A stretch of DNA of 64,000 bases from Gammaproteobacteria bacterium (GTDB lineage Bacteria; Pseudomonadota; Gammaproteobacteria; Eutrophobiales; Eutrophobiaceae): assembly GCA_965116495.1 (NCBI GenBank), contig OZ220696.1:2432001-2496000 (forward strand). The letters are read 5' to 3'. The notes beneath the pieces are model-generated. The model saw nothing but the letters and a program-made list of their open reading frames with translations. It had not been told where the DNA came from and ran no database searches. Shown here one piece after another: positions 1 through 64,000 of this stretch. Each line of letters starts with the position of its first letter. Position 1 is the first letter of the stretch. The translations under genes and the position numbers were made by a program.

Positions 1-17
1 TGCTCGTATACGAAGGG

Positions 18-836
18 TTGATATTCATCTGTCTCGCCGAAGATTCTCCGCCTGAGGTCGATTCCATACTGCAGCAAATGGAACCTTTCATCAAACCACA
101 AAAATTACGCGACGCCAAAGTCATTCATGAAACGGTATTCACTACCAATGCGAACTGGAAACTGGTCGTCGAGAATTTCTGGGAATGTTATCACTGCCAG
201 CCTTCGCATCCTGAATTCATGGCGGTACATGACGAGAACTGGGTGCTGGCGATGGGTGCTGGCCTGGGCGCGTGCGTCTCGGAACAGGCTGAAATGAACT
301 ACCAGCAGGAATTCAAGGCATTTGAAGACCGCGCTAGACAACTTGATCATCCTTTCGGTTCATCCCCGAAGCTGGGTCCGGGATTGACGGAGTTCTGGCA
401 GGTCCTGCGTTCCCCACTGGCGGACGGATGTTACTCGGAGACACGGGACGGCAGAAAAGTGGGGCCGTTGATGGGAGACCTCAATGACTTTGATGGTGGC
501 ATGACCCACATCAGTTTTAATCCGCTGGCTTCACTCTGGTTGTGCAATGATCATGCGGTCACATTCAACTTTCACCCGATGGGTCCCAACTCTACGGATG
601 TACATATCATGTGGCTGGTGGACGGGGAAGCGGAACAGGACAGGGATTTCACGGTGGAAGATGTCGCGTGGATGTGGACGACAACCGGGCTACAGGACAA
701 GACGATCACCGAAAATAACCAGTCCGGCGTAAACTCGGGTCGTTATGAACCGGGGCCATACTCACTGATGGAGGGGCAACTCGAAGACTTTGTGCAATGG
801 TATTTCGCACGGCTGCGAGAGGCTGATACTGCCTAA
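18..836 (+). CDS. Rieske non-heme iron oxygenase alpha subunit, C-terminal catalytic domain (5' part outside window)
   Basis: ANWKLVVENFWECYHC..H mononuclear-iron motif and QD..ITENNQ.G C-terminal motif, typical of GbcA/Stc2-like oxygenases. Confidence 0.85.
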   Translation: MIFICLAEDSPPEVDSILQQMEPFIKPQKLRDAKVIHETVFTTNANWKLVVENFWECYHCQPSHPEFMAVHDENWVLAMGAGLGACVSEQAEMNYQQEFKAFEDRARQLDHPFGSSPKLGPGLTEFWQVLRSPLADGCYSETRDGRKVGPLMGDLNDFDGGMTHISFNPLASLWLCNDHAVTFNFHPMGPNSTDVHIMWLVDGEAEQDRDFTVEDVAWMWTTTGLQDKTITENNQSGVNSGRYEPGPYSLMEGQLEDFVQWYFARLREADTA

Positions 837-917
837 TGATTGACAATTTTGTATAACGCCGGCGCACGTAATCCATGCAATAAACACCAATAATAATAAA
901 ACGGAGCACAACATCCA

Positions 918-2051
918 ATGTCCAGACTGAACCCACCTTTTCGCGCCGAACACGTCGGCAGTCTGCTGCGACCGAAAGTCCTGCTCGAGGCGCGCGAGCG
1001 GCTGGAGGGAGACGTTTACAGCGAGCATAAGGGAAGCATTGCCAGGGGCGAACTTCGGAGCCTTGAAAATGAATGTATAACCGAGGTAATCAAAATGCAG
1101 GAAGACGTCGGCCTGCAGGGCATCACTGACGGAGAGTTTCGCCGCCGCTCCTGGTTCCAGGACTTCATGCTGGAATTGAACGGTGCGTCTATAAAATTCG
1201 TGGAAGGGACGTTCGTGGACAGCAAAGGGCATAAGCTTCCCACGCCGACACCGCATTTCGAGGAGAAACTCCAGCCCCGCACGGGAATTACCACGGACGC
1301 ATATACATTTCTGGCAGGCAGGACGGGTCGAACTGCCAAGGCGACTATACCCTCGCCGAACATGGCCCACGTGTTCGGCGGCAGGGCAGCCATCAGCGCA
1401 ACCGTGTATCCCGACCTGGGTGAGTTCTGGGAGGACCTGGCGCAGATATACCGGCAGGAAATTACCCACCTCGCAGAGCTCGGATGCCGCTATATTCAGG
1501 TCGACGATTGTGCGTTCACGATGCTGCTGGATAACGATGTGCGCGGGCGCCTGCAGGAACGCGGCGACGACCCGGGACAACTGCTGGATACCTATATCCG
1601 GGCCATCAACCTGGCCGTAAAGGACCGTCCGGAGGGGGTCGTCATAGGTACGCACCTCTGTCGCGGTAATAACAAGGGGCACTGGCTGGCTTCCGGAGGC
1701 TACGATGCGGTCGCTGAGAAATTGTTCAACCAACTGGAAGTTGACGCGTTTTTCCTCGAATATGACTCCTCGCGCGCCGGCACGTTTGCGCCGCTTCGGT
1801 TCATGCCCGGGGATAAAACGGTTGTACTCGGGCTTATTTCATCCAAGGTTCCGGATCTTGAAGACAGCAATGACGTCAAAAGCCGCATTGAACAGGCGAG
1901 TAGACATGTGCCGTTGGAGAACCTTTGCCTCAGCCCGCAATGCGGTTTCGCCAGTGTGTTCCAGGGCAATCCCGTCACCGAAGAACACCAGCGCGCCAAG
2001 CTGTCACTGATCGTCGATGTGGCGGATGATATGTGGGGCAGCGGCGGGTAA
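918..2051 (+). CDS. Single-domain cobalamin-independent methionine synthase-like protein (MetE C-terminal / YxjH-type)
   Basis: PFRAEHVGSLLRP, TDGEFRR, Zn ligands HLC, LEYD and LSPQCGFAS. Confidence 0.9.
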   Translation: MSRLNPPFRAEHVGSLLRPKVLLEARERLEGDVYSEHKGSIARGELRSLENECITEVIKMQEDVGLQGITDGEFRRRSWFQDFMLELNGASIKFVEGTFVDSKGHKLPTPTPHFEEKLQPRTGITTDAYTFLAGRTGRTAKATIPSPNMAHVFGGRAAISATVYPDLGEFWEDLAQIYRQEITHLAELGCRYIQVDDCAFTMLLDNDVRGRLQERGDDPGQLLDTYIRAINLAVKDRPEGVVIGTHLCRGNNKGHWLASGGYDAVAEKLFNQLEVDAFFLEYDSSRAGTFAPLRFMPGDKTVVLGLISSKVPDLEDSNDVKSRIEQASRHVPLENLCLSPQCGFASVFQGNPVTEEHQRAKLSLIVDVADDMWGSGG

Positions 2052-2058
2052 AAGCGGA

Positions 2059-2595
2059 TTACAGCGTAAATTCGGCCACGAGACTGTCTGTCAGTGGAAA
2101 AAAGCTGTCGGCGGCATCCTTCAGTTCGTTTGACGGATCGGCCCGGTATTCGAAGAAGGCGTTCTCGACTGTCTTGCCCTGCCTTTGCAGCGCTTCGATC
2201 GCGGGACTCAGTGTCGGGCGGCGGCTCAGGATAACAGCCGTATCGTAGCTGTTATTAATGCCTTGCTCGAACATCTCCAGTGCCAGCATCACGTCGACTC
2301 CATAGTCCAGGTACATCCCGCCTCTTACCTGCATCCGTGTTGCACGGGTGTTAAAACCCTGGCCGGCCATAAGCTGCAGCAACTCACGCTGCGCTGTTTC
2401 CTTTTTCGGGTAACACTCCCCGGGATAGGTGGCAAGACAGGCATATTTTCCCGTTACTGTTCTCCCACCTGCGATATGGTCGACCAGACCGGCATAATCA
2501 ATCCTCCACGGCAAGCCCTGTCCCCTGAGCCCATCCAGCAGCCAGCCGGCGTCTATGAAAGCGCTAACCCGGATGTTTTGCTTCTCTGTCGCCAT
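2059..2595 (-). CDS. NYN/LabA (DUF88) domain protein, degenerate active site
   Basis: FID..L start, GVDV.LA motif, terminal L...AD.F; the usual SGD.DF motif reads SRRPTL. Confidence 0.7.
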   Translation of the reverse strand: MATEKQNIRVSAFIDAGWLLDGLRGQGLPWRIDYAGLVDHIAGGRTVTGKYACLATYPGECYPKKETAQRELLQLMAGQGFNTRATRMQVRGGMYLDYGVDVMLALEMFEQGINNSYDTAVILSRRPTLSPAIEALQRQGKTVENAFFEYRADPSNELKDAADSFFPLTDSLVAEFTL

Positions 2596-2631
2596 GCTCT
2601 CTCCTGTTATAATATCAAGCGATACCCCAGG

Positions 2632-3558
2632 TCAGCAGGACTCGGCGAAATGCAGGATTGCCTGCGAGATTTCGCTGTCGGAATAAAATAACCTGAATAT
2701 GTTGGTGGTATGGTCCTCACCTTCGACGTCGAGGTAATCGGCCCGCAAGCCCTTTCCCCTCCAGGCCGCTACAAATTCTTCTGATTGCCTATGGAATTCC
2801 ACCGATTCTTCCGCGCCCAACGCGACCAGCAGTGGCGGCCCGGTATCGGGAATATGAAACAGTGGGCTTTCGTTGAATACGGTATCGCCGGTAAGCTGCA
2901 GCTTTGCCTGCAGCCAGCAATATCTGAAAGGGCGCAGGTCAAACAGCCCGCTGATGGGAATGCCGCCCTTTATGACGTCGGCCGGTAATCCGTAGTCCTC
3001 CCAGTTGGTTATCGCTAGCATCCCCACCTGGTGTCCTCCGGCAGAATGGCCGGTAACGAAAATCCTGTTGGCGTCGCCATTGATACTCGCTGCGTTACGG
3101 TAGGCCCAGGCAACAGCGAGTCTGCTCGCTGATGTGATATCCGGGATTCCGACCTTCGGACACAAGGCGTAATCACTGGAAATACATGCAAACCCCAGGT
3201 CGGCCAGTCCTTTTATACAGAAGTTGAACAGCTTTCTCGTCCCCAGACGCCACCATCCACCGTGAATGAAGATGATGATTGGGGAGTCCTTTTTCCTGGC
3301 GGGGAATACGTCAATCCGTTCCTCGTCCCGGGCGCCAACAGGTATATCCGCCTGGTGTTCAAGCAGTTCAAGGGTCCTGGAACTTCTGTGAAGAAACGTA
3401 TCGAAGTAGGGAATGATATCCCATAGGTGGTTCTCGATATCAAGCTGCGGATCAATCTGCGCTTGATCCATAAAATTATCATACGGACTCACTTTCGCTT
3501 CCTGGTGGTTGTCCCGGGTATCGTCTTCTATTGACCGGCCAGTCCAGAATACCAGCAT
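2632..3558 (-). CDS. Alpha/beta hydrolase (arylformamidase / HSL-like esterase); true start may be downstream
   Basis: HGGWW oxyanion motif, GHSAGG nucleophile elbow, C-terminal DH. Confidence 0.85.
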   Translation of the reverse strand: MLVFWTGRSIEDDTRDNHQEAKVSPYDNFMDQAQIDPQLDIENHLWDIIPYFDTFLHRSSRTLELLEHQADIPVGARDEERIDVFPARKKDSPIIIFIHGGWWRLGTRKLFNFCIKGLADLGFACISSDYALCPKVGIPDITSASRLAVAWAYRNAASINGDANRIFVTGHSAGGHQVGMLAITNWEDYGLPADVIKGGIPISGLFDLRPFRYCWLQAKLQLTGDTVFNESPLFHIPDTGPPLLVALGAEESVEFHRQSEEFVAAWRGKGLRADYLDVEGEDHTTNIFRLFYSDSEISQAILHFAESC

Positions 3559-3708
3559 GTAACATCCGGAGTAAATACCATTGAAATGTTACATGGGGGC
3601 CACTGCTCATCCATATAAATTCGTAAATTGCAGTGCCAGGGTTTTTGTGAATTCCACACCGCATGCTATATAATCCCGGGTAATCCGGAACTGGGAGGAC
3701 TGATACCG

Positions 3709-4524
3709 ATGTTGCAACGGGTGACTCCAATCGTCGATGCCATCGGGAAAGACATGTTCTGTGACCTGGTTTCTGAATTCTGCGAAGACTCGGTCAATGC
3801 CGCAGAGGTCGCCTTGTTTTACTTTCCCGTGAATGATGAACCACGCTGTTTGTCTACTGATGTCAAAGTCCACGATGCCGTAGTCGAATATGTAGAGGGG
3901 GCTTACCGGCGCGACGCTAACTTTAAACGCCTGTCATCACAGGTTGGCGCACAGAGTGATTTTGCGATCGGGTCACTGCATATGAAACAGATCAGCAACC
4001 CCGTATATTCCGAGCAATTTTACAAGAGGACCGGCGTGGAAAAGAAACTGAGCCTGGTTGCCCAATTGGACGGCGGACTGGTGTACGGGAATTTTTACCG
4101 CCGGCCCAACCAAGCGGATTTTAACAGGCAAGACATGCACAGACTTCAAACAGTCTGGAATTTCTGCCTGAGTTGCTTCAGGCAGCATGTACGTTTTGCC
4201 AGTATATCAGTCCCGGATTTCACGGACAGGCAAGCCCGGCTCGCGGTTGTGCGCAAGTTTCTTCATGTCGAAGGCCTGAGCCGGCGCGAGGCGGATGTGA
4301 CATCGCGCATAGTACTGGGTTATTCCACAACGGCAATCGCCCTGGATCTGGATATTGCTGAAAACACGGTTTCCACTTTGCGGCGGCGGGCCTACGAGAA
4401 GTTGGGAATCTGCAGCCAGAACGAGCTCTTTGAGATTTGTTTTCGCAGGATGAATGACGTGTTGCGCGGAATACCGGACGAACATTACGACAAATTCATG
4501 CAGGAAGGCGCGATATCCCTTTAA
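3709..4524 (+). CDS. LuxR-family HTH transcriptional regulator
   Basis: C-terminal LSRRE...G.ST..IA..L.I.ENTV.T...RAYEKLGI; GGGAGG RBS before ATG 3709. Confidence 0.85.
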   Translation: MLQRVTPIVDAIGKDMFCDLVSEFCEDSVNAAEVALFYFPVNDEPRCLSTDVKVHDAVVEYVEGAYRRDANFKRLSSQVGAQSDFAIGSLHMKQISNPVYSEQFYKRTGVEKKLSLVAQLDGGLVYGNFYRRPNQADFNRQDMHRLQTVWNFCLSCFRQHVRFASISVPDFTDRQARLAVVRKFLHVEGLSRREADVTSRIVLGYSTTAIALDLDIAENTVSTLRRRAYEKLGICSQNELFEICFRRMNDVLRGIPDEHYDKFMQEGAISL

Positions 4525-5730
4525 TCAGTCTTCAAACAATTCCGGCGCGGCTGATTTCAGGCTTTCTATATACCATTTGTGAAAATGCCAGAGCGTTGCC
4601 TCGGTATGCGAGGTTCTCCCCTGCGCGGCAAACGCTGAGCGCTTTCCTCTGTACATCTCCGTAATGCCCCAGAAGTCTTCATCTATCACCAGTTTGGCGT
4701 TCTGCTTGTAGGCTTCAAATTTCTCCATAAAATCCGGAGCTTCTGCCGCTTCCTTACTGATGCCGATGCCGTAGCGTCCCGTTGTCCTGTTGTGGGTCTG
4801 CGGGTTCATCTGTGTAATGAACAAGAGATCCGGATTGAAATACCAGCTGAAATTGGGAAAGACGATGCCTCCAACCGCGACATTCATATCGGATTCATCA
4901 AGATTGCCCGGCAGGGCAAAACCGCCGGTCAGGGCATAATCGTCGGGGTTCAACAGGTCCGCATCCCCTCCTGAGGGAAGGCGAAACATGCAATAAGCAG
5001 GCATATCGGTATTTTCTATTATGGTCTTGCTTGCCGGAACGGAATCGCCCAGGGATTTTTCATGGATTGAATCCGTGTGGTAGTTCTCTGCGAATATATC
5101 GACGACGCACTTCCAGTTTGCTTCCAGGTCAATTTCGCCCATCTGGAAATAGACCATATCATCCGTTTCATGACGCAGGAATTTCGGCTCCAGGTCTACG
5201 ATCCGGGGAGCAAGTTCGGGAACGGTCCCGCGCGCCATGTTCACGAAAATAAACCCGCGCCAGATTTCATGGTGAAATTCATGAAGCCGCCAGTCCCCGG
5301 TTGAAAAATCTTCTGCGTTCTCCATGAGCGGCGCGCCCCGGAGTGAACCATCGAGGTTATATACCCAGTTATGGTAGCGGCACCTGAGCAGGTTACAGTT
5401 GCCCCGATCATGGGCAACAGGGAAATTCCGGTGGACGCAAACATTGGACAACGCATGCAGTTCGTTATCCCTGTCGCGGATGATCAGTATCGGCTCCTCA
5501 CAAAAATCAACGGTGAAGTAATCGCCGGGATTGCTGACCTCGCTTATATGACCGACAGGAAACCACGACGATTTGAGCAATCGCTCCTTTTCCAACTCGA
5601 ATATCGCCGGATCGCTGTAGAAGCGGGGAGGTATGGTCGCTGCCGAGTTGTATTCCAGCAGGCAGTCCTGTATTTCCCCAGGTTGAAACCGGTCCGGTAT
5701 CTGACTGGTGTTGCCGGGATTTGTCGACAT
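4525..5730 (-). CDS. Rieske oxygenase alpha subunit (ring-hydroxylating/demethylating)
   Basis: Rieske CVH...CRYH; ANWK...ENYH...H and ED iron ligands; likely start ATG 5730. Confidence 0.9.
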   Translation of the reverse strand: MSTNPGNTSQIPDRFQPGEIQDCLLEYNSAATIPPRFYSDPAIFELEKERLLKSSWFPVGHISEVSNPGDYFTVDFCEEPILIIRDRDNELHALSNVCVHRNFPVAHDRGNCNLLRCRYHNWVYNLDGSLRGAPLMENAEDFSTGDWRLHEFHHEIWRGFIFVNMARGTVPELAPRIVDLEPKFLRHETDDMVYFQMGEIDLEANWKCVVDIFAENYHTDSIHEKSLGDSVPASKTIIENTDMPAYCMFRLPSGGDADLLNPDDYALTGGFALPGNLDESDMNVAVGGIVFPNFSWYFNPDLLFITQMNPQTHNRTTGRYGIGISKEAAEAPDFMEKFEAYKQNAKLVIDEDFWGITEMYRGKRSAFAAQGRTSHTEATLWHFHKWYIESLKSAAPELFED

Positions 5731-5828
5731 GGGATTTTCCTCAATAATTGACTTTATTGCCCTTGGCTGGACGCTATCCTGCAGGAACAGCAAGGTGTGT
5801 ATATGTAAAGTGTGACATAGGATATTGT

Positions 5829-6824
5829 TTATCCCCCATCGCCATCGCTACCTACCTGATAGCGATCAGGCAACACATTTACGGGAGCGCGCATTCCTTT
5901 GGCTGCGGCAGAGATGCGCATTCGCCTGGCCTCTTCAAACTGGTCAGGACTCATCCACGAACGGTCATGGCCCCATAGACTTGCTCCGTCCGTCAACTCT
6001 ACCGGCCGCCAGTTCGAAGGGTCAATCTCCAGGCCGCCCCAGCCACATTCCACCATGAAAGGTGATGGGGAATTTACATAAAACGAGGTCATCAGATCAT
6101 TGGTATGCCGGCCAAGTGTCACGCCGATTTTATGATCATTTGCAACCATGACATCGTACCCTTGCCCAATATCATCGAACATCGTGTACTCCACCATTAT
6201 ATGATGGACACCGTTTTGTTCACGTTCTATCAATGCAAGATTATGGTGCCGCTTATTGATATGAAAGAAGTAGGCATGAAACGGTTTAAACATATAATCA
6301 CTGATTCGAAATCCCAACAAGTCGTGGTAGAAAGCTTTCATCCCATCGATATCCGGGGTTATAAGCACGACGTGACCGAGGCCGAAGGAACCGGTACGAA
6401 ACCCGGAATGAACGCGGCCCGGCACGAATGGTGTATCAAGCAAATCCGGTTCACAAAATACTTCCAGGCGGTTTCCTGCAGGGTCGGGGAAGCTGATGAG
6501 GTCTTTCACCATTCGTTCAGCCGCGCGCGCACTCTGCCCATGCTGCACATCTATCCCGGCCTGTTCCAGCCTGGATGCAATTCGGTCCAGCGCCTGTGCC
6601 GAATGTGCCTGCCAGCCGATGGTATAGCGCGCCGGTTGCGGCGAGTTCGTTATCACTAACCGTTGTGTGCGGTCGTCCATTCGGAAAGCAATGGTATCCG
6701 TGCTTTTATCAACTACCTGCATACCCAGCCCCGGACCCGCGAAACGTCTCCATTCGTCCAGCTCGCCTGATTCAACGACGAGGTAACCCAGTGAGGTGAT
6801 GTCAAATTGATAATTGTCGGCCAT
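5829..6824 (-). CDS. Type I extradiol ring-cleavage dioxygenase (BphC/HsaC-like, VOC fold)
   Basis: LGYL, DP.GNRLE, GLGHVV, RHH, HH.M.E, GRHTND, SFY..SPS.F.VE.GW motifs. Confidence 0.9.
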   Translation of the reverse strand: MADNYQFDITSLGYLVVESGELDEWRRFAGPGLGMQVVDKSTDTIAFRMDDRTQRLVITNSPQPARYTIGWQAHSAQALDRIASRLEQAGIDVQHGQSARAAERMVKDLISFPDPAGNRLEVFCEPDLLDTPFVPGRVHSGFRTGSFGLGHVVLITPDIDGMKAFYHDLLGFRISDYMFKPFHAYFFHINKRHHNLALIEREQNGVHHIMVEYTMFDDIGQGYDVMVANDHKIGVTLGRHTNDLMTSFYVNSPSPFMVECGWGGLEIDPSNWRPVELTDGASLWGHDRSWMSPDQFEEARRMRISAAAKGMRAPVNVLPDRYQVGSDGDGG

Positions 6825-6876
6825 TTATCTCTTCGTTCCCAGTTTCGACGGTCTGTTCGATTGCATGCGTTTCAGA

Positions 6877-7407
6877 TCACCTGGGTATCCCCAGGTATTC
6901 AATGATGAGTCTTCGCTGTTCTGCATTTCTCATCCCGCCAAGCGCCATACGGTTGCCCGGGATCAGTTCGGCCGGCTTTTCAAGAAAGCTGTCCAGACCC
7001 TCCGGAGTCCATTGTTTGCCGTAAGCCCGCATCGCTTCGGAATAAGCAAAACCTGCAACGGAACCGGCTGATCTGCCGAAAATTCCTGCGAGGTGGGGAC
7101 CTATGGCAGACGGCCGGTCAGGGTCAATTGAGTGACAGGCGCCGCAACGAAGCCTGAAAAGTATCTCACCTTCACTGCTGATAGCGACGTCGGTTGTCTG
7201 TGTATCAATTGTATGCCTGTCCCCCTCGTTGCGCATGGAACCGGGCGTATCGCCGCCGTTGCATCCTGACAGGTAACAGGCCCCCAGAACCAGCACGCTG
7301 TACAGCCCGGATTTCCTCTTTACCAGTTTTCCGGTAATAGAAGAAACCTGTATCAATATTTGCTTATGCCTGTTCAAGAGTTTGCCGGTGTGCCTGGTCA
7401 GGAACAT
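6877..7407 (-). CDS. Class I cytochrome c (c2-like), probable lipoprotein; start uncertain
   Basis: CGACH heme site, GPHL.G.FGR.AG, YS.AM, PGNRM axial Met; hydrophobic stretch ending LSGC. Confidence 0.85.
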   Translation of the reverse strand: MFLTRHTGKLLNRHKQILIQVSSITGKLVKRKSGLYSVLVLGACYLSGCNGGDTPGSMRNEGDRHTIDTQTTDVAISSEGEILFRLRCGACHSIDPDRPSAIGPHLAGIFGRSAGSVAGFAYSEAMRAYGKQWTPEGLDSFLEKPAELIPGNRMALGGMRNAEQRRLIIEYLGIPR

Positions 7408-8554
7408 TCTCTTTCTGAGACCGGTTCACGATAAGGAATAGATACCATGCAGACGTATTGGCTATCAATACAATCCAGCCCATCGAAGCGGCGCCAAAGT
7501 TCTCGATAACATATCCGCCAAGATACGGCCCGACCGCGCCAGTTAACAGGAAAGCGCCGGCGGTGACTGCCGCATCGCGCCCGGATGGGTCCTGGTCGGC
7601 CGCATAACCAAGGAAATAGGGAACAAGAAAGTACATGCCCACTACGTTCAGGGCAGCTCCCAGGCGAAATGCAAGCGGGTGATGCCAATGGGACATGGTA
7701 TTGATCGCGACAATCAGGACTATGATGCCTGCTGTAACAGGAAGTAAGCGCCCAAACCTGGCGCCGACCAGCGTTGCCAGCAACGCGCCGAATACTGAAA
7801 CCAGTGCCGCCGTTCCCACCGCGTTGTGAACCTGTACCTCACTCAGGCCTGCCATGTCACCCAACAGGTAATAGAAAGACCACATTGCGCCTGCTCCAAG
7901 AGAAACAACAAATACTGCAGTTACCAGGAGCAGGAGTTTCGGGGAGAAGATCCCGTGAGCGGGGGAGGTAGTGCCGGATGAGCGCAGTTGACCGCGGATC
8001 GGACTCCGCGGCAGCATGGGTATAAGTAACGACAATACGGCTATGCCTGCAAAAATCGTCGGAAAAACATTGTGTTCCAGGTTGAAATATCCGGCCGTTA
8101 CGGGAAGAGAGAAAACGGCCGCGGAACAAAACAGGATGGCAGCGATGTTAATGATGCCGTAGGCCCTGTCGGGATCCCTGAAGTTCGCCAGTGAAGCGCT
8201 GGCGGCAGCAAGCATGGCCCCCTCGCCGAAACCGGTAACCAGGCGCGAAATCAAAAGTAAATCATAATCCTGAATCGTAATAGACCATGCCGCGCCGGAA
8301 AGTGAAACGACAACACCGATCGATGCAATCCGGCGCAACGACAACCTGCCGAGCAGTTTGCCGAACAAGGCGGCGCTCAAAGCGATCACAGTCATCTCAG
8401 CCGATGCAACCAGCCCTGCTGCAGCTTCTCCCACGTCATACCGAACGATTACCTCATGTATGAGGGAAGGCTGCAGCCACCAGGCAATATTGGCAATACA
8501 ATAGGCCGCTGCGCTGGCTGCAAGAATCCTGCCCTGAAGTGTGTATGACGCCAT
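7364..8554 (-). CDS. MFS transporter
   Basis: About 12 hydrophobic segments, SRLVTGFGEG motif. Confidence 0.85.
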   Translation of the reverse strand: MASYTLQGRILAASAAAYCIANIAWWLQPSLIHEVIVRYDVGEAAAGLVASAEMTVIALSAALFGKLLGRLSLRRIASIGVVVSLSGAAWSITIQDYDLLLISRLVTGFGEGAMLAAASASLANFRDPDRAYGIINIAAILFCSAAVFSLPVTAGYFNLEHNVFPTIFAGIAVLSLLIPMLPRSPIRGQLRSSGTTSPAHGIFSPKLLLLVTAVFVVSLGAGAMWSFYYLLGDMAGLSEVQVHNAVGTAALVSVFGALLATLVGARFGRLLPVTAGIIVLIVAINTMSHWHHPLAFRLGAALNVVGMYFLVPYFLGYAADQDPSGRDAAVTAGAFLLTGAVGPYLGGYVIENFGAASMGWIVLIANTSAWYLFLIVNRSQKENVPDQAHRQTLEQA

Positions 8555-8636
8555 AAACGAATTTTTAACCCAGGGTGGCAGTAAACCAGCATCATAGCCT
8601 ATCTCACTGTCACATTCCTGTCTGTCACACTCGTAT

Positions 8637-8810
8637 GCAGGGCAATCTTAAAGTCATTACCCGCTTTCAAATCTCCCACCCGTCATTCCTGCACAAGCAG
8701 GAATCCCGTCAAACAATCATTCATTGTTTATAAAAAATTACGTTTTCATTGGATTCCGGATCAAGCCCGGAATGACAGCGGGGCGTATACCGACTTTGAG
8801 ATAGCCCTGC
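8637..8810. mobile_element. MITE-like palindromic element (CGTC-tagged repeat type)
   Basis: Imperfect 19-bp terminal inverted repeats (gcagggcaatcttaaagtc / gactttgagatagccctgc) enclosing cgtcattcctgc..gcaggaatcc and ggattccgg..cccggaatgac hairpins; related copy at 40356-40518. Confidence 0.75.
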
Positions 8811-8946
8811 ACTCGCATGTTACACGGCGATTCGATTTGCCGGGAAGCTTAAAACCGTATGCTATGATGCTGAAGAAGAATTCGCGAACCAGGCCCCCCC
8901 GGTATCCGATCGAGAGTCGGGATTGGGAAATTCAGGAGGGTGAATC

Positions 8947-10413
8947 ATGGCCAAACCAGAAAGAGTGCCGGGAACACAGGGTAGTCAGGAAGGGATAAGC
9001 CGTAGAGGTGTGCTAGGCGGTATGGCGGTCATCGGCAGCGCGGTTGCCGCGGGGTCCGCGATGCAGGGTTGTACGACCGGTAAGGATGCTGGAACACCGG
9101 ATGTCATTGTCATTGGGGGAGGATTCGCAGGCTGCGTCTGCGCGCGCGACCTGGCTCACAGGGGTCACAATGTCACATTGCTCGAAGCGAAGGGGCGGCT
9201 TGGCGGCCGGGCTTTCACCTCGGAATTTGCAGGGAAGCTTTACGAGGTCGGCGCACTGATGTTGTCCTGGAAGGAACCCTTCATATGGGCAGAGGTCACC
9301 CGTTACGGACTCGAAATAGAGCCTATTTCCGGCGCCCTGGCGCCGGAGTTGTGTTACTGGATTACCGACGGCAAGAGCATGAGCGGCGCCCCTGAAGAAT
9401 TCTATGAAATTTGGGTGCCGCCGATTTTTAAATTTTTTGAGGATGCGGGAACTGTATTTCCCTATCCCTATGCGCCTTTGACAAACAGGGAAACTGTGGA
9501 GGAACTGGACAAGTTGTCTGTCATGGACCGGGTGATGACACTACCTACCCAGCAGGAGCGTGATTTCGCTGACAACTGGGCCTCAGCGCCGTTGGGACGT
9601 GCCGGGGCCGATGTCGGGCTCGCCTCATCGCTTGCACTCACGAGTGCCTTTGGCGGCGTTCAGTCGTCGTTGGAAGGAGCGAGTTATCGTTTGAAGAAAG
9701 GGTCAAGCCACCTGGTGGAGAAGATCGTTGAAGATGGCGGTTTTGAGTACCGCTTGCAGGCCCCCGTGTCCTCCATAGAACAATCCGGCACGGGAGTAAC
9801 GGTAGCGATTGAAGGCGGCGAAACGCTACAGGCATCAGTTGCCGTGTTGGCAGCACCCGTCAACACTTATGAAAATATCGAATTTACCCCGCCCCTGAGC
9901 CCGGACAAAATGACAGTCTCGAAGGGAAACATGGCCGGCGGACAAGGCATACATATCAACGCGCGGTTGAAAGGTAGGATGCCGCCGATACTGGCTGTCG
10001 CACCCAGTCACATGCCGCTGCACCTGCTGTTGACAACTGACATCCTGGAAGACAGTGTGATAGTCGACGGCTACGGGCCGGATGCGAAACTTTTTGACGG
10101 TGGAGACCCCCAGGCCGTTCAGGAGGTGATTCGCCAGTGGATTCCTGACGCCGAGGTTATGGAGACAGTTTCCTACAGGTGGGATCTCGATCATTATTCA
10201 CAGGGTACGTGGTGCGGCTTCGGCCCCGGTGTGCTCAGCAAGTACTTCGAAGCCCTGCGTGAACCGGAAGGCAATGTATATTTTGCGAGCGGTGACAGCG
10301 CAAGTGCTTTCAGGGGCTTTATGGAAGGTGCGGTCGAGTCGGGTGTGCGGGTTGCCCGGGATGTCCACAACGTTCTAAAAACCCGAAAAGAGAGCGAAGG
10401 CGCTTCTGTTTAA
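8947..10413 (+). CDS. Flavin monoamine oxidase-family oxidoreductase with Tat signal and lipobox
   Basis: SRRGVL twin-arginine, MQGC lipobox, GGGFAG...LLEA..RLGGR FAD motif, C-terminal GFMEGAVESG. Confidence 0.9.
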   Translation: MAKPERVPGTQGSQEGISRRGVLGGMAVIGSAVAAGSAMQGCTTGKDAGTPDVIVIGGGFAGCVCARDLAHRGHNVTLLEAKGRLGGRAFTSEFAGKLYEVGALMLSWKEPFIWAEVTRYGLEIEPISGALAPELCYWITDGKSMSGAPEEFYEIWVPPIFKFFEDAGTVFPYPYAPLTNRETVEELDKLSVMDRVMTLPTQQERDFADNWASAPLGRAGADVGLASSLALTSAFGGVQSSLEGASYRLKKGSSHLVEKIVEDGGFEYRLQAPVSSIEQSGTGVTVAIEGGETLQASVAVLAAPVNTYENIEFTPPLSPDKMTVSKGNMAGGQGIHINARLKGRMPPILAVAPSHMPLHLLLTTDILEDSVIVDGYGPDAKLFDGGDPQAVQEVIRQWIPDAEVMETVSYRWDLDHYSQGTWCGFGPGVLSKYFEALREPEGNVYFASGDSASAFRGFMEGAVESGVRVARDVHNVLKTRKESEGASV

Positions 10414-10490
10414 GCCACCTGGTTGCTCGCAATATACACGCCTGGCAGGTTTTTTTGACGTCAAGTCCATAGCACGGAATAAGTGACCCC

Positions 10491-10934
10491 ATGACATCTG
10501 TAGCCGGATGGTGGACGTTATTGTCCTGGAAGCAAAAATACGACGATGGCCGGGAGATGGCGCCATTCGGCGAAGACGTTGTCGGTCGCCTTTGCTACAG
10601 TGAAACGGGTAATTTTACCGTGATCATTTCGCGCAGCGACCGCCGGCCCTTCAAGACAGGCGGGCAATGGACTGCCGATAATAGCGAAAAGGCAAAGTCA
10701 TATGAAGGTATGCTGGCCTATTTCGGACGCTATGAATTCGACGGCAACAAGATGCTTCATCATGTCGAAGCCAGCCTTTACCCCAATTGGGCCGGACATA
10801 CCCAGATTCGTCTTGCCGCTATTGATAATGACATCCTGACCCTGAGTGCGCGTTTGGAAGAGGGAACAAGTGAGGCGAGAACAGCTGAACTGATCTGGAG
10901 GTGCTTAGGGGAGGATAGCGAAACTGGAGATTGA
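10491..10934 (+). CDS. Lipocalin-like domain protein
   Basis: GWW.L.SW, G.L.Y...G, AYFGRY, HHV..SL.PNW.G..Q.R motifs. Confidence 0.75.
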   Translation: MTSVAGWWTLLSWKQKYDDGREMAPFGEDVVGRLCYSETGNFTVIISRSDRRPFKTGGQWTADNSEKAKSYEGMLAYFGRYEFDGNKMLHHVEASLYPNWAGHTQIRLAAIDNDILTLSARLEEGTSEARTAELIWRCLGEDSETGD

Positions 10935-11061
10935 CGCCGAAACGGCGCGACTCCTTTACCCAGGTAACCTTTTGGCCCGGAGTTGAACATGGCAGAAAAA
11001 TTCATATCCGGGGAGCCGCCGGCCTGATCCAAAAGTCCCATAACTGAGAATTCAGAACATA

Positions 11062-12573
11062 TCAGTAGAGTTTGAACTTGTAATCCGGGTCGTCGATGAT
11101 TGCAAGTTCCCGTTTTGCCAGCTTGACCGCCAGTTCGTCCTGCAGGTCGGTTGCGTGCTCCAGCATTAGGTTGAGCTGCTGCCTGAGTTGTTCCCGGTAG
11201 TCGGCCTGGTAGTAAAGGTTCCCAGTTTCGCCGGGATCATTGACCATATCGAACAGGGCATTACTGCGCGCCCTGGGGTCCGCGGTAAAATCGCGCAATA
11301 TCAGTTTCCATGCTTCAGAGCGCATTGCGCGTTCGTCGTACCAAGAGTTGTCGATGGCGGCCTCCGGGACGTTCTGCATGAATACCGGAGCCGGCCAGTC
11401 GTCCGTACCCGATGTGACCTCGGCAATCAGGTCCCTGCCGTGAAACGGCGAGCCTTCGCGGCCGGTAATGATCTCCATGATACGGCTTTTCGTGTTAATG
11501 CCGGCGGCGCCAAGTATGGTCGGCGCGAGGTCGACCAGGTTGACGCCGGACTGCCAGGCTACGCCCTGCGGCAGTCCCGCGGGCCAGTGCATGATCATGG
11601 GTATCTTCGCGGCCTCATCGTAGGCGATGCCCATGCCCCGGTACGACCCCGGGCGTTCCTGAAACGAACCACCATGGTCGGTGGAGAGGATGATCAAGGT
11701 GTCATCCAGTAACCCCCGTTCTTCCAGGGTCTGCACAATACGCCCCACGTTGTGATCCAGGCTGGTTACGGATGCATAATAATTTTTGTGGTCTATCTCC
11801 CTGTCCCGGTACATTTCGGCAAATTTGCGCGGCGGCTGGAAAGGCGCGTGCGGGGTGTAGTAGGACTGGTAGAGGAAAAACGGCCGATCCACATTTTCCT
11901 GGATAAAACGAATGCCTTCAGCGGTCTGAATATCCTCGCGGTAAGCGGATTGGTCCGGTTCGCCGACCCAGTGCGGCATGAGTGAATTATACGACTTGAA
12001 CAGGTCGAAAAATCCGGGGTTGCCGGCGCCCAAGTGCCACTTGCCGATATGGGCGGTGGCATATCCCGAATTGGTGATGTATTTCACGAAGTTTATCGCC
12101 AGGTTGAAGCGCCCGTCGGCAAAGGGATCGGCAATCGGATCGTGGTACATGGTGGGCAGGTTCCCGGTAATGCCGGGTTCGTACATGGTCTTGCGCACCC
12201 CGTGGGCATGGGGATAGAGGCCGGTCATGATCGAAGCCCGCGCCGGACTGCACAGGGTGGCCGGCGTATAGGCATTGTCAAACCGGATGCCACGTTCGGC
12301 CAGCCTGTCTATATTGGGTGTTGCTACGTCCTTGTCCGAGTAAACGCCCAGCGCATCGCGCCGGGCCCAGTCAAACAGGATAAGCACAATATTGGGCGGG
12401 CGTTGCTGTCCGTTGTTATAGACAGGGTGAAGGGGAGAGTCCTGTGACCGGACTGCCAGGACCCCCACCAGAAAAAATGTGACAAGCGCGGCCAGGCACA
12501 GCCGGGCAGCCCCACGCATGGTATTGTTGTATAACACTTCTCTTGTATATTCCTGTCTGGAAATCGTTGCCAT
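11062..12573 (-). CDS. Cys-type sulfatase, secreted
   Basis: PNIVLI, CSPAR formylglycine motif, GKWHLG, PHAP, TDHG; N-terminal hydrophobic segment. Confidence 0.9.
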   Translation of the reverse strand: MATISRQEYTREVLYNNTMRGAARLCLAALVTFFLVGVLAVRSQDSPLHPVYNNGQQRPPNIVLILFDWARRDALGVYSDKDVATPNIDRLAERGIRFDNAYTPATLCSPARASIMTGLYPHAHGVRKTMYEPGITGNLPTMYHDPIADPFADGRFNLAINFVKYITNSGYATAHIGKWHLGAGNPGFFDLFKSYNSLMPHWVGEPDQSAYREDIQTAEGIRFIQENVDRPFFLYQSYYTPHAPFQPPRKFAEMYRDREIDHKNYYASVTSLDHNVGRIVQTLEERGLLDDTLIILSTDHGGSFQERPGSYRGMGIAYDEAAKIPMIMHWPAGLPQGVAWQSGVNLVDLAPTILGAAGINTKSRIMEIITGREGSPFHGRDLIAEVTSGTDDWPAPVFMQNVPEAAIDNSWYDERAMRSEAWKLILRDFTADPRARSNALFDMVNDPGETGNLYYQADYREQLRQQLNLMLEHATDLQDELAVKLAKRELAIIDDPDYKFKLY

Positions 12574-12676
12574 ACCTGTTCAGTAATATACTGTACTATG
12601 AGGAAGACCAGGCAAAGTACAATATCATCATACAGCCTGAAACATATTGATTCCGGGTTTGCAGTTTGTTGAACTA

Positions 12677-14026
12677 ATGAAAACCGCTCTCATTATGCTG
12701 ATTTTCAGCATCGTAATACAAGCTCTTTGCAGCCCCCTGGCTGCTGCTGCAACGTCGCCTAACATCATTTTGATCCTGGCCGATGATCTCGGCTATGGCG
12801 ATGTCGGCGCCTACGGTGCAACGCTGATCGAGACGCCCCACCTCGACAGGCTGGCAGCTGAAGGGGTACGTTTTACAAATTTTTATGCAAGCGCCAACGT
12901 CTGCAGCCCGTCCCGGGCCGGAATCATGACCGGCCGCTACGCAATTCGGGAGGGATTAGCCAACAAAACGATCACCGCCACAGACCGGCGTGGATTGCCT
13001 GACGGAGTGACGACGCTTGCATCGATGTTGAAACACAACGGTTATCGAACGGCATTGATCGGCAAGTGGCATCTCGGCCATCACTCACCGGGGCAACGCC
13101 CGAACGCACATGGTTTTGATTTGTTCTACGGGTTATTGCAGCCCAACGATGCCGCCGAGCTGATCATCTACCGCGATACCCGTCCTGCGGAGGAAACCGT
13201 TGACCAAAGTGCGCTGACCCGGCGCTTTACCGAAGAAGCCGTTGGCTTTATTGAGCGTAATTCAGGCGCGCCATTCTTTCTCTATATGTCTCACAGCGCG
13301 CCGCACATCCCCCTGGTGCCGTCCCCTGCCTTTGCAAATTCTTCCCGGGCGGGCGCCTACGGCGATGTGGTACAGGAGCTTGATTGGAGTGTTGGCGAGT
13401 TGCTCAGTGCCGTCCGCAGCAATGGCCTTGCCGACAACACGGTGATATTATTTACCAGCGATAACGGTCCGTTTCCCGAAGGCAGTACCGGCGGACTGCG
13501 CGGCGGAAAGGGCACCGGCTGGGACGGCGGCTACCGGGTGCCGTTCATCGCGCGCTGGCCGGGGCACATCGTGCCGGGAAGCACGGCAACCGCCATGGCC
13601 ATGAATATCGATTTTCTGCCGACTTTTGCGGCAATTGCCGGGCTATCGTTAGCGCCGTCGCTACAACTCGACGGCCGGAATATTCTGCCGTTACTGACCG
13701 GCGGCCCGGATCAGTCGCCGCATGAAGTATTGTATTTCTTCAATAATGAACGCATCGCCGCGCTGCGCACCCGGCGCTGGCGCTTGGTGCTGAGTGACTA
13801 TCCACCCTGGCGCGATGCGAAACCTGTTTTATTCGAAGCAACGAAGAACCGGTCGATACTGATGTTCGACATGCACAACGATCCCGGTGAGGAGTATGAC
13901 ATGTCCCGCGAACATGCGGGCGCCAGACAGCAACTCCTCATACACCTGGCGCGTGGGCGCGAGACACTCGAAAAGTTGTCGACCATCGGCGACGGCGAAA
14001 TGTATGAAGGCGTCGACAAAAACTGA
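12677..14026 (+). CDS. Arylsulfatase A-like sulfatase
   Basis: Signal peptide, ADDLGYGD, CSPSR, GKWHLG, SDNG. Confidence 0.92.
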   Translation: MKTALIMLIFSIVIQALCSPLAAAATSPNIILILADDLGYGDVGAYGATLIETPHLDRLAAEGVRFTNFYASANVCSPSRAGIMTGRYAIREGLANKTITATDRRGLPDGVTTLASMLKHNGYRTALIGKWHLGHHSPGQRPNAHGFDLFYGLLQPNDAAELIIYRDTRPAEETVDQSALTRRFTEEAVGFIERNSGAPFFLYMSHSAPHIPLVPSPAFANSSRAGAYGDVVQELDWSVGELLSAVRSNGLADNTVILFTSDNGPFPEGSTGGLRGGKGTGWDGGYRVPFIARWPGHIVPGSTATAMAMNIDFLPTFAAIAGLSLAPSLQLDGRNILPLLTGGPDQSPHEVLYFFNNERIAALRTRRWRLVLSDYPPWRDAKPVLFEATKNRSILMFDMHNDPGEEYDMSREHAGARQQLLIHLARGRETLEKLSTIGDGEMYEGVDKN

Positions 14027-15320
14027 CAAGAGAGTCTGGAGCTTACAGGTCGTCGGCCTGGTTTGCCTTTATTGTATCTCATTCACTACGGTTGCGAGTG
14101 AGCGGTTGCCGAACATTATTGTCGTGCTGGCAGACGACCTGGGTTACGGCGACCTGGGAGTTTACGGTTCCACGTTGCTGGAAACACCCCGGCTTGATGC
14201 AATGGCGCAGGAGGGTGTGATCCTGACGGACTTTTATGCGAGCGCCTCGAACTGCACACCGAGTCGCGCCGGCCTGTTGACCGGCCGCTACGCCATCCGC
14301 AGCGGACTGGCCCACCAGGTGCTTTTTGTCCACGACAGGCACGGTCTGCCCCGGGAAGAAGTCACCATTGCCGAAATGCTGCAGCCGCTGGGTTACCGCT
14401 CTGCAATCATCGGTAAATGGCATCTCGGCCATACCTCTGAGCATTGGCCTACAACCCAGGGCTTCGACCACTACTACGGGCTGCCGTACAGCAATAACCA
14501 GACCCCTCTGGCGCTGTATCGCAACGGCGCGAAGATTGAAGAACCTGTCCGGCAAGCGACCCTGACGGAACGCTACACCGCCGAAGCCATCCGTTTTATT
14601 GAACAGAACAGGGATCAGCCGTTCTTCATTTATCTCTCGCATACGGCGCCGCATGTCCCGCTGCATGTATCCGGGGACTTCACAGGCAAATCGCGCGGCG
14701 GTTTGTACGGCGACGCCGTCATGTCCCTGGACTGGAGTACGGGGGAGTTACTCGATGCATTGCAACGGCTTGGACTGGATGAACGGACACTGGTAATCTT
14801 CACCAGCGACAACGGTCCTTATCCGCAAGGAAGTGCCGGCGGCTTGCGCGGCAGCAAGGGCACACCATGGGAAGGCGGGTACCGGGTACCGTTTATCGCG
14901 CGCTGGCCCGGCAACATTCCTGCCGGCGCCATAGCAAACGGCATTTCGATGAACATAGATATCCTGCCGACACTGCAGGCCATAACCGGAGCCGTTTTAC
15001 CTGCGGGGATCGAACTGGACGGCAAAAACATCGAAGAACTGTTCCAGGGGAGTTCAGGTTCGCCACATGAGGTACTGTATTACTTCAGTGACGAACGCAT
15101 TGCCGCGCTGCGCACCCGGGACTGGAAAATGGTGGTGCAGGCGCGTTATCGCGGCATCGACCGCCGCTTACCGGAGCACGGCGTCCTGTTGCTGTTCGAT
15201 ATGCGGAAAGACCCCATGGAACGTTACAGCATGGAAGCGCATCGACCTGACAAATGGCGGGAATTGCACACCTACCTGGAACGCGGGCAACGTGAACTCG
15301 AATCGCTGGCGAAAAAGTGA
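14004..15320 (+). CDS. Arylsulfatase A-like sulfatase, tandem paralogue
   Basis: ADDLGYGD, CTPSR, GKWHLG, SDNG; likely start ATG 14004 overlapping the upstream gene. Confidence 0.92.
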   Translation: MKASTKTDKRVWSLQVVGLVCLYCISFTTVASERLPNIIVVLADDLGYGDLGVYGSTLLETPRLDAMAQEGVILTDFYASASNCTPSRAGLLTGRYAIRSGLAHQVLFVHDRHGLPREEVTIAEMLQPLGYRSAIIGKWHLGHTSEHWPTTQGFDHYYGLPYSNNQTPLALYRNGAKIEEPVRQATLTERYTAEAIRFIEQNRDQPFFIYLSHTAPHVPLHVSGDFTGKSRGGLYGDAVMSLDWSTGELLDALQRLGLDERTLVIFTSDNGPYPQGSAGGLRGSKGTPWEGGYRVPFIARWPGNIPAGAIANGISMNIDILPTLQAITGAVLPAGIELDGKNIEELFQGSSGSPHEVLYYFSDERIAALRTRDWKMVVQARYRGIDRRLPEHGVLLLFDMRKDPMERYSMEAHRPDKWRELHTYLERGQRELESLAKK

Positions 15321-15433
15321 ACCACTCCGATCTCAACTGGATAACAACGAAGTTTGCTTCCATATTAAACGCAGCATTTAACAAGGCAGCGATTAAGACT
15401 TAAAAAATCTCAACCATTGCATTACCTCGCTTT

Positions 15434-15467
15434 GTTATTTAAACTTAGACCATTAAAGTTTAATAAC
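15434..15467. promoter_or_regulatory. AT-rich inverted repeat upstream of the Fic gene (putative operator)
   Basis: gttatttaaactt-N9-aagtttaataac, about 40 bp before the ATG. Confidence 0.4.
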
Positions 15468-15507
15468 GTTCCCGGCTATTCAGAAACTTTTAATAAGAGA
15501 CACCCTT

Positions 15508-16671
15508 ATGCAGCGCAAGGAAACAGGCCGATATGAAACCATAAGTATTGTGGGCGAACGAGTCCGCGCCTTTGTGCCGGCGCCATTGCCACCTGAACCC
15601 ACCCTGACGTTGGATGGCTCATTCCAGCGTCTGCTTGAAACGGCGATGCTTGCATTAGGCCGCCTTGACGGAATAACGACACTGCTGCCGGACAAGACCC
15701 TGTTTTTGTACTCTTATGTACGTAAGGAAGCAGTGCTTTCCTCCCAGATCGAGGGAACACAATCGTCTTTTTCTGACCTGTTGCTCTTCGAACTGGATGA
15801 AGCGCCCGGAGCGCCACTTGAGGACGCGCTCGAAGTTTCAAACTATGTCGCGGCGCTGGAACATGGCCTACGCCGTTTGAAAGAAGGTTTTCCATTATCC
15901 AACCGGCTAATTCGAGAGATTCACGGAGTACTTTTATCCAGTGGGCGCGGCAGTACAAAAGATCCCGGGGAATTTCGCCGTTCGCAGAACTGGATCGGTG
16001 GCTCCAGACCAGGTAATGCTGTTTTCGTGCCGGCGCCGCCCAGCGCGGTACCCGACTGCATGTCCGCGTTGGAACGTTTTCTTCACACTGAAGATGACGG
16101 ATTACCGACACTGCTTCGGGCCGGACTTGCTCACGTGCAGTTTGAAACCATACACCCCTTTCTTGACGGCAACGGGCGCGTGGGACGCTTGCTCGTGACG
16201 CTCCTGTTATGTCATGCCGAAACATTAAGCGAACCCCTTTTGTACCTGAGTCTCTATCTCAAGCAACACAGGAATGAATACTACCGGCAATTGAACCAGG
16301 TCCGCCAAACCGGCGATTGGGAGACATGGCTGAGCTTCTTTCTGGAGGGAGTAAAACAGACCGCTGAGGGCGCAGTCAGCACGGCCCAACGCTTGTCCCG
16401 GATGTTTCAGGATGACCGCATTCGTATTGAAACGATCGGACGCCGCGCCGGGTCAGCCTTGCGTCTATACGAGGCGCTTAAGACGAACCCCATACTGAGG
16501 CTGTCGGCGGCCAAACATCTTTCCGGACTCTCTTTTCCCACCACTTCCTCAGCCATGGAAGCGCTTGTCCGGCTGGGAATCGCACGGGAGATCACCGGAA
16601 AGCGCCGTGATCGGCTGTTCGTGTACGACCAGTATCTTTCCATTTTCAACGAAGGCACGGAGGTGACGTAA
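15508..16671 (+). CDS. Fic-family protein (class II, N-terminal inhibitory helix, C-terminal HTH)
   Basis: HPFLDGNGRVGR catalytic motif; SSQIEG inhibitory motif. Confidence 0.93.
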   Translation: MQRKETGRYETISIVGERVRAFVPAPLPPEPTLTLDGSFQRLLETAMLALGRLDGITTLLPDKTLFLYSYVRKEAVLSSQIEGTQSSFSDLLLFELDEAPGAPLEDALEVSNYVAALEHGLRRLKEGFPLSNRLIREIHGVLLSSGRGSTKDPGEFRRSQNWIGGSRPGNAVFVPAPPSAVPDCMSALERFLHTEDDGLPTLLRAGLAHVQFETIHPFLDGNGRVGRLLVTLLLCHAETLSEPLLYLSLYLKQHRNEYYRQLNQVRQTGDWETWLSFFLEGVKQTAEGAVSTAQRLSRMFQDDRIRIETIGRRAGSALRLYEALKTNPILRLSAAKHLSGLSFPTTSSAMEALVRLGIAREITGKRRDRLFVYDQYLSIFNEGTEVT

Positions 16672-16711
16672 TGCACTGTATCAGTGTGTTCCGATTGGCA
16701 GAGGACGAGAC

Positions 16712-17359
16712 ATGACGCCGGCGCGTTTTGTAAAGGAATTAACCAGCCTGAAATTTAACCATACGTTCAACCCTTATTCTGACCGATGCGCTGTCCACGA
16801 CCTGGATGGCGCGCCACGTAGCCGGTCACAGACATTACAGGCTATGCTTGAGGCAGCAACGGAACGGGAAATTGATTCCTTGTGGATTGGGAGAGATCTT
16901 GGTTATCGCGGCGGCAGGAGGACAGGGCTTGCCCTGACTGACGACGTGCATGTTCAGACTCACGCCGAACGCTGGGAGTTGTCGGTTGAGCGGCCAACGA
17001 AGGGCGGAGAAGTCGCCGAACAAACTGCAGCCATCGTCTGGCGGGTTCTCTCACAAATCAAGGTACCTGTTTTTCTTTGGAATGTTTTCCCGTTACATCC
17101 TCACGAACCCGGCAATCCTTTCAGCAATCGTTCTCATAATGCTCGCGAACGCAGGGCCGGGGAAGAATTTCTCTCTGAGCTCATCCTGCTTTTGAAACCA
17201 TGCCGGCTTGTTGCAATCGGCAATGACGCGGCGCGAGCTGCACGTCATTTAGATGATCAACAGGGAGTCATCCAGGTGCGGCATCCCAGCTATGGCGGAC
17301 AGACACAATTTTTGACACAAATGGGTGAATTGTACGACCTGTCTGGAAATAGCGCATAG
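16712..17359 (+). CDS. Uracil-DNA glycosylase superfamily protein
   Basis: FNPY, GRDLGYRGGRRTG (variant motif 1), WNVFPLHPH, VAIG, RHPSYGG (motif 2). Confidence 0.8.
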   Translation: MTPARFVKELTSLKFNHTFNPYSDRCAVHDLDGAPRSRSQTLQAMLEAATEREIDSLWIGRDLGYRGGRRTGLALTDDVHVQTHAERWELSVERPTKGGEVAEQTAAIVWRVLSQIKVPVFLWNVFPLHPHEPGNPFSNRSHNARERRAGEEFLSELILLLKPCRLVAIGNDAARAARHLDDQQGVIQVRHPSYGGQTQFLTQMGELYDLSGNSA

Positions 17360-17370
17360 GAAATTGAGAC

Positions 17371-19440
17371 GTGATGTATAAACCGGAACGCGCCCTGGAA
17401 CTGCTGAGATTGGGATCCGGGCTGCCTGGTGCAGAGTTCCGGGAGGGTCAGGAAGGAGCCATCCGACATATCGTGGCGGGAAATGGTCGTCTGTTGGTTG
17501 TGCAAAAAACGGGCTGGGGTAAAAGCTTTGTTTATTTCATTGCAACGAAACTGCTACGTGAAGCGGGTATGGGTCCGGGGCTTCTCATCAGTCCTCTACT
17601 ATCACTTATGCGTAACCAGATAGCCGCGGCAATGCGTATGGGTGTTCACGCGGAAACTGTTAATTCTGATAACCAGGACCGCTGGGAGAAGGTTGAAAAT
17701 GCCATAGATCGTAATGAGGTAGATATACTGCTTATCTCACCCGAAAGGCTCGCCAATGAACATTTTCGCACCCAGGTACTGGCAAAGATCAGCAATCGGA
17801 TCGCGCTCCTTGTGATTGATGAAGCGCATTGTATCTCTGACTGGGGTCACGACTTTCGCCCACACTACCGGTTAATCGAACGCATCATCCGCTTCTTGCC
17901 GCCTAATCTCCGTCTGTTGGCGACAACGGCAACGGCGAATAACCGGGTAATTGATGATTTGACAGAAGTACTTGGCCCAAACCTGGAAATATCACGTGGT
18001 GATCTCAACCGGCCCTCCCTTACTCTTCAGACAATCCGTTTGCCGACCCAGGCTGAACGACTCGCATGGTTAGCCGAACAGTTACCTGTGCTACCAGGTA
18101 ACGGGATAATTTATGCACTCACAAAACGTGATGTGGAACAGGTAAGTGAATGGCTGAAATCCTGTGGGTTGAATGTTGCCGCATATACGAGCGAGACAGG
18201 TGACCTGCGGCCTCAGTTAGAAGATGCACTTCTTCAAAACAAGGTAAAGGCACTGGTCGCAACAACAGCATTGGGAATGGGTTTCGACAAACCGGACTTG
18301 GCTTTTGTTATTCACTACCAGACACCAGGATCTGCAGTAGCCTATTACCAGCAGGTCGGTCGCGCGGGGAGGGCACTTGCCGCAGCATACGGAGTGCTGT
18401 TGGGCGGACAGGAGGAAACCGAGATCACTGACTACTTTATCAAGAGTGCATTTCCAACACGCGAGGAAGTGCAGGAAATACTGGATGCCTTGGAGAATGA
18501 ACCTGGAGGGTTGTCAGTTCCCATGATTGAGGCAACGGTCAACATCAGTAACAAGCGTATAAAGAAGACCACACTGCTCCTTTCTTTGGAAGCGCCTGCT
18601 CCCATTGCCAAGCAAGGAACCAAGTGGCAACTGACCCCTGAAACACTGAGTCCCACCTTCTGGGAACGAGCAGAGCGTCTAACGGAACTACGAAGAGTGG
18701 AACAGGAGCAAATGCAGGAATACGCAGGGTTGACTTCCAATCACATGAACTTCCTTATTCAAGCGCTGGATGGGAAACCAAGCAGTATCCTTCCACCAAG
18801 CTTGCCACCTTTAGCCACGGAACCTGATACGGTGCTGGTTCGGAAAGCGGTCGCTTTCCTGCGGCGCACGAGTCTATCGTTCGAACCGAGAAAGCAGTGG
18901 CCGTCCGGAGGGTTGCAGCATTACAATTTATCCGGGCGAATAGCTTCTGGTCTACAGGCTCAACCTGGCAAGGCGCTTTGCATTTGGGGCGACGCCGGTT
19001 GGGGTGGTTTAGTACGAGAAGGGAAATATCATGATGGATACTTCTCCGATGAACTGGTAGATGCTTGTCACGAATTGATCAAAAAATGGAACCCAAAACC
19101 CTTCCCGGAATGGGTGACTTGTATTCCTTCACGACGTCATCCGGATCTGGCGCCTGATTTTACCAAGCGTCTTGCCAAATCTCTTAACCTCCCGTTCAAG
19201 CAGGTATTAGTCAAGACAGAAGACCGCCCGGAGCAAAAGACAATGGCGAACAGCGCTCAACAGGCCCGTAACATTGACGGTTCGCTGGCGCTGACCGATG
19301 AGGTATTGAGTGACAAGCCATTGTTGCTTGTGGACGACATGGTAGACTCACGCTGGACTTTCACTATTGCAGCCTGGTTGCTCCGATCAAATCATAGCAG
19401 TGAGGTGTGGCCGTTGGCGCTTGCCCAAGTGGGAAACTGA
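17371..19440 (+). CDS. psyrT: RecQ-like helicase fused to a C-terminal phosphoribosyltransferase domain (PsyrT/RqlH toxin)
   Basis: QKTGWGKS Walker [28 protein letters not shown]-binding [12 protein letters not shown]; followed by a DprA-like gene. Confidence 0.88.
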
Positions 19441-19442
19441 GG

Positions 19443-20723
19443 ATGAATGAGACACTTTCCCTGAACACGAAGGCGATTCTGCTATTGACCGCGCCCTTGA
19501 TCCTGGGCCGCGGCAAAGGCAAAGAATCCAACGACCTGCTCAAGCCGCGGGAATACACAAAACTCGCCTGTTATCTCCAGGATACGAGCAGGCAACCCGC
19601 CGATTTACTGGGTTTGGAAGCGGATCAAATTCTCAGAGATTCCCACCACATAGTTGGCAAGGATCGGCTCAGGCGTTTGCTGGACCGAGGCTTTCTGTTG
19701 AGTCAGACTGCAGAACGCTGGGGAGCAAGAGGGATCTGGGTGCTTAGCAGGGCTGATGACGATTATCCGAAGAAACTCAAAATACGCTTGAAACAGGATT
19801 CACCAAGCCTGCTGTACGGTTGTGGAGACCGGGAGATACTTAATAGTGGAGGATTGGCGGTTGTCGGTTCACGCAACGCGAATGATGCACTGCTTGAGTA
19901 CACTCAGGAAGTCGGACGATTAACGACAAAGGCTGGCAGAACTATAGTCTCCGGTGGGGCAAGGGGTATTGACCAGGCGGCCATGTCCGGCGCATTAGAG
20001 GCGGGAGGCAGAGTCACGGGCGTTCTGGCGGATGGCCTTGAAAAAACAGTAATGAAACGTGACAATCGAAATCGACTACTGGAAGATCAACTCGTCCTGA
20101 TCTCACCCTACGACCCAAACGCGGGCTTTAACGCCGGCCACGCAATGCAGCGCAACAAAGTGATCTATGCCTTGGCGGACGCGGCTCTGGTAGTAAACGC
20201 GGAGATAAACAAAGGCGGAACCTGGGCCGGGACAAAAGAGCAATTGGAAAAGCTCCGCCTAGTGCCTGTTTATGTGCGTTCCACCGGTGAGAAATCTGGA
20301 GCGCTTGATGCCTTAAAAAGCAAAGGCGCCATGCCGTGGCCGAATCCGGCAGATGCAGACGATCTCAACGCTGTCTTTCAGACTGGATCGTCCAAGGCTA
20401 CAACCCCTCCGACCCAAAGTAATTTAGCTTTCGATGCTCAACATGAATCCGTGAAACCTGGGTTAATGACGGGTGTAACACCCGATTTACAGGTAGCCGA
20501 AGATCCGGTTCTCAGCCCCGCCGAAGAACTGTACCAAACGATACAGTCGTTGATTATCCATATCCTTGAAAAACCCAAAAAAACTGTGGAAGTTGCTACG
20601 GAACTGAATGTCACGAAACGTCAAGCGGAAGATTGGCTGAACCGGCTCGTTGTGGAAGGTATTCTGGAGAAAGGCGGCAGGCCGATAAGGTATGCTATTC
20701 GGCAAAACAGCTTGCCGGGGTAG
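19443..20723 (+). CDS. psyrA: DprA-like protein (PsyrA/RqlI antitoxin)
   Basis: [30 protein letters not shown]; C-terminal wHTH; starts 2 bp after the helicase stop. Confidence 0.88.
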
Positions 20724-20751
20724 AGATAACCCGGTGATTAAACCTGAATAA

Positions 20752-21732
20752 ATGAACGGCAACCTGTCCGAAACCCAAGACCTGAAAGAATCGCGTCTAC
20801 TGAAATTGCCTGAACCGGAAATTCAGGAGAATAACCCGTGGGCAGATGATGCACTGAGACGATCCGATATCGCTGAAAAACTGACGAAACTCATCAGCGG
20901 ACAGTCTCACCCATTCGTCATCAGCCTGCTGGAGGAGCAACGACAGGCCGTCATCCATCGCGCAGTAACCCGGGGCCTCGACCCGAATGTTCGCCTCAAA
21001 CCCTCCGGGGTCGAGTGGCTAGGAGATATTCCAGCGCATTGGGAATGCAGAAGACTGAAGACGATGGGGCGTATCCGCTATGGCTTAGGCCAACCACCTC
21101 GTGAAATGCCAGATGGATTACCTTTAATTCGCGCTGCCAACGTAGACCATGGCCATATCATTGATAAGGATCTGGTCTACGTCGACCCCTCAGCGGTGCC
21201 TGATGGTCGCGATGCTATTCTCAGGGAAAAGGAAATTATAGTGGTTCGGAGTGGCGCATATACGGCTGACTCAGCTATTATTCCAAAAGACTTCGAAGGC
21301 GCTGTCACAGGTTACGACATGGTTGTAACTATAACAAAAGCAATGCCTGAATTCGTTGCTATGGTATTGCTTTGCGCATCTGTGCGGGATGATCAATTAA
21401 TAGTGGAAAGTACCCGCTCTGCCCAACCACACGTGAACGCCGAAGAACTGGGAATGTCGCTACTGTTACTTCCCCCCATAGAGGAACAGTCGGCAATAGT
21501 TGAGTATCTTGACAAAGTCATCGCCGACATTGACACGGCTATTAACCGCGCCCGCCGCGAAATCGAACTCCTGAAAGAATATCGCACCCGCCTGATCGCC
21601 GATGTGGTTACCGGGAAACTTGACATGCGTGAAGCGGCATTTAAACTACCAGAAGTACCTGACGAGTTGACCCTTTCAAACAAGGTTGATGACGTAACCC
21701 GGATGAAGACGTTCGAAGATCACGTTCATTGA
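20752..21732 (+). pseudogene. Chimeric ORF: KAP-family NTPase N-terminus fused in frame to the C-terminal half of type I RM HsdS
   Basis: NPWADDAL.R..IA..L...PFVISL (stops just before Walker A) joined to LLEEQRQAVIHRAVTRGLDP...SGVEWLG.IP.HW ... PPIEEQ ... YRTRLIADVVTGK. Confidence 0.75.
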
Positions 21733-21742
21733 AGCCCTGAAA

Positions 21743-22381
21743 ATGCCAGCACCATGTGAGCCAAAAATATACCACATTGTTCATATAGACCGTCTGGCCT
21801 CGATTATTAAAGACGGCTATCTCTCGTGCGACAAAGAAATAGCGCAACACCCACCTCCCGGAACTACCATTGGGATGAGCAATATCAAGGAGCGACGACT
21901 CAGACTGACCTTAAACAGTCATCCAGACTTGCATGTGGGTGACTGTGTGCCATTTTATTTCTGTCCGCGTTCAGTCATGCTTTATGTTTTATTCCGAGCG
22001 AACCATCCCGAATTGCCTTATCGAGGAGGGCAAGAACCAATTATTCATCTTGAGGCAGACTTACAACAAACCGTCAAATGGGCAGACCGGAACAATCTGC
22101 GTTGGGCTTTTACTCTTTCGAATGCTGGCGCCTTCTACTTTGAAGACCGGTGCGACATGGCGCAGTTGAATGAGATTAACTGGGGGGCTGTCGAAGCCTT
22201 GAACTGGCAGGACTGTCAAGAGGGTAAACAGGCAGAATTCCTGATTGAAAAGCAGTTCCCGTGGTCGTTGGTTTCTCGTATCGGCCTCCGGACGCAAATG
22301 GTAAAAAAGCAAGTGAATGATATACTCAATAATGCTCCGCATAATCCACAGGCCGAAATTATCACTAAGTGGTATTATTAG
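21743..22381 (+). CDS. darT: DNA ADP-ribosyltransferase toxin DarT (DUF4433)
   Basis: YHIVH, VPFYFCPRS.MLY, SNAG, KQAEFL catalytic Glu, WYY end. Confidence 0.92.
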   Translation: MPAPCEPKIYHIVHIDRLASIIKDGYLSCDKEIAQHPPPGTTIGMSNIKERRLRLTLNSHPDLHVGDCVPFYFCPRSVMLYVLFRANHPELPYRGGQEPIIHLEADLQQTVKWADRNNLRWAFTLSNAGAFYFEDRCDMAQLNEINWGAVEALNWQDCQEGKQAEFLIEKQFPWSLVSRIGLRTQMVKKQVNDILNNAPHNPQAEIITKWYY

Positions 22382-22396
22382 AGGGGGTGCAGGAAT

Positions 22397-23458
22397 ATGA
22401 TCGAGTTCAAGACAGGCAACATCCTCACCGAAGATGCCGAAGCATTGGTCAATACCGTTAATTGCGTTGGTTTTATGGGGCGCGGTATAGCGCTTCAGTT
22501 CAAAAAAGCCTTTCCCGATAACTTCAAGTCCTATTCCGCAGCCTGTAAACGAGAGGAAGTACGGCCGGGACAGATGTTTGTCTTCCAGACTGGTCAACTG
22601 ACGAATCCCCACCACATCATCAACTTTCCTACAAAACGGCACTGGAAAGGCAAGAGTCGCATGGAGGATATTGACTCTGGTCTTATGGCACTGGCAGAGG
22701 AAATCCGGTCACGCAATATTCAGTCGATCGCTATACCACCTTTGGGCAGCGGGCTGGGAGGGCTGGATTGGTTTGAAGTGAGGCCGCGCATTGAGAAGAT
22801 GTTGCAACAATTTAATAACTTGAGAGCTATTGTGTATGAGCCAGATGATTCATTGGCAGATACCAAGGTTAATCGCTCGACTGATGTGCCTGCCATGACA
22901 GCAGGAAAAGCCGTTTTGATTAGTCTGATAGATCGCTACATTCGTGGGCTCCTAGACCCGTTTATTACCCTGTTGGAAGTGCATAAACTCATGTATTTCA
23001 TGCAGATTGCGGGAGAACCCTTGCAACTTCATTATAAAAAAGCCATCTATGGGCCTTATGCTGAAAATCTTCGGCATGTGCTGAATGCCATTGAAGGACA
23101 TCTAGTATCCGGCTATGCGGATGGCGGTGACGACCCTGACAAGCAATTAAACCTCGTCCCTGGCGCGCTGGAAGATGCGAATGAATTTCTACAGGATCAG
23201 GAGCAAACCAGGGAGCGATTTGAGCGAGTTTCCGAACTTGTCGAAGGCTTCGAATCCTCATTTGGACTGGAATTGTTATCCACAGTGCACTGGGTTATAA
23301 GTCAGGAAGCAGCCGAAAGTCTGGAAGATGTAGTTAAACGAACCTATGCTTGGAATGACAGGAAGAAACAGTTTTCCCGCCGTCAAATTGAGCTTGTAAT
23401 CAACGTACTTGCGCGGAAAGGCTGGATTGAGAATGCAGGCGCATTGAATACAGCATGA
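22397..23458 (+). CDS. darG: Macrodomain antitoxin DarG
   Basis: ALVNTVNCVG.MGRGIALQFK, INFPTK.HW, PPLGSGLGGL, KL.YF.Q, YGPYA, GLELL.TV. Confidence 0.93.
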   Translation: MIEFKTGNILTEDAEALVNTVNCVGFMGRGIALQFKKAFPDNFKSYSAACKREEVRPGQMFVFQTGQLTNPHHIINFPTKRHWKGKSRMEDIDSGLMALAEEIRSRNIQSIAIPPLGSGLGGLDWFEVRPRIEKMLQQFNNLRAIVYEPDDSLADTKVNRSTDVPAMTAGKAVLISLIDRYIRGLLDPFITLLEVHKLMYFMQIAGEPLQLHYKKAIYGPYAENLRHVLNAIEGHLVSGYADGGDDPDKQLNLVPGALEDANEFLQDQEQTRERFERVSELVEGFESSFGLELLSTVHWVISQEAAESLEDVVKRTYAWNDRKKQFSRRQIELVINVLARKGWIENAGALNTA

Positions 23459-23775
23459 CCACTGACACCACGGAGCGCGGTCTGGAAAGAATAATATGCG
23501 CCGCGCTGACGGGTCATCCCCGTGACCCGCCTAGGGATAATACGCTTACGGAAATTCCGCCGACTCAAAAGCAAGTAATTTTCGATGAAATAGGAAAAAC
23601 AAGGGTCCCATACGGTGGTGCAGGCAATCCCCCCAACCCCAACGGCCTCAAGATTGACTACCTGTGGAAATAGATTCTGAAACGGGAGAGCCTGACAAAC
23701 ATCATTGAAAACTATGCCCAGGTGGTGACTACGAAAGACGAGAAGACCGGGCAGCAGCTTAGACGAGCTTTATAA
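23455..23775 (+). pseudogene. Type I restriction subunit HsdR remnant (internal deletion, stop codon, truncation)
   Basis: MTTDT.E.GLE N-terminus joined to GAGNPPNPNGLK.DYLWK*IL.RESL..IIENYAQ. Confidence 0.7.
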
Positions 23776-23785
23776 ACATCCACAC

Positions 23786-24865
23786 TTACCCCGCATAACA
23801 CGTCAGCGTATCGTCCAGGTCCGCCTCTTCAAAATCCGGCGTAACCACGGCCTTGCCTATCCCCTGGAGCAACGCCAGGTACAGGCGGCCATGCCTGGTT
23901 TTCTTGTCCACGGCCATCAGTTCCCTGAGTTGTTCGCGCCGGATTGTATCCGGCAGACTGACCGGCAATCCTGCTTTTTCCAGCAACGCGTTAATTCGTC
24001 CGGCGTCGGCTTCGGCCAACCCGGTAGTTTTTACGGACAGGTGAGCGGCCATGGACATGCCCGCGGCCACCGCTTCACCGTGCAGCAAGGTCTCGTAATT
24101 CAAGGCCGTCTCTATAGCGTGGCCGAAGGTGTGTCCCAGGTTAAGCGTGGCGCGCAACCCGGATTCACGTTCGTCCCGGGCTACGATTCCTGCCTTGTTG
24201 CGGCAGGAAACTTCAATTGCATGGACGAGACAGGCCGCGTCGCGCTGGATGAGGCCTTCCATGTTGTCCTCCAGCCAACAGAAGAACTCGTTGTCATTGA
24301 TCAGCCCGTACTTGATAATCTCGGCCACCCCGGCGCGAAACTCACGCGCCGGTAAGGACGCGAGGACATCCGTATCGCTGAGCACCGCGGCAGGCTGGTG
24401 AAATGCGCCGATCATATTTTTCCCCAGTGCGTGATTCACCGCAGTCTTACCGCCCACGGCAGAATCGACCTGTGCAAGTAACGTGGTGGGCACCTGGATA
24501 TAGCGGACTCCGCGCTGGTAACAGGCCGCGGCAAACCCGGTCACATCGCCGATAACCCCGCCGCCCAGGGCGACCAGGGTACAGGTTCGGTTGAACTGAT
24601 GTTCCAGCAACCGGGTAATGATCCCGTTCATGGTTTCAATGGTCTTATGGCGCTCGCCATCCTCGATAATCAGGGTACTGGCCTGCTTGCCGGTTAAACC
24701 TTCCAGCAATGTTTCCAGGTACATGGGGGCGACTACGGTGTTACTGACAATCAGGGTCTGCCCGCTCAGTTGGTTACCGATAAAATCAGCGGCCCGCGAC
24801 AACAGGCCGGCGCCTATATGTATAGGATAGGATCGATTTCCCAGTTCTACGATAACCTGTTTCAT
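23786..24865 (-). CDS. aroB: 3-dehydroquinate synthase
   Basis: GGGVIGD, PTTLLAQVDSAVGGKT, LNLGHTFGHAIE, LHGEAV. Confidence 0.97.
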   Translation of the reverse strand: MKQVIVELGNRSYPIHIGAGLLSRAADFIGNQLSGQTLIVSNTVVAPMYLETLLEGLTGKQASTLIIEDGERHKTIETMNGIITRLLEHQFNRTCTLVALGGGVIGDVTGFAAACYQRGVRYIQVPTTLLAQVDSAVGGKTAVNHALGKNMIGAFHQPAAVLSDTDVLASLPAREFRAGVAEIIKYGLINDNEFFCWLEDNMEGLIQRDAACLVHAIEVSCRNKAGIVARDERESGLRATLNLGHTFGHAIETALNYETLLHGEAVAAGMSMAAHLSVKTTGLAEADAGRINALLEKAGLPVSLPDTIRREQLRELMAVDKKTRHGRLYLALLQGIGKAVVTPDFEEADLDDTLTCYAG

Positions 24866-24976
24866 GCCTGTCTTAACCCGGATTTCTCACTAGGTGATGC
24901 GCTCTCGCTTGTCGGGATACTAAACGGGTTGTCATAGCTGGTTATAGTAAACATATTTCGGATGACAACAAGCGGC

Positions 24977-25513
24977 CTAGTGAGAAATCCGGGTTACTAT
25001 CCTGCTGATCTCTCTGACCACACTCGGTATGCTCCTGTTATTGGTCTCTACCACCGTGTCTGCCAGTTGCCGGTAAATCGGTTCTCTCTGGGCGAGCAGT
25101 TCACGGATCTTCGCCAGCTTGTCGCCGGACTGGAGCAACGGGCGTCTGCGGTCCAGCCTGACCCTGCCGGCCAGGTGTTCCGCCGCTGCCCGCAGGTAAA
25201 TTATCCAGCCGTTATCCTTGAGTAGCTGCTGGTTTTCCGCAGCCAGCACTGCCCCGCCACCGGTTGCCAGCACGATCCCGCGTTTTTCCACCTGTTCCCT
25301 CAGCATACCCGTTTCCCGCCGGCGGAACCCCTGCTCCCCTTCAATGTCAAATATCACATCTATGCTGACGCCGGTCCTATTTTCAATTTCACTGTCGGAA
25401 TCCAGGAAATCCTTACCCAGTTCCCGCGCCAGTTGCTTGCCGATAGTGGATTTACCTGCGCCCATCAGGCCGATGAGAAAGATATTATCGATGTTGGTTT
25501 TTTTGTTATCCAC
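24977..25513 (-). CDS. aroK: Shikimate kinase
   Basis: GLMGAGKST, GE..FR..E, ATGGG, RPLL. Confidence 0.96.
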   Translation of the reverse strand: MDNKKTNIDNIFLIGLMGAGKSTIGKQLARELGKDFLDSDSEIENRTGVSIDVIFDIEGEQGFRRRETGMLREQVEKRGIVLATGGGAVLAAENQQLLKDNGWIIYLRAAAEHLAGRVRLDRRRPLLQSGDKLAKIRELLAQREPIYRQLADTVVETNNRSIPSVVREISRIVTRISH

Positions 25514-25538
25514 AGGTTACACAGATTATCACAGATGA
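25508..25538. repeat. Solo arm of the CAGAT-periodic palindromic element family
   Basis: atccacaggttacacagattatcacagatga resembles the atccgcagattacgcagattaccgcagat arms at 37580, 38619 and 63136. Confidence 0.55.
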
Positions 25539-25614
25539 TTCAATGACGAATAAGGAGTTTGTCGCTTAATGCCTGTTCCTCAACGGCGTTAAGCAAGGCA
25601 CGAGCGCAAGGAAA

Positions 25615-28062
25615 ATGCGTTATTATGGAATTATGCGATTGTCCTGGTTTTTATTGAAAGCGCTGGTGGTGGTTTTTATCGCCGGCGGCATCTTTGCGGT
25701 CTTTTACATTGTTTCCAACCTGCCGGATATCGATATGTTGCGCGATGTACGTATGCAGGTCCCCTTGCGCGTCTACAGCCAGGACGGATCGCTGATCGCT
25801 GAATTCGGCGAAAAGCGGCGCGCACCGCTTTCGATCGATGACGTTCCCGAACAATTGATCCAGGCATTTATTGCGGCTGAAGACGACCGTTTCTTCGATC
25901 ATCCGGGAGTAGATTGGCAGGGCCTGGTACGGGCCGCTATCTCCCTGCTCAGGACCGGAGAGAAAAAACAGGGCGGCAGCACCATCACGATGCAAGTTGC
26001 CCGCAATTTTTTCCTGTCACGGGAAAAATCCTACATGAGAAAACTGAACGAGATTTTCCTGGCGTTCAAGATAGAGAGAGATCTGAGCAAGAACGAAATA
26101 CTCGAACTTTACCTGAATAAAATCTACCTGGGCCAACGCGCCTATGGCGTAGGCGCCGCGGCCCAGGTCTATTACGGCACCGATATAACCCACCTGAACC
26201 TGGCGCAACACGCGATGCTGGCGGGACTACCCAAGGCTCCCTCCAGAACGAATCCGGTAACAGACCCGGAACAGGCGGTCAACCGCAGGTCTTATGTACT
26301 GCGGCGGATGCTCGAACTCGGTTACATAGACAGTGTCCGTTTCCACGTGGCAGACGGCGCGCCCGTCAGCGCGTCACTGCACAGTCCGAGTATTGACCTG
26401 GAGGCGCCCTATGTTGCCGAGATGGTGCGCAAGCACATGGTTGATGAGTATGGGGACAGCGCCTACAGTGCCGGCTACGTGGTTACGACTACCGTTCGCG
26501 ACACGCTCCAGGATGCCGCGAACCGGGCCCTGAAACTGGCCCTGCTGCAATACGATGAAAGACACGGTTACCGCGGCCCCGAAAGCAATTACGAGCTGGA
26601 ACCTGATGATGCCGGGGATGAGTGGGATCAACTGCTTGGACCGTATTCCGCCATAGGCGGCCTGTTACCGGCATTGGTTACCGAAGTGCGTGATCTTTCC
26701 GCATCGGCCTGGCTTTCCGGTACCGGTTTAATCGATATCGAATGGAACGGCATGAGTTGGGCGCGCAGGTATTTCAATGAAAACCGGCGCGGACGAGCGC
26801 CCAGGAATGCCGACGAAATCGTCAAACCCGGTGATATCGTCAGGGTAAGAAAGGACCCTGAAACGGGGTGGCGCCTGGCGCAGATACCCACCATCGAAGG
26901 GAGCCTGGTTTCAATGGACCCGCACAACGGGGCCACCCTGGCCCTGGTCGGCGGCTTTGATTTCTATCGCAGTAAATTCAATCGTATCACCCAGGCCGAA
27001 CGCCAACCCGGTTCAAGCTTCAAACCGTTTATCTACTCGGCTGCGTTGGAGAACGGCTTTTCCGCAGCCAGCATCATCAATGATGCGCCTATCGTTTACA
27101 ACGATCCCAGTATCGAAGATAAATGGCGTCCTGAAAATTACAGCGGCAGGACATTCGGCCCGACCGGGTTGCGGGAGGCTCTGCGCCGCTCAAGAAACCT
27201 CGTATCCATCCGTCTGCTGCACGCAATCGGAGTTCGGAAAGCACTCCGGCACGTTGCCAAGTTCGGATTTGATGTTGACGCATTGCCTGGTAATCTTTCC
27301 CTGGCCCTGGGTAGCGGCGCCATAACCCCCTGGCAACTGGCCAGTTCCTACACGGTGTTCGCCAATGGCGGTTACCGCGTCGAACCATTCTTCATCGAGC
27401 GGATTGAGACCTATACCGGAGACCTGCTGTTTCAGGCGAAACCTGTTACCGTATGTGCCGGTTGCCCTGCCGGCGCTACCGGCGAGAATGAACCTGCAAG
27501 CACAGGTACAGTGGAGTCAGACGAGACCCCCGATGCGGTCCCGGTTGAACTGAACATTGCCAAACGTGTAGTCAACCCGCAAAATGCTTGGATAATGAAC
27601 GAGCTTACCCGGGACGCCGTCAGGCGCGGCACCGGCGCGAGGGCCTACCGGGAACTGAAACGGGATGATCTCTCCGGAAAGACGGGCACCACAAACGAGC
27701 AACGTGATGCCTGGTTTGCCGGCTATAATCCATCTGTCGTAGCCGTAACCTGGGTAGGTTTCGATGATTTCGGGCCGATGGGTCAGGGTGAAACAGGCAG
27801 CAGAAGCGCTTTATCGATATGGATTGATTATATGCGGACCGCCCTGGATGACGTTCCGGTGAACCTGGGAGAACGTCCCGCGGATATTGTTACCATCAGG
27901 ATCAACAGGGAAACAGGCTGTCCGGCAAAAGCCGGCGATACGGATGCGGAATTTGAAGTTTTTATGGCGAACCGGTTGCCCGATGCCAGGGAGTGCAGCA
28001 GGATTGATTTGCCCTTTGACAGCAGTCCTGAAAAGCCTGATGCTCCCGACCGGCTGTTCTGA
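25615..28062 (+). CDS. mrcA: Penicillin-binding protein 1A
   Basis: EDDRFF.H.G, GGSTITMQ, RK..E transglycosylase motifs; SSFK, SRN and KTG transpeptidase motifs. Confidence 0.96.
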   Translation: MRYYGIMRLSWFLLKALVVVFIAGGIFAVFYIVSNLPDIDMLRDVRMQVPLRVYSQDGSLIAEFGEKRRAPLSIDDVPEQLIQAFIAAEDDRFFDHPGVDWQGLVRAAISLLRTGEKKQGGSTITMQVARNFFLSREKSYMRKLNEIFLAFKIERDLSKNEILELYLNKIYLGQRAYGVGAAAQVYYGTDITHLNLAQHAMLAGLPKAPSRTNPVTDPEQAVNRRSYVLRRMLELGYIDSVRFHVADGAPVSASLHSPSIDLEAPYVAEMVRKHMVDEYGDSAYSAGYVVTTTVRDTLQDAANRALKLALLQYDERHGYRGPESNYELEPDDAGDEWDQLLGPYSAIGGLLPALVTEVRDLSASAWLSGTGLIDIEWNGMSWARRYFNENRRGRAPRNADEIVKPGDIVRVRKDPETGWRLAQIPTIEGSLVSMDPHNGATLALVGGFDFYRSKFNRITQAERQPGSSFKPFIYSAALENGFSAASIINDAPIVYNDPSIEDKWRPENYSGRTFGPTGLREALRRSRNLVSIRLLHAIGVRKALRHVAKFGFDVDALPGNLSLALGSGAITPWQLASSYTVFANGGYRVEPFFIERIETYTGDLLFQAKPVTVCAGCPAGATGENEPASTGTVESDETPDAVPVELNIAKRVVNPQNAWIMNELTRDAVRRGTGARAYRELKRDDLSGKTGTTNEQRDAWFAGYNPSVVAVTWVGFDDFGPMGQGETGSRSALSIWIDYMRTALDDVPVNLGERPADIVTIRINRETGCPAKAGDTDAEFEVFMANRLPDARECSRIDLPFDSSPEKPDAPDRLF

Positions 28063-28066
28063 CGTA

Positions 28067-30268
28067 GTGAAAAAACAATATTTGCAAGTGGCATTGCCGG
28101 TGCCGTTACGCCGTCACTACGACTATGTAATCGGGGAAAATTTCAGTCAGGTCGAGTTTCTGCCGGGAACGCGGGTTAGCGTGCCGTTCGGCCGGCGTAA
28201 GGATCAGGTCGGTATGGTCCTCGGTGTCGCTGGCCACTCTACCCTGCAACCCGACAGGCTCAAGTCCGTTAACAACGTCATAGATTATGAACCGCTTATT
28301 TCGCCGCACCATCTTGAGTTACTGCGCTGGGCCGCGGACTACTACCATCATCCGGTCGGCGAGGTATTGTTCAGCACTATCCCAGGACTGTTGCGCCAGG
28401 GAAAAGCGCTTGAAAGAGGCTACGACGAGATATTTGCAGTCAGTGCCGAGGGAAGAGAGATGGACCCGGGAAACAATGCTCCTGCACAGAGATCATTGTT
28501 ACAGCTGTTGCGCTGCTTTCCGGGAGGCTTGACTCGGCAGGAACTGAGAACCAGACAGGCTCAATACGCCAGGCCGCTGAAGCTGCTGCTTGAAAAAGGG
28601 CTGGTCATGCGGATCAGGACCGGAGTGAGCAGTCCCGCCAAGGCTGTGGCGGTGGACAGGGGGTTTGCGTTAAACCAGCAGCAAATCCAGGCGGTTAATT
28701 CGATTACGGCAGAGACAGATGCCCATCATACCCACGTATTGCAGGGGATTACCGGCAGCGGCAAGACCGAAGTCTACGTAGAAGCTGTCAGGCGCGTGAT
28801 TGCGCAGAACAGGCAGGCCCTTATCCTGGTACCGGAAATCGGTCTGACCACGCAGTTCATTGACCGGCTCAAACAACGGCTGCCTGTGGATATCAGGGTA
28901 CAGCATTCCTCGTTGAATGAAACGGAGCGATTGCGCAACTGGCTGGCGGCGAGAAACGGTGATGCTGCAGTGGTCATCGGCACCCGTTCGGCAGTCTGGA
29001 CCCCGCTTAAAGCACCTGGGATATACGTTGTGGACGAGGAACATGACCCGTCATACAAACAGGACAGCGGGTTTCGTTATTCCGCCAAGGACATTGCTGT
29101 TGTCCGGGGCAAGTTCGACAACGTGCCGGTCGTGCTCGGTTCCGCAACGCCCTCCCTTGAGACCATAAAGAATATAAAAAGCCGGAAATATGAAGCACAA
29201 CACCTGCCGACACGGGCATCCGGCGCCAAGTCGCCGGAAATCCGCTTCATAAATCTCCGAAGTGAACCTGTCTCCGGCGCCGTATCGAAGACCCTGCTCA
29301 ATGAGATCGCCGCCACCCTGGAAAAAAATAACCAGGTGCTGTTGTTTCTGAACCGGAGAGGCTATGCGCCGGTCATCCTGTGCCACAGTTGCGGCTGGTA
29401 TGCGGAATGCGGTCATTGCAGCGCCAAGATGACTTACCACAAGGATAAAAACAGGTTGATCTGTCATCACTGTGATGCGCGCCGGGTGTTGCCTGCCAGC
29501 TGTCCGGATTGTAACGAGGCGCAACTGATTGAAGTGGGCCACGGCACCCAGCGCCTGGACCAGACCCTCAGCGGACATTTTCCCGGTGCGAGGATAGTGC
29601 GTATTGACCGCGACAGCACCCGGCGCAAGGGGTCAATGGAGAAGATGATAAGAGAGATCACAACGGGTAATGCCGACATACTGATCGGCACCCAGATGCT
29701 TGCCAAGGGTCACCACTTTCCCAGGTTGACCCTGGTGGGGATTATCGACGCGGACGCGGGTCTCCTGAGCACCGACTTTCGCGCCAGCGAGCGTTTGGCG
29801 CAACTGATTGTTCAGGTGAGCGGCAGGGCGGGACGCGCAGATCAGGCGGGCGTCGTATTCATCCAGACCCATTTCCCCGGACACCCGTTGCTGCACACCC
29901 TGGTGACACAGGGTTATGACCGGTTTGCCGGCCAGTTGCTTGCGGAACGGAAAAATGCGCAACTGCCCCCTTATTCCTATCTCGCCTTACTGGGCGCTGA
30001 GGCAACCGGCCGGGAAGCCGCAGAAACTTTTCTGAACGAGGCCGGTAGCCATCTCAAAAAACACCATGCCGGACTGAGAATTTTCGGGCCTGTCAGCGCA
30101 CCCATAGAAAAGCGAAGAGGACGTTACCGCAATCAATTGCTCATCCAGGCAGGGAACAGGAATATGCTCAGGACAGCGCTGGCGCCGTGGTGCCGGTCAC
30201 TGGAATCGATACCGGGAGCAAACCGGACAAGGTGGTTTCTGGATATCGACCCCCAGGACATGTTATAG
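28067..30268 (+). CDS. priA: Primosomal protein N'
   Basis: GITGSGKT, DEEHD, LNRRG, two Zn-finger CxxC clusters, DIDP end; likely GTG start at 28067. Confidence 0.96.
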   Translation: MKKQYLQVALPVPLRRHYDYVIGENFSQVEFLPGTRVSVPFGRRKDQVGMVLGVAGHSTLQPDRLKSVNNVIDYEPLISPHHLELLRWAADYYHHPVGEVLFSTIPGLLRQGKALERGYDEIFAVSAEGREMDPGNNAPAQRSLLQLLRCFPGGLTRQELRTRQAQYARPLKLLLEKGLVMRIRTGVSSPAKAVAVDRGFALNQQQIQAVNSITAETDAHHTHVLQGITGSGKTEVYVEAVRRVIAQNRQALILVPEIGLTTQFIDRLKQRLPVDIRVQHSSLNETERLRNWLAARNGDAAVVIGTRSAVWTPLKAPGIYVVDEEHDPSYKQDSGFRYSAKDIAVVRGKFDNVPVVLGSATPSLETIKNIKSRKYEAQHLPTRASGAKSPEIRFINLRSEPVSGAVSKTLLNEIAATLEKNNQVLLFLNRRGYAPVILCHSCGWYAECGHCSAKMTYHKDKNRLICHHCDARRVLPASCPDCNEAQLIEVGHGTQRLDQTLSGHFPGARIVRIDRDSTRRKGSMEKMIREITTGNADILIGTQMLAKGHHFPRLTLVGIIDADAGLLSTDFRASERLAQLIVQVSGRAGRADQAGVVFIQTHFPGHPLLHTLVTQGYDRFAGQLLAERKNAQLPPYSYLALLGAEATGREAAETFLNEAGSHLKKHHAGLRIFGPVSAPIEKRRGRYRNQLLIQAGNRNMLRTALAPWCRSLESIPGANRTRWFLDIDPQDML

Positions 30269-30274
30269 ATATGT

Positions 30275-30297
30275 GGGGTCAGGTCGTATCCTGACCC
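30275..30297. repeat. REP-like hairpin GGGTCAGG-N6-CCTGACCC
   Basis: Perfect 8-bp stem; same GGGGTCAG core as the 35595-35698 element; overlaps the SPOR gene stop. Confidence 0.65.
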
Positions 30298-30941
30298 TCC
30301 CGCAACTCCAGCAGCATGAATTCTATCTGGTTGTCTTCCAGTCTGCTGCTGATGTCTTTCATCTCGTCCATGGTCTTATACGGGCCGAGTCTCACCCGGT
30401 GACGAACATCCTGCCCATTGAGCATAACCCGTTGGATATCGGCAAAAATACCCAGGAAAGCGAGTTCCGCCTTGATTTTGTCTGCGGAACTGAAGTCCCT
30501 GAATGAACCCACCTGGAGGATGTAGCCATATACATCGTCTTTTACATCGCGCTGCCGCGCTGCGAACTGCTCCGGGCTGTCACCACTCTCCTGACTCTCG
30601 TCCTGCCCACGGGTCTCGTTCATTTTCTCGCCGACATCATCTTCCGGACTATCCTTATTACCGGCAACCCACTCGGAGATATTGACCTTCTTGTTGCGTA
30701 GCGTGTCGTAAAACTCAAACTTGAGTTCCGGTTTCTGCTCGTCGGTTTGTACCCGGTCCTCAGCGGCAGGACTTGCTACCTCGCGGGGCGTACCGGGCTC
30801 AACCAATTGGTAGCGGAGAAAGACAATGAACGCGACCAGTAACCCGATAGACAACCCGGAAAGAAAGGATAATAGATTTCCGGCCACAAAGGCCCGTTGC
30901 CGCCTGGGGTTGTACCTGATTTTCTTGTAGTCTCTCGGCAT
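30279..30941 (-). CDS. SPOR-domain cell division protein (FtsN-like)
   Basis: MPRDY start, single TM helix, FEFY..L, LQVGSF...A, RVRLGP. Confidence 0.85.
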   Translation of the reverse strand: MPRDYKKIRYNPRRQRAFVAGNLLSFLSGLSIGLLVAFIVFLRYQLVEPGTPREVASPAAEDRVQTDEQKPELKFEFYDTLRNKKVNISEWVAGNKDSPEDDVGEKMNETRGQDESQESGDSPEQFAARQRDVKDDVYGYILQVGSFRDFSSADKIKAELAFLGIFADIQRVMLNGQDVRHRVRLGPYKTMDEMKDISSRLEDNQIEFMLLELREGQDTT

Positions 30942-31044
30942 TACCCTTTTTTCGGGGAGCGGTTATTTTCAGAATTCGGTGACAGTTCCAATTTTATTCG
31001 AAACAGTCGCATAATTTAGCATACATGTATGACTATAGGTAACA

Positions 31045-31776
31045 TTACGGCCTCCCCGCCTCGATCAATGCCTCAGCCAGAATGTTCGGGTTGGTGTAAC
31101 AGACTTCATGGCTGCCCGGCTTTTGCACCACCCTGCATAAACCCAGGCGTTCCGCCATCCTGGGATACCAGGCAAGATCTCCATGGGGCAGGACAGTATC
31201 ATCGGTGAAGTTGATGTAGCTCCTGGGGACATTCAGCCGTTGAAAGCCCCGCATACTGATCTTTTCATTCTGTGCATAAACGCAGACCGGTTTCAGCCCG
31301 GCATAGACCTCCCTGGCTGTTTCCAGGTCCGCATCGTTAATAAACCTTTCCCGAAAAACCTCGAACGGCAACATCCAGTTGGTTCTCTCACCCTCTTTTT
31401 TTATGATCGCGTCAAACATCTCCCGGTGCCCGGGTGTCACCACGTCATAGATGCACTCCCCGTCTTCCAGCACCAGAGCATTCTGGAAGACTACCCGGTT
31501 GACCCGGTCGGCCACCTGCTCGGCGACGTTCGGTATCACGATCCCGGCAAAGCTGTGGCCCGCCAGGATAAAATCGCGGATGTCCCTCTCCAGGATGTAA
31601 TCGACCACCGACTCCACACAATCCGCCTGGGTGAAAAAATTGCCGGCATCCTCGCCATGGCCAGCCATGGTCGGCGCATAAGCGACATGACCCTGCCTGT
31701 TAAGCTCTGCAATAACCTGGTCCCAGCAGGAACCGTCGTGCATGGAACCATGCACCAGCACAAACGTCAGTTTCAA
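31045..31776 (-). CDS. Alpha/beta hydrolase (methylesterase-like)
   Basis: FVLVHG, GHSFAG, PGSH. Confidence 0.85.
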   Translation of the reverse strand: MKLTFVLVHGSMHDGSCWDQVIAELNRQGHVAYAPTMAGHGEDAGNFFTQADCVESVVDYILERDIRDFILAGHSFAGIVIPNVAEQVADRVNRVVFQNALVLEDGECIYDVVTPGHREMFDAIIKKEGERTNWMLPFEVFRERFINDADLETAREVYAGLKPVCVYAQNEKISMRGFQRLNVPRSYINFTDDTVLPHGDLAWYPRMAERLGLCRVVQKPGSHEVCYTNPNILAEALIEAGRP

Positions 31777-31858
31777 CTGTATTTCCTCCTCTATTCCGTT
31801 ACATATCTGTTGTAATCATGATATGAATCACCCGGAGGTTATTCTACACGATAGTTCC

Positions 31859-32743
31859 TCAGTGACGGCTGCCGGCCGCCTCGGCAAGGGCCGAATCCCA
31901 GGCGATGATTGCCCGTTTGCGTTCAATTCCCCAATGATAACCGCCCAATTCCCCCGACGAACGGAGAATGCGGTGACAGGGTATCAGGTAAGAGACAGGA
32001 TTGGCGCCCACCGCAGAAGCGGTTGCCCGTATGGCTGTGGGATTGCCGGTTAATTGCGCCAACTGTTTATAGGAAATAAGACTGCCCTCCGGGACCCTGA
32101 GCAGTGCGCGCCAGACGTTTACCTGGAAATTCGTCCCCTTGACCAGCAGGTTAAAGTCAGCCTGGCGCCCGTCCTGCAGCCGGGTACGCGGGTTGAAAAT
32201 CCTGTCAGCGGTGGCTGCGGTACGTTGCGGCTCATGGAAAATCTGTGCGGCAGGCCAGCGCATCCCGAGGCTGTTTACTTCCCGGCCGAGTATCTCCTCT
32301 GATCCGAATGCCAGTTCACAGATACCTTTATCGGTAAGCGCCAGCAACATCATCCCGAACGGACTGCGATGAATGCCGTGATATATCTTCAAACCACTGC
32401 CGAACTGCTTGTATTGGCCGGGAGTAACGGCTTCGACGGCAACGAACTGCTCATGCAGCCTACCCGGCCCGGATAACCCCAGGTCGAGCGCCGCATCAAG
32501 AACAGCGGCCGATTTATCCAGTAGTTGCTTGGCGTGCTGCACGGTCAGAAACTCCAGGTAACGCTTGGGACTGACCCCCACCCAGGCCTTGAATTTCCTC
32601 TGGAAATGCCAGGGACTCAATCCGGCGTGCGATGCGATTTGCTCAAGAGAGGGCTGCTGCCTGGCGTTATCCCGGATAAAGGCTATCGCCCTGGCAATAC
32701 ACTCGTAATCACCTGCCGGACCAGAAGGGGAAACGATTTTCAT
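31859..32743 (-). CDS. AraC-HTH + methylated-DNA--protein-cysteine methyltransferase (Ada-like)
   Basis: LSPWHFQRKFK.W.GVSPK, GTNFQ..VW, IPCHR active site. Confidence 0.92.
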   Translation of the reverse strand: MKIVSPSGPAGDYECIARAIAFIRDNARQQPSLEQIASHAGLSPWHFQRKFKAWVGVSPKRYLEFLTVQHAKQLLDKSAAVLDAALDLGLSGPGRLHEQFVAVEAVTPGQYKQFGSGLKIYHGIHRSPFGMMLLALTDKGICELAFGSEEILGREVNSLGMRWPAAQIFHEPQRTAATADRIFNPRTRLQDGRQADFNLLVKGTNFQVNVWRALLRVPEGSLISYKQLAQLTGNPTAIRATASAVGANPVSYLIPCHRILRSSGELGGYHWGIERKRAIIAWDSALAEAAGSRH

Positions 32744-32977
32744 GGAACAAGTATAAGCTAATCACTCATCCCATCCACCCGAATCTTGCTGTTTGATTCC
32801 GTGTCCGGGGATGGATTTCAAATCCGTCAACATCGAGATCAATGGTAATCCCGGGACACCCATAAAATTATGGCATACGGCTGGAATCGTATATTAACTT
32901 CAAATTGACGATTTCTCCTTGTTTCTTAATAAAAAGTAAGGCATTATGGCTTTTTGTAATGAAAAAGAGGGGTTGCC

Positions 32978-33220
32978 ATGATTGAATCTGCTATTACCAG
33001 CAAAGGCCAGACAACTCTTCCCAAAGTTGTTAGGGATGCTCTTGGAGTACAGGCCGGAGACCGGGTGCGCTACGTCATTATTGATGACGAGGTGCGGATA
33101 TTGCCGGTTTGTCCGATCAACAGGTTGTTTGGCGTGTTGCAGCATACCGGTCCTGCCGTCACGCTGGAGGAGATGGCGCAGGCTGTAATCAGCGGGGCCT
33201 GCGAAAATGATCGGGCTTGA
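32978..33220 (+). CDS. AbrB/MazE-family antitoxin
   Basis: ITSKGQ.TLPK.VR..LG...GD. Confidence 0.88.
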   Translation: MIESAITSKGQTTLPKVVRDALGVQAGDRVRYVIIDDEVRILPVCPINRLFGVLQHTGPAVTLEEMAQAVISGACENDRA

Positions 33221-33611
33221 TACCAACGTCCTGGTTCGCTACCTGGTACGCGACGATGCGGAGCAGGCGGAAGCTGCCCGGGCATTGCTGGAGTCACTCA
33301 CTGTTGAACGTCCCGGCTTCGTGTGCCGCGAGGTTACAGTCGAACTTGTCTGGGTGCTGGAACGGTCATACAAACAATCTCGTGACCGGATCGCGACAGT
33401 ATTGGAACAACTGGTAGCAACCGACAATCTGGTAGTCGAGGCTGCTGCTGATGTGATACGCGCGGCTTTCCGTTACCGTTCGGAAGTCGCAGGTTTTGCC
33501 GACCTGATGATTCTGGCCGCCATCGAACGCTCAGAAGCGTACCCTCTTTATACCTTCGACCAGAAGGCAGCACGACTTGAAGGGGTTGAACTGTTGGAGG
33601 ATACCCGTTAA
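33207..33611 (+). CDS. vapC: PIN-domain toxin (VapC family)
   Basis: LDTNVLVR, E.VWVL, FAD, YTFD; overlaps the antitoxin. Confidence 0.9.
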   Translation: MIGLDTNVLVRYLVRDDAEQAEAARALLESLTVERPGFVCREVTVELVWVLERSYKQSRDRIATVLEQLVATDNLVVEAAADVIRAAFRYRSEVAGFADLMILAAIERSEAYPLYTFDQKAARLEGVELLEDTR

Positions 33612-33612
33612 A

Positions 33613-33735
33613 GATGAGGTGGAAAAAAATATGAAGGAGGCTATTGAATTTCACTTGGAAGGATTGGCAATGGAAAAGCAGGAAATACCGGAACCGCACA
33701 GCTACCCGAACTATCTTGAAGTATCTGCCGGCTAA
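33613..33735 (+). pseudogene. HicB-family antitoxin C-terminal fragment
   Basis: Translates DEVEKNMKEAIEFHLEGLAMEKQEIPEP; N-terminus absent. Confidence 0.65.
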
Positions 33736-33753
33736 TTAACCTCTACCCTCTGT

Positions 33754-34236
33754 CTATAATGACAATTCTACCTCACTAAGAAGAATCCCATCTTCATCAG
33801 CGTAGAGACAGTCCCCCGGCGTAAAGGTCGCGTCGGCAAAATTCAGGATGACATCCCGCTCCCCAGCACCCTTCTTGACACTGCGCCTGGGGTTTGTCCC
33901 CAGGGCTTTTATGCCTATGGGTAAGGTTGCGACAACGGCGGAATCACGTATACACCCGTACACAATCAGGCCGGCCCAGCCATTCTTCATACCCATTTCC
34001 GCCAGCATGTCTCCTACCAGGGCACAGCGATTTGAGGCGCTGCCGTCAACAACCAGCACGCGACCCCTGCCGGGTTCTTCCAGGGCCGCCCGCACCAGGG
34101 AGTTGTCTTCGAGACACTTCACCGTTGAAATGGGGCCGAAAAAATGCGTCTTTCCTCCGAAGTTCTGCAGGAAGGCGTTGACCACCTGTACCTTTCCTTC
34201 ATGTTCATCGTAGAGGTCTGCTGTCGAGAATGTCAT
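33754..34236 (-). CDS. rraA: RraA-family protein (RNase E regulator / HMG aldolase)
   Basis: TADL.D, EDNSLV, VLVVDG, GCIRD, YADEDG. Confidence 0.92.
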   Translation of the reverse strand: MTFSTADLYDEHEGKVQVVNAFLQNFGGKTHFFGPISTVKCLEDNSLVRAALEEPGRGRVLVVDGSASNRCALVGDMLAEMGMKNGWAGLIVYGCIRDSAVVATLPIGIKALGTNPRRSVKKGAGERDVILNFADATFTPGDCLYADEDGILLSEVELSL

Positions 34237-35618
34237 TCCTGCCGCCTGTTATGCTTCCAACCACTTACGATCATGCTTTCCCGCTTGCTCATTGCCAGCG
34301 CATCGGCTTCCACGTCCTTGGAGACCGTGGCGCCGGCGGCTATGGTGGCGCCGTCGTTAATCCTGAGGGGGGCGATGAGTTCGGTATTGGAACCGATAAA
34401 CACGTCATCCCCGATGATCGTTTTATGTTTCTCGACCCCGTCGTAGTTGCAGGTGATCGTCCCGGCGCCGACGTTGACCCGTTCACCCACCTCGCTGTCG
34501 CCGATATAGCTGAGGTGGCTGGCCTTGGATCCTCGTCCTATGTCCGATTGTTTTATCTCGACAAAATTGCCGATATGTACGTCTTCGTCAAGTCTTGCAC
34601 CGGGGCGTATCCTGGCAAACGGGCCAATTCTGTTTCGTTTGCCGATAACGGCATTATCGATAACGCAATTTGCGGAAATTGTCGCCGCCTCACCGATATG
34701 TGCATCACGGATGACACAGTTAGGTCCGATAGAGGCATGATTTGCGATACTGACTTCACCTTCGATGACTACGTTTATGTCTATGAAGACGTCCTCACCG
34801 GTTTCCAGATCGCCGCGCAGGTCGAACCGGCCCGGGTCGGCCAGGGTCACGCCCTGTTTCATGAGCGCCCGCGCTTGTAAAAATTGGCAATGTCTTTCCA
34901 GCTCGGCTAACTGGGCCCGGTCATTCACCCCTTTTATCTCCATAACCGAAGCCGGGCTGGTGGATCGAACGTCGATCTCTTCATTCACGGCGTGCCCGAC
35001 AATATCCGTCAGCAGGTATTCCTCCTGCGCGTTGTCATCGGTCAACATGTTCAGCCATTTTTTCAGAAGGTCAGCGCGTACCACCATCATCCCGGTATTG
35101 ATCTCGCGTAGCAGTTTCTCCTGATCATCGGCATCCTTCTCCTCGACAATTCTGAGGATTTGGTCTGTCTTATCTCGCACTATCCGGCCGTAGCCGGTCG
35201 GATCATCAAGATGCGAGGTCAGGATGCTGAACCCGCTTTCACCGGCCAATTCTACAAGAGTCGCCAGGGTATACTCGGTAATCAGCGGAACATCGCCGTA
35301 GAGCACGATAACGTGATGTGAGCCGGGAATGGAATCCATGACCTGCAATACCGCATGGCCTGTCCCCAGTTGCCGTTCCTGCCTGACCCAGCGGGCGTCG
35401 AACGTTTCATGCTCCTCGCGCACCTGGTCGCCCTCATACCCGTAGACGATATAGATTTCATCACAGGACAGGAGGCCGGCAGTATGATACACGTGTGCCA
35501 GCAGGGTTTTTCCGGCCAGGTTGTGCATCACCTTCGGCAGGGAAGAGCGCATGCGCTTGCCTTTTCCGGCGGCAAGGATAACGGCGCTCAGGGGATGCAA
35601 TGGGGTCAGGTCGCACAT
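34233..35618 (-). CDS. glmU: Bifunctional UDP-GlcNAc pyrophosphorylase/acetyltransferase
   Basis: ILAAGKGKRM.S..PKV, LYGDVP, hexapeptide repeats, CNYDG. Confidence 0.97.
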   Translation of the reverse strand: MCDLTPLHPLSAVILAAGKGKRMRSSLPKVMHNLAGKTLLAHVYHTAGLLSCDEIYIVYGYEGDQVREEHETFDARWVRQERQLGTGHAVLQVMDSIPGSHHVIVLYGDVPLITEYTLATLVELAGESGFSILTSHLDDPTGYGRIVRDKTDQILRIVEEKDADDQEKLLREINTGMMVVRADLLKKWLNMLTDDNAQEEYLLTDIVGHAVNEEIDVRSTSPASVMEIKGVNDRAQLAELERHCQFLQARALMKQGVTLADPGRFDLRGDLETGEDVFIDINVVIEGEVSIANHASIGPNCVIRDAHIGEAATISANCVIDNAVIGKRNRIGPFARIRPGARLDEDVHIGNFVEIKQSDIGRGSKASHLSYIGDSEVGERVNVGAGTITCNYDGVEKHKTIIGDDVFIGSNTELIAPLRINDGATIAAGATVSKDVEADALAMSKRESMIVSGWKHNRRQE

Positions 35619-35698
35619 TGCACATACAGTGCGTAACGGAAACAGATTTTAACTCTGCTCCCTGTGGATGTGCAATGTGCGACCTGACCCCATTGCAT
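35595..35698. mobile_element. 104-bp palindromic miniature element with perfect 31-bp inverted repeats
   Basis: atgcaatggggtcaggtcgcacattgcacat (35595-35625) is the exact reverse complement of 35668-35698. Confidence 0.85.
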
Positions 35699-35700
35699 GC

Positions 35701-36126
35701 TCAACTGCGTCCGGTGCGTTTACGCATCCTGCGGATAGCCTGCAGTTGCGCTACGGCTTCCGCGTTCTTTGCCAGGGCCATTGCATAATCTATATTCACA
35801 TCGCGGTCGTGCAGCTCGCGTTCCGCCTCTTCGCTGGCCCTGAGTACCGCTGCCTCGTCCAGGTCCTCGGCGCGCATGGCCGTATCCGAGAGAACAGTTA
35901 CCACATCCGGTTGCACCTCCAGCATTCCGCCGGAGACATAAAAGCCTTCCTCCTCGCCGTTGTCCTGTTTGATGCGGACTTCTCCCGGGGCAAGTTGGGT
36001 GACCAGTGGCGTATGGCCTGGTGCGATGCCCACTTCACCCAGTATTGCCGGGACAAAGACCATTTGCGCCTCACCGGAAAAGATTTCCTTTTCCGCGCTG
36101 ACGATATCAACGTGTATGGTAGCCAT
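35701..36126 (-). CDS. atpC: F1 ATP synthase epsilon subunit
   Basis: DIVSAE, GEVGI.PGH.PL, SGG.LEVQP; operon position. Confidence 0.96.
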   Translation of the reverse strand: MATIHVDIVSAEKEIFSGEAQMVFVPAILGEVGIAPGHTPLVTQLAPGEVRIKQDNGEEEGFYVSGGMLEVQPDVVTVLSDTAMRAEDLDEAAVLRASEEAERELHDRDVNIDYAMALAKNAEAVAQLQAIRRMRKRTGRS

Positions 36127-36139
36127 GATCAGCTATAGT

Positions 36140-37573
<1,434 letters not shown>

Positions 37574-37579
37574 TTATAT

Positions 37580-37728
37580 ATCCGCAGATGACGCAGATTA
37601 CCGCAGATTACTTTTATTTATTCTTTAGTTTCGCATCCAGGCTGATTAGCGTGCTATCGACTTAGCATAGGAAATAAATTAAATAACTATCTTTATTTCA
37701 TCTGCGTTAATCTGCGTCATCTGCGGAT
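37580..37728. mobile_element. ~149-bp MITE-like element, CAGAT-periodic family
   Basis: Inverted ends atccgcagatgacgcagatta / taatctgcgtcatctgcggat; near-identical copy at 38619-38765. Confidence 0.85.
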
Positions 37729-38591
37729 TACACCGCCGCTGCGCCGCCCACTATCTCGGAGATTTCCTGGGTGATCGCGGCCTGGCGCGCCTTGTTATAA
37801 ATCAATTGCAATTCATCAATCAGGGTACCGGCGTTATCGGAAGCGCTCTTCATGGCAACCATGCGGGCCGCCTGTTCACAGGCAATATTTTCCACTACCT
37901 CCTGGTAAATGAGGGATTCCACGTAGCGTTGCAATAACTGGTCGAGCACCTCTTTGGCATCGGGCTCATAGATGTAATCCCAGTAATGCTTCACTTCATC
38001 GTCACCCAGGGAACGGATCGGGATAAGCTGTTCCACCGTCGGTTTCTGTGTCATGGAATTGATGAACTGGTTGGACACAATATACAGCTCATCGACTTTC
38101 TGTTCCTGGTAGGCATCCAGCATCACTTTGATGGCGCCGATCAAGATATCCAGTCCGGGCGAATCGCCGATATGCGTCGTCTGGGCAACGATATTTGCGC
38201 CCAGCCGGCGGAAATAGCCCACTGCCTTGTTGCCTATGATACTGAGGTCAACAGCGACCCCGGCGTCATCCCATTCCTTCATCTTTCCCAGCACTTCCCG
38301 GAACAGGTTTGAGTTCAGTCCGCCACAGAGTCCTCGATCGGTTGAGATGATCACCAGTCCGATACGTTTGACCTCCTCCCGGGGAATGAGATACGGGTGC
38401 TTGTATTCAGGGTTGGCCGCGCCCAGGTGCGTTATTACGTTGCGAATTTTTTCGGCATAGGGCCGCGCCGCGCGCATGCGCTCCTGTGCCTTGCGCATTT
38501 TGCTGGCGGCGACCATCTCCATCGCCTTGGTGATCTTCTGTGTGTTTTTTACACTGGCGATCTTGGTGCGGATTTCTTTACCTACTGCCAT
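37728..38591 (-). CDS. atpG: F1 ATP synthase gamma subunit
   Basis: [30 protein letters not shown]. Confidence 0.98.
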
Positions 38592-38618
38592 TCGTTTTCT
38601 TCAGTTTCAGATTGTTTC

Positions 38619-38765
38619 ATCCGCAGATTACGCAGATTACCGCAGATTATTTTTATTTATTCTTTAGTTTCGCATCCAGGCTGATTGACGTGCTATCGAC
38701 TCAGCATAAGAAATTGTGAATAACAATCTTTATTTCATCTGCGCTAATCTGCGTCATCTGCGGAT
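38619..38765. mobile_element. ~147-bp MITE-like element, second copy
   Basis: Same arms and internal segment (tttcgcatccaggctgatt..gtgctatcgact) as 37580-37728. Confidence 0.85.
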
Positions 38766-38775
38766 ATTCTCAATC

Positions 38776-40317
38776 TTACCAGGTGTGGTTCTTCCTGAAT
38801 TCTTCCAGGCTGTCTTTCAATGCGGACGCCACCTCGTCGGTGTACTCCGGCTTTTCCTGAATTTGGGCCATGAGTTCCTTGCGTTCGCTGTGCATGAAAT
38901 TGTGCAGCGCCGCTTCAAAATCGCCGACCTTTTCCAGTTCCACGTCATCCACGTAGCCGTTCTCCACCGCATACAGGCTCACGGCGATCCCCGCCACGCT
39001 CAGCGGGGAATACTGTTTCTGTTTCATCAACTCCATCACCCGCTGGCCGCGCTCCAGCTGCTTGCGGGTCGTCTCGTCGAGATCGGAGGCAAACTGGGCA
39101 AAAGCGGCCAGTTCACGGTACTGGGCCAGGGCCAGGCGGATACCCCCGCCCAGCTTCTTGATGATCTTGGTCTGGGCCGCCCCGCCTACCCGTGATACGG
39201 ACAATCCTGCATTAATTGCTGGCCGAAATCCGGAGTTGAACAGGTCCGTCTCCAGGTATATCTGGCCATCGGTGATGGAAATCACGTTGGTAGGTACGAA
39301 TGCGGAGACATCACCCGCCTGGGTTTCGATAATGGGCAGGGCCGTGAGCGACCCGGTCTTCCCCTTGACTTTACCGTCCGTCAGCTTCTCGACGGCTTCC
39401 TCATTCAGGCGCGAGGCCCGCTCCAGCAAGCGTGAATGCAGGTAGAACACATCCCCCGGATAGGCTTCGCGTCCCGGCGGGCGTCGCAACAGCAGCGATA
39501 CCTGGCGATAAGCCCAGGCCTGCTTGGTCAAATCGTCATAAATGATCAGGGCGTCTTCCCCGCGATCACGGAAATATTCGCCCATCGCACAACCGGAATA
39601 AGGCGCGATATACTGCATGGCTGCCGAGTCGGAGGCAGTGGCCGCCACCACGATGGTGTGCTCCATGGCGCCGTGCTCCTCCAGTTTACGTATCACGACG
39701 TTAACGGAGGAGGCCTTCTGGCCTATCGCCACGTAGATGCATTTTACCCCGGTACCCTTCTGGTTGATGATGGTATCTATCGCTACCGCAGTCTTGCCGG
39801 TCTGCCTGTCGCCTATGATCAACTCGCGCTGGCCGCGGCCGATGGGCACCATCGAGTCAATGGATTTCAGACCGGTCTGAACCGGTTGCGAGACGGATAC
39901 TCTCTGGATGACGCCGGGGGCAATCTTTTCGATGGGAGAGCTGTCACCGGCGTTTATCTCCCCCTTGCCGTCAATGGGATTCCCCAGGGAATCAACTACG
40001 CGCCCCAGCAGCGCTTCGCCGACCGGGACCTCCAGGATGCGCTTGGTACACCTGGCGGTGTCACCCTCGGAAATATGCTCGTAGTTCCCCAGGACAACGG
40101 CGCCGACTGAATCCCGCTCCAGGTTAAGCGCCAACCCGTAGGTGTTGCCGGGAAACTCGATCATCTCACCCTGCATGGCGTCACTCAGGCCATGGATTCG
40201 GGCGATCCCGTCGGACAGGCTGACGACGGTGCCTTCCGTGCGCGCATCGGTGTCCAGGTCAAAGTCCTGTATCTTCTTTTTTATCAGTTCACTGATTTCT
40301 GTTGCACTGATTGACAT
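38776..40317 (-). CDS. atpA: F1 ATP synthase alpha subunit
   Basis: [31 protein letters not shown]. Confidence 0.99.
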
Positions 40318-40332
40318 CGTTATTCCTCATTT

Positions 40333-40518
40333 TCTATCTGTATTCATCTGCGGCGGAGCCTTTCTGAAGTCAACACCAATTTTCTAATACCCATTCGTCA
40401 TTCCTGCGAAAGTTTATCCCTGCGAAAGCAGGGACCAGAATCCAGTAAAACAACCTTTGGATTCCGGGCCAAGCCCGGAATGACGGCAGGTATATCAGCC
40501 GACTTTGAAATGTTTTCT
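40333..40518. mobile_element. CGTC-type palindromic element plus adjacent degenerate CAGAT-family arm
   Basis: cgtcattcctgcgaaag...ggattccgggccaagcccggaatgacg...ccgactttga, as at 8637-8810; atctgtattcatctgcgg near 40336. Confidence 0.7.
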
Positions 40519-40522
40519 GTCT

Positions 40523-41059
40523 TCAAAGGACCAGCTCATTGCGCAATTCGGCCAGCCTGCCGCGCAGCGATGCGTCAATAATCGAATCGCCGGCGCGGAT
40601 AACGGCGCCGCCGATCAGCGACTCGTCAACCGAAGTCCTGATGTTTACCTGCTTGCCCAGGCGTCCTGAAATTATGCCGGCAATGCTGTCCTGCTGCTGC
40701 CGGTCCAGCGGATATGCCGTCACAATCTCCACCTCCACTTTGCCCTCTGCGGCTGCCCGCATCTGTTCGTACTGATCCTTGATAGCGGCTGTGTATTGCA
40801 ACCGGCCCGCCTGAACCAGTACCTTTACCAGGTTGCGGCCGGGACCGGAAAGTCCGTCGCCACACACATCAAGGACAAGGTCCTGCAGCTGTTGGCGGCT
40901 GACTTTAGGATTGGTTATCAGTTGGCGCATATCCTTGTCGGAAGCAACCAGGCCCAGTAATCCAAGCATGGCCGACCATTCCTCTACCCGGCCCGTCTCC
41001 TGGGCCAGCTCGAACACGGCGGTGGCATACGGCCTGGCAATAGTAGAGGTTTCGAGCAT
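40523..41059 (-). CDS. atpH: F1 ATP synthase delta subunit
   Basis: ARPYA.A.F, LIGG.VIRAGD.IID.S. Confidence 0.96.
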   Translation of the reverse strand: MLETSTIARPYATAVFELAQETGRVEEWSAMLGLLGLVASDKDMRQLITNPKVSRQQLQDLVLDVCGDGLSGPGRNLVKVLVQAGRLQYTAAIKDQYEQMRAAAEGKVEVEIVTAYPLDRQQQDSIAGIISGRLGKQVNIRTSVDESLIGGAVIRAGDSIIDASLRGRLAELRNELVL

Positions 41060-41068
41060 CTGTGGAGC

Positions 41069-41539
41069 TTATAATTCTGCGCCTAAACCGGCCAACAATT
41101 CGTCATGCGCGTGTTTGTCGACTTCACGCATAAGGACCCGTTCGGCGCCGGCCAGCGCCAGCACGGCCACTTCCTGCCGCAACTGGTCCCTGGCCTGGGT
41201 GCGTTCCCGTTCAATCTCGGCATGGGCCGCCTCAATCAACCTGTCGCCTTCCACCCTGGCTGCCTGTTTCGCCTCTTCCAGTATCTCATCCCCGCGCTTT
41301 TGCGCCTGGGCAATGATTTCATTGGCGTGCTGCTTACCCTCGTCGACCAGTTCCGACAAGCGCTGGTCCGCTTCCACCAGTTTATTCTGTCCGGCTTCGG
41401 CAGCGGCCAGGCCGTCGGCTATGCGCTTCTCGCGCTCCTGCAAGGCATTGATGATCGGCGGCCAGATATATTTCATACAGAACCAGACGAAAATCAATAA
41501 CGATATCGCCTGACCTATCAGTGTCAGGTTAATATTCAT
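41069..41539 (-). CDS. atpF: F0 ATP synthase subunit b
   Basis: MNINLTLIGQ, KYIWPP, coiled coil. Confidence 0.97.
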   Translation of the reverse strand: MNINLTLIGQAISLLIFVWFCMKYIWPPIINALQEREKRIADGLAAAEAGQNKLVEADQRLSELVDEGKQHANEIIAQAQKRGDEILEEAKQAARVEGDRLIEAAHAEIERERTQARDQLRQEVAVLALAGAERVLMREVDKHAHDELLAGLGAEL

Positions 41540-41542
41540 TCG

Positions 41543-41860
<318 letters not shown>

Positions 41861-41868
41861 TTAATAAG

Positions 41869-43120
<1,252 letters not shown>

Positions 43121-43316
43121 CTCCCGTTAGAGAAGCAAGTCAATGTAAGTCTGCCCTGGGATCGGACCGTTCAGTCGTTGATTTTTTCCACGGCAAGGGG
43201 CAAAGGGTGGGATTATAAATATCTTGTCAAATTAAATCAAACGTTGCATTGCACAAAATTATTTCCATAAACCCATTCTTGATAGGCTTTTCCCGATTTA
43301 TTAGACTGAACCGACC

Positions 43317-43643
43317 ATGTCTCAAATCCTGAAGAATCTGCCCGTGGGCAGTTATGCCGTCGTTTTCCCGTCCATCAGCACCGGCGTCGATGAAGAGGGC
43401 CATGAAAAAATGCTTGCTGAGTTGTACGGCCGTGTCCAGGAAATAGAGGGTTTCCTGGGCCTGGAATCCGCCTCAGACAGTCCATTCAAACTGGCTGTTG
43501 CCTATTTTGATTCGCTTGAGTCCATAAATGCCTGGAGACAAAACAGCGAGCACATTGCTGCCAAGAACAAGGCCCGTTCCACCTGGCTGGAAGACTGGCA
43601 GATAAGAATTTGCAGAATTGAGGAAACTTACGGCAAGTCGTAA
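43317..43643 (+). CDS. Antibiotic biosynthesis monooxygenase (ABM) family protein
   Basis: YAVVF.S, GFLG.ES, SLESI.AWR...EH..A. Confidence 0.8.
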   Translation: MSQILKNLPVGSYAVVFPSISTGVDEEGHEKMLAELYGRVQEIEGFLGLESASDSPFKLAVAYFDSLESINAWRQNSEHIAAKNKARSTWLEDWQIRICRIEETYGKS

Positions 43644-43665
43644 GAGTAATAAACCAGGAGGCAGG

Positions 43666-44850
43666 TCAGGCTAAGCCTCGTTCCTTCATCAGTCGACGGT
43701 GATGCAGCAGCGGCGGCAAGAGCAACAGGTAGGCAACAAAAAATAATACAATGCCGGCCCAAAGAATTCGGGAATAATCACCTTCCAGTAACAAGGTGGC
43801 GGCACCCGCCGGACCAATAGCCAACCCCGACATCTGGGCAGCAACAGCATAGTGCACCACCCGGCCTGTTCGCTCGAAGCTCGCCATGGAGGCCAATAAA
43901 AGAGGGTGACACATATTCCAGGCTAAGCAGTAGATACATACGGCTAGCGCATACATCAACGCAGAGAACTGACCAACTAATATGAGAAGAATCATTCCCC
44001 CTCCCGGCACGCCGATAGTCAGCAGTGAAGTTCTACCCAAACGGTGCGCCGCGACCGCTACAATTAGAGCGCCAACGATGCCGGATAATTGCGACAGGAA
44101 CAGACCATTAGCCACTTCCTGTTCATTAATTCCGGCATTGAGGCCAATAAGGAATAAATAAGCCCAGGTGCCGCCAATCGCCAGGAAATAAATGAACATG
44201 GCAAACACGGCCGCAACCCGCAAACCCATACTGATATCTACGGAGTCCGCTTCAGCAGGCTGGTGCTCTTCTCCTGATTCCGGCATGTGACGCAGGCAAA
44301 ACCAACCACCCGCAGCGAAAACCGCAAAGAAAACAATAATTCCTTCAAGACCTATGGTTGCCAACGCAGCAGGCATCACCCACAGGCTGAATGCGGAGTA
44401 AATCAGAACACCAATGATCAAATATCCAAGATTTCGATCCGGAAATCTGGTCAAACCCATAACAGTGAAAGTCAGCGAGATCAGCCCCCCGGATCCCAGG
44501 CCCACGAAGAAACGTGACAGGCCGAATGTTGTCAAATCATTGGCAGTCAGAGAGGCCAGGTTGCCTCCTACAAACAGTATTAATGAAACGTTCAGAAACT
44601 TTACCCAGTTAAACCGGGGAGCCCAAAAAGCCAGGAAGACCGAGGTTGCTGCAATACCCCAGACTTCCGTTGAAGCAATAATGCCCGCCTGTTGTTCACT
44701 GAAGCCGAGAGATTCCACCATGCCCTGAACAAAACCGGGCTGCACGATAAACACTGCTGCACCGATAACCGCGAGATAAATGGTAGAGAGAATGGAACGG
44801 GTACTGTTGACATCCACTGCAAGGTGGGAATTATGGAAGACTGCGTTCAT
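43666..44850 (-). CDS. MFS transporter
   Basis: About 12 TM segments, SRFFVGLG.G; same subfamily signature (..P.R..G) as 7364-8554. Confidence 0.85.
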   Translation of the reverse strand: MNAVFHNSHLAVDVNSTRSILSTIYLAVIGAAVFIVQPGFVQGMVESLGFSEQQAGIIASTEVWGIAATSVFLAFWAPRFNWVKFLNVSLILFVGGNLASLTANDLTTFGLSRFFVGLGSGGLISLTFTVMGLTRFPDRNLGYLIIGVLIYSAFSLWVMPAALATIGLEGIIVFFAVFAAGGWFCLRHMPESGEEHQPAEADSVDISMGLRVAAVFAMFIYFLAIGGTWAYLFLIGLNAGINEQEVANGLFLSQLSGIVGALIVAVAAHRLGRTSLLTIGVPGGGMILLILVGQFSALMYALAVCIYCLAWNMCHPLLLASMASFERTGRVVHYAVAAQMSGLAIGPAGAATLLLEGDYSRILWAGIVLFFVAYLLLLPPLLHHRRLMKERGLA

Positions 44851-45538
44851 TATAATGCTTGATGCCCACCCCTGGTTTTGCTGTTTTCAGAACGGCGCTA
44901 TTTTCAACGACTACCTGACCATTCACCAGAACGTACGGAATACCGGTGGAGGGCCGGGCCGGCGTTTCAAGTGTCGCATTGTCGCGCACCGGTTCAGGGT
45001 CAAAGATGGTGATGTCGGCATCCATACCCTGTTGTATGCGGCCCTTGTAGCGCATCTGGGGAACGCCGTTTTCCTCCAGAAACCGGGCCTGGTAGAGGCT
45101 TAACTTTGCCAGCAGTTCCGGCCAGCTCATCAGGTTTTCTTCGCGGTTAAGTCTCAGTACCCTTGCATGCGCGCCGGTCGTACGCGGGTGGGCGCCATTT
45201 TCCAGGTCCAGCGCGGTGGTCACGCCATCCCTGGCCAGCATGCGCTGGTTGAGCGGGAGGTCGGGGGCATGCACATGTGTATCGATAAATCCGGGGGCCA
45301 CGATCTTCCCCCGGGCATTTATAGTGCGTTGCGCTGTTATCTTTTCACCGGTGATGGTTGCGATTTTGCCGTTCCGGATGCCGATGTTGCGCTGCGCATC
45401 CAGTCTGGTTTCCGGATCGATAACCCGGCCGTTATTGATGGCAATCTCATAGACCACGGGGGATGAAGCCTGGTTCTGCGCGGCAAAGGCGATTAAAGGA
45501 ATGCAAAGAGCCAGAGCTGCTGACTTTGTCAAGACCAT
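44831..45538 (-). pseudogene. Secreted N-acyl-D-amino-acid deacylase-like amidohydrolase with large in-frame internal deletion
   Basis: GRVIDPET, APGFIDTHVH and DGVTTALDLE joined directly to HPR.TG...RVL ... KGRI..G.DADITIFDP; central barrel missing. Confidence 0.75.
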
Positions 45539-45567
45539 TTTACTGCCGCAGAAAGAGGACGATTTCG

Positions 45568-46263
45568 TCAGGCGGCCGCCCTGAGCTCGCATCGGATCGC
45601 TTCTTCGATCTCTGCTTTTTCGCGATCATAGTCCTTTGCCAATTCAGCGACCGTCTCACCGGCTTTGTATCTTTCAGCAATAACTTCGGTGGCAAGTCCC
45701 GTTCCGGTAATAACCGGCCGTCCTGCAGATAAGGTCGGGTCAATGACTACCATGGCCGGAGCCTCATTAATATTGCTGCGTGTGAAAGGATAGAGTTTTA
45801 TGGGAATTCCTTGGCTATCTCGTTCGATACGACGTAGAGCGGCCTCGATTATGTCTCGCATTGCCAATTGCCCTGCACTGCTGATATTAACCAACTTTCC
45901 GTATTGTTCAATGAACAGGTCAAGCCCATCTGTTTGAAGCTGCTTACTAATCAGTGGATACAATTTATCGAATATATCCCGCGTGTTTTCTCGAAGATAG
46001 TCAATGGCGCGCCGAACTTTGGGCATCGGTACCGCGTGTTTACGACGGATGGCTGCGAGCACATGAAGTTCGACGAGATTGTGAAACGAATATGCTAAAG
46101 GATTAGTATCCGCCACCTTTATCAGGGCCGGGGAAAAATCTTTGCCGGCAGCCCAATATCGGACCGTCGACCTGGGTAGATTCAGGTAGTGCGCGACCTC
46201 GGCAGCGGAGTACGCCGGAAGTTCACGAAGATTGGATCGTGTGTTGTTTGCTTGCTTCACCAT
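45568..46263 (-). CDS. DUF433-domain antitoxin (VapB45-like)
   Basis: N-terminal HTH PAYS.AE.A.YL, SF.NLVE..V, IDP..SAGRPVI.GT. Confidence 0.85.
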   Translation of the reverse strand: MVKQANNTRSNLRELPAYSAAEVAHYLNLPRSTVRYWAAGKDFSPALIKVADTNPLAYSFHNLVELHVLAAIRRKHAVPMPKVRRAIDYLRENTRDIFDKLYPLISKQLQTDGLDLFIEQYGKLVNISSAGQLAMRDIIEAALRRIERDSQGIPIKLYPFTRSNINEAPAMVVIDPTLSAGRPVITGTGLATEVIAERYKAGETVAELAKDYDREKAEIEEAIRCELRAAA

Positions 46264-46563
46264 GAGGTTCTCTCGCTGGCAAAGTTTAGCATGAATTATA
46301 AGGTTACCGTTTTGAAACTATGTTGTTTTTCCAATGAATGTCGTGGACGACGTCAAGATTATTCTGATGTTCCTGGAGGGGGAATAGAAGCGGTTTTGTA
46401 ACTGCTTGTTATTGCAGAACAATGTTTTCTTTTATCTAGGTTGCCCAACGATTTCCACAACATTGATGAGTTTTATTAGGTCCTACAAGGCATGTTTCAA
46501 ACTAACGAGGTTCCAGAATCCCCGCGACAAATATGTACAAAGAGCAAGGTTACACTTCTTAAT

Positions 46564-47682
46564 TTATCCAAAAAAATCCTTTAGGTCACATGCCTTACCA
46601 AATGCTTCAATTTTCCATTCGCTTTGCGAAGCCGCTGTTTTACGTAGTCGAATCTTACCGGGGGATATATTTACATTTCTTAGCGTAGCACCAGTATTAT
46701 CTATAGTTTTTTCTACGGCTCTAACTCTCAGTTTTTTGGGTCTGCGAACAGAATTATGACTAGAAGTAGTTATATATGCGTTAGAGGTTAATGATAGTAT
46801 TCGTGACGCATCTTCCCTAGTTGGTATCTCACGACCACCTAATCGCCAGGGTGTAAGCAATGCAATCGGTTCTTTTTTTAACAGTTCTCTCCATACTCGG
46901 TCCACATGTGCATTCTTGGAGCCATGATGTGGAATCTTGAATACAGAAGCCTCACATTTCGGTTTTTCTTCTGCATCTAGTATTTGTAACCACCCAGTTT
47001 TTTCCATATCTGAGCCGAGTAGAATAGCGGTTTTATTGACAATAAATAACAAAACAACTGCCGCTTGGTTAGGTGTTAAGGTTGGAATATGTCTTTTTGT
47101 TTCTCCTACTAGTGGAATAAGCTGGCCTACTGTTTGTAGAAACAAATCGAATACTGAATCGGAAGGAGAAAGAGACCAGATCTCGCAATCATATTTATTG
47201 AAAATTCGACGGTTAGCCAAAGCATGAATAGGTTTAGTACTCTTTTCATGAAGTAAATTAAACACCTGATATAGTTCCTGCATACCGGAGCGAGTAGTTG
47301 ACATCGAGCGGTTCTCGACTGCTCCAATCATCGCTAGAAATTCTTGCTCACACAAAGCGGCTGAACAACAGAAATTTGCTTCAGAACAAGTTTCTACAAG
47401 CTTTCCCATACCACGTATATGATCATCATGCCAGTGAGTAGCAATGATGAGACGTACATCCTTCGCGGGGTCTACACCTAAACTGCGGAGGTAGGACAAT
47501 GCAACTGGTATTTTTTTCTTGTCAAGACAAGAATCGATAATTACCCAATTGCAATTCCCGATATGTAAGATTATGCATTCTCCATAACCTGGCCCGGCCA
47601 GCGTTAATTCTATCTGATCAGGTTTGGGAGGAGTTATTTCTTCAGTCAGTCTTTGATTGACTCTACTATTCCCTGTGCCCAT
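46564..47682 (-). CDS. MBL-fold metallo-hydrolase (ComEC/Rec2-like putative nuclease)
   Basis: GYGECII, IDS, THWHDDHI.G (HxHxDH), LLGSD, KIPHHGS; no TM segments. Confidence 0.85.
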   Translation of the reverse strand: MGTGNSRVNQRLTEEITPPKPDQIELTLAGPGYGECIILHIGNCNWVIIDSCLDKKKIPVALSYLRSLGVDPAKDVRLIIATHWHDDHIRGMGKLVETCSEANFCCSAALCEQEFLAMIGAVENRSMSTTRSGMQELYQVFNLLHEKSTKPIHALANRRIFNKYDCEIWSLSPSDSVFDLFLQTVGQLIPLVGETKRHIPTLTPNQAAVVLLFIVNKTAILLGSDMEKTGWLQILDAEEKPKCEASVFKIPHHGSKNAHVDRVWRELLKKEPIALLTPWRLGGREIPTREDASRILSLTSNAYITTSSHNSVRRPKKLRVRAVEKTIDNTGATLRNVNISPGKIRLRKTAASQSEWKIEAFGKACDLKDFFG

Positions 47683-48242
47683 TCTTTTCCTTCAGATATA
47701 TCCCAAGTGCTCATCAAAGGTAGATCGCGAAAGACTATTTGTGATACTCGTCGTTTATTGCCACTTGCTAAGTTCTCATAACCGATTACCCAACGAAAAA
47801 TACTTCCCGGGCAAATACGTTTGTGATCGTTTTCAGCTATTTCTTCCAAAGGAATTGTAGCTTCCTCATCTTCTTGAGTAGCTCCAGCAGTGAGATCCAC
47901 TAACCTAGCGGTAAATTCATCCCCGGTTATTTCCAGGACATAACCTTCCCATTCTTGAAGTGCATGAAATGAGTTAGATGGCTCACTCCGCAAACCTCTC
48001 GCCTTGGCAGGGAAATTAATAACAGGATTTTCTTCATAAATGGGCCACCTAGAATTCAGACCACTGTCAAAAGATTTATACATACTGTCAGTATCACGTA
48101 CTATCGGGCGCCTATGTTCCAGCACACTACCAATTCCTTCTAGATGTTTCTTATTTAATGACATGTAGGAGTAATCGTAGATGCTAGACGAATCTTGGAA
48201 TTCATTGCTAGAAAGGTCAGGCACAGTTAGGAAAAAGTACAT
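47646..48242 (-). CDS. Hypothetical protein: low-complexity N-terminus, beta-rich C-terminal domain
   Basis: AGGAG RBS 8 bp after the upstream stop; LQEWEGYV...EFTARLVDL...G.IF.W.IG. Confidence 0.75.
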   Translation of the reverse strand: MYFFLTVPDLSSNEFQDSSSIYDYSYMSLNKKHLEGIGSVLEHRRPIVRDTDSMYKSFDSGLNSRWPIYEENPVINFPAKARGLRSEPSNSFHALQEWEGYVLEITGDEFTARLVDLTAGATQEDEEATIPLEEIAENDHKRICPGSIFRWVIGYENLASGNKRRVSQIVFRDLPLMSTWDISEGKEWAQGIVESIKD

Positions 48243-48250
48243 ATCTACTC

Positions 48251-48940
48251 CTATGTCAAAGACATTACGTGATCAATAATTTTATCTGATCGCTTTAAAG
48301 ATTCATCAAAATTCAACTCTAGCAATTTTATAATTTCGCTGGAAATTGCCTGACTATCCTGGTTCTCAAATTCGTAATGGTCATTAACTTTAATTGCTAC
48401 CCCTACACGTTCTTCTTCAATTTCACTCGATGGTCCTACAGTTACATTTATTTTCCCACCGCGTGGCCTGCCCTCTGGGTCTACCTGTGTCATAGTAAGA
48501 GAAGTCATTCCGCTAGGCGCGTCACCGAGTTCAATTTCTTTTCCCCAATCTCCCCATGGTTCAATAGGAGACAATAGTCTACCGAGTTGCATTCGTTTAT
48601 CAAAGTTCCACAAACAATAATGTACATCATAGTTTATCCCTATAGCTCTGAGTGGTGTATGGGGCAGCTTTTCTCGAAAAATACGTACAGTTAAATCACA
48701 CAAACGGACATAGGGAGATTGAGTCGTACCCAGTATAAATCTATCAGGATGAACCTCTAGATTAATCCAGTCTGCATTGAAAGATGTGAGCTGTCCATGG
48801 GCAATTTCCAATCTTGCGTTTTTCGCGATACTTTCAGGAATAAGTTGATTCCAGCCAAACCACGACGGTGTGAAGATAGAAGGGTTAAAACTACCCAGCA
48901 TAACAAGCGTCACAGAGGAATATTGGGGGTCAACCCTCAT
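48251..48940 (-). CDS. Hypothetical protein (possibly TIGR04255-like)
   Basis: 229-aa ORF heading a compact operon; G.FNP.IF.P.WF, LPHTP..A.GIN and NDH motifs. Confidence 0.75.
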   Translation of the reverse strand: MRVDPQYSSVTLVMLGSFNPSIFTPSWFGWNQLIPESIAKNARLEIAHGQLTSFNADWINLEVHPDRFILGTTQSPYVRLCDLTVRIFREKLPHTPLRAIGINYDVHYCLWNFDKRMQLGRLLSPIEPWGDWGKEIELGDAPSGMTSLTMTQVDPEGRPRGGKINVTVGPSSEIEEERVGVAIKVNDHYEFENQDSQAISSEIIKLLELNFDESLKRSDKIIDHVMSLT

Positions 48941-48962
48941 TTTGCGAATATTTCTTCTTAGA

Positions 48963-49030
48963 ACACTATTTGCGGAGCATACATATCAATAAACTAAAAC
49001 AAGATGATACCACACACTATTGCGGAACAT
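48963..49030. promoter_or_regulatory. Imperfect 17-18 bp direct repeat upstream of the three-gene operon
   Basis: acactatttgcggagcat (48963-48980) and acactattgcggaacat (49014-49030). Confidence 0.5.
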
Positions 49031-49214
49031 TTGAGAGTCATCTACCAAGGATGCGATATTAGCACCCATATTTCTCTTCTTGCAAACCCCAATCAACCAC
49101 ATAGTTATGTTTATAAGGTGACTTATTCATCCATATACTATTGAAATAATGTTGGGAAGATTATATCTTAATGTTAAGAACTGAATGATATCAATAAGTT
49201 ATTTGGTATCTTCT

Positions 49215-49233
49215 ATTCCCTCTCCCAGCACCA
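49215..49233 (+). other. tRNA 3'-end remnant (att-like site)
   Basis: ATT-CCCTC-TCCCAGC-A-CCA fits T-loop end + 5-nt T stem + 7-nt acceptor strand + discriminator + CCA; sits at the edge of the AT-rich islet. Confidence 0.55.
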
Positions 49234-49357
49234 TATCCCAACTGTTCTACCTTGGCATCCTCATGAATCACCCTTCACCGGACTCTACTTTAATTGACAG
49301 AGTCGCCACGCTTTTCAACTAGGCGGAGTCCTGGTGGCTTTTTTACTGGATTCCTGG

Positions 49358-50437
49358 CTACCTTACCGGCAAGGTCAGCGCCGGCACCTGGGGGTTGGTC
49401 TGACCGGCCTGCAGGTCAAACAGTTGACGTAACAGCATGAATGTGGATTTGGATTCCAGGTCGGTATCTTCGATATAAAACCAGTTCCCCCGGTAGTGGG
49501 TGGCTATGTAGGCGTTTTCCGGCCGTTCGTCGCTGGTGTGTATCTTGAACAAGCGTCCTGCGGGGGTTTCATTCCAGTCGAATCTTCCACCATCTTCAGT
49601 CCTGGTGACCGTCACGAGTTCGTGGTGGTGACTGGACGGCGCCTCGACGTTGTGTGACAGATAATACAGCAGGCCCGAGATGGATCGGGGACGCACGGTC
49701 CACTGGGTATTGTCCATATTCAGAAAATCCGTATTCAGGGTGAATTCATCCTTGCCGCGGTCGAGTTCCAGCAATCTGTAGACCTGATCAATCTGATGTT
49801 TGTAGACATTATTATCTCTGACAAGCTTGATAACGATACTTCCCTCTTCGTTTGTGCCGATTTCAATGAGCTGGTTTTTCTGTAACGCGTGCAGTGCGTC
49901 CATCAGGTCACCGAATTCTTCATGGTCCGGCTCCTGTGCAGGTGTCGGTCCTGACGCATTGGGCGCGTTGTAAAGATTATTCATCCTTTCAAAACACAAT
50001 CCGAACACCCGGCTGATATTCCAGCCCGATTGCGTCAGTACCAGGATGGCCTCCAGTTGCAGGGGGCTGAGGATACTCTTGAGCAGGTCTTCGCCCCGCA
50101 GCGGCGTGTAACTGATGGTCGGTTTGTCGGTATAGGCAACCCCCACGCCGGGGCTCAGGGTATCGCCGCTGCCGAGGTTTACATCAGAGTTCAGCCCTGC
50201 GTTTGCGCCCAGGGACAGACTGGCCGTTACGCTGCCTATTTCCAGGAAAAAAGTCACATCACGGTAGCGCATGCGCACCAGGTTCTGCAGCATCTGCTCG
50301 TTGATCGAGGCGATGATGGCCTCGTTATAGGCGGGGTGGGTACGTGCGAGAGCCTGCGGGCCGAATGCCGACTGGCAGCCGGACAGCATCGCAACCAATG
50401 TCAGTAAAAGGAAAGTGTATGTGATTTGATAGCGCAT
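49358..50437 (-). CDS. Hypothetical lipoprotein
   Basis: Signal peptide with LSGC lipobox; LQNLVR.RY and PTISYTPL.G motifs. Confidence 0.75.
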   Translation of the reverse strand: MRYQITYTFLLLTLVAMLSGCQSAFGPQALARTHPAYNEAIIASINEQMLQNLVRMRYRDVTFFLEIGSVTASLSLGANAGLNSDVNLGSGDTLSPGVGVAYTDKPTISYTPLRGEDLLKSILSPLQLEAILVLTQSGWNISRVFGLCFERMNNLYNAPNASGPTPAQEPDHEEFGDLMDALHALQKNQLIEIGTNEEGSIVIKLVRDNNVYKHQIDQVYRLLELDRGKDEFTLNTDFLNMDNTQWTVRPRSISGLLYYLSHNVEAPSSHHHELVTVTRTEDGGRFDWNETPAGRLFKIHTSDERPENAYIATHYRGNWFYIEDTDLESKSTFMLLRQLFDLQAGQTNPQVPALTLPVR

Positions 50438-50530
50438 AAACATAAGAGCGGGCATTTTACCGGATAGTGATTGAGACGTGAAGGTGATCCTGGTTCCCAG
50501 TTGCCGACAAGACAAGGTATAATCAATTCA

Positions 50531-51898
50531 ATGAATAAAACCGTAACAAACACCTCCGGCTGGCAGGCACTCGACAGCGCCCACCACCTGCATCCCTTTT
50601 CCGACACAAAGGCACTGGCACAGGAAGGTTGCCGGGTGATTACCCGCGCAGACGGGATTTATATCTGGGACTCGGACGGGAACCGCCTGCTGGACGGCAT
50701 GGCCGGTCTGTGGTGCGTCAACATTGGCTACGGTCGCAAGGAACTGGCCGATGCGGCCTATCGGCAAATGCTTGAACTGCCTTATTACAATAATTTCTTC
50801 AAGACTTCTGTGCCCTCAGCAATCGAACTGGCAGGGTTGCTGGCGGAGGTCACTGCGCCGCATTTGAATCATGTTTTTTTTACCAACTCCGGTTCCGAGG
50901 CCAACGATACGGTGTTCAGGCTGGTGCGGCGCTACTGGGACCTGGCCGGCAAACCCGGGAAGGAAGTGATCATCAGCCGCGACCACGCCTACCACGGCAG
51001 CACCATAGCAGCCGCCAGTCTTGGCGGGATGAAGCCGATGCACGAACAGGGCCACTTGCCTATACCCGGTATCAGGCATATCGCTCCGCCCTACTGGTAT
51101 CGGGACGGGGGTGATCTGTCCCCGGAGGAATTCGGCAGGGCGAGCGCGCGCCTGCTGGAGGAAGAAATCAACTCATTGGGGGCGGACCGGGTCGCCGCCT
51201 TTATCGGTGAGCCGATCCAGTGCGCCGGCGGTTTGATCGTGCCGCCGCAGAGCTATTGGCCGGAAATTCAGCGCATCTGTAATGAATACGACGTCCTGTT
51301 GGTCGCGGACGAAGTGATCTGCGGTTTCGGCCGTCTCGGCGAATGGTTCGGTTCCGACTATTACCGCCTGCAACCCGACCTGACGCCGATAGCCAAGGGC
51401 CTGTCGTCCGGCTACCTGCCCATCGGCGGCGTAATGGTGGGGGACCGGGTAGCTGATCTGTTTATCGGGGAAGGCGAAGAGTTCGCTCACGGGTTCACCT
51501 ACTCCGGCCATCCCGCTGCCTGTGCGGTAGCCCTGGCCAATATCGCCATCATGCGGGATGAGAAAATCGTCGAAAACGTCAGAGACAACACGGGACCCTA
51601 TCTTGAACAGTGCTGGAACGAACTCGCGGAACATCCCCTGGTAGGCGAGACGAGGGGCGTCGGTTTCCTGCGGGGACTGGAACTGGTAAAGAACAAACAA
51701 GCGCGGGAGTTTTTTGACCCCGTCGGCAAGGTCGGACAGATCTGCCGTGAAATCTGTTTCAATAACGGCTTGATCATGCGCGCCGTACGGGACACCATGG
51801 TCGTCTCGCCACCCCTGATCATGACGAGGGAGCAGATTGACGAACTTATTGAACTGGTCAACCAATGCCTGGACCTGACCGCAAGAGAACTGAGCTGA
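50531..51898 (+). CDS. Class III aminotransferase, putrescine--pyruvate type (SpuC-like)
   Basis: HHLHPF.D, DGMAGLWCVN.GYGR, DEVICGFGR, AKGLSSGY.P, HGFTYSGHP. Confidence 0.92.
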   Translation: MNKTVTNTSGWQALDSAHHLHPFSDTKALAQEGCRVITRADGIYIWDSDGNRLLDGMAGLWCVNIGYGRKELADAAYRQMLELPYYNNFFKTSVPSAIELAGLLAEVTAPHLNHVFFTNSGSEANDTVFRLVRRYWDLAGKPGKEVIISRDHAYHGSTIAAASLGGMKPMHEQGHLPIPGIRHIAPPYWYRDGGDLSPEEFGRASARLLEEEINSLGADRVAAFIGEPIQCAGGLIVPPQSYWPEIQRICNEYDVLLVADEVICGFGRLGEWFGSDYYRLQPDLTPIAKGLSSGYLPIGGVMVGDRVADLFIGEGEEFAHGFTYSGHPAACAVALANIAIMRDEKIVENVRDNTGPYLEQCWNELAEHPLVGETRGVGFLRGLELVKNKQAREFFDPVGKVGQICREICFNNGLIMRAVRDTMVVSPPLIMTREQIDELIELVNQCLDLTARELS

Positions 51899-51921
51899 TA
51901 TGAGGCGTACTGGAGGGTAAC

Positions 51922-53757
51922 ATGAGCTGGCAAGGTCAAATACTACGGGTCAACCTGACCGATCTGAGCTGTGCTATCGAACCGCTGAACGAGGAATGGG
52001 CGCAATCCTACCTCGGACAGCGCGGACTGGGCACCAAGTACCTGTATGAAGAGATAGACCCCGGGGTCGACCCGGTGTCTCCCGAGAATAAATTAATCTT
52101 TGCTACCGGCCCGCTGACCGGCACCATGGCCTCAACCGGGGGGCGCTTTTCCGTCATTACCAAGGGCGCATTGACGAATGCCATCGCCTGCTCCAATTCC
52201 GGCGGCCAGTTCGGCGCCGAACTGAAGCTGGCCGGGTATGACCTGCTGATCCTGGAGGGCAAGGCGCCGCACCCCGTTTACCTGCATATCGAAAACGAGC
52301 GGGTCAACCTGCTTCCTGCTTCCCACTTGTGGGGCAGGAGCGTCTGGGAGACTGAAACGACCATAAAGCAGGACCACAATGACCCGCTCATCCACGTCGC
52401 CTCGGTCGGGCCCAGCGCCGAGTACGGTTGCCGGTTTGCCTGTGTGGTCAACGACATGCACCGGGCCGCCGGCCGCTCGGGCGTAGGTACGGTAATGGGA
52501 TCGAAACACCTGAAGGCTATTGCCGTCAGGGGCACAAAAGGTCTCAGCGTGTCTGACCCGGAGGCATTCATGCAGGTGGCGATGAGCACCGCACAAGCCA
52601 TGCGTGAAGACGACGGGCGCAAAGCCTTGACCAACGAAGGCACCATCAGCATGATGGATACGACCAACGTCTACGGCACACTGCCCACCCGAAATTTCCG
52701 CGAGGTCCAGTTCGAAGGCGCCGACAAGATCGGCATGAGCGCGATGAAGGAGGCCAACGAGAACGGCCACGCCAACCTTGTCACAAACAGCGCCTGCTTC
52801 GGCTGTACTATCGGCTGCGGCAGGGTCTGCCACATCGACCCGGAGCATTTTTCCGTCAAGGACAAACCGCAATATCATGGCGCCTCCGGCGGTCTCGAAT
52901 ACGAAACGGCCTACGCCCTGGGCTCCGGTGTGGGCGTAGACGACATCGACGCAGCCACCTATGCCGGATTCCTCTGCAACGAATACGGTATGGACCCCAT
53001 CACCCTGGGCGGTTCCATCGCCGCGGCCATGGAATTATTCGATATCGGCGCGATTGATGAAGCGGTGACCGGCGGCATCAAACTGGAATTCGGTTCAGCC
53101 GAGGCCTTGTGCGCAATGACGGAGGCTGTTGCCAGGGGAGAAGGGTTCGGCCGGGACGTCGGTATGGGATCGAAGTTGTTGTGTGAAAAGTATGGCCATC
53201 CCGAACTTTCCATGTCGGTCAAGGGCCAGGAATTCGCCGCCTATGACGGACGCAGCATGCAGGGTATGGGACTGGGATATGCTACCAGCAACCGGGGCGC
53301 CTGCCATTTGCGCGCCGGTCCTTACGAGGATGATTTCACTACCCTGGAAACCGCCGGCAAGGCACAGGTGGTTAAGGAAACACAGGACTTTATAGCCACA
53401 GTCGATTCCAGCGGCTTATGCCTGTTCTCCGGTTTCGCCGGCTTTTCCGAGGAACTCGTTGCCGAACACATCAACGCCGCCTGCAAGGGGGAATGGGACC
53501 ATGCCCGTTTGCAGGAAACCGGGGAGCGCATCTGGAACCTGGAACGGCAATTCAACCTGGCTGCCGGTTTGACCCGCAAGGATGACACCCTGCCGCCCAG
53601 GATACTTACCGAACCGGCTCCCAGCGGCGTCGGCAAGGGATTGGTGTGCAAGCTGGACGAGATGCTGCCGAATTATTACAATCTGCGCGGCTGGGATGAG
53701 GACGGCGTGCCTGCTCCAGAAACCCTGGAACGGCTCGGGCTTTCAGGCAGCAGGTAG
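51922..53757 (+). CDS. Tungsten-type aldehyde:ferredoxin oxidoreductase catalytic subunit
   Basis: SNSGG.FG.ELK.AGYD, AAGR.GVG.VMGSK.LKAI, CxxCxxxC, EYET, RGACH, DSSGLC. Confidence 0.92.
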   Translation: MSWQGQILRVNLTDLSCAIEPLNEEWAQSYLGQRGLGTKYLYEEIDPGVDPVSPENKLIFATGPLTGTMASTGGRFSVITKGALTNAIACSNSGGQFGAELKLAGYDLLILEGKAPHPVYLHIENERVNLLPASHLWGRSVWETETTIKQDHNDPLIHVASVGPSAEYGCRFACVVNDMHRAAGRSGVGTVMGSKHLKAIAVRGTKGLSVSDPEAFMQVAMSTAQAMREDDGRKALTNEGTISMMDTTNVYGTLPTRNFREVQFEGADKIGMSAMKEANENGHANLVTNSACFGCTIGCGRVCHIDPEHFSVKDKPQYHGASGGLEYETAYALGSGVGVDDIDAATYAGFLCNEYGMDPITLGGSIAAAMELFDIGAIDEAVTGGIKLEFGSAEALCAMTEAVARGEGFGRDVGMGSKLLCEKYGHPELSMSVKGQEFAAYDGRSMQGMGLGYATSNRGACHLRAGPYEDDFTTLETAGKAQVVKETQDFIATVDSSGLCLFSGFAGFSEELVAEHINAACKGEWDHARLQETGERIWNLERQFNLAAGLTRKDDTLPPRILTEPAPSGVGKGLVCKLDEMLPNYYNLRGWDEDGVPAPETLERLGLSGSR

Positions 53758-53759
53758 CA

Positions 53760-54027
53760 TGCCAGCGGTATCAGCGGAGAGGAACGTCTGAGAAAATCCC
53801 AAGGCAAGGACATTTCCGATCTAATCCAGAAAATGCGCTGGGCCGGCCACGGCGTCAACGTCACCCACCTGGCCGGCCAGGTCGTGGCCGATGCTAGCGC
53901 CGGCACTTATGAACGGTTCGACGTTTTCGAGAAGGTGAAGCACTACCGTATCCCCGGCGGTCAGTGGGTCGGCAACCAACTGCTTGCCCTGGGGATGATC
54001 TATTTTCGGCTGTTGGATCTCCTTTAA
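53760..54027 (+). pseudogene. PuuB-like FAD oxidoreductase remnant
   Basis: GHGVNVTHLAG..VADA..G..ERFDVF....H...PGG C-terminus without the FAD-binding N-terminus. Confidence 0.7.
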
Positions 54028-54127
54028 GGGACCGCCCGGCCCCATCCGGCGAATGCCAGCCATTGCAATCGTTATTTGTAGTTGATTTTGCTTGTCATAT
54101 CGTCACTTATCGGGTATTTTTGACGAC

Positions 54128-55276
54128 ATGGTGTACCAAAGAATTACCAGACTACCAAGCCGCAGTTTCTTCCTGTTCGGTGTGCGAGGCGTTGGCAAGA
54201 GCTCATGGGTGCGTGTAACGCTTCCAAACGCACTACGCTTTGACCTGTTGGATGAAGCGCTATATCACGACCTCCTGGCTGACCCGTCGCTGTTTCGAGA
54301 ATTGGTTTCCACCGTTTCACATGGTGATTGGGTTGTCATCGATGAGGTACAGCGCATTCCTGCGCTGTTGAATGAGGTGCATCGACTGATAGAGGAACGC
54401 GGCCTGCGCTTTGCCCTGCTCGGCTCCAGCGCACGAAAACTCAAAACCGCGGGCACAAACCTGCTGGCCGGGCGGGCAAATCGTAAAGCCATGTACCCGC
54501 TGGTTGCGCAAGAACTCAGCACCGATTTCATCCTGGAAGACGTGCTCAGGTACGGCAGCATCCCCCTGGTCTGGACTGCGGACAACCGTCGTGAAGTCCT
54601 GGAAAGCTATACTCAACTATACCTGAGGGAAGAAATTCGCGCGGAAGCCATAGTCCGCAACTTGTCCGGTTTCGTTCGTTTCCTGCCCATTGCCGCGTTG
54701 CTTCACGGGCAGACCGTTAATGTAACGGGCATCGCCCGGGATGCCGGGGTAGCGCGCACTACCGTTACCGGCTACCTGGAGGTTCTTGAAGACACCTTGC
54801 TCACTTGGCGCCTGCCCGCTTTCGAAGCCAAACTGCGGGTGCGTGAACGACGACGCCCAAAACTCTACTGGGTCGACTCCGGCCTGGTGCGAGCCGTGAA
54901 ACGCCAGTTCGGACCCGTGTCAGTGGAGGAACGCGGCGCCCTGTTCGAGGGCTGGGTTCTCAGTCTGTTGCGCGCCCACGCGGAAGAGCAATCGGTATTT
55001 GACACAATTCATTACTGGGCGCCGGCAGAATCGAACACTGAGGTCGATTTCCTGCTCAGCCGGGATACCGAATACCTCGCCATCGAGGTCAAAGCGGCAA
55101 GACGGTATAACACTGTCTTACTCAAGGGGTTACGCGCCATTAATGACCTGCCACACCTGGTCCGCCGTATTCTCATCTACGACGGCGCGCGCGTCTTCCG
55201 TACCGAGGACGGTATTGACGTGTGGCCGGTAAAACAATTGCTCGAAGCGTTGCAAACAGATGCGCTTTGGCCCTGA
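54128..55276 (+). CDS. AAA+ ATPase (AAA_14) with DUF4143 / PD-(D/E)xK nuclease C-terminus
   Basis: GVRGVGKS, IDEVQ, GSS, LAGR, KLYWVDSG, G.LFE, EVDF...IEVK. Confidence 0.88.
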   Translation: MVYQRITRLPSRSFFLFGVRGVGKSSWVRVTLPNALRFDLLDEALYHDLLADPSLFRELVSTVSHGDWVVIDEVQRIPALLNEVHRLIEERGLRFALLGSSARKLKTAGTNLLAGRANRKAMYPLVAQELSTDFILEDVLRYGSIPLVWTADNRREVLESYTQLYLREEIRAEAIVRNLSGFVRFLPIAALLHGQTVNVTGIARDAGVARTTVTGYLEVLEDTLLTWRLPAFEAKLRVRERRRPKLYWVDSGLVRAVKRQFGPVSVEERGALFEGWVLSLLRAHAEEQSVFDTIHYWAPAESNTEVDFLLSRDTEYLAIEVKAARRYNTVLLKGLRAINDLPHLVRRILIYDGARVFRTEDGIDVWPVKQLLEALQTDALWP

Positions 55277-55337
55277 AGCCGGAGCAATACCTGGACACCA
55301 TTGACCGGGGTGGCGCTGTATTAGCTGTCCCTAATAC

Positions 55338-56279
55338 TCATTTGGAAGCATAGAGATAAAGCATCTCCAGCGCCAGGCTGGCGCCGGCCAGGGAGGTGAT
55401 CTCCCCCACGTCATAATCAGGCGCTACCTCAACAACGTCCATGCCGACCAGGTTGATCCCGGCGAGGCCGCGCAGGATCTGCTGGGCCTGGTGGGTGGAC
55501 AGGCCGCCGATCACCGGCGTACCCGTTCCGGGGGCATAGCAGGGGTCCAGGCAGTCGATATCGAAGGTGAGGTAACAGGCTTGCTCACCAACGACCTTCC
55601 GTATCTCGTCGATGACGGCGTCACAACCGTGCTCGTGTACCCAGGGCGCCTTCAACTGGTTGAATCCCCAGGATTCCTTGTTGAAGGTACGCAATCCCAC
55701 CTGTATGGATTGTTCCGGATTGAGGATGCCCTCTTTTACGGCGTGGTAGAACATGGTGCCGTGGTCTACCCGGCCGTCGTCACCCTCCCAGGTGTCCGAA
55801 TGGGCATCGAAGTGGATCAACGACAGCGGTCCGTATTTTTCCGCATGGGCCTGGAGAATGGGCCAGGTAATAAAGTGATCGCCGCCAAGCGACAATACCG
55901 CCACGTCCTCGGAAATGATTTCGGTTATATGCTCCCGGATATCAGCGGGAATGGTTTCCGGGAAACCGCGGTTGAATTCACAATCACCGTAATCGACGAC
56001 AGCCAGTTTATCGAAGGCGTTGAAACCCCAGTCATCCAGCCTGGTCCAACTCAACTGTGTGGAAGCCTGGCGTATGGAACGCGGGCCGAACCTGGCCCCG
56101 GGCCGGTTTGACGTGGCCGTATCCAGCGGTATGCCCGTAACCGCCACATCGACGCCTGCAAGGTCGCAGGAGTACTTGCGCCGCATGAAGCTCAGGACGC
56201 CGCTGTACATCGGTTCGCTACGGGTGCCGCGCAGGTCCTCCCGGTGAATGGCCTGGTCGATAAAATAATCTTCAGTCAT
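55338..56279 (-). CDS. speB: Agmatinase
   Basis: RPGARFGP, GGDH, DAHSD, DIDCLDP..APGTGTP. Confidence 0.92.
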   Translation of the reverse strand: MTEDYFIDQAIHREDLRGTRSEPMYSGVLSFMRRKYSCDLAGVDVAVTGIPLDTATSNRPGARFGPRSIRQASTQLSWTRLDDWGFNAFDKLAVVDYGDCEFNRGFPETIPADIREHITEIISEDVAVLSLGGDHFITWPILQAHAEKYGPLSLIHFDAHSDTWEGDDGRVDHGTMFYHAVKEGILNPEQSIQVGLRTFNKESWGFNQLKAPWVHEHGCDAVIDEIRKVVGEQACYLTFDIDCLDPCYAPGTGTPVIGGLSTHQAQQILRGLAGINLVGMDVVEVAPDYDVGEITSLAGASLALEMLYLYASK

Positions 56280-56926
56280 GGTTCATCTCTGATTGGCGCC
56301 TCCACTGCACAATGGCGGCAATGGCTTACATGGGTGCACGGCTCCTTGGCGTGCCTGACAATCAATGCATGATACTCATTATACAGCCTGTGGTCGGCAG
56401 GAAGACAGGATTCGAACATCCGCCGCAACGTTTCATAGTCTTCCCTGCCCCGGATCAGCTCCAGCCCGGTTAACAGGCGGCGGGTGTAGGTGTCGATAAC
56501 GAATACCGGGCGGTCAAAGGCATAGAGCAGGATGTCATCAGCCGTCTCAGGCCCTACGCCGTTGATTGACAGCAACGCCTGTCTGAGCCTGCCGGTGTCC
56601 CATTGAGCTACGGCGTCCAGGCCACCCTGTGAATGTAACCACCCGCACAGGTTCTGCAGGCGTTGCGCCTTTACGTTGAAGAAACCGGAGGATTTGATCA
56701 GTTCGGCCAATTCATCCCGGGGTAACGCAACAATCCTGCCCAACTCAAGCGCGCCGGCATCTTTCAGTCCTGTTATTGCCTTTTCGACATTCTTCCAACT
56801 GGTGTTCTGGGTGAGTACTGCGCCGACGATCACCTCGAAAGCGGATTCTGCCGGCCACCAGTGCTGCGGCCCGTAACTATCCAGCAGTCGATCGTACAAC
56901 GCGGCCAATTTGTCGCAGGAGATCAT
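56276..56926 (-). CDS. HhH-GPD endonuclease III-related protein
   Basis: GPQHWWP, GAVLTQNT.W.NV, GVGPETAD.ILLYA, EYHALIV.H. Confidence 0.88.
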   Translation of the reverse strand: MISCDKLAALYDRLLDSYGPQHWWPAESAFEVIVGAVLTQNTSWKNVEKAITGLKDAGALELGRIVALPRDELAELIKSSGFFNVKAQRLQNLCGWLHSQGGLDAVAQWDTGRLRQALLSINGVGPETADDILLYAFDRPVFVIDTYTRRLLTGLELIRGREDYETLRRMFESCLPADHRLYNEYHALIVRHAKEPCTHVSHCRHCAVEAPIRDEP

Positions 56927-56955
56927 TTGTTATATTTTAACCAGTGAAAACAGCC

Positions 56956-56981
56956 GGGGACAGATTAATAAATCTGTCCCC
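56956..56981. repeat. REP-like hairpin GGGGACAGATT-N4-AATCTGTCCCC
   Basis: Perfect 11-bp stem in a divergent intergenic region. Confidence 0.7.
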
Positions 56982-56991
56982 AATACCAGGT

Positions 56992-57021
56992 ATCCTGTAT
57001 ATCCTGTCCATCCATGTTAAA
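56992..57021. repeat. CAGGAT-periodic repeat arm
   Basis: Reverse complement matches 63104-63133 at 29 of 30 positions; contains the gluQ ATG. Confidence 0.75.
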
Positions 57022-57901
57022 CACGTCTTATATCGGGCGCTTTGCCCCTACTCCCAGCGGCCCGCTCCATTTCGGCTCCATCGTCGCAGCGCTGGCAAGT
57101 TATCTTGACGCCCGCCATAACGGCGGCAAGTGGTTGTTGCGGATTGAGGATATCGATACGCCACGGGTGCGAGCGGGGGCGGACCGGCAAATCATCAATA
57201 CCCTGGAAATCCTCGGCCTTGAGTGGGACGGCGCTATCTTTTACCAGAGCAGGCGCCTGGACCAATATCAAGATGCGTTGACAAAGCTTGCACATAACGA
57301 CCTGTTGTACCGTTGCTGCTGCCCCAGGAAGATTACCAAAGGCAAGCCATACCCAGGCACGTGCAGAAAGCGCACAAACCATGACGAAAAACCCTATTCC
57401 ATGCGAGTAAGAATACTGGATAGGTCAATTAGTTATGCAGATGTAATTCAAGGCCAAATGACAGGACGGTTGAACGAACTGACCGGAGATTTCATCCTGC
57501 GCCGTTCGGACGGGTTGATTGCCTATAACCTGGCCGTGGCCATTGACGATGCCGCGCAGGATATCACCCGCGTTGTACGCGGTTCGGATCTGCTCGACAC
57601 CACCTTCAACCAGATTTACCTGCAATCTGTCCTGAACCTGCCTACGCCGGAATATGCTCACCACCCGCTCGTGGTTGATGGCGCGGGGAAGAAAATCAGC
57701 AAACAGGATGGGGCGACGGACGTACTGACCGGAATCTCTCCCGAAGAAGTGCTGCTGCGCGCGTTACGCTTCCTGGGACAGGCGCCAGATCCAGAACTGT
57801 CATATGCCGAAAAGCGTGACATCCTCGCCTGGGCAATCACCCGTTGGAGAATTGATGCAGTCAGCACTTCGTCTACGGGCCAAGCACGCCTACAGGAATA
57901 A
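57014..57901 (+). CDS. gluQ: Glutamyl-Q tRNA(Asp) synthetase
   Basis: GRFAPTPSGPLHFGS, LRIEDID.PR, VRG.DL, KISKQ; lacks the anticodon-binding domain. Confidence 0.93.
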   Translation: MLNTSYIGRFAPTPSGPLHFGSIVAALASYLDARHNGGKWLLRIEDIDTPRVRAGADRQIINTLEILGLEWDGAIFYQSRRLDQYQDALTKLAHNDLLYRCCCPRKITKGKPYPGTCRKRTNHDEKPYSMRVRILDRSISYADVIQGQMTGRLNELTGDFILRRSDGLIAYNLAVAIDDAAQDITRVVRGSDLLDTTFNQIYLQSVLNLPTPEYAHHPLVVDGAGKKISKQDGATDVLTGISPEEVLLRALRFLGQAPDPELSYAEKRDILAWAITRWRIDAVSTSSTGQARLQE

Positions 57902-59120
57902 CCGCAATACCATCCTCCCGCCGGTATGCATAGCCGGAACTTACAATTACGCCCAGGGTCCCCGGGTTTCCACATTTGGCCAGGTCGAGACGAGTACGAA
58001 ATTTCAGTAAATTGGCAGCAGCTTCGTCTACCTGACCGACCCCCAGTTTGACCTCGAATGCACACCATTCTCCATTTCTGCGTTGTACGATTGTATCCAC
58101 TTCAAGACCGGTGTTGTCGCGGTAATGATAGACATCAGCGTCGGCCGCGCGCGCATAAATATTGAGTTCCCTGAAGACCAGAGATTCAAACAACTGGCCC
58201 AGCAGGTTCAGGTCCAGTAACAGACGCTCCGGATTTGCCCGGAGCGCTGCAACCGCAAGGGACGGGTCGACGAAATGACGTTTAACCGAAGCGCGCTGGG
58301 AAGACTTGGAGCGTAAGTGAGTCGGCCATGCCGGCTGTTCCTCGCAAACCATGAGCCGGACCAGGGCCGACAGGTAGTCCCGGACGGTATCATCGTTCAG
58401 CGGTCCGTCCGCGCCGCCTGCATCGGCAGCGATCGTCCGGGCGCTGACCTCTGTGGCTACGTTACGCGCCAACGAGCGAATAACCCTGGTTACTTTATCT
58501 GGATCTCGCCGGACGCCATCCACCCGCCTGATATCAAGTCGTTGAATCTCCTCCAGGTAGTCCCGCTGTGCCCTCAGACTTGCATCGAGTTGCAGGTTCA
58601 GGTTGCCGGGCCAACCGCCCCGGCATAACTGTTCGGTAATATCGCTTAGCTTATGTCCTGGATCTGCACAGCCCGAAAAGCGTCCGGCAAACAAATCGAG
58701 CAGGGATATTTCTGCAGAGGAAAATCCGGTTTCTGTCAGGCTCATTGTGCGTAACCGGAGGCGCGAAATCCTGCCCGCACCGGTATGGCGCGTGATGTCA
58801 TCGGCGGGTACGGCTGAACCGGTGAGTATGAACTGTCCGGCTTGCTGGCGTTGATCGGCCATCCGCCGGACATGATTCCAGATGGCAGGCTCGACCTGCC
58901 ATTCATCAATCAACCTGGGTGTCTCCCCCGCAAGTACCAGCGCAGGGTCAACGGCTATGGTTCGACGTGCATTTTCATCCACATCCAACAGGACTTCACT
59001 TTTGGCGACTTGTCTTGCCGTAGCCGTTTTGCCGCAGGCTTTGGGACCTTCAATGACGACAATGCCGGCCGACTCCAACCGCTCAGTAAGCTCACTATCC
59101 GCAATTCTGGGGTAATACAT
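57873..59120 (-). CDS. AAA+ ATPase (AAA_14) with DUF4143 / PD-(D/E)xK nuclease C-terminus
   Basis: GPKACGKT, LIDEWQ, LTGS, GAGR, GGWP, FVDPSL, G.LFES, EVD...FEVK. Confidence 0.88.
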   Translation of the reverse strand: MYYPRIADSELTERLESAGIVVIEGPKACGKTATARQVAKSEVLLDVDENARRTIAVDPALVLAGETPRLIDEWQVEPAIWNHVRRMADQRQQAGQFILTGSAVPADDITRHTGAGRISRLRLRTMSLTETGFSSAEISLLDLFAGRFSGCADPGHKLSDITEQLCRGGWPGNLNLQLDASLRAQRDYLEEIQRLDIRRVDGVRRDPDKVTRVIRSLARNVATEVSARTIAADAGGADGPLNDDTVRDYLSALVRLMVCEEQPAWPTHLRSKSSQRASVKRHFVDPSLAVAALRANPERLLLDLNLLGQLFESLVFRELNIYARAADADVYHYRDNTGLEVDTIVQRRNGEWCAFEVKLGVGQVDEAAANLLKFRTRLDLAKCGNPGTLGVIVSSGYAYRREDGIAVIPVGVLGP

Positions 59121-59182
59121 GTAGTTTCACCTGACAGGTCGATCCTGCTGTTTCAACATTTTCGACAGTATATACACTATAT

Positions 59183-59266
59183 AACCGGGCATTTGTAACA
59201 ATTATAACCGGGTATTTGTAACGATTTCAACCGGGTATTTGTATTGTATTAAACCGGGCATTTGTA
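59183..59266. repeat. Four tandem direct repeats, 23-bp period, core AACCGGGYATTTGTA
   Basis: Cores start at 59183, 59206, 59229 and 59252; 8-nt linkers acaattat, acgatttc, ttgtatta. Confidence 0.9.
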
Positions 59267-59354
59267 ATAGTTTTATGAGAGGAGTTGACAACATTTCTTT
59301 CACTACTTTCCTGAAGCTGTCAATATAATATATGTCTGTCAGTTATCGGAACAT

Positions 59355-59537
59355 ATGCGAGTAACCATTATCGGAGGCGGGGTGACAGGAGTTACAACCG
59401 CTTACTACCTGCAGCAACACGGGGCTGAGGTCACAGTCCTGGAGCGGAGTCACGGCGCCGGGCTGGAAACCAGTTTCGGCAACGGCGGCGGTCTGACCGC
59501 AGGCGTTGTTAGAACTTGCCGGCCAACATGTGTATAG
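59355..59537 (+). pseudogene. D-amino acid dehydrogenase (DadA-like) N-terminal fragment
   Basis: IIGGGVTGVTTAYYL...VTVLER....LETSFGNGG followed by a premature end. Confidence 0.75.
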
Positions 59538-59569
59538 TAATTCAACAGTCCTGATGACGGAAAACAGAC

Positions 59570-61915
59570 ATGCACGCACAAGCCGAACCACTGCATAAAC
59601 TGGTCCCGGTAACCTCCCACTGGGGGAATTACCTGGCCGAGGTCGCCGGCGACAGGCTGGTGGCGATCCATCCCTACGCCACCGACCCCGACCCTACGCC
59701 GATCGGCCAATCGTTACTGAACGCCCAGGATGAGGATGTACGCGTCCTCCAGCCGATGATCCGGCAGGGATACCTGGAACAGCGCCACAACAGCGACGGG
59801 GCGCGGCGCGGCATCGACCCGTTTGTGCCGGTGGCCTGGGATACGGCGCTTGATATGGCTGCCGATGCCATTCAGCGGGTGCGGCAGGAATTCGGCAACG
59901 AGGCCATTTACGGCGGATCGTACGGCTGGGCCAGCGCCGGCCGTTTCCACCATGCCACCAGCCAGGTGCACCGTTTTCTCAACACGGCCGGCGGCTATAC
60001 CCGTTCCGTTAACAGTTACTCTGTCGCTGCGGCCGAGGTCATCATGACCCACGTGCTGGGCACGAATTTTTATGACCTGATGATGCAGGCGCCCACCGTC
60101 GAAGACATCACAAAACACACCAGGCTGGTGGTGTGTTTCGGCGGTATTGCCATGAAGAATACCCAGATCATGGCCGGGGGCCTGGGTGCGCACACGGCCA
60201 AAGATCAATTGCAGGGCCTGAAACAGGCCGGAGTCAGGTTCGTGAACGTCAGCCCGGTAAAGGACGACATGGCGGATTATCTTGATGCCGACTGGTGGCC
60301 GTGCCGGCCCAACAGCGACGTTGCCGTCATGCTCGGCATCGCCCACACCCTGGTGGCGAACAACCTCCAGGACAAGCGCTTTCTCGATACTTACTGCACG
60401 GGGTTTGAACGCTTCCTGCCCTACCTGGTGGGCGCTGAGGACGGGATCGTCAAAGATGCCGGGTGGGCGGCGCAGTTGGCCGGGATACCTGCGGAAAAAA
60501 TCGAGGAAACCGCAAGACAGATGGCGGCAGAACGCTGCCTGATCGGTATAAGCTGGTCTCTGCAACGCAGCGAGTTCGGTGAACAGTCCTACTGGATGGC
60601 GACGCTGCTGAGCGCCATGCTGGGCTACGTGGGCCTGCCCGGGGCCGGTGTCGCCTATGGCTACGGCTCCGTCCACAATATCGGTTTTGCCGGCCGGCGC
60701 CTGCCCAATTACAAGACCGCGGCATTGCCGCAGGGAGAGAATGCCGTAACCGCGTTTATCCCGGTGGCCAGGATCTCGGACATGCTGTTGAACCCGGGAG
60801 AGCAGTTTGCATACAACGGACAGACGCTCACCTATCCCGACATCAGGCTTGTCTACTGGGCGGGCGGCAACCCGTTCCATCATCACCAGGATTTGAACCG
60901 CCTGCGCAGGGCCTGGGCCAGGCCCGAAACCATTGTAGTCAACGAGCCATTCTGGACGGCTACCGCGCGCCATGCCGATATAGTATTTCCCTCAACCACC
61001 GCACTGGAGCGCAATGATATCTGCATCAATCCGTACGATTGCCATCTCGCCCCCATGCCCCGCGCCCTGCCGCCTCTCGGCCAGTCGAAAAACGATTACG
61101 ATATCTTCGCCGGGTTAGCGAAACGGCTTGGTTCGGAGCAGGAATTTACCGAAGGCAGGGACGAAATGGACTGGGTCAGGCACCTGTATGGCAAAACCAG
61201 GGAAGCGGCGGCAGACCTGCATGTGTCATTGCCGGAATTTGATGAATTCTGGCATGGCCGGCAAATCACGGTAGAGGAACAGATCCCGGACCGTGTATAT
61301 ATCCTGGAGAAATTCCGTACGGACCCGGAAACAAACCCGTTACGAACACCCTCCGGCAGGATCGAACTGTATTCGGAAAAGATCGCCGGCTTCAACTACG
61401 ACGACTGCGCAGGCCATCCAAGGTGGTACGACCGGCAGGAATGGCTGGGCGCCGGGAGAGCGGAGGTCTACCCGCTCCATTTAATCTCCAACCAGCCGAA
61501 GACCCGGTTACACAGCCAATACGACCATGGCGTAACCAGCCGCAACGCCAAACTCAAGGGGCGGGCGCCGGCCAGGATGAACCCGAACGATGCGGCAGTA
61601 CGGGATATCAGGGATGGCGACGTCATCCGTTTGTTCAACGACCGCGGTGCGTGCCTGGCCGGGGTCGTCCTCACGGAAAACTTGCGTCCGGGCGTGATCG
61701 AACTGGAAACCGGGGCCTGGTACGACCCACAGGACCCGACCGATCCGATGTCCCTCGAGGTACACGGCAATCCCAATGCCTTGACGCGCGATGCCGGCAC
61801 CTCGAAACTGGCCCAGGGGCCTTCGGCACACAGTTGCCTGGTCGAGGTGGAGAAATATATCGGCGAATTACCTGAAATCCGAGTGTTTTCGCAACCGCCG
61901 GTAGTTGGCGTATGA
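59570..61915 (+). CDS. Molybdopterin oxidoreductase, BisC/TorA-type S/N-oxide reductase (no signal peptide)
   Basis: SHWG, GGSYGWASAGRFH, YS..A Ser ligand, GGNPFHHHQD, RLHSQ, GAWYDP. Confidence 0.92.
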   Translation: MHAQAEPLHKLVPVTSHWGNYLAEVAGDRLVAIHPYATDPDPTPIGQSLLNAQDEDVRVLQPMIRQGYLEQRHNSDGARRGIDPFVPVAWDTALDMAADAIQRVRQEFGNEAIYGGSYGWASAGRFHHATSQVHRFLNTAGGYTRSVNSYSVAAAEVIMTHVLGTNFYDLMMQAPTVEDITKHTRLVVCFGGIAMKNTQIMAGGLGAHTAKDQLQGLKQAGVRFVNVSPVKDDMADYLDADWWPCRPNSDVAVMLGIAHTLVANNLQDKRFLDTYCTGFERFLPYLVGAEDGIVKDAGWAAQLAGIPAEKIEETARQMAAERCLIGISWSLQRSEFGEQSYWMATLLSAMLGYVGLPGAGVAYGYGSVHNIGFAGRRLPNYKTAALPQGENAVTAFIPVARISDMLLNPGEQFAYNGQTLTYPDIRLVYWAGGNPFHHHQDLNRLRRAWARPETIVVNEPFWTATARHADIVFPSTTALERNDICINPYDCHLAPMPRALPPLGQSKNDYDIFAGLAKRLGSEQEFTEGRDEMDWVRHLYGKTREAAADLHVSLPEFDEFWHGRQITVEEQIPDRVYILEKFRTDPETNPLRTPSGRIELYSEKIAGFNYDDCAGHPRWYDRQEWLGAGRAEVYPLHLISNQPKTRLHSQYDHGVTSRNAKLKGRAPARMNPNDAAVRDIRDGDVIRLFNDRGACLAGVVLTENLRPGVIELETGAWYDPQDPTDPMSLEVHGNPNALTRDAGTSKLAQGPSAHSCLVEVEKYIGELPEIRVFSQPPVVGV

Positions 61916-63096
61916 GTGATAAAATAGTCATTGCGGGTATGGCCCGGACACCCCAGGGGGGGTTGCAGGGAGACCTGTCAGCCGTGCCGGCCCCGCAGTT
62001 GGGCGCAGTTGCCGTCAAGGCTGCACTGGGCAGTGCAGGAGTTAATCCGGCAGAAGTGGACGAGACCATTATGGGCTGCGTGTTACCTGCCGGCCTGCGC
62101 CAGGCCCCGGCGCGCCAGGCATCCATAGGCGCAGGTATCCCGGCCAGCACAGGTTGTACCACCGTCAACAAGATGTGCGGATCGGCCATGAAGGCCGTGA
62201 TGCTGGGTTATGACGCCATCCGGGCAGGTTCGGCGGACTGTATCGTCGCGGGCGGGATGGAGAGCATGAGCAATGCGCCGTACCTGGTACTCAAGGCCCG
62301 CAGCGGGTTGCGCCTGGGGCATGGGGAGATGGTGGACCATATGTTCTTCGACGGACTGGAAGACGCGTACGACCAGGGCAAACTGATGGGGTCGTTCGCG
62401 GAAGACTGTGCGAGCAAATACGGTTTTACCCGGGAAATGCAGGATGCCTATGCAATAGAATCGCTGGTGCGCGCCCAGCGCGCAATCAGGGAAGGAAGAT
62501 TCAAGGAAGAAATCGAACCGGTCGTAGTCAAAACGCGCAAAGGTGAAACCACCATTGATACCGACGAGCAGCCGGGCAAAGCCCGGATCGACAAAATCCC
62601 CACACTGAAACCGGCATTCGCCAAAAACGGCACCGTGACCCCGGCCAATTCCAGTTCCATATCCGACGGCGCGGCAGCAGTGGTTTTGCTCAGGGAGAGT
62701 GATGCAGTATCCCGCAGTTTAAAACCGTTGGCGGTTTTGCATGCGCATTCCACCCATGCCCAGGAGCCCGGCTGGTTCACCACGGCGCCGGTGGGCGCAA
62801 TCAGAAAAGTGCTGGAAAAAACCGGCTGGGCGGTGGCTGACGTAGACCTGTTTGAGGTAAACGAGGCGTTTGCCGTCGTCGCCATGGCGGCCATGCACGA
62901 TTTGCAGATCCCCCACGACAAACTGAACGTGAACGGCGGCGCCTGCGCCCTGGGTCACCCTGTCGGCGCCTCGGGAGCGAGAATCATGGTTACCCTGATT
63001 GCGGCCCTGAAGGACCGCGGATTAAAACGCGGCGTAGCCGGCCTGTGCATAGGCGGCGGCGAAGCGACGGCGGTAGCCCTGGAACTGCTTTCATAG
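61912..63096 (+). CDS. Acetyl-CoA C-acyltransferase (thiolase)
   Basis: NKMCGS, NEAF, GHPVGASG, CIGGG. Confidence 0.95.
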   Translation: MSDKIVIAGMARTPQGGLQGDLSAVPAPQLGAVAVKAALGSAGVNPAEVDETIMGCVLPAGLRQAPARQASIGAGIPASTGCTTVNKMCGSAMKAVMLGYDAIRAGSADCIVAGGMESMSNAPYLVLKARSGLRLGHGEMVDHMFFDGLEDAYDQGKLMGSFAEDCASKYGFTREMQDAYAIESLVRAQRAIREGRFKEEIEPVVVKTRKGETTIDTDEQPGKARIDKIPTLKPAFAKNGTVTPANSSSISDGAAAVVLLRESDAVSRSLKPLAVLHAHSTHAQEPGWFTTAPVGAIRKVLEKTGWAVADVDLFEVNEAFAVVAMAAMHDLQIPHDKLNVNGGACALGHPVGASGARIMVTLIAALKDRGLKRGVAGLCIGGGEATAVALELLS

Positions 63097-63103
63097 ACAG
63101 GGA

Positions 63104-63308
63104 TTTAACATCGATGGACAGGATATACAGGATTAATCCGCAGATTACGCAGATTAACGCAGATGAAAGATAATCTTTTTGTTTTTCTCTGTGTACTCTG
63201 GAGCTCTCTGTAGCTTTCATCTTTTCCCGTTTAACCGCAGAGGCCACAAAGAACACGGAGTTGAATAAATTTTCATCTGCGTTAATCTGCGTAATCTGCG
63301 GATTAATC
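63104..63308. mobile_element. Composite palindromic element with perfect 38-bp inverted arms plus nested arms
   Basis: gattaatccgcagattacgcagattaacgcagatgaaa (63131-63168) is the exact reverse complement of 63271-63308; CAGGAT arm at 63104-63133; CAGAG-type arms inside. Confidence 0.85.
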
Positions 63309-64000
63309 TTTAATCTGCGGACTGAAATGCTGCACCAGCAGTCCCCCGACAATCAATACCAGACCCATAATGGTCGCAACGGCAATTGCCTCCCCGAGAA
63401 TCCGGCTGATGAAGATCAGCGATATGAACGGCGACAGGAAAATCAGCGTGCTCACTTTCGCCGTAGCCTCCGACAACCGTAATGCGGCGAGCCAGAGGAT
63501 ATAGGTAAAGCCCATCTCAAACAGCCCCACGTAAACGCCGGCCAGAATACCGCGCACACCCAGGGAGATTGGGTCTGACAGGAACCAGCAGGCAACCGCG
63601 ACAAACGGGATGCTGAACAGGAAGCTGACGAACAGGCCGAGTACGGGGTCAATGTGGTCTTTTGTCTTAAGCAACCAGTAAAACGCCCAGATAACCGTAC
63701 TGCCAAGCGCCAGAAAAATTCCTATTGTGCTCAATTCCCCCGCCGGGAACTGCGCGCCGCTGAAACAGATGACCATGACGCCGGAGTAACAGATAACGGT
63801 GGCGGCGTAATCAAACCGGGTGATCCTGTGCTTCAGGATGGGCGCGGACAGCAGCATCAGCGTGATCGCCCAGGTGTAGTTCAACGCCTGGGCCACCTGT
63901 GCCGGCAGCAGGTCGTAGGCCCTGAACAGGACCAGGTAATAACAGAACGGGTTCATTATCCCGAGACAGGCCAACCGCAGGTAATCCCGTTTGTCCAGGT
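63303..64000 (-). CDS. DMT/EamA-family transporter (5' end outside window)
   Basis: NPF.YY..LF.AY..LPAQ.A..LNYTW, multiple TM helices. Confidence 0.88.
   Translation of the reverse strand, partial: LDKRDYLRLACLGIMNPFCYYLVLFRAYDLLPAQVAQALNYTWAITLMLLSAPILKHRITRFDYAATVICYSGVMVICFSGAQFPAGELSTIGIFLALGSTVIWAFYWLLKTKDHIDPVLGLFVSFLFSIPFVAVACWFLSDPISLGVRGILAGVYVGLFEMGFTYILWLAALRLSEATAKVSTLIFLSPFISLIFISRILGEAIAVATIMGLVLIVGGLLVQHFSPQIKD

Follow-up and report, generated by a model that had tools for sequence, protein, structure and literature searches.

DS-42 is a three-gene system of Escherichia coli ECOR29 (working identifier PRO1) that was described in the DefensePredictor paper (PMC13092281). The tables of that paper (S6-S8) mark it as defensive and replicated; against phage Bas1 it gives a -log EOP of 1.10, corresponding to about 12-fold fewer and also smaller plaques, and table S7 contains one phage row for it out of a 24-phage panel. 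The paper offers no mechanism, and its main text does not mention DS-42. Gene A is listed without a domain and gene B with a weak HHpred label, and the supplement counts LmuA-hydrolase and Avs1A among the homologues of DS-42C (PMC13092281). Our search for literature from 2025 on DS-42 in phage defense returned no match. Two other groups of systems resemble parts of the operon considered here. One comprises the gated MBL nucleases, i.e., HamM, Avs1a, CanC, and those of the Lamassu and DRT loci, of which the Hachiman member is a DNase (PMC12799240). The other comprises the toxin-antitoxin-chaperone systems HigBAC, MqsRAC, and CmdTAC; an anti-phage role is reported for such systems (bioRxiv 2024.02.24.581848).

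The operon lies in a 64-kb stretch of DNA, which was analysed as a whole and is referred to as the window (Table 1). Like DS-42, it has three genes of similar size in the same order, two hypothetical genes (A and B) followed by a gene for a ComA/ComEC-like MBL hydrolase (C), and it is mobile cargo. The E. coli relative that we recovered carries the accessions of DS-42/PRO1. Gene 1 is 24% identical to DS-42A by blastp (two-sequence E 1e-8; hhalign 99.8%; HMM 83-92 bits), gene 2 is 26% identical to DS-42B (two-sequence E 7e-7; hhalign 98.1%; HMM 47 bits, with a weak reciprocal score of 22 bits), and gene 3 is 34% identical to DS-42C (two-sequence E 2e-48; hhalign 100%; HMM 250 bits). It is highly probable, at roughly 85%, that the operon is a DS-42-family anti-phage cassette; judged by sequence, it is a new, distant member of a known and mechanistically open system. 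An earlier note on this DNA had proposed a new, unnamed system, and that proposal falls with the match to DS-42, an outcome which the note itself had named as refuting. Its suggestion of a defence cassette is supported by the co-occurrence of the genes, by their genomic surroundings, and by the E. coli relative, which has been validated. The window proteins are only 24-34% identical to their DS-42 counterparts, and phage protection is known for the E. coli member only. Furthermore, the window copy resides in a chromosomal islet, whereas DS-42 is lambdoid prophage cargo, and gene 2 has a C-terminal helix, unlike DS-42B.

Table 1. Features of the operon and its surroundings, in positions of the window
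Feature	Position	Strand	Remark
Flanking DUF433/HTH antitoxin-like gene	45568-46263	minus	also found in G001, at the empty site
Insertion, approximate extent	46330..49340		lipoprotein and DUF433 genes ~90 bp apart in G001
Second arm of 16-nt inverted pair, downstream edge	46375-46390	plus	94% complementary
Gene 3 (DS-42C homologue)	46564-47682	minus	open ORF, 372 aa from ATG
Gene 2 (DS-42B homologue)	47646-48242	minus	open ORF, 198 aa
Gene 1 (DS-42A homologue)	48251-48940	minus	open ORF, 229 aa
Direct repeat copy 2, imperfect	48963-48980	minus	one mismatch and one gap relative to copy 1
Direct repeat copy 1, imperfect 17/18 bp, upstream of gene 1	49014-49030	minus	marginal significance
tRNA-3'-end-like stretch, upstream edge	49205-49232 (approx.)	plus	contains inverted-pair arm 49210-49225

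The three genes are intact and tightly coupled, as had been claimed: 8 nt separate gene 1 from gene 2, with an AGGAG that overlaps the gene 1 stop, and the reading frames of genes 2 and 3 overlap. In relatives, gene 2 ends in GTGA (49/76), ATGA (3/76), or TTGA (2/76), so that a start codon overlaps its stop. As gene 2 ends in CTGA in the window, gene 3 may begin at CTG 47649 (361 aa) as an alternative to ATG 47682.

The islet is indeed AT-rich. The GC content of the operon is 0.408 versus 0.547 for the genome, a value as low being found in 0.23% of 2.4-kb genome segments, and third-position GC of its genes is 0.30-0.34. The trio is absent at the equivalent site of G001, a genome of the same genus; together, the genes form a mobile cassette. 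The toxin-antitoxin-type gene that had been seen on one side is a DUF433 antitoxin-like gene, and it lies outside the cassette because it is also present at the empty site. Other flanking features proved less clear-cut. The upstream direct repeat exists, yet is of marginal significance, as 13 of 300 shuffles scored equally (a test with lax scoring, 127/200 shuffles, took another alignment), and its core was found at the equivalent stretch in 0/80 related loci. The supposed tRNA-end remnant is present as a stretch of sequence but matches tRNA-Leu(CAA) weakly, and there is no tRNA gene anywhere in the window; the inverted arm at the downstream edge is an addition to the features noted before. 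As to the description of the region as rich in pseudogenes, the check covered the nearest genes, where just the two family ends are left of an amidohydrolase and the DUF433 gene has no intact partner.

The trio behaves as a fixed unit. All three genes stand in order at 73 of the 80 best gene-2 loci in genomes, at 29/43 metagenome loci (another 11 are cut off by a contig edge), and at 19/19 viral gene-3 loci whose upstream flank is long enough. Four of the 80 loci and one plasmid have gene 2 but neither gene 1 nor gene 3, and gene 2 is fused to gene 3 at one locus (L163). The expectation that the third gene would be swapped among effectors was not borne out, as genes 1 and 2 are accompanied by the MBL gene at almost every complete locus; other partners were seen only with remote relatives of gene 1, and there gene 2 differs as well.

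A defence-type neighbour accompanies 39/80 loci, the trio is nested between genes of a DUF499 BREX-related locus at 14/80, and type III RM genes lie beside it at 8/80, all three being counts over non-independent loci with no background rate. The accessible part of the section on auxiliary effectors in the BREX paper does not name an MBL cassette. At locus L209, the trio sits between P2 gpA and portal, a site known as an anti-phage hotspot (PMC9122126). Database searches for gene 3 of the E. coli type among GenBank phages, for the remote gene 1 found at L122 among plasmids, and for that of L177 among viral contigs gave no match. These surroundings bear on the idea that the cassette is an addiction or stress module, i.e., a selfish toxin-antitoxin unit that stabilises islands and prophages, with phage protection incidental or absent in this host. 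Such a unit would account for a scattered occurrence over many phyla (4-7 genomes out of about 400 sampled; when phyla were drawn a second time and searched with a broader profile, only the same four trio loci came up), for carriage on prophages and plasmids, for the absence of a recognised defence neighbour among annotated clusters at 41/80 loci, and for a DS-42 effect of just ~12-fold with one phage in the table. However, the protection by DS-42 was measured and replicated (PMC13092281), and insertion has occurred repeatedly, both inside BREX-related loci and at the P2 hotspot, and we regard this idea as improbable.

The metal site of gene 3 is complete, as had been claimed (H83-x-H85-x-D87-H88, D225, and H252-H253-G-S), and 99-100% of 91 aligned sequences share it; the match to Pfam Lactamase_B has an E value of 2.9e-7. 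Roles as ComEC or as a beta-lactamase were rejected, with scores far under the cut-offs: in agreement with the earlier note, the 372-residue protein has MBL matches only and no ComEC membrane domain. While genes 1 and 2 have no match in Pfam, NCBIfam, PADLOC, or PHROGs, the best PADLOC matches of gene 3 are to gated MBL nucleases encoded in Lamassu and DRT loci. Against individual models, gene 3 stays under the cut-offs (28.6 bits versus 220 for 6A-MBL NF058524; 17.6 versus 420 for Avs1a). Gene 3 is predicted to be a soluble ComEC-type MBL-fold metallohydrolase acting as a DNase, with the same metal ligands as HamM, Avs1a, the Lamassu and DRT enzymes, and CanC (PMC12799240). It also contains a conserved S132-G133-x-x-E136 motif preceded by a stretch of ~24 residues, and the stretch between SP and PN has a median of 30 residues. 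When set by eye against HamM, these extra stretches appear to fall at the two places where HamM carries its gating insertions, and they are shorter than those.

This resemblance raises the question of whether gene 3 is a pro-nuclease of the same kind, cut at its insertions by a host or phage protease, with genes 1 and 2 as adaptor or shield. It belongs to the same MBL group, the DS-42C homologues named in the supplement (PMC13092281) include members of that group, and in an alignment by eye G133 falls on the residue that follows the first cut site of HamM. However, nuclease and protease are reported to occur always together in the systems of Tuck et al. (PMC12799240), and, unlike HamMAB, Avs1, Lamassu, DRT, and Canu, the cassette has no trypsin-like or caspase protease, nor is there one in the window. 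Genes 1 and 2 match no protease by family or fold, and no recurrent protease gene appears among the clustered neighbours of 80 loci. We therefore consider gating by a protease very improbable, the least probable of the explanations weighed here.

Gene 2 was described earlier as a Ser/Asp-rich, probably disordered N-terminal region of ~90 residues followed by a compact beta-rich domain, and the predicted structure bears this out. Residues 1-76 have pLDDT below 50, after which a confident beta-barrel and a C-terminal helix follow, giving a disordered, fast-evolving N-tail (~1-88), a predicted OB-fold barrel (~91-173), and the helix. Among relatives, identity is 13% in the N-tail and 55% in the barrel. 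Fold matches to the barrel include OB folds of the cold-shock, IF5A/EF-P, and PAN types (Z 6.2-6.8, rmsd 2.2-5.1 over 57-74 residues). Gene 2 may be either an antitoxin or another kind of nuclease partner; it has no DNA-binding autorepressor domain, which counts against the antitoxin model, and its modelled OB fold fits a nucleic-acid-binding activator equally.

In a sensor-activator-effector arrangement of this type, gene 3 would be self-inhibited by its own insertions and switched on by genes 1 and 2, and the barrel would be a nucleic-acid-binding subunit that brings phage DNA or RNA to the nuclease. An OB domain also accompanies the MBL domain in ComEC. Apart from the fold and the stretches at the HamM positions, this arrangement is favoured by the finding that barrel and nuclease are never apart in viral loci, by their fusion in L163, and by the successful cloning of DS-42 under its native promoter. 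However, a pairwise alignment shows no S-G-x-x-E motif in DS-42C, and remote relatives of gene 1 serve an ordinary antitoxin-toxin pair, a position that fits a helper for gene 2 and not an activator of gene 3. We consider activation of this type unlikely, albeit clearly less so than addiction or protease gating, and rank it as the main rival to the helper mechanism described below.

The first gene encodes an alpha/beta protein with a large antiparallel sheet in the predicted structure, and the motifs G.FNP.IF.P.WF and HTP..A.GIN are present as stated in the earlier note. Its family is broad, with 2,532 clusters at 50% identity (E up to 0.001), and 122 of its relatives matched nothing meaningful in NCBIfam or among PDB sequences. 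Foldseek gave low-TM matches to AdoMet decarboxylase, and the best matches in a VIA fold search (Z 7.6-7.8, below the tool's trust threshold) were guanidino kinases and AdoMet decarboxylase. Guanidino kinases have an acidic catalytic motif; as this has no counterpart among the conserved residues of gene 1, a role as such a kinase was set aside. No SecB or PsbP/Mog1 chain is among the 50 listed fold matches (VIA), and the lack of a clear structural match to a chaperone counts against a helper role. Conflict systems with PsbP/MOG1-like 'chaperones' have reportedly been described by Burroughs and Aravind in 2023 or by Nicastro et al. in 2023; our searches for literature on TIGR04255, and on PsbP/MOG1/SecB-like chaperones with toxins, gave no match.

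The similarity of gene 1 to TIGR04255 is weak and is seen by language-model features only. In the ESM Atlas, its top cluster (0.97) carries the automatic name TIGR04255 with a low recognition score. In hhalign, the probability is 1.4% (P 0.036) with the motif in register, and one of 13 template rows was a wrong neighbour. By contrast, gene 1 has no score on the TIGR04255 HMM (cut-off 30 bits), 0/122 family members match it at E 0.1, and the single match in its own genome is a different gene. TIGR04255-led loci nevertheless resemble the operon in having a first gene of ~230-260 aa with a similar internal motif, a second with a low-complexity N-tail, and a third that is a variable effector; their partners are Xre-HTH or HNH.

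Among the mechanisms considered, the likeliest in our view, with a probability somewhat short of even, is that gene 1 is a helper or sensor, gene 2 a labile antitoxin, and gene 3 a nuclease toxin, a layout that the earlier note had also proposed. Binding of gene 1 to the disordered N-tail would keep gene 2 soluble and stable, while the OB barrel would clamp the nuclease. If a phage protein then competed for gene 1, or host expression were shut off, host proteases would remove gene 2, and the freed nuclease would cut DNA and arrest the infected cell. This toxin-antitoxin logic is favoured by the TIGR04255 loci, the variable N-tail, the tight coupling, the L163 fusion, and locus L121, where a remote gene-1 relative (52 bits, E 5e-13) lies immediately before the genes for an Xre/MbcA/ParS antitoxin, extended at its N-terminus by about 125 residues, and a RES toxin. 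L121 is the sole clear toxin-antitoxin case, and gene 1 is interrupted there by a transposase. The weak protection by DS-42 also counts against the helper mechanism, as do the distance of the window proteins from DS-42 (24-34% identity), the faint link of gene 1 to TIGR04255, and the loci at which gene 2 stands by itself.

Under these assignments, the operon would resemble HigBAC, MqsRAC, and CmdTAC in having a helper, a partner whose tail is disordered, and an enzymatic effector. In contrast to those systems, the helper gene comes first and the effector last, and gene 1 has no SecB match (Pfam, NCBIfam, or the listed fold matches). The chaperone-addiction tail of SecB-type antitoxins is C-terminal, whereas the tail of gene 2 is N-terminal and its C-terminus is a confident helix. 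It is possible, but in our estimate doubtful, that gene 1 represents a non-SecB class of toxin-antitoxin helpers that sense phage via N-terminal addiction tails and have been added to many pairs with different toxins, among them MBL nuclease, RES, and HNH; in the DS-42 branch, gene 1 would control a nuclease of the gated type alongside an OB-fold antitoxin, no protease being involved. If so, that branch would be a protease-free route to the same MBL effector.

The window locus is one further copy of a widespread cassette. DS-42 itself, validated yet unexplained and with no domains assigned to its first two genes, gains here a broad family and an anatomy, as well as two opposed candidate mechanisms. 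Were the helper mechanism true, the logic of toxin-antitoxin-chaperone systems would reach beyond SecB, and there would be a second way to control MBL nucleases that are opened elsewhere by a protease.

The earlier note had put the three-gene operon forward as a candidate new system. This view has to be given up, as each of its proteins matches its counterpart in DS-42, an E. coli anti-phage set already described as defensive. In the supplement of the DefensePredictor paper, the ECOR29 proteins WP_249925928, WP_001024069, and WP_001198055 (PRO1) appear as DS-42, defensive and replicated; in the validation, MG1655 carried the genes under native promoters on a low-copy plasmid and was challenged with 24 phages, and the single row for DS-42 in table S7 gives phage Bas1, a -log EOP of 1.10, and smaller plaques (PMC13092281). 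The main text leaves DS-42 unnamed (PMC13092281), and a literature search from 2025 found no later papers naming it. Against DS-42A, DS-42B, and DS-42C, the window proteins gave 24, 26, and 34% identity by blastp, 83-92, 47, and 250 bits with family HMMs, and 99.8, 98.1, and 100% by hhalign with a small enterobacterial profile. Because all three proteins match by these three approaches, the operon is, on sequence grounds, a new and distant member of a known system, DS-42.

Genes of the operon and their positions in the window
Gene	Position	Strand	State
Gene 1	48251-48940	minus	open frame
Gene 2	47646-48242	minus	open frame
Gene 3	46564-47682	minus	open frame

The architecture read from the DNA was borne out: the three coupled genes are all intact, and they lie on an AT-rich islet of 40.8% GC, compared with 54.7% for the genome, a value this low being found in 0.23% of equal-sized genome windows. 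No paralogue of the operon was found in the same genome. Relatives usually start gene 3 with a GTG overlapping the stop codon of gene 2 (GTGA in 49 of 76); because the junction in the window reads CTGA instead, the true start may be the CTG at 47649. The features upstream fared less well. The imperfect 17/18-bp direct repeat 5' of gene 1 exists but is marginal, with 13 of 300 shuffles scoring as well, and the supposed tRNA-end remnant is present as a stretch that matches only weakly.

An arm within this stretch (49210-49225) recurs in inverted orientation at 46375-46390, and the cassette of genes 1 to 3 is thus bracketed by a 16-nt inverted pair. Similar words occur elsewhere in the genome, at G000:C1:1217014-1217040, amid toxin-antitoxin-like genes, and at G000:C1:4032910-4032941. 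Among 18 same-genus genomes, no DNA-level match to the operon was found except one weak 250-bp match (G006). The lipoprotein and DUF433 genes of G001 lie about 90 bp apart without the cassette; in G002, G005, and G016, the lipoprotein gene directly abuts the gene preceding the ATP synthase operon, leaving the interval empty. This pattern indicates that window positions 43.3-49.3 kb are an accessory site or hotspot, into which the cassette has inserted separately. In other same-genus genomes, the contents of the interval from the first gene of the ATP synthase operon to the lipoprotein gene (window 43265-49358) vary. Within it, the DUF433/HTH gene (45568-46263), whose partner was presumably a toxin, has behind it no more than about ten codons, which overlap it and end in a stop; as G001 has the same short remnant, the partner looks lost. 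The amidohydrolase frame at 44831-45592 contains only the two ends of its family, and an internal deletion is likely.

Gene 1 is predicted (pLDDT 90) to form a large antiparallel sheet with helices behind it, in two similar halves, for which a fold search returned no outstanding match (best Z 7.8). In the ESM Atlas it adjoins a cluster named TIGR04255 (0.97); assignment by the TIGR04255 HMM was negative, and profile comparison gave a weak match. Gene 2 combines a disordered tail, rich in Ala, Ser, Pro, Thr, and Arg and only 13% identical among relatives versus 55% for the remainder, with a barrel whose top fold matches are OB folds (cold-shock domains, EF-P, PAN; all below the tool's Z 8 mark), including that of IF5A (Z 6.8, rmsd 2.3 over 62 residues). 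CHS5_N is also among the matches (Z 5.1), which accounts for the label in table S8, where gene B carries CHS5_N at 78%, gene C an MBL domain, and gene A is blank (PMC13092281). Gene 3 keeps every metal ligand, and in the defence library it scores best against MBL proteins from DRT and Lamassu loci.

The best reading, to which we give a probability of roughly 45%, is a chain of helper, labile inhibitor, and nuclease, each step of which is inferred. Gene 1 would bind the tail of gene 2 and keep it stable, and gene 2 would block gene 3. Infection would divert gene 1 or halt resupply, gene 2 would be degraded, and the predicted nuclease, gene 3, would then arrest the cell. It is less probable, and on balance unlikely, that gene 3 gates itself and that gene 2 serves as an activating subunit that binds nucleic acid; this alternative agrees equally well with the OB fold and with a fusion of the gene 2 and gene 3 homologues in one 527-aa frame behind a normal gene 1 (L163:4485-6068). 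That the cassette is purely an addiction module seems improbable. Opening of gene 3 by an outside protease is slightly more improbable still. MBL proteins of the kind found in DRT and Lamassu loci are DNases that two insertions keep closed; cleavage by a partner protease opens them (PMC12799240). The trio of genes 1 to 3 may already figure among the additional loci of that study. Compared by eye with the pro-nuclease HamM (table S1 sequence), gene 3 has stretches at both insertion positions, although shorter, and its G133-x-x-E136 aligns with residues that follow the first cut site; DS-42C lacks this motif. No protease gene accompanies the cassette among the recurring neighbours at 80 loci.

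These loci are the best 80 of 220 relatives that a gene 2 alignment retrieved from the genome collection. All three genes were matched in order in 73 (some broken or cut at contig ends), two lacked gene 1, one lacked gene 3, and four had gene 2 alone. Their titles, biased by similarity ranking, include Latescibacterota, Acidobacteriota, Spirochaetia, Chloroflexota, and Proteobacteria, among others, many belonging to lineages known as sponge symbionts. Metagenome contigs found with gene 1 carried the complete trio in 29 of 43 cases; contig edges truncated 11, two near-identical contigs had different partners, and one was a weak match. In viral loci, 22 of 28 gene 3 matches were genuine, the six weak ones (23-25 bits) being excluded, and genes 1 and 2 were present in all 19 with sufficient upstream DNA (two duplicate pairs included). 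Plasmid copies occur in one Adhaeribacter and one Pantoea, and an Acetobacter plasmid carries a 133-aa gene 2 barrel amid methylase genes, with genes 1 and 3 not detectable (L109:3932-4333). The family is rare in unbiased draws: gene 2 in 6 and gene 1 in 4 of 400 genomes drawn from the phylum, and gene 1 in 7 of 399 drawn from the class, one of the seven being an unpublished genome that supports no other result. A DNA search found the trio in 17 of 5,426 E. coli genomes, two of which were inspected.

Neighbours were annotated for clusters in at least two loci (44 representatives of 75 clusters, plus a large methylase). Defence-type neighbours occurred at 39 of 80 loci; the cassette was nested between the DUF499/DUF7680 and DUF1156/PLD-SNF2 genes of a BREX-related locus at 14 and adjoined type III Mod or Res genes at 8, counts that have no background rate and include non-independent, related loci. 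Nested back-up nucleases have been described in such BREX-related loci (PMC12839542). In two of them, a run of TIR, SLOG, and ThsB-TIR genes immediately precedes the trio (L028:873-4950, L031:2335-4926), so that several cassettes are stacked at one site. A 927-aa frame that starts with an MBL N-terminal part and clusters with DUF1156 methylases (L053:6312-9095) is perhaps a deletion fusion within such a locus. Prophage copies of the trio sit between antiterminator Q and the lysis genes; the L209 copy is flanked by P2 gpA and the portal gene, a site described as a hotspot (PMC9122126).

Remote relatives of gene 1 (25-60 bits) have partners other than genes 2 and 3: a RES toxin and a long, N-terminally extended Xre/MbcA/ParS antitoxin in L121, a short gene plus an unclassified 290-310-aa protein in L122 and L177, and two unclassified genes in L188; no obvious partner was seen in L123. 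TIGR04255 loci in relatives share the three-part layout, the second gene being Xre-HTH once and the third HNH once. Proteins of 270-310 aa with a QG-D...SCD/HDCD motif follow remote gene 1 or TIGR04255 genes (L122:4279-5145, L177:2102-3025, L125:2905-3708); they match neither Pfam nor NCBIfam and are candidate effectors. The genome itself holds a second three-gene set of like layout, common to several same-genus genomes, in which a true TIGR04255 gene precedes a 243-aa gene whose N-terminal part is of low complexity, and then an unclassified 175-aa gene (G000:C1:3262503-3264494; L127:1486-3494). Aravind's group has reportedly described three-gene conflict systems with a PsbP/MOG1-like or SecB 'chaperone', and part of this modular pattern may already be in print. 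Tentatively, gene 1 could represent a class of helpers other than SecB that act on N-terminal addiction tails, and the cassette a protease-free control of an MBL nuclease.
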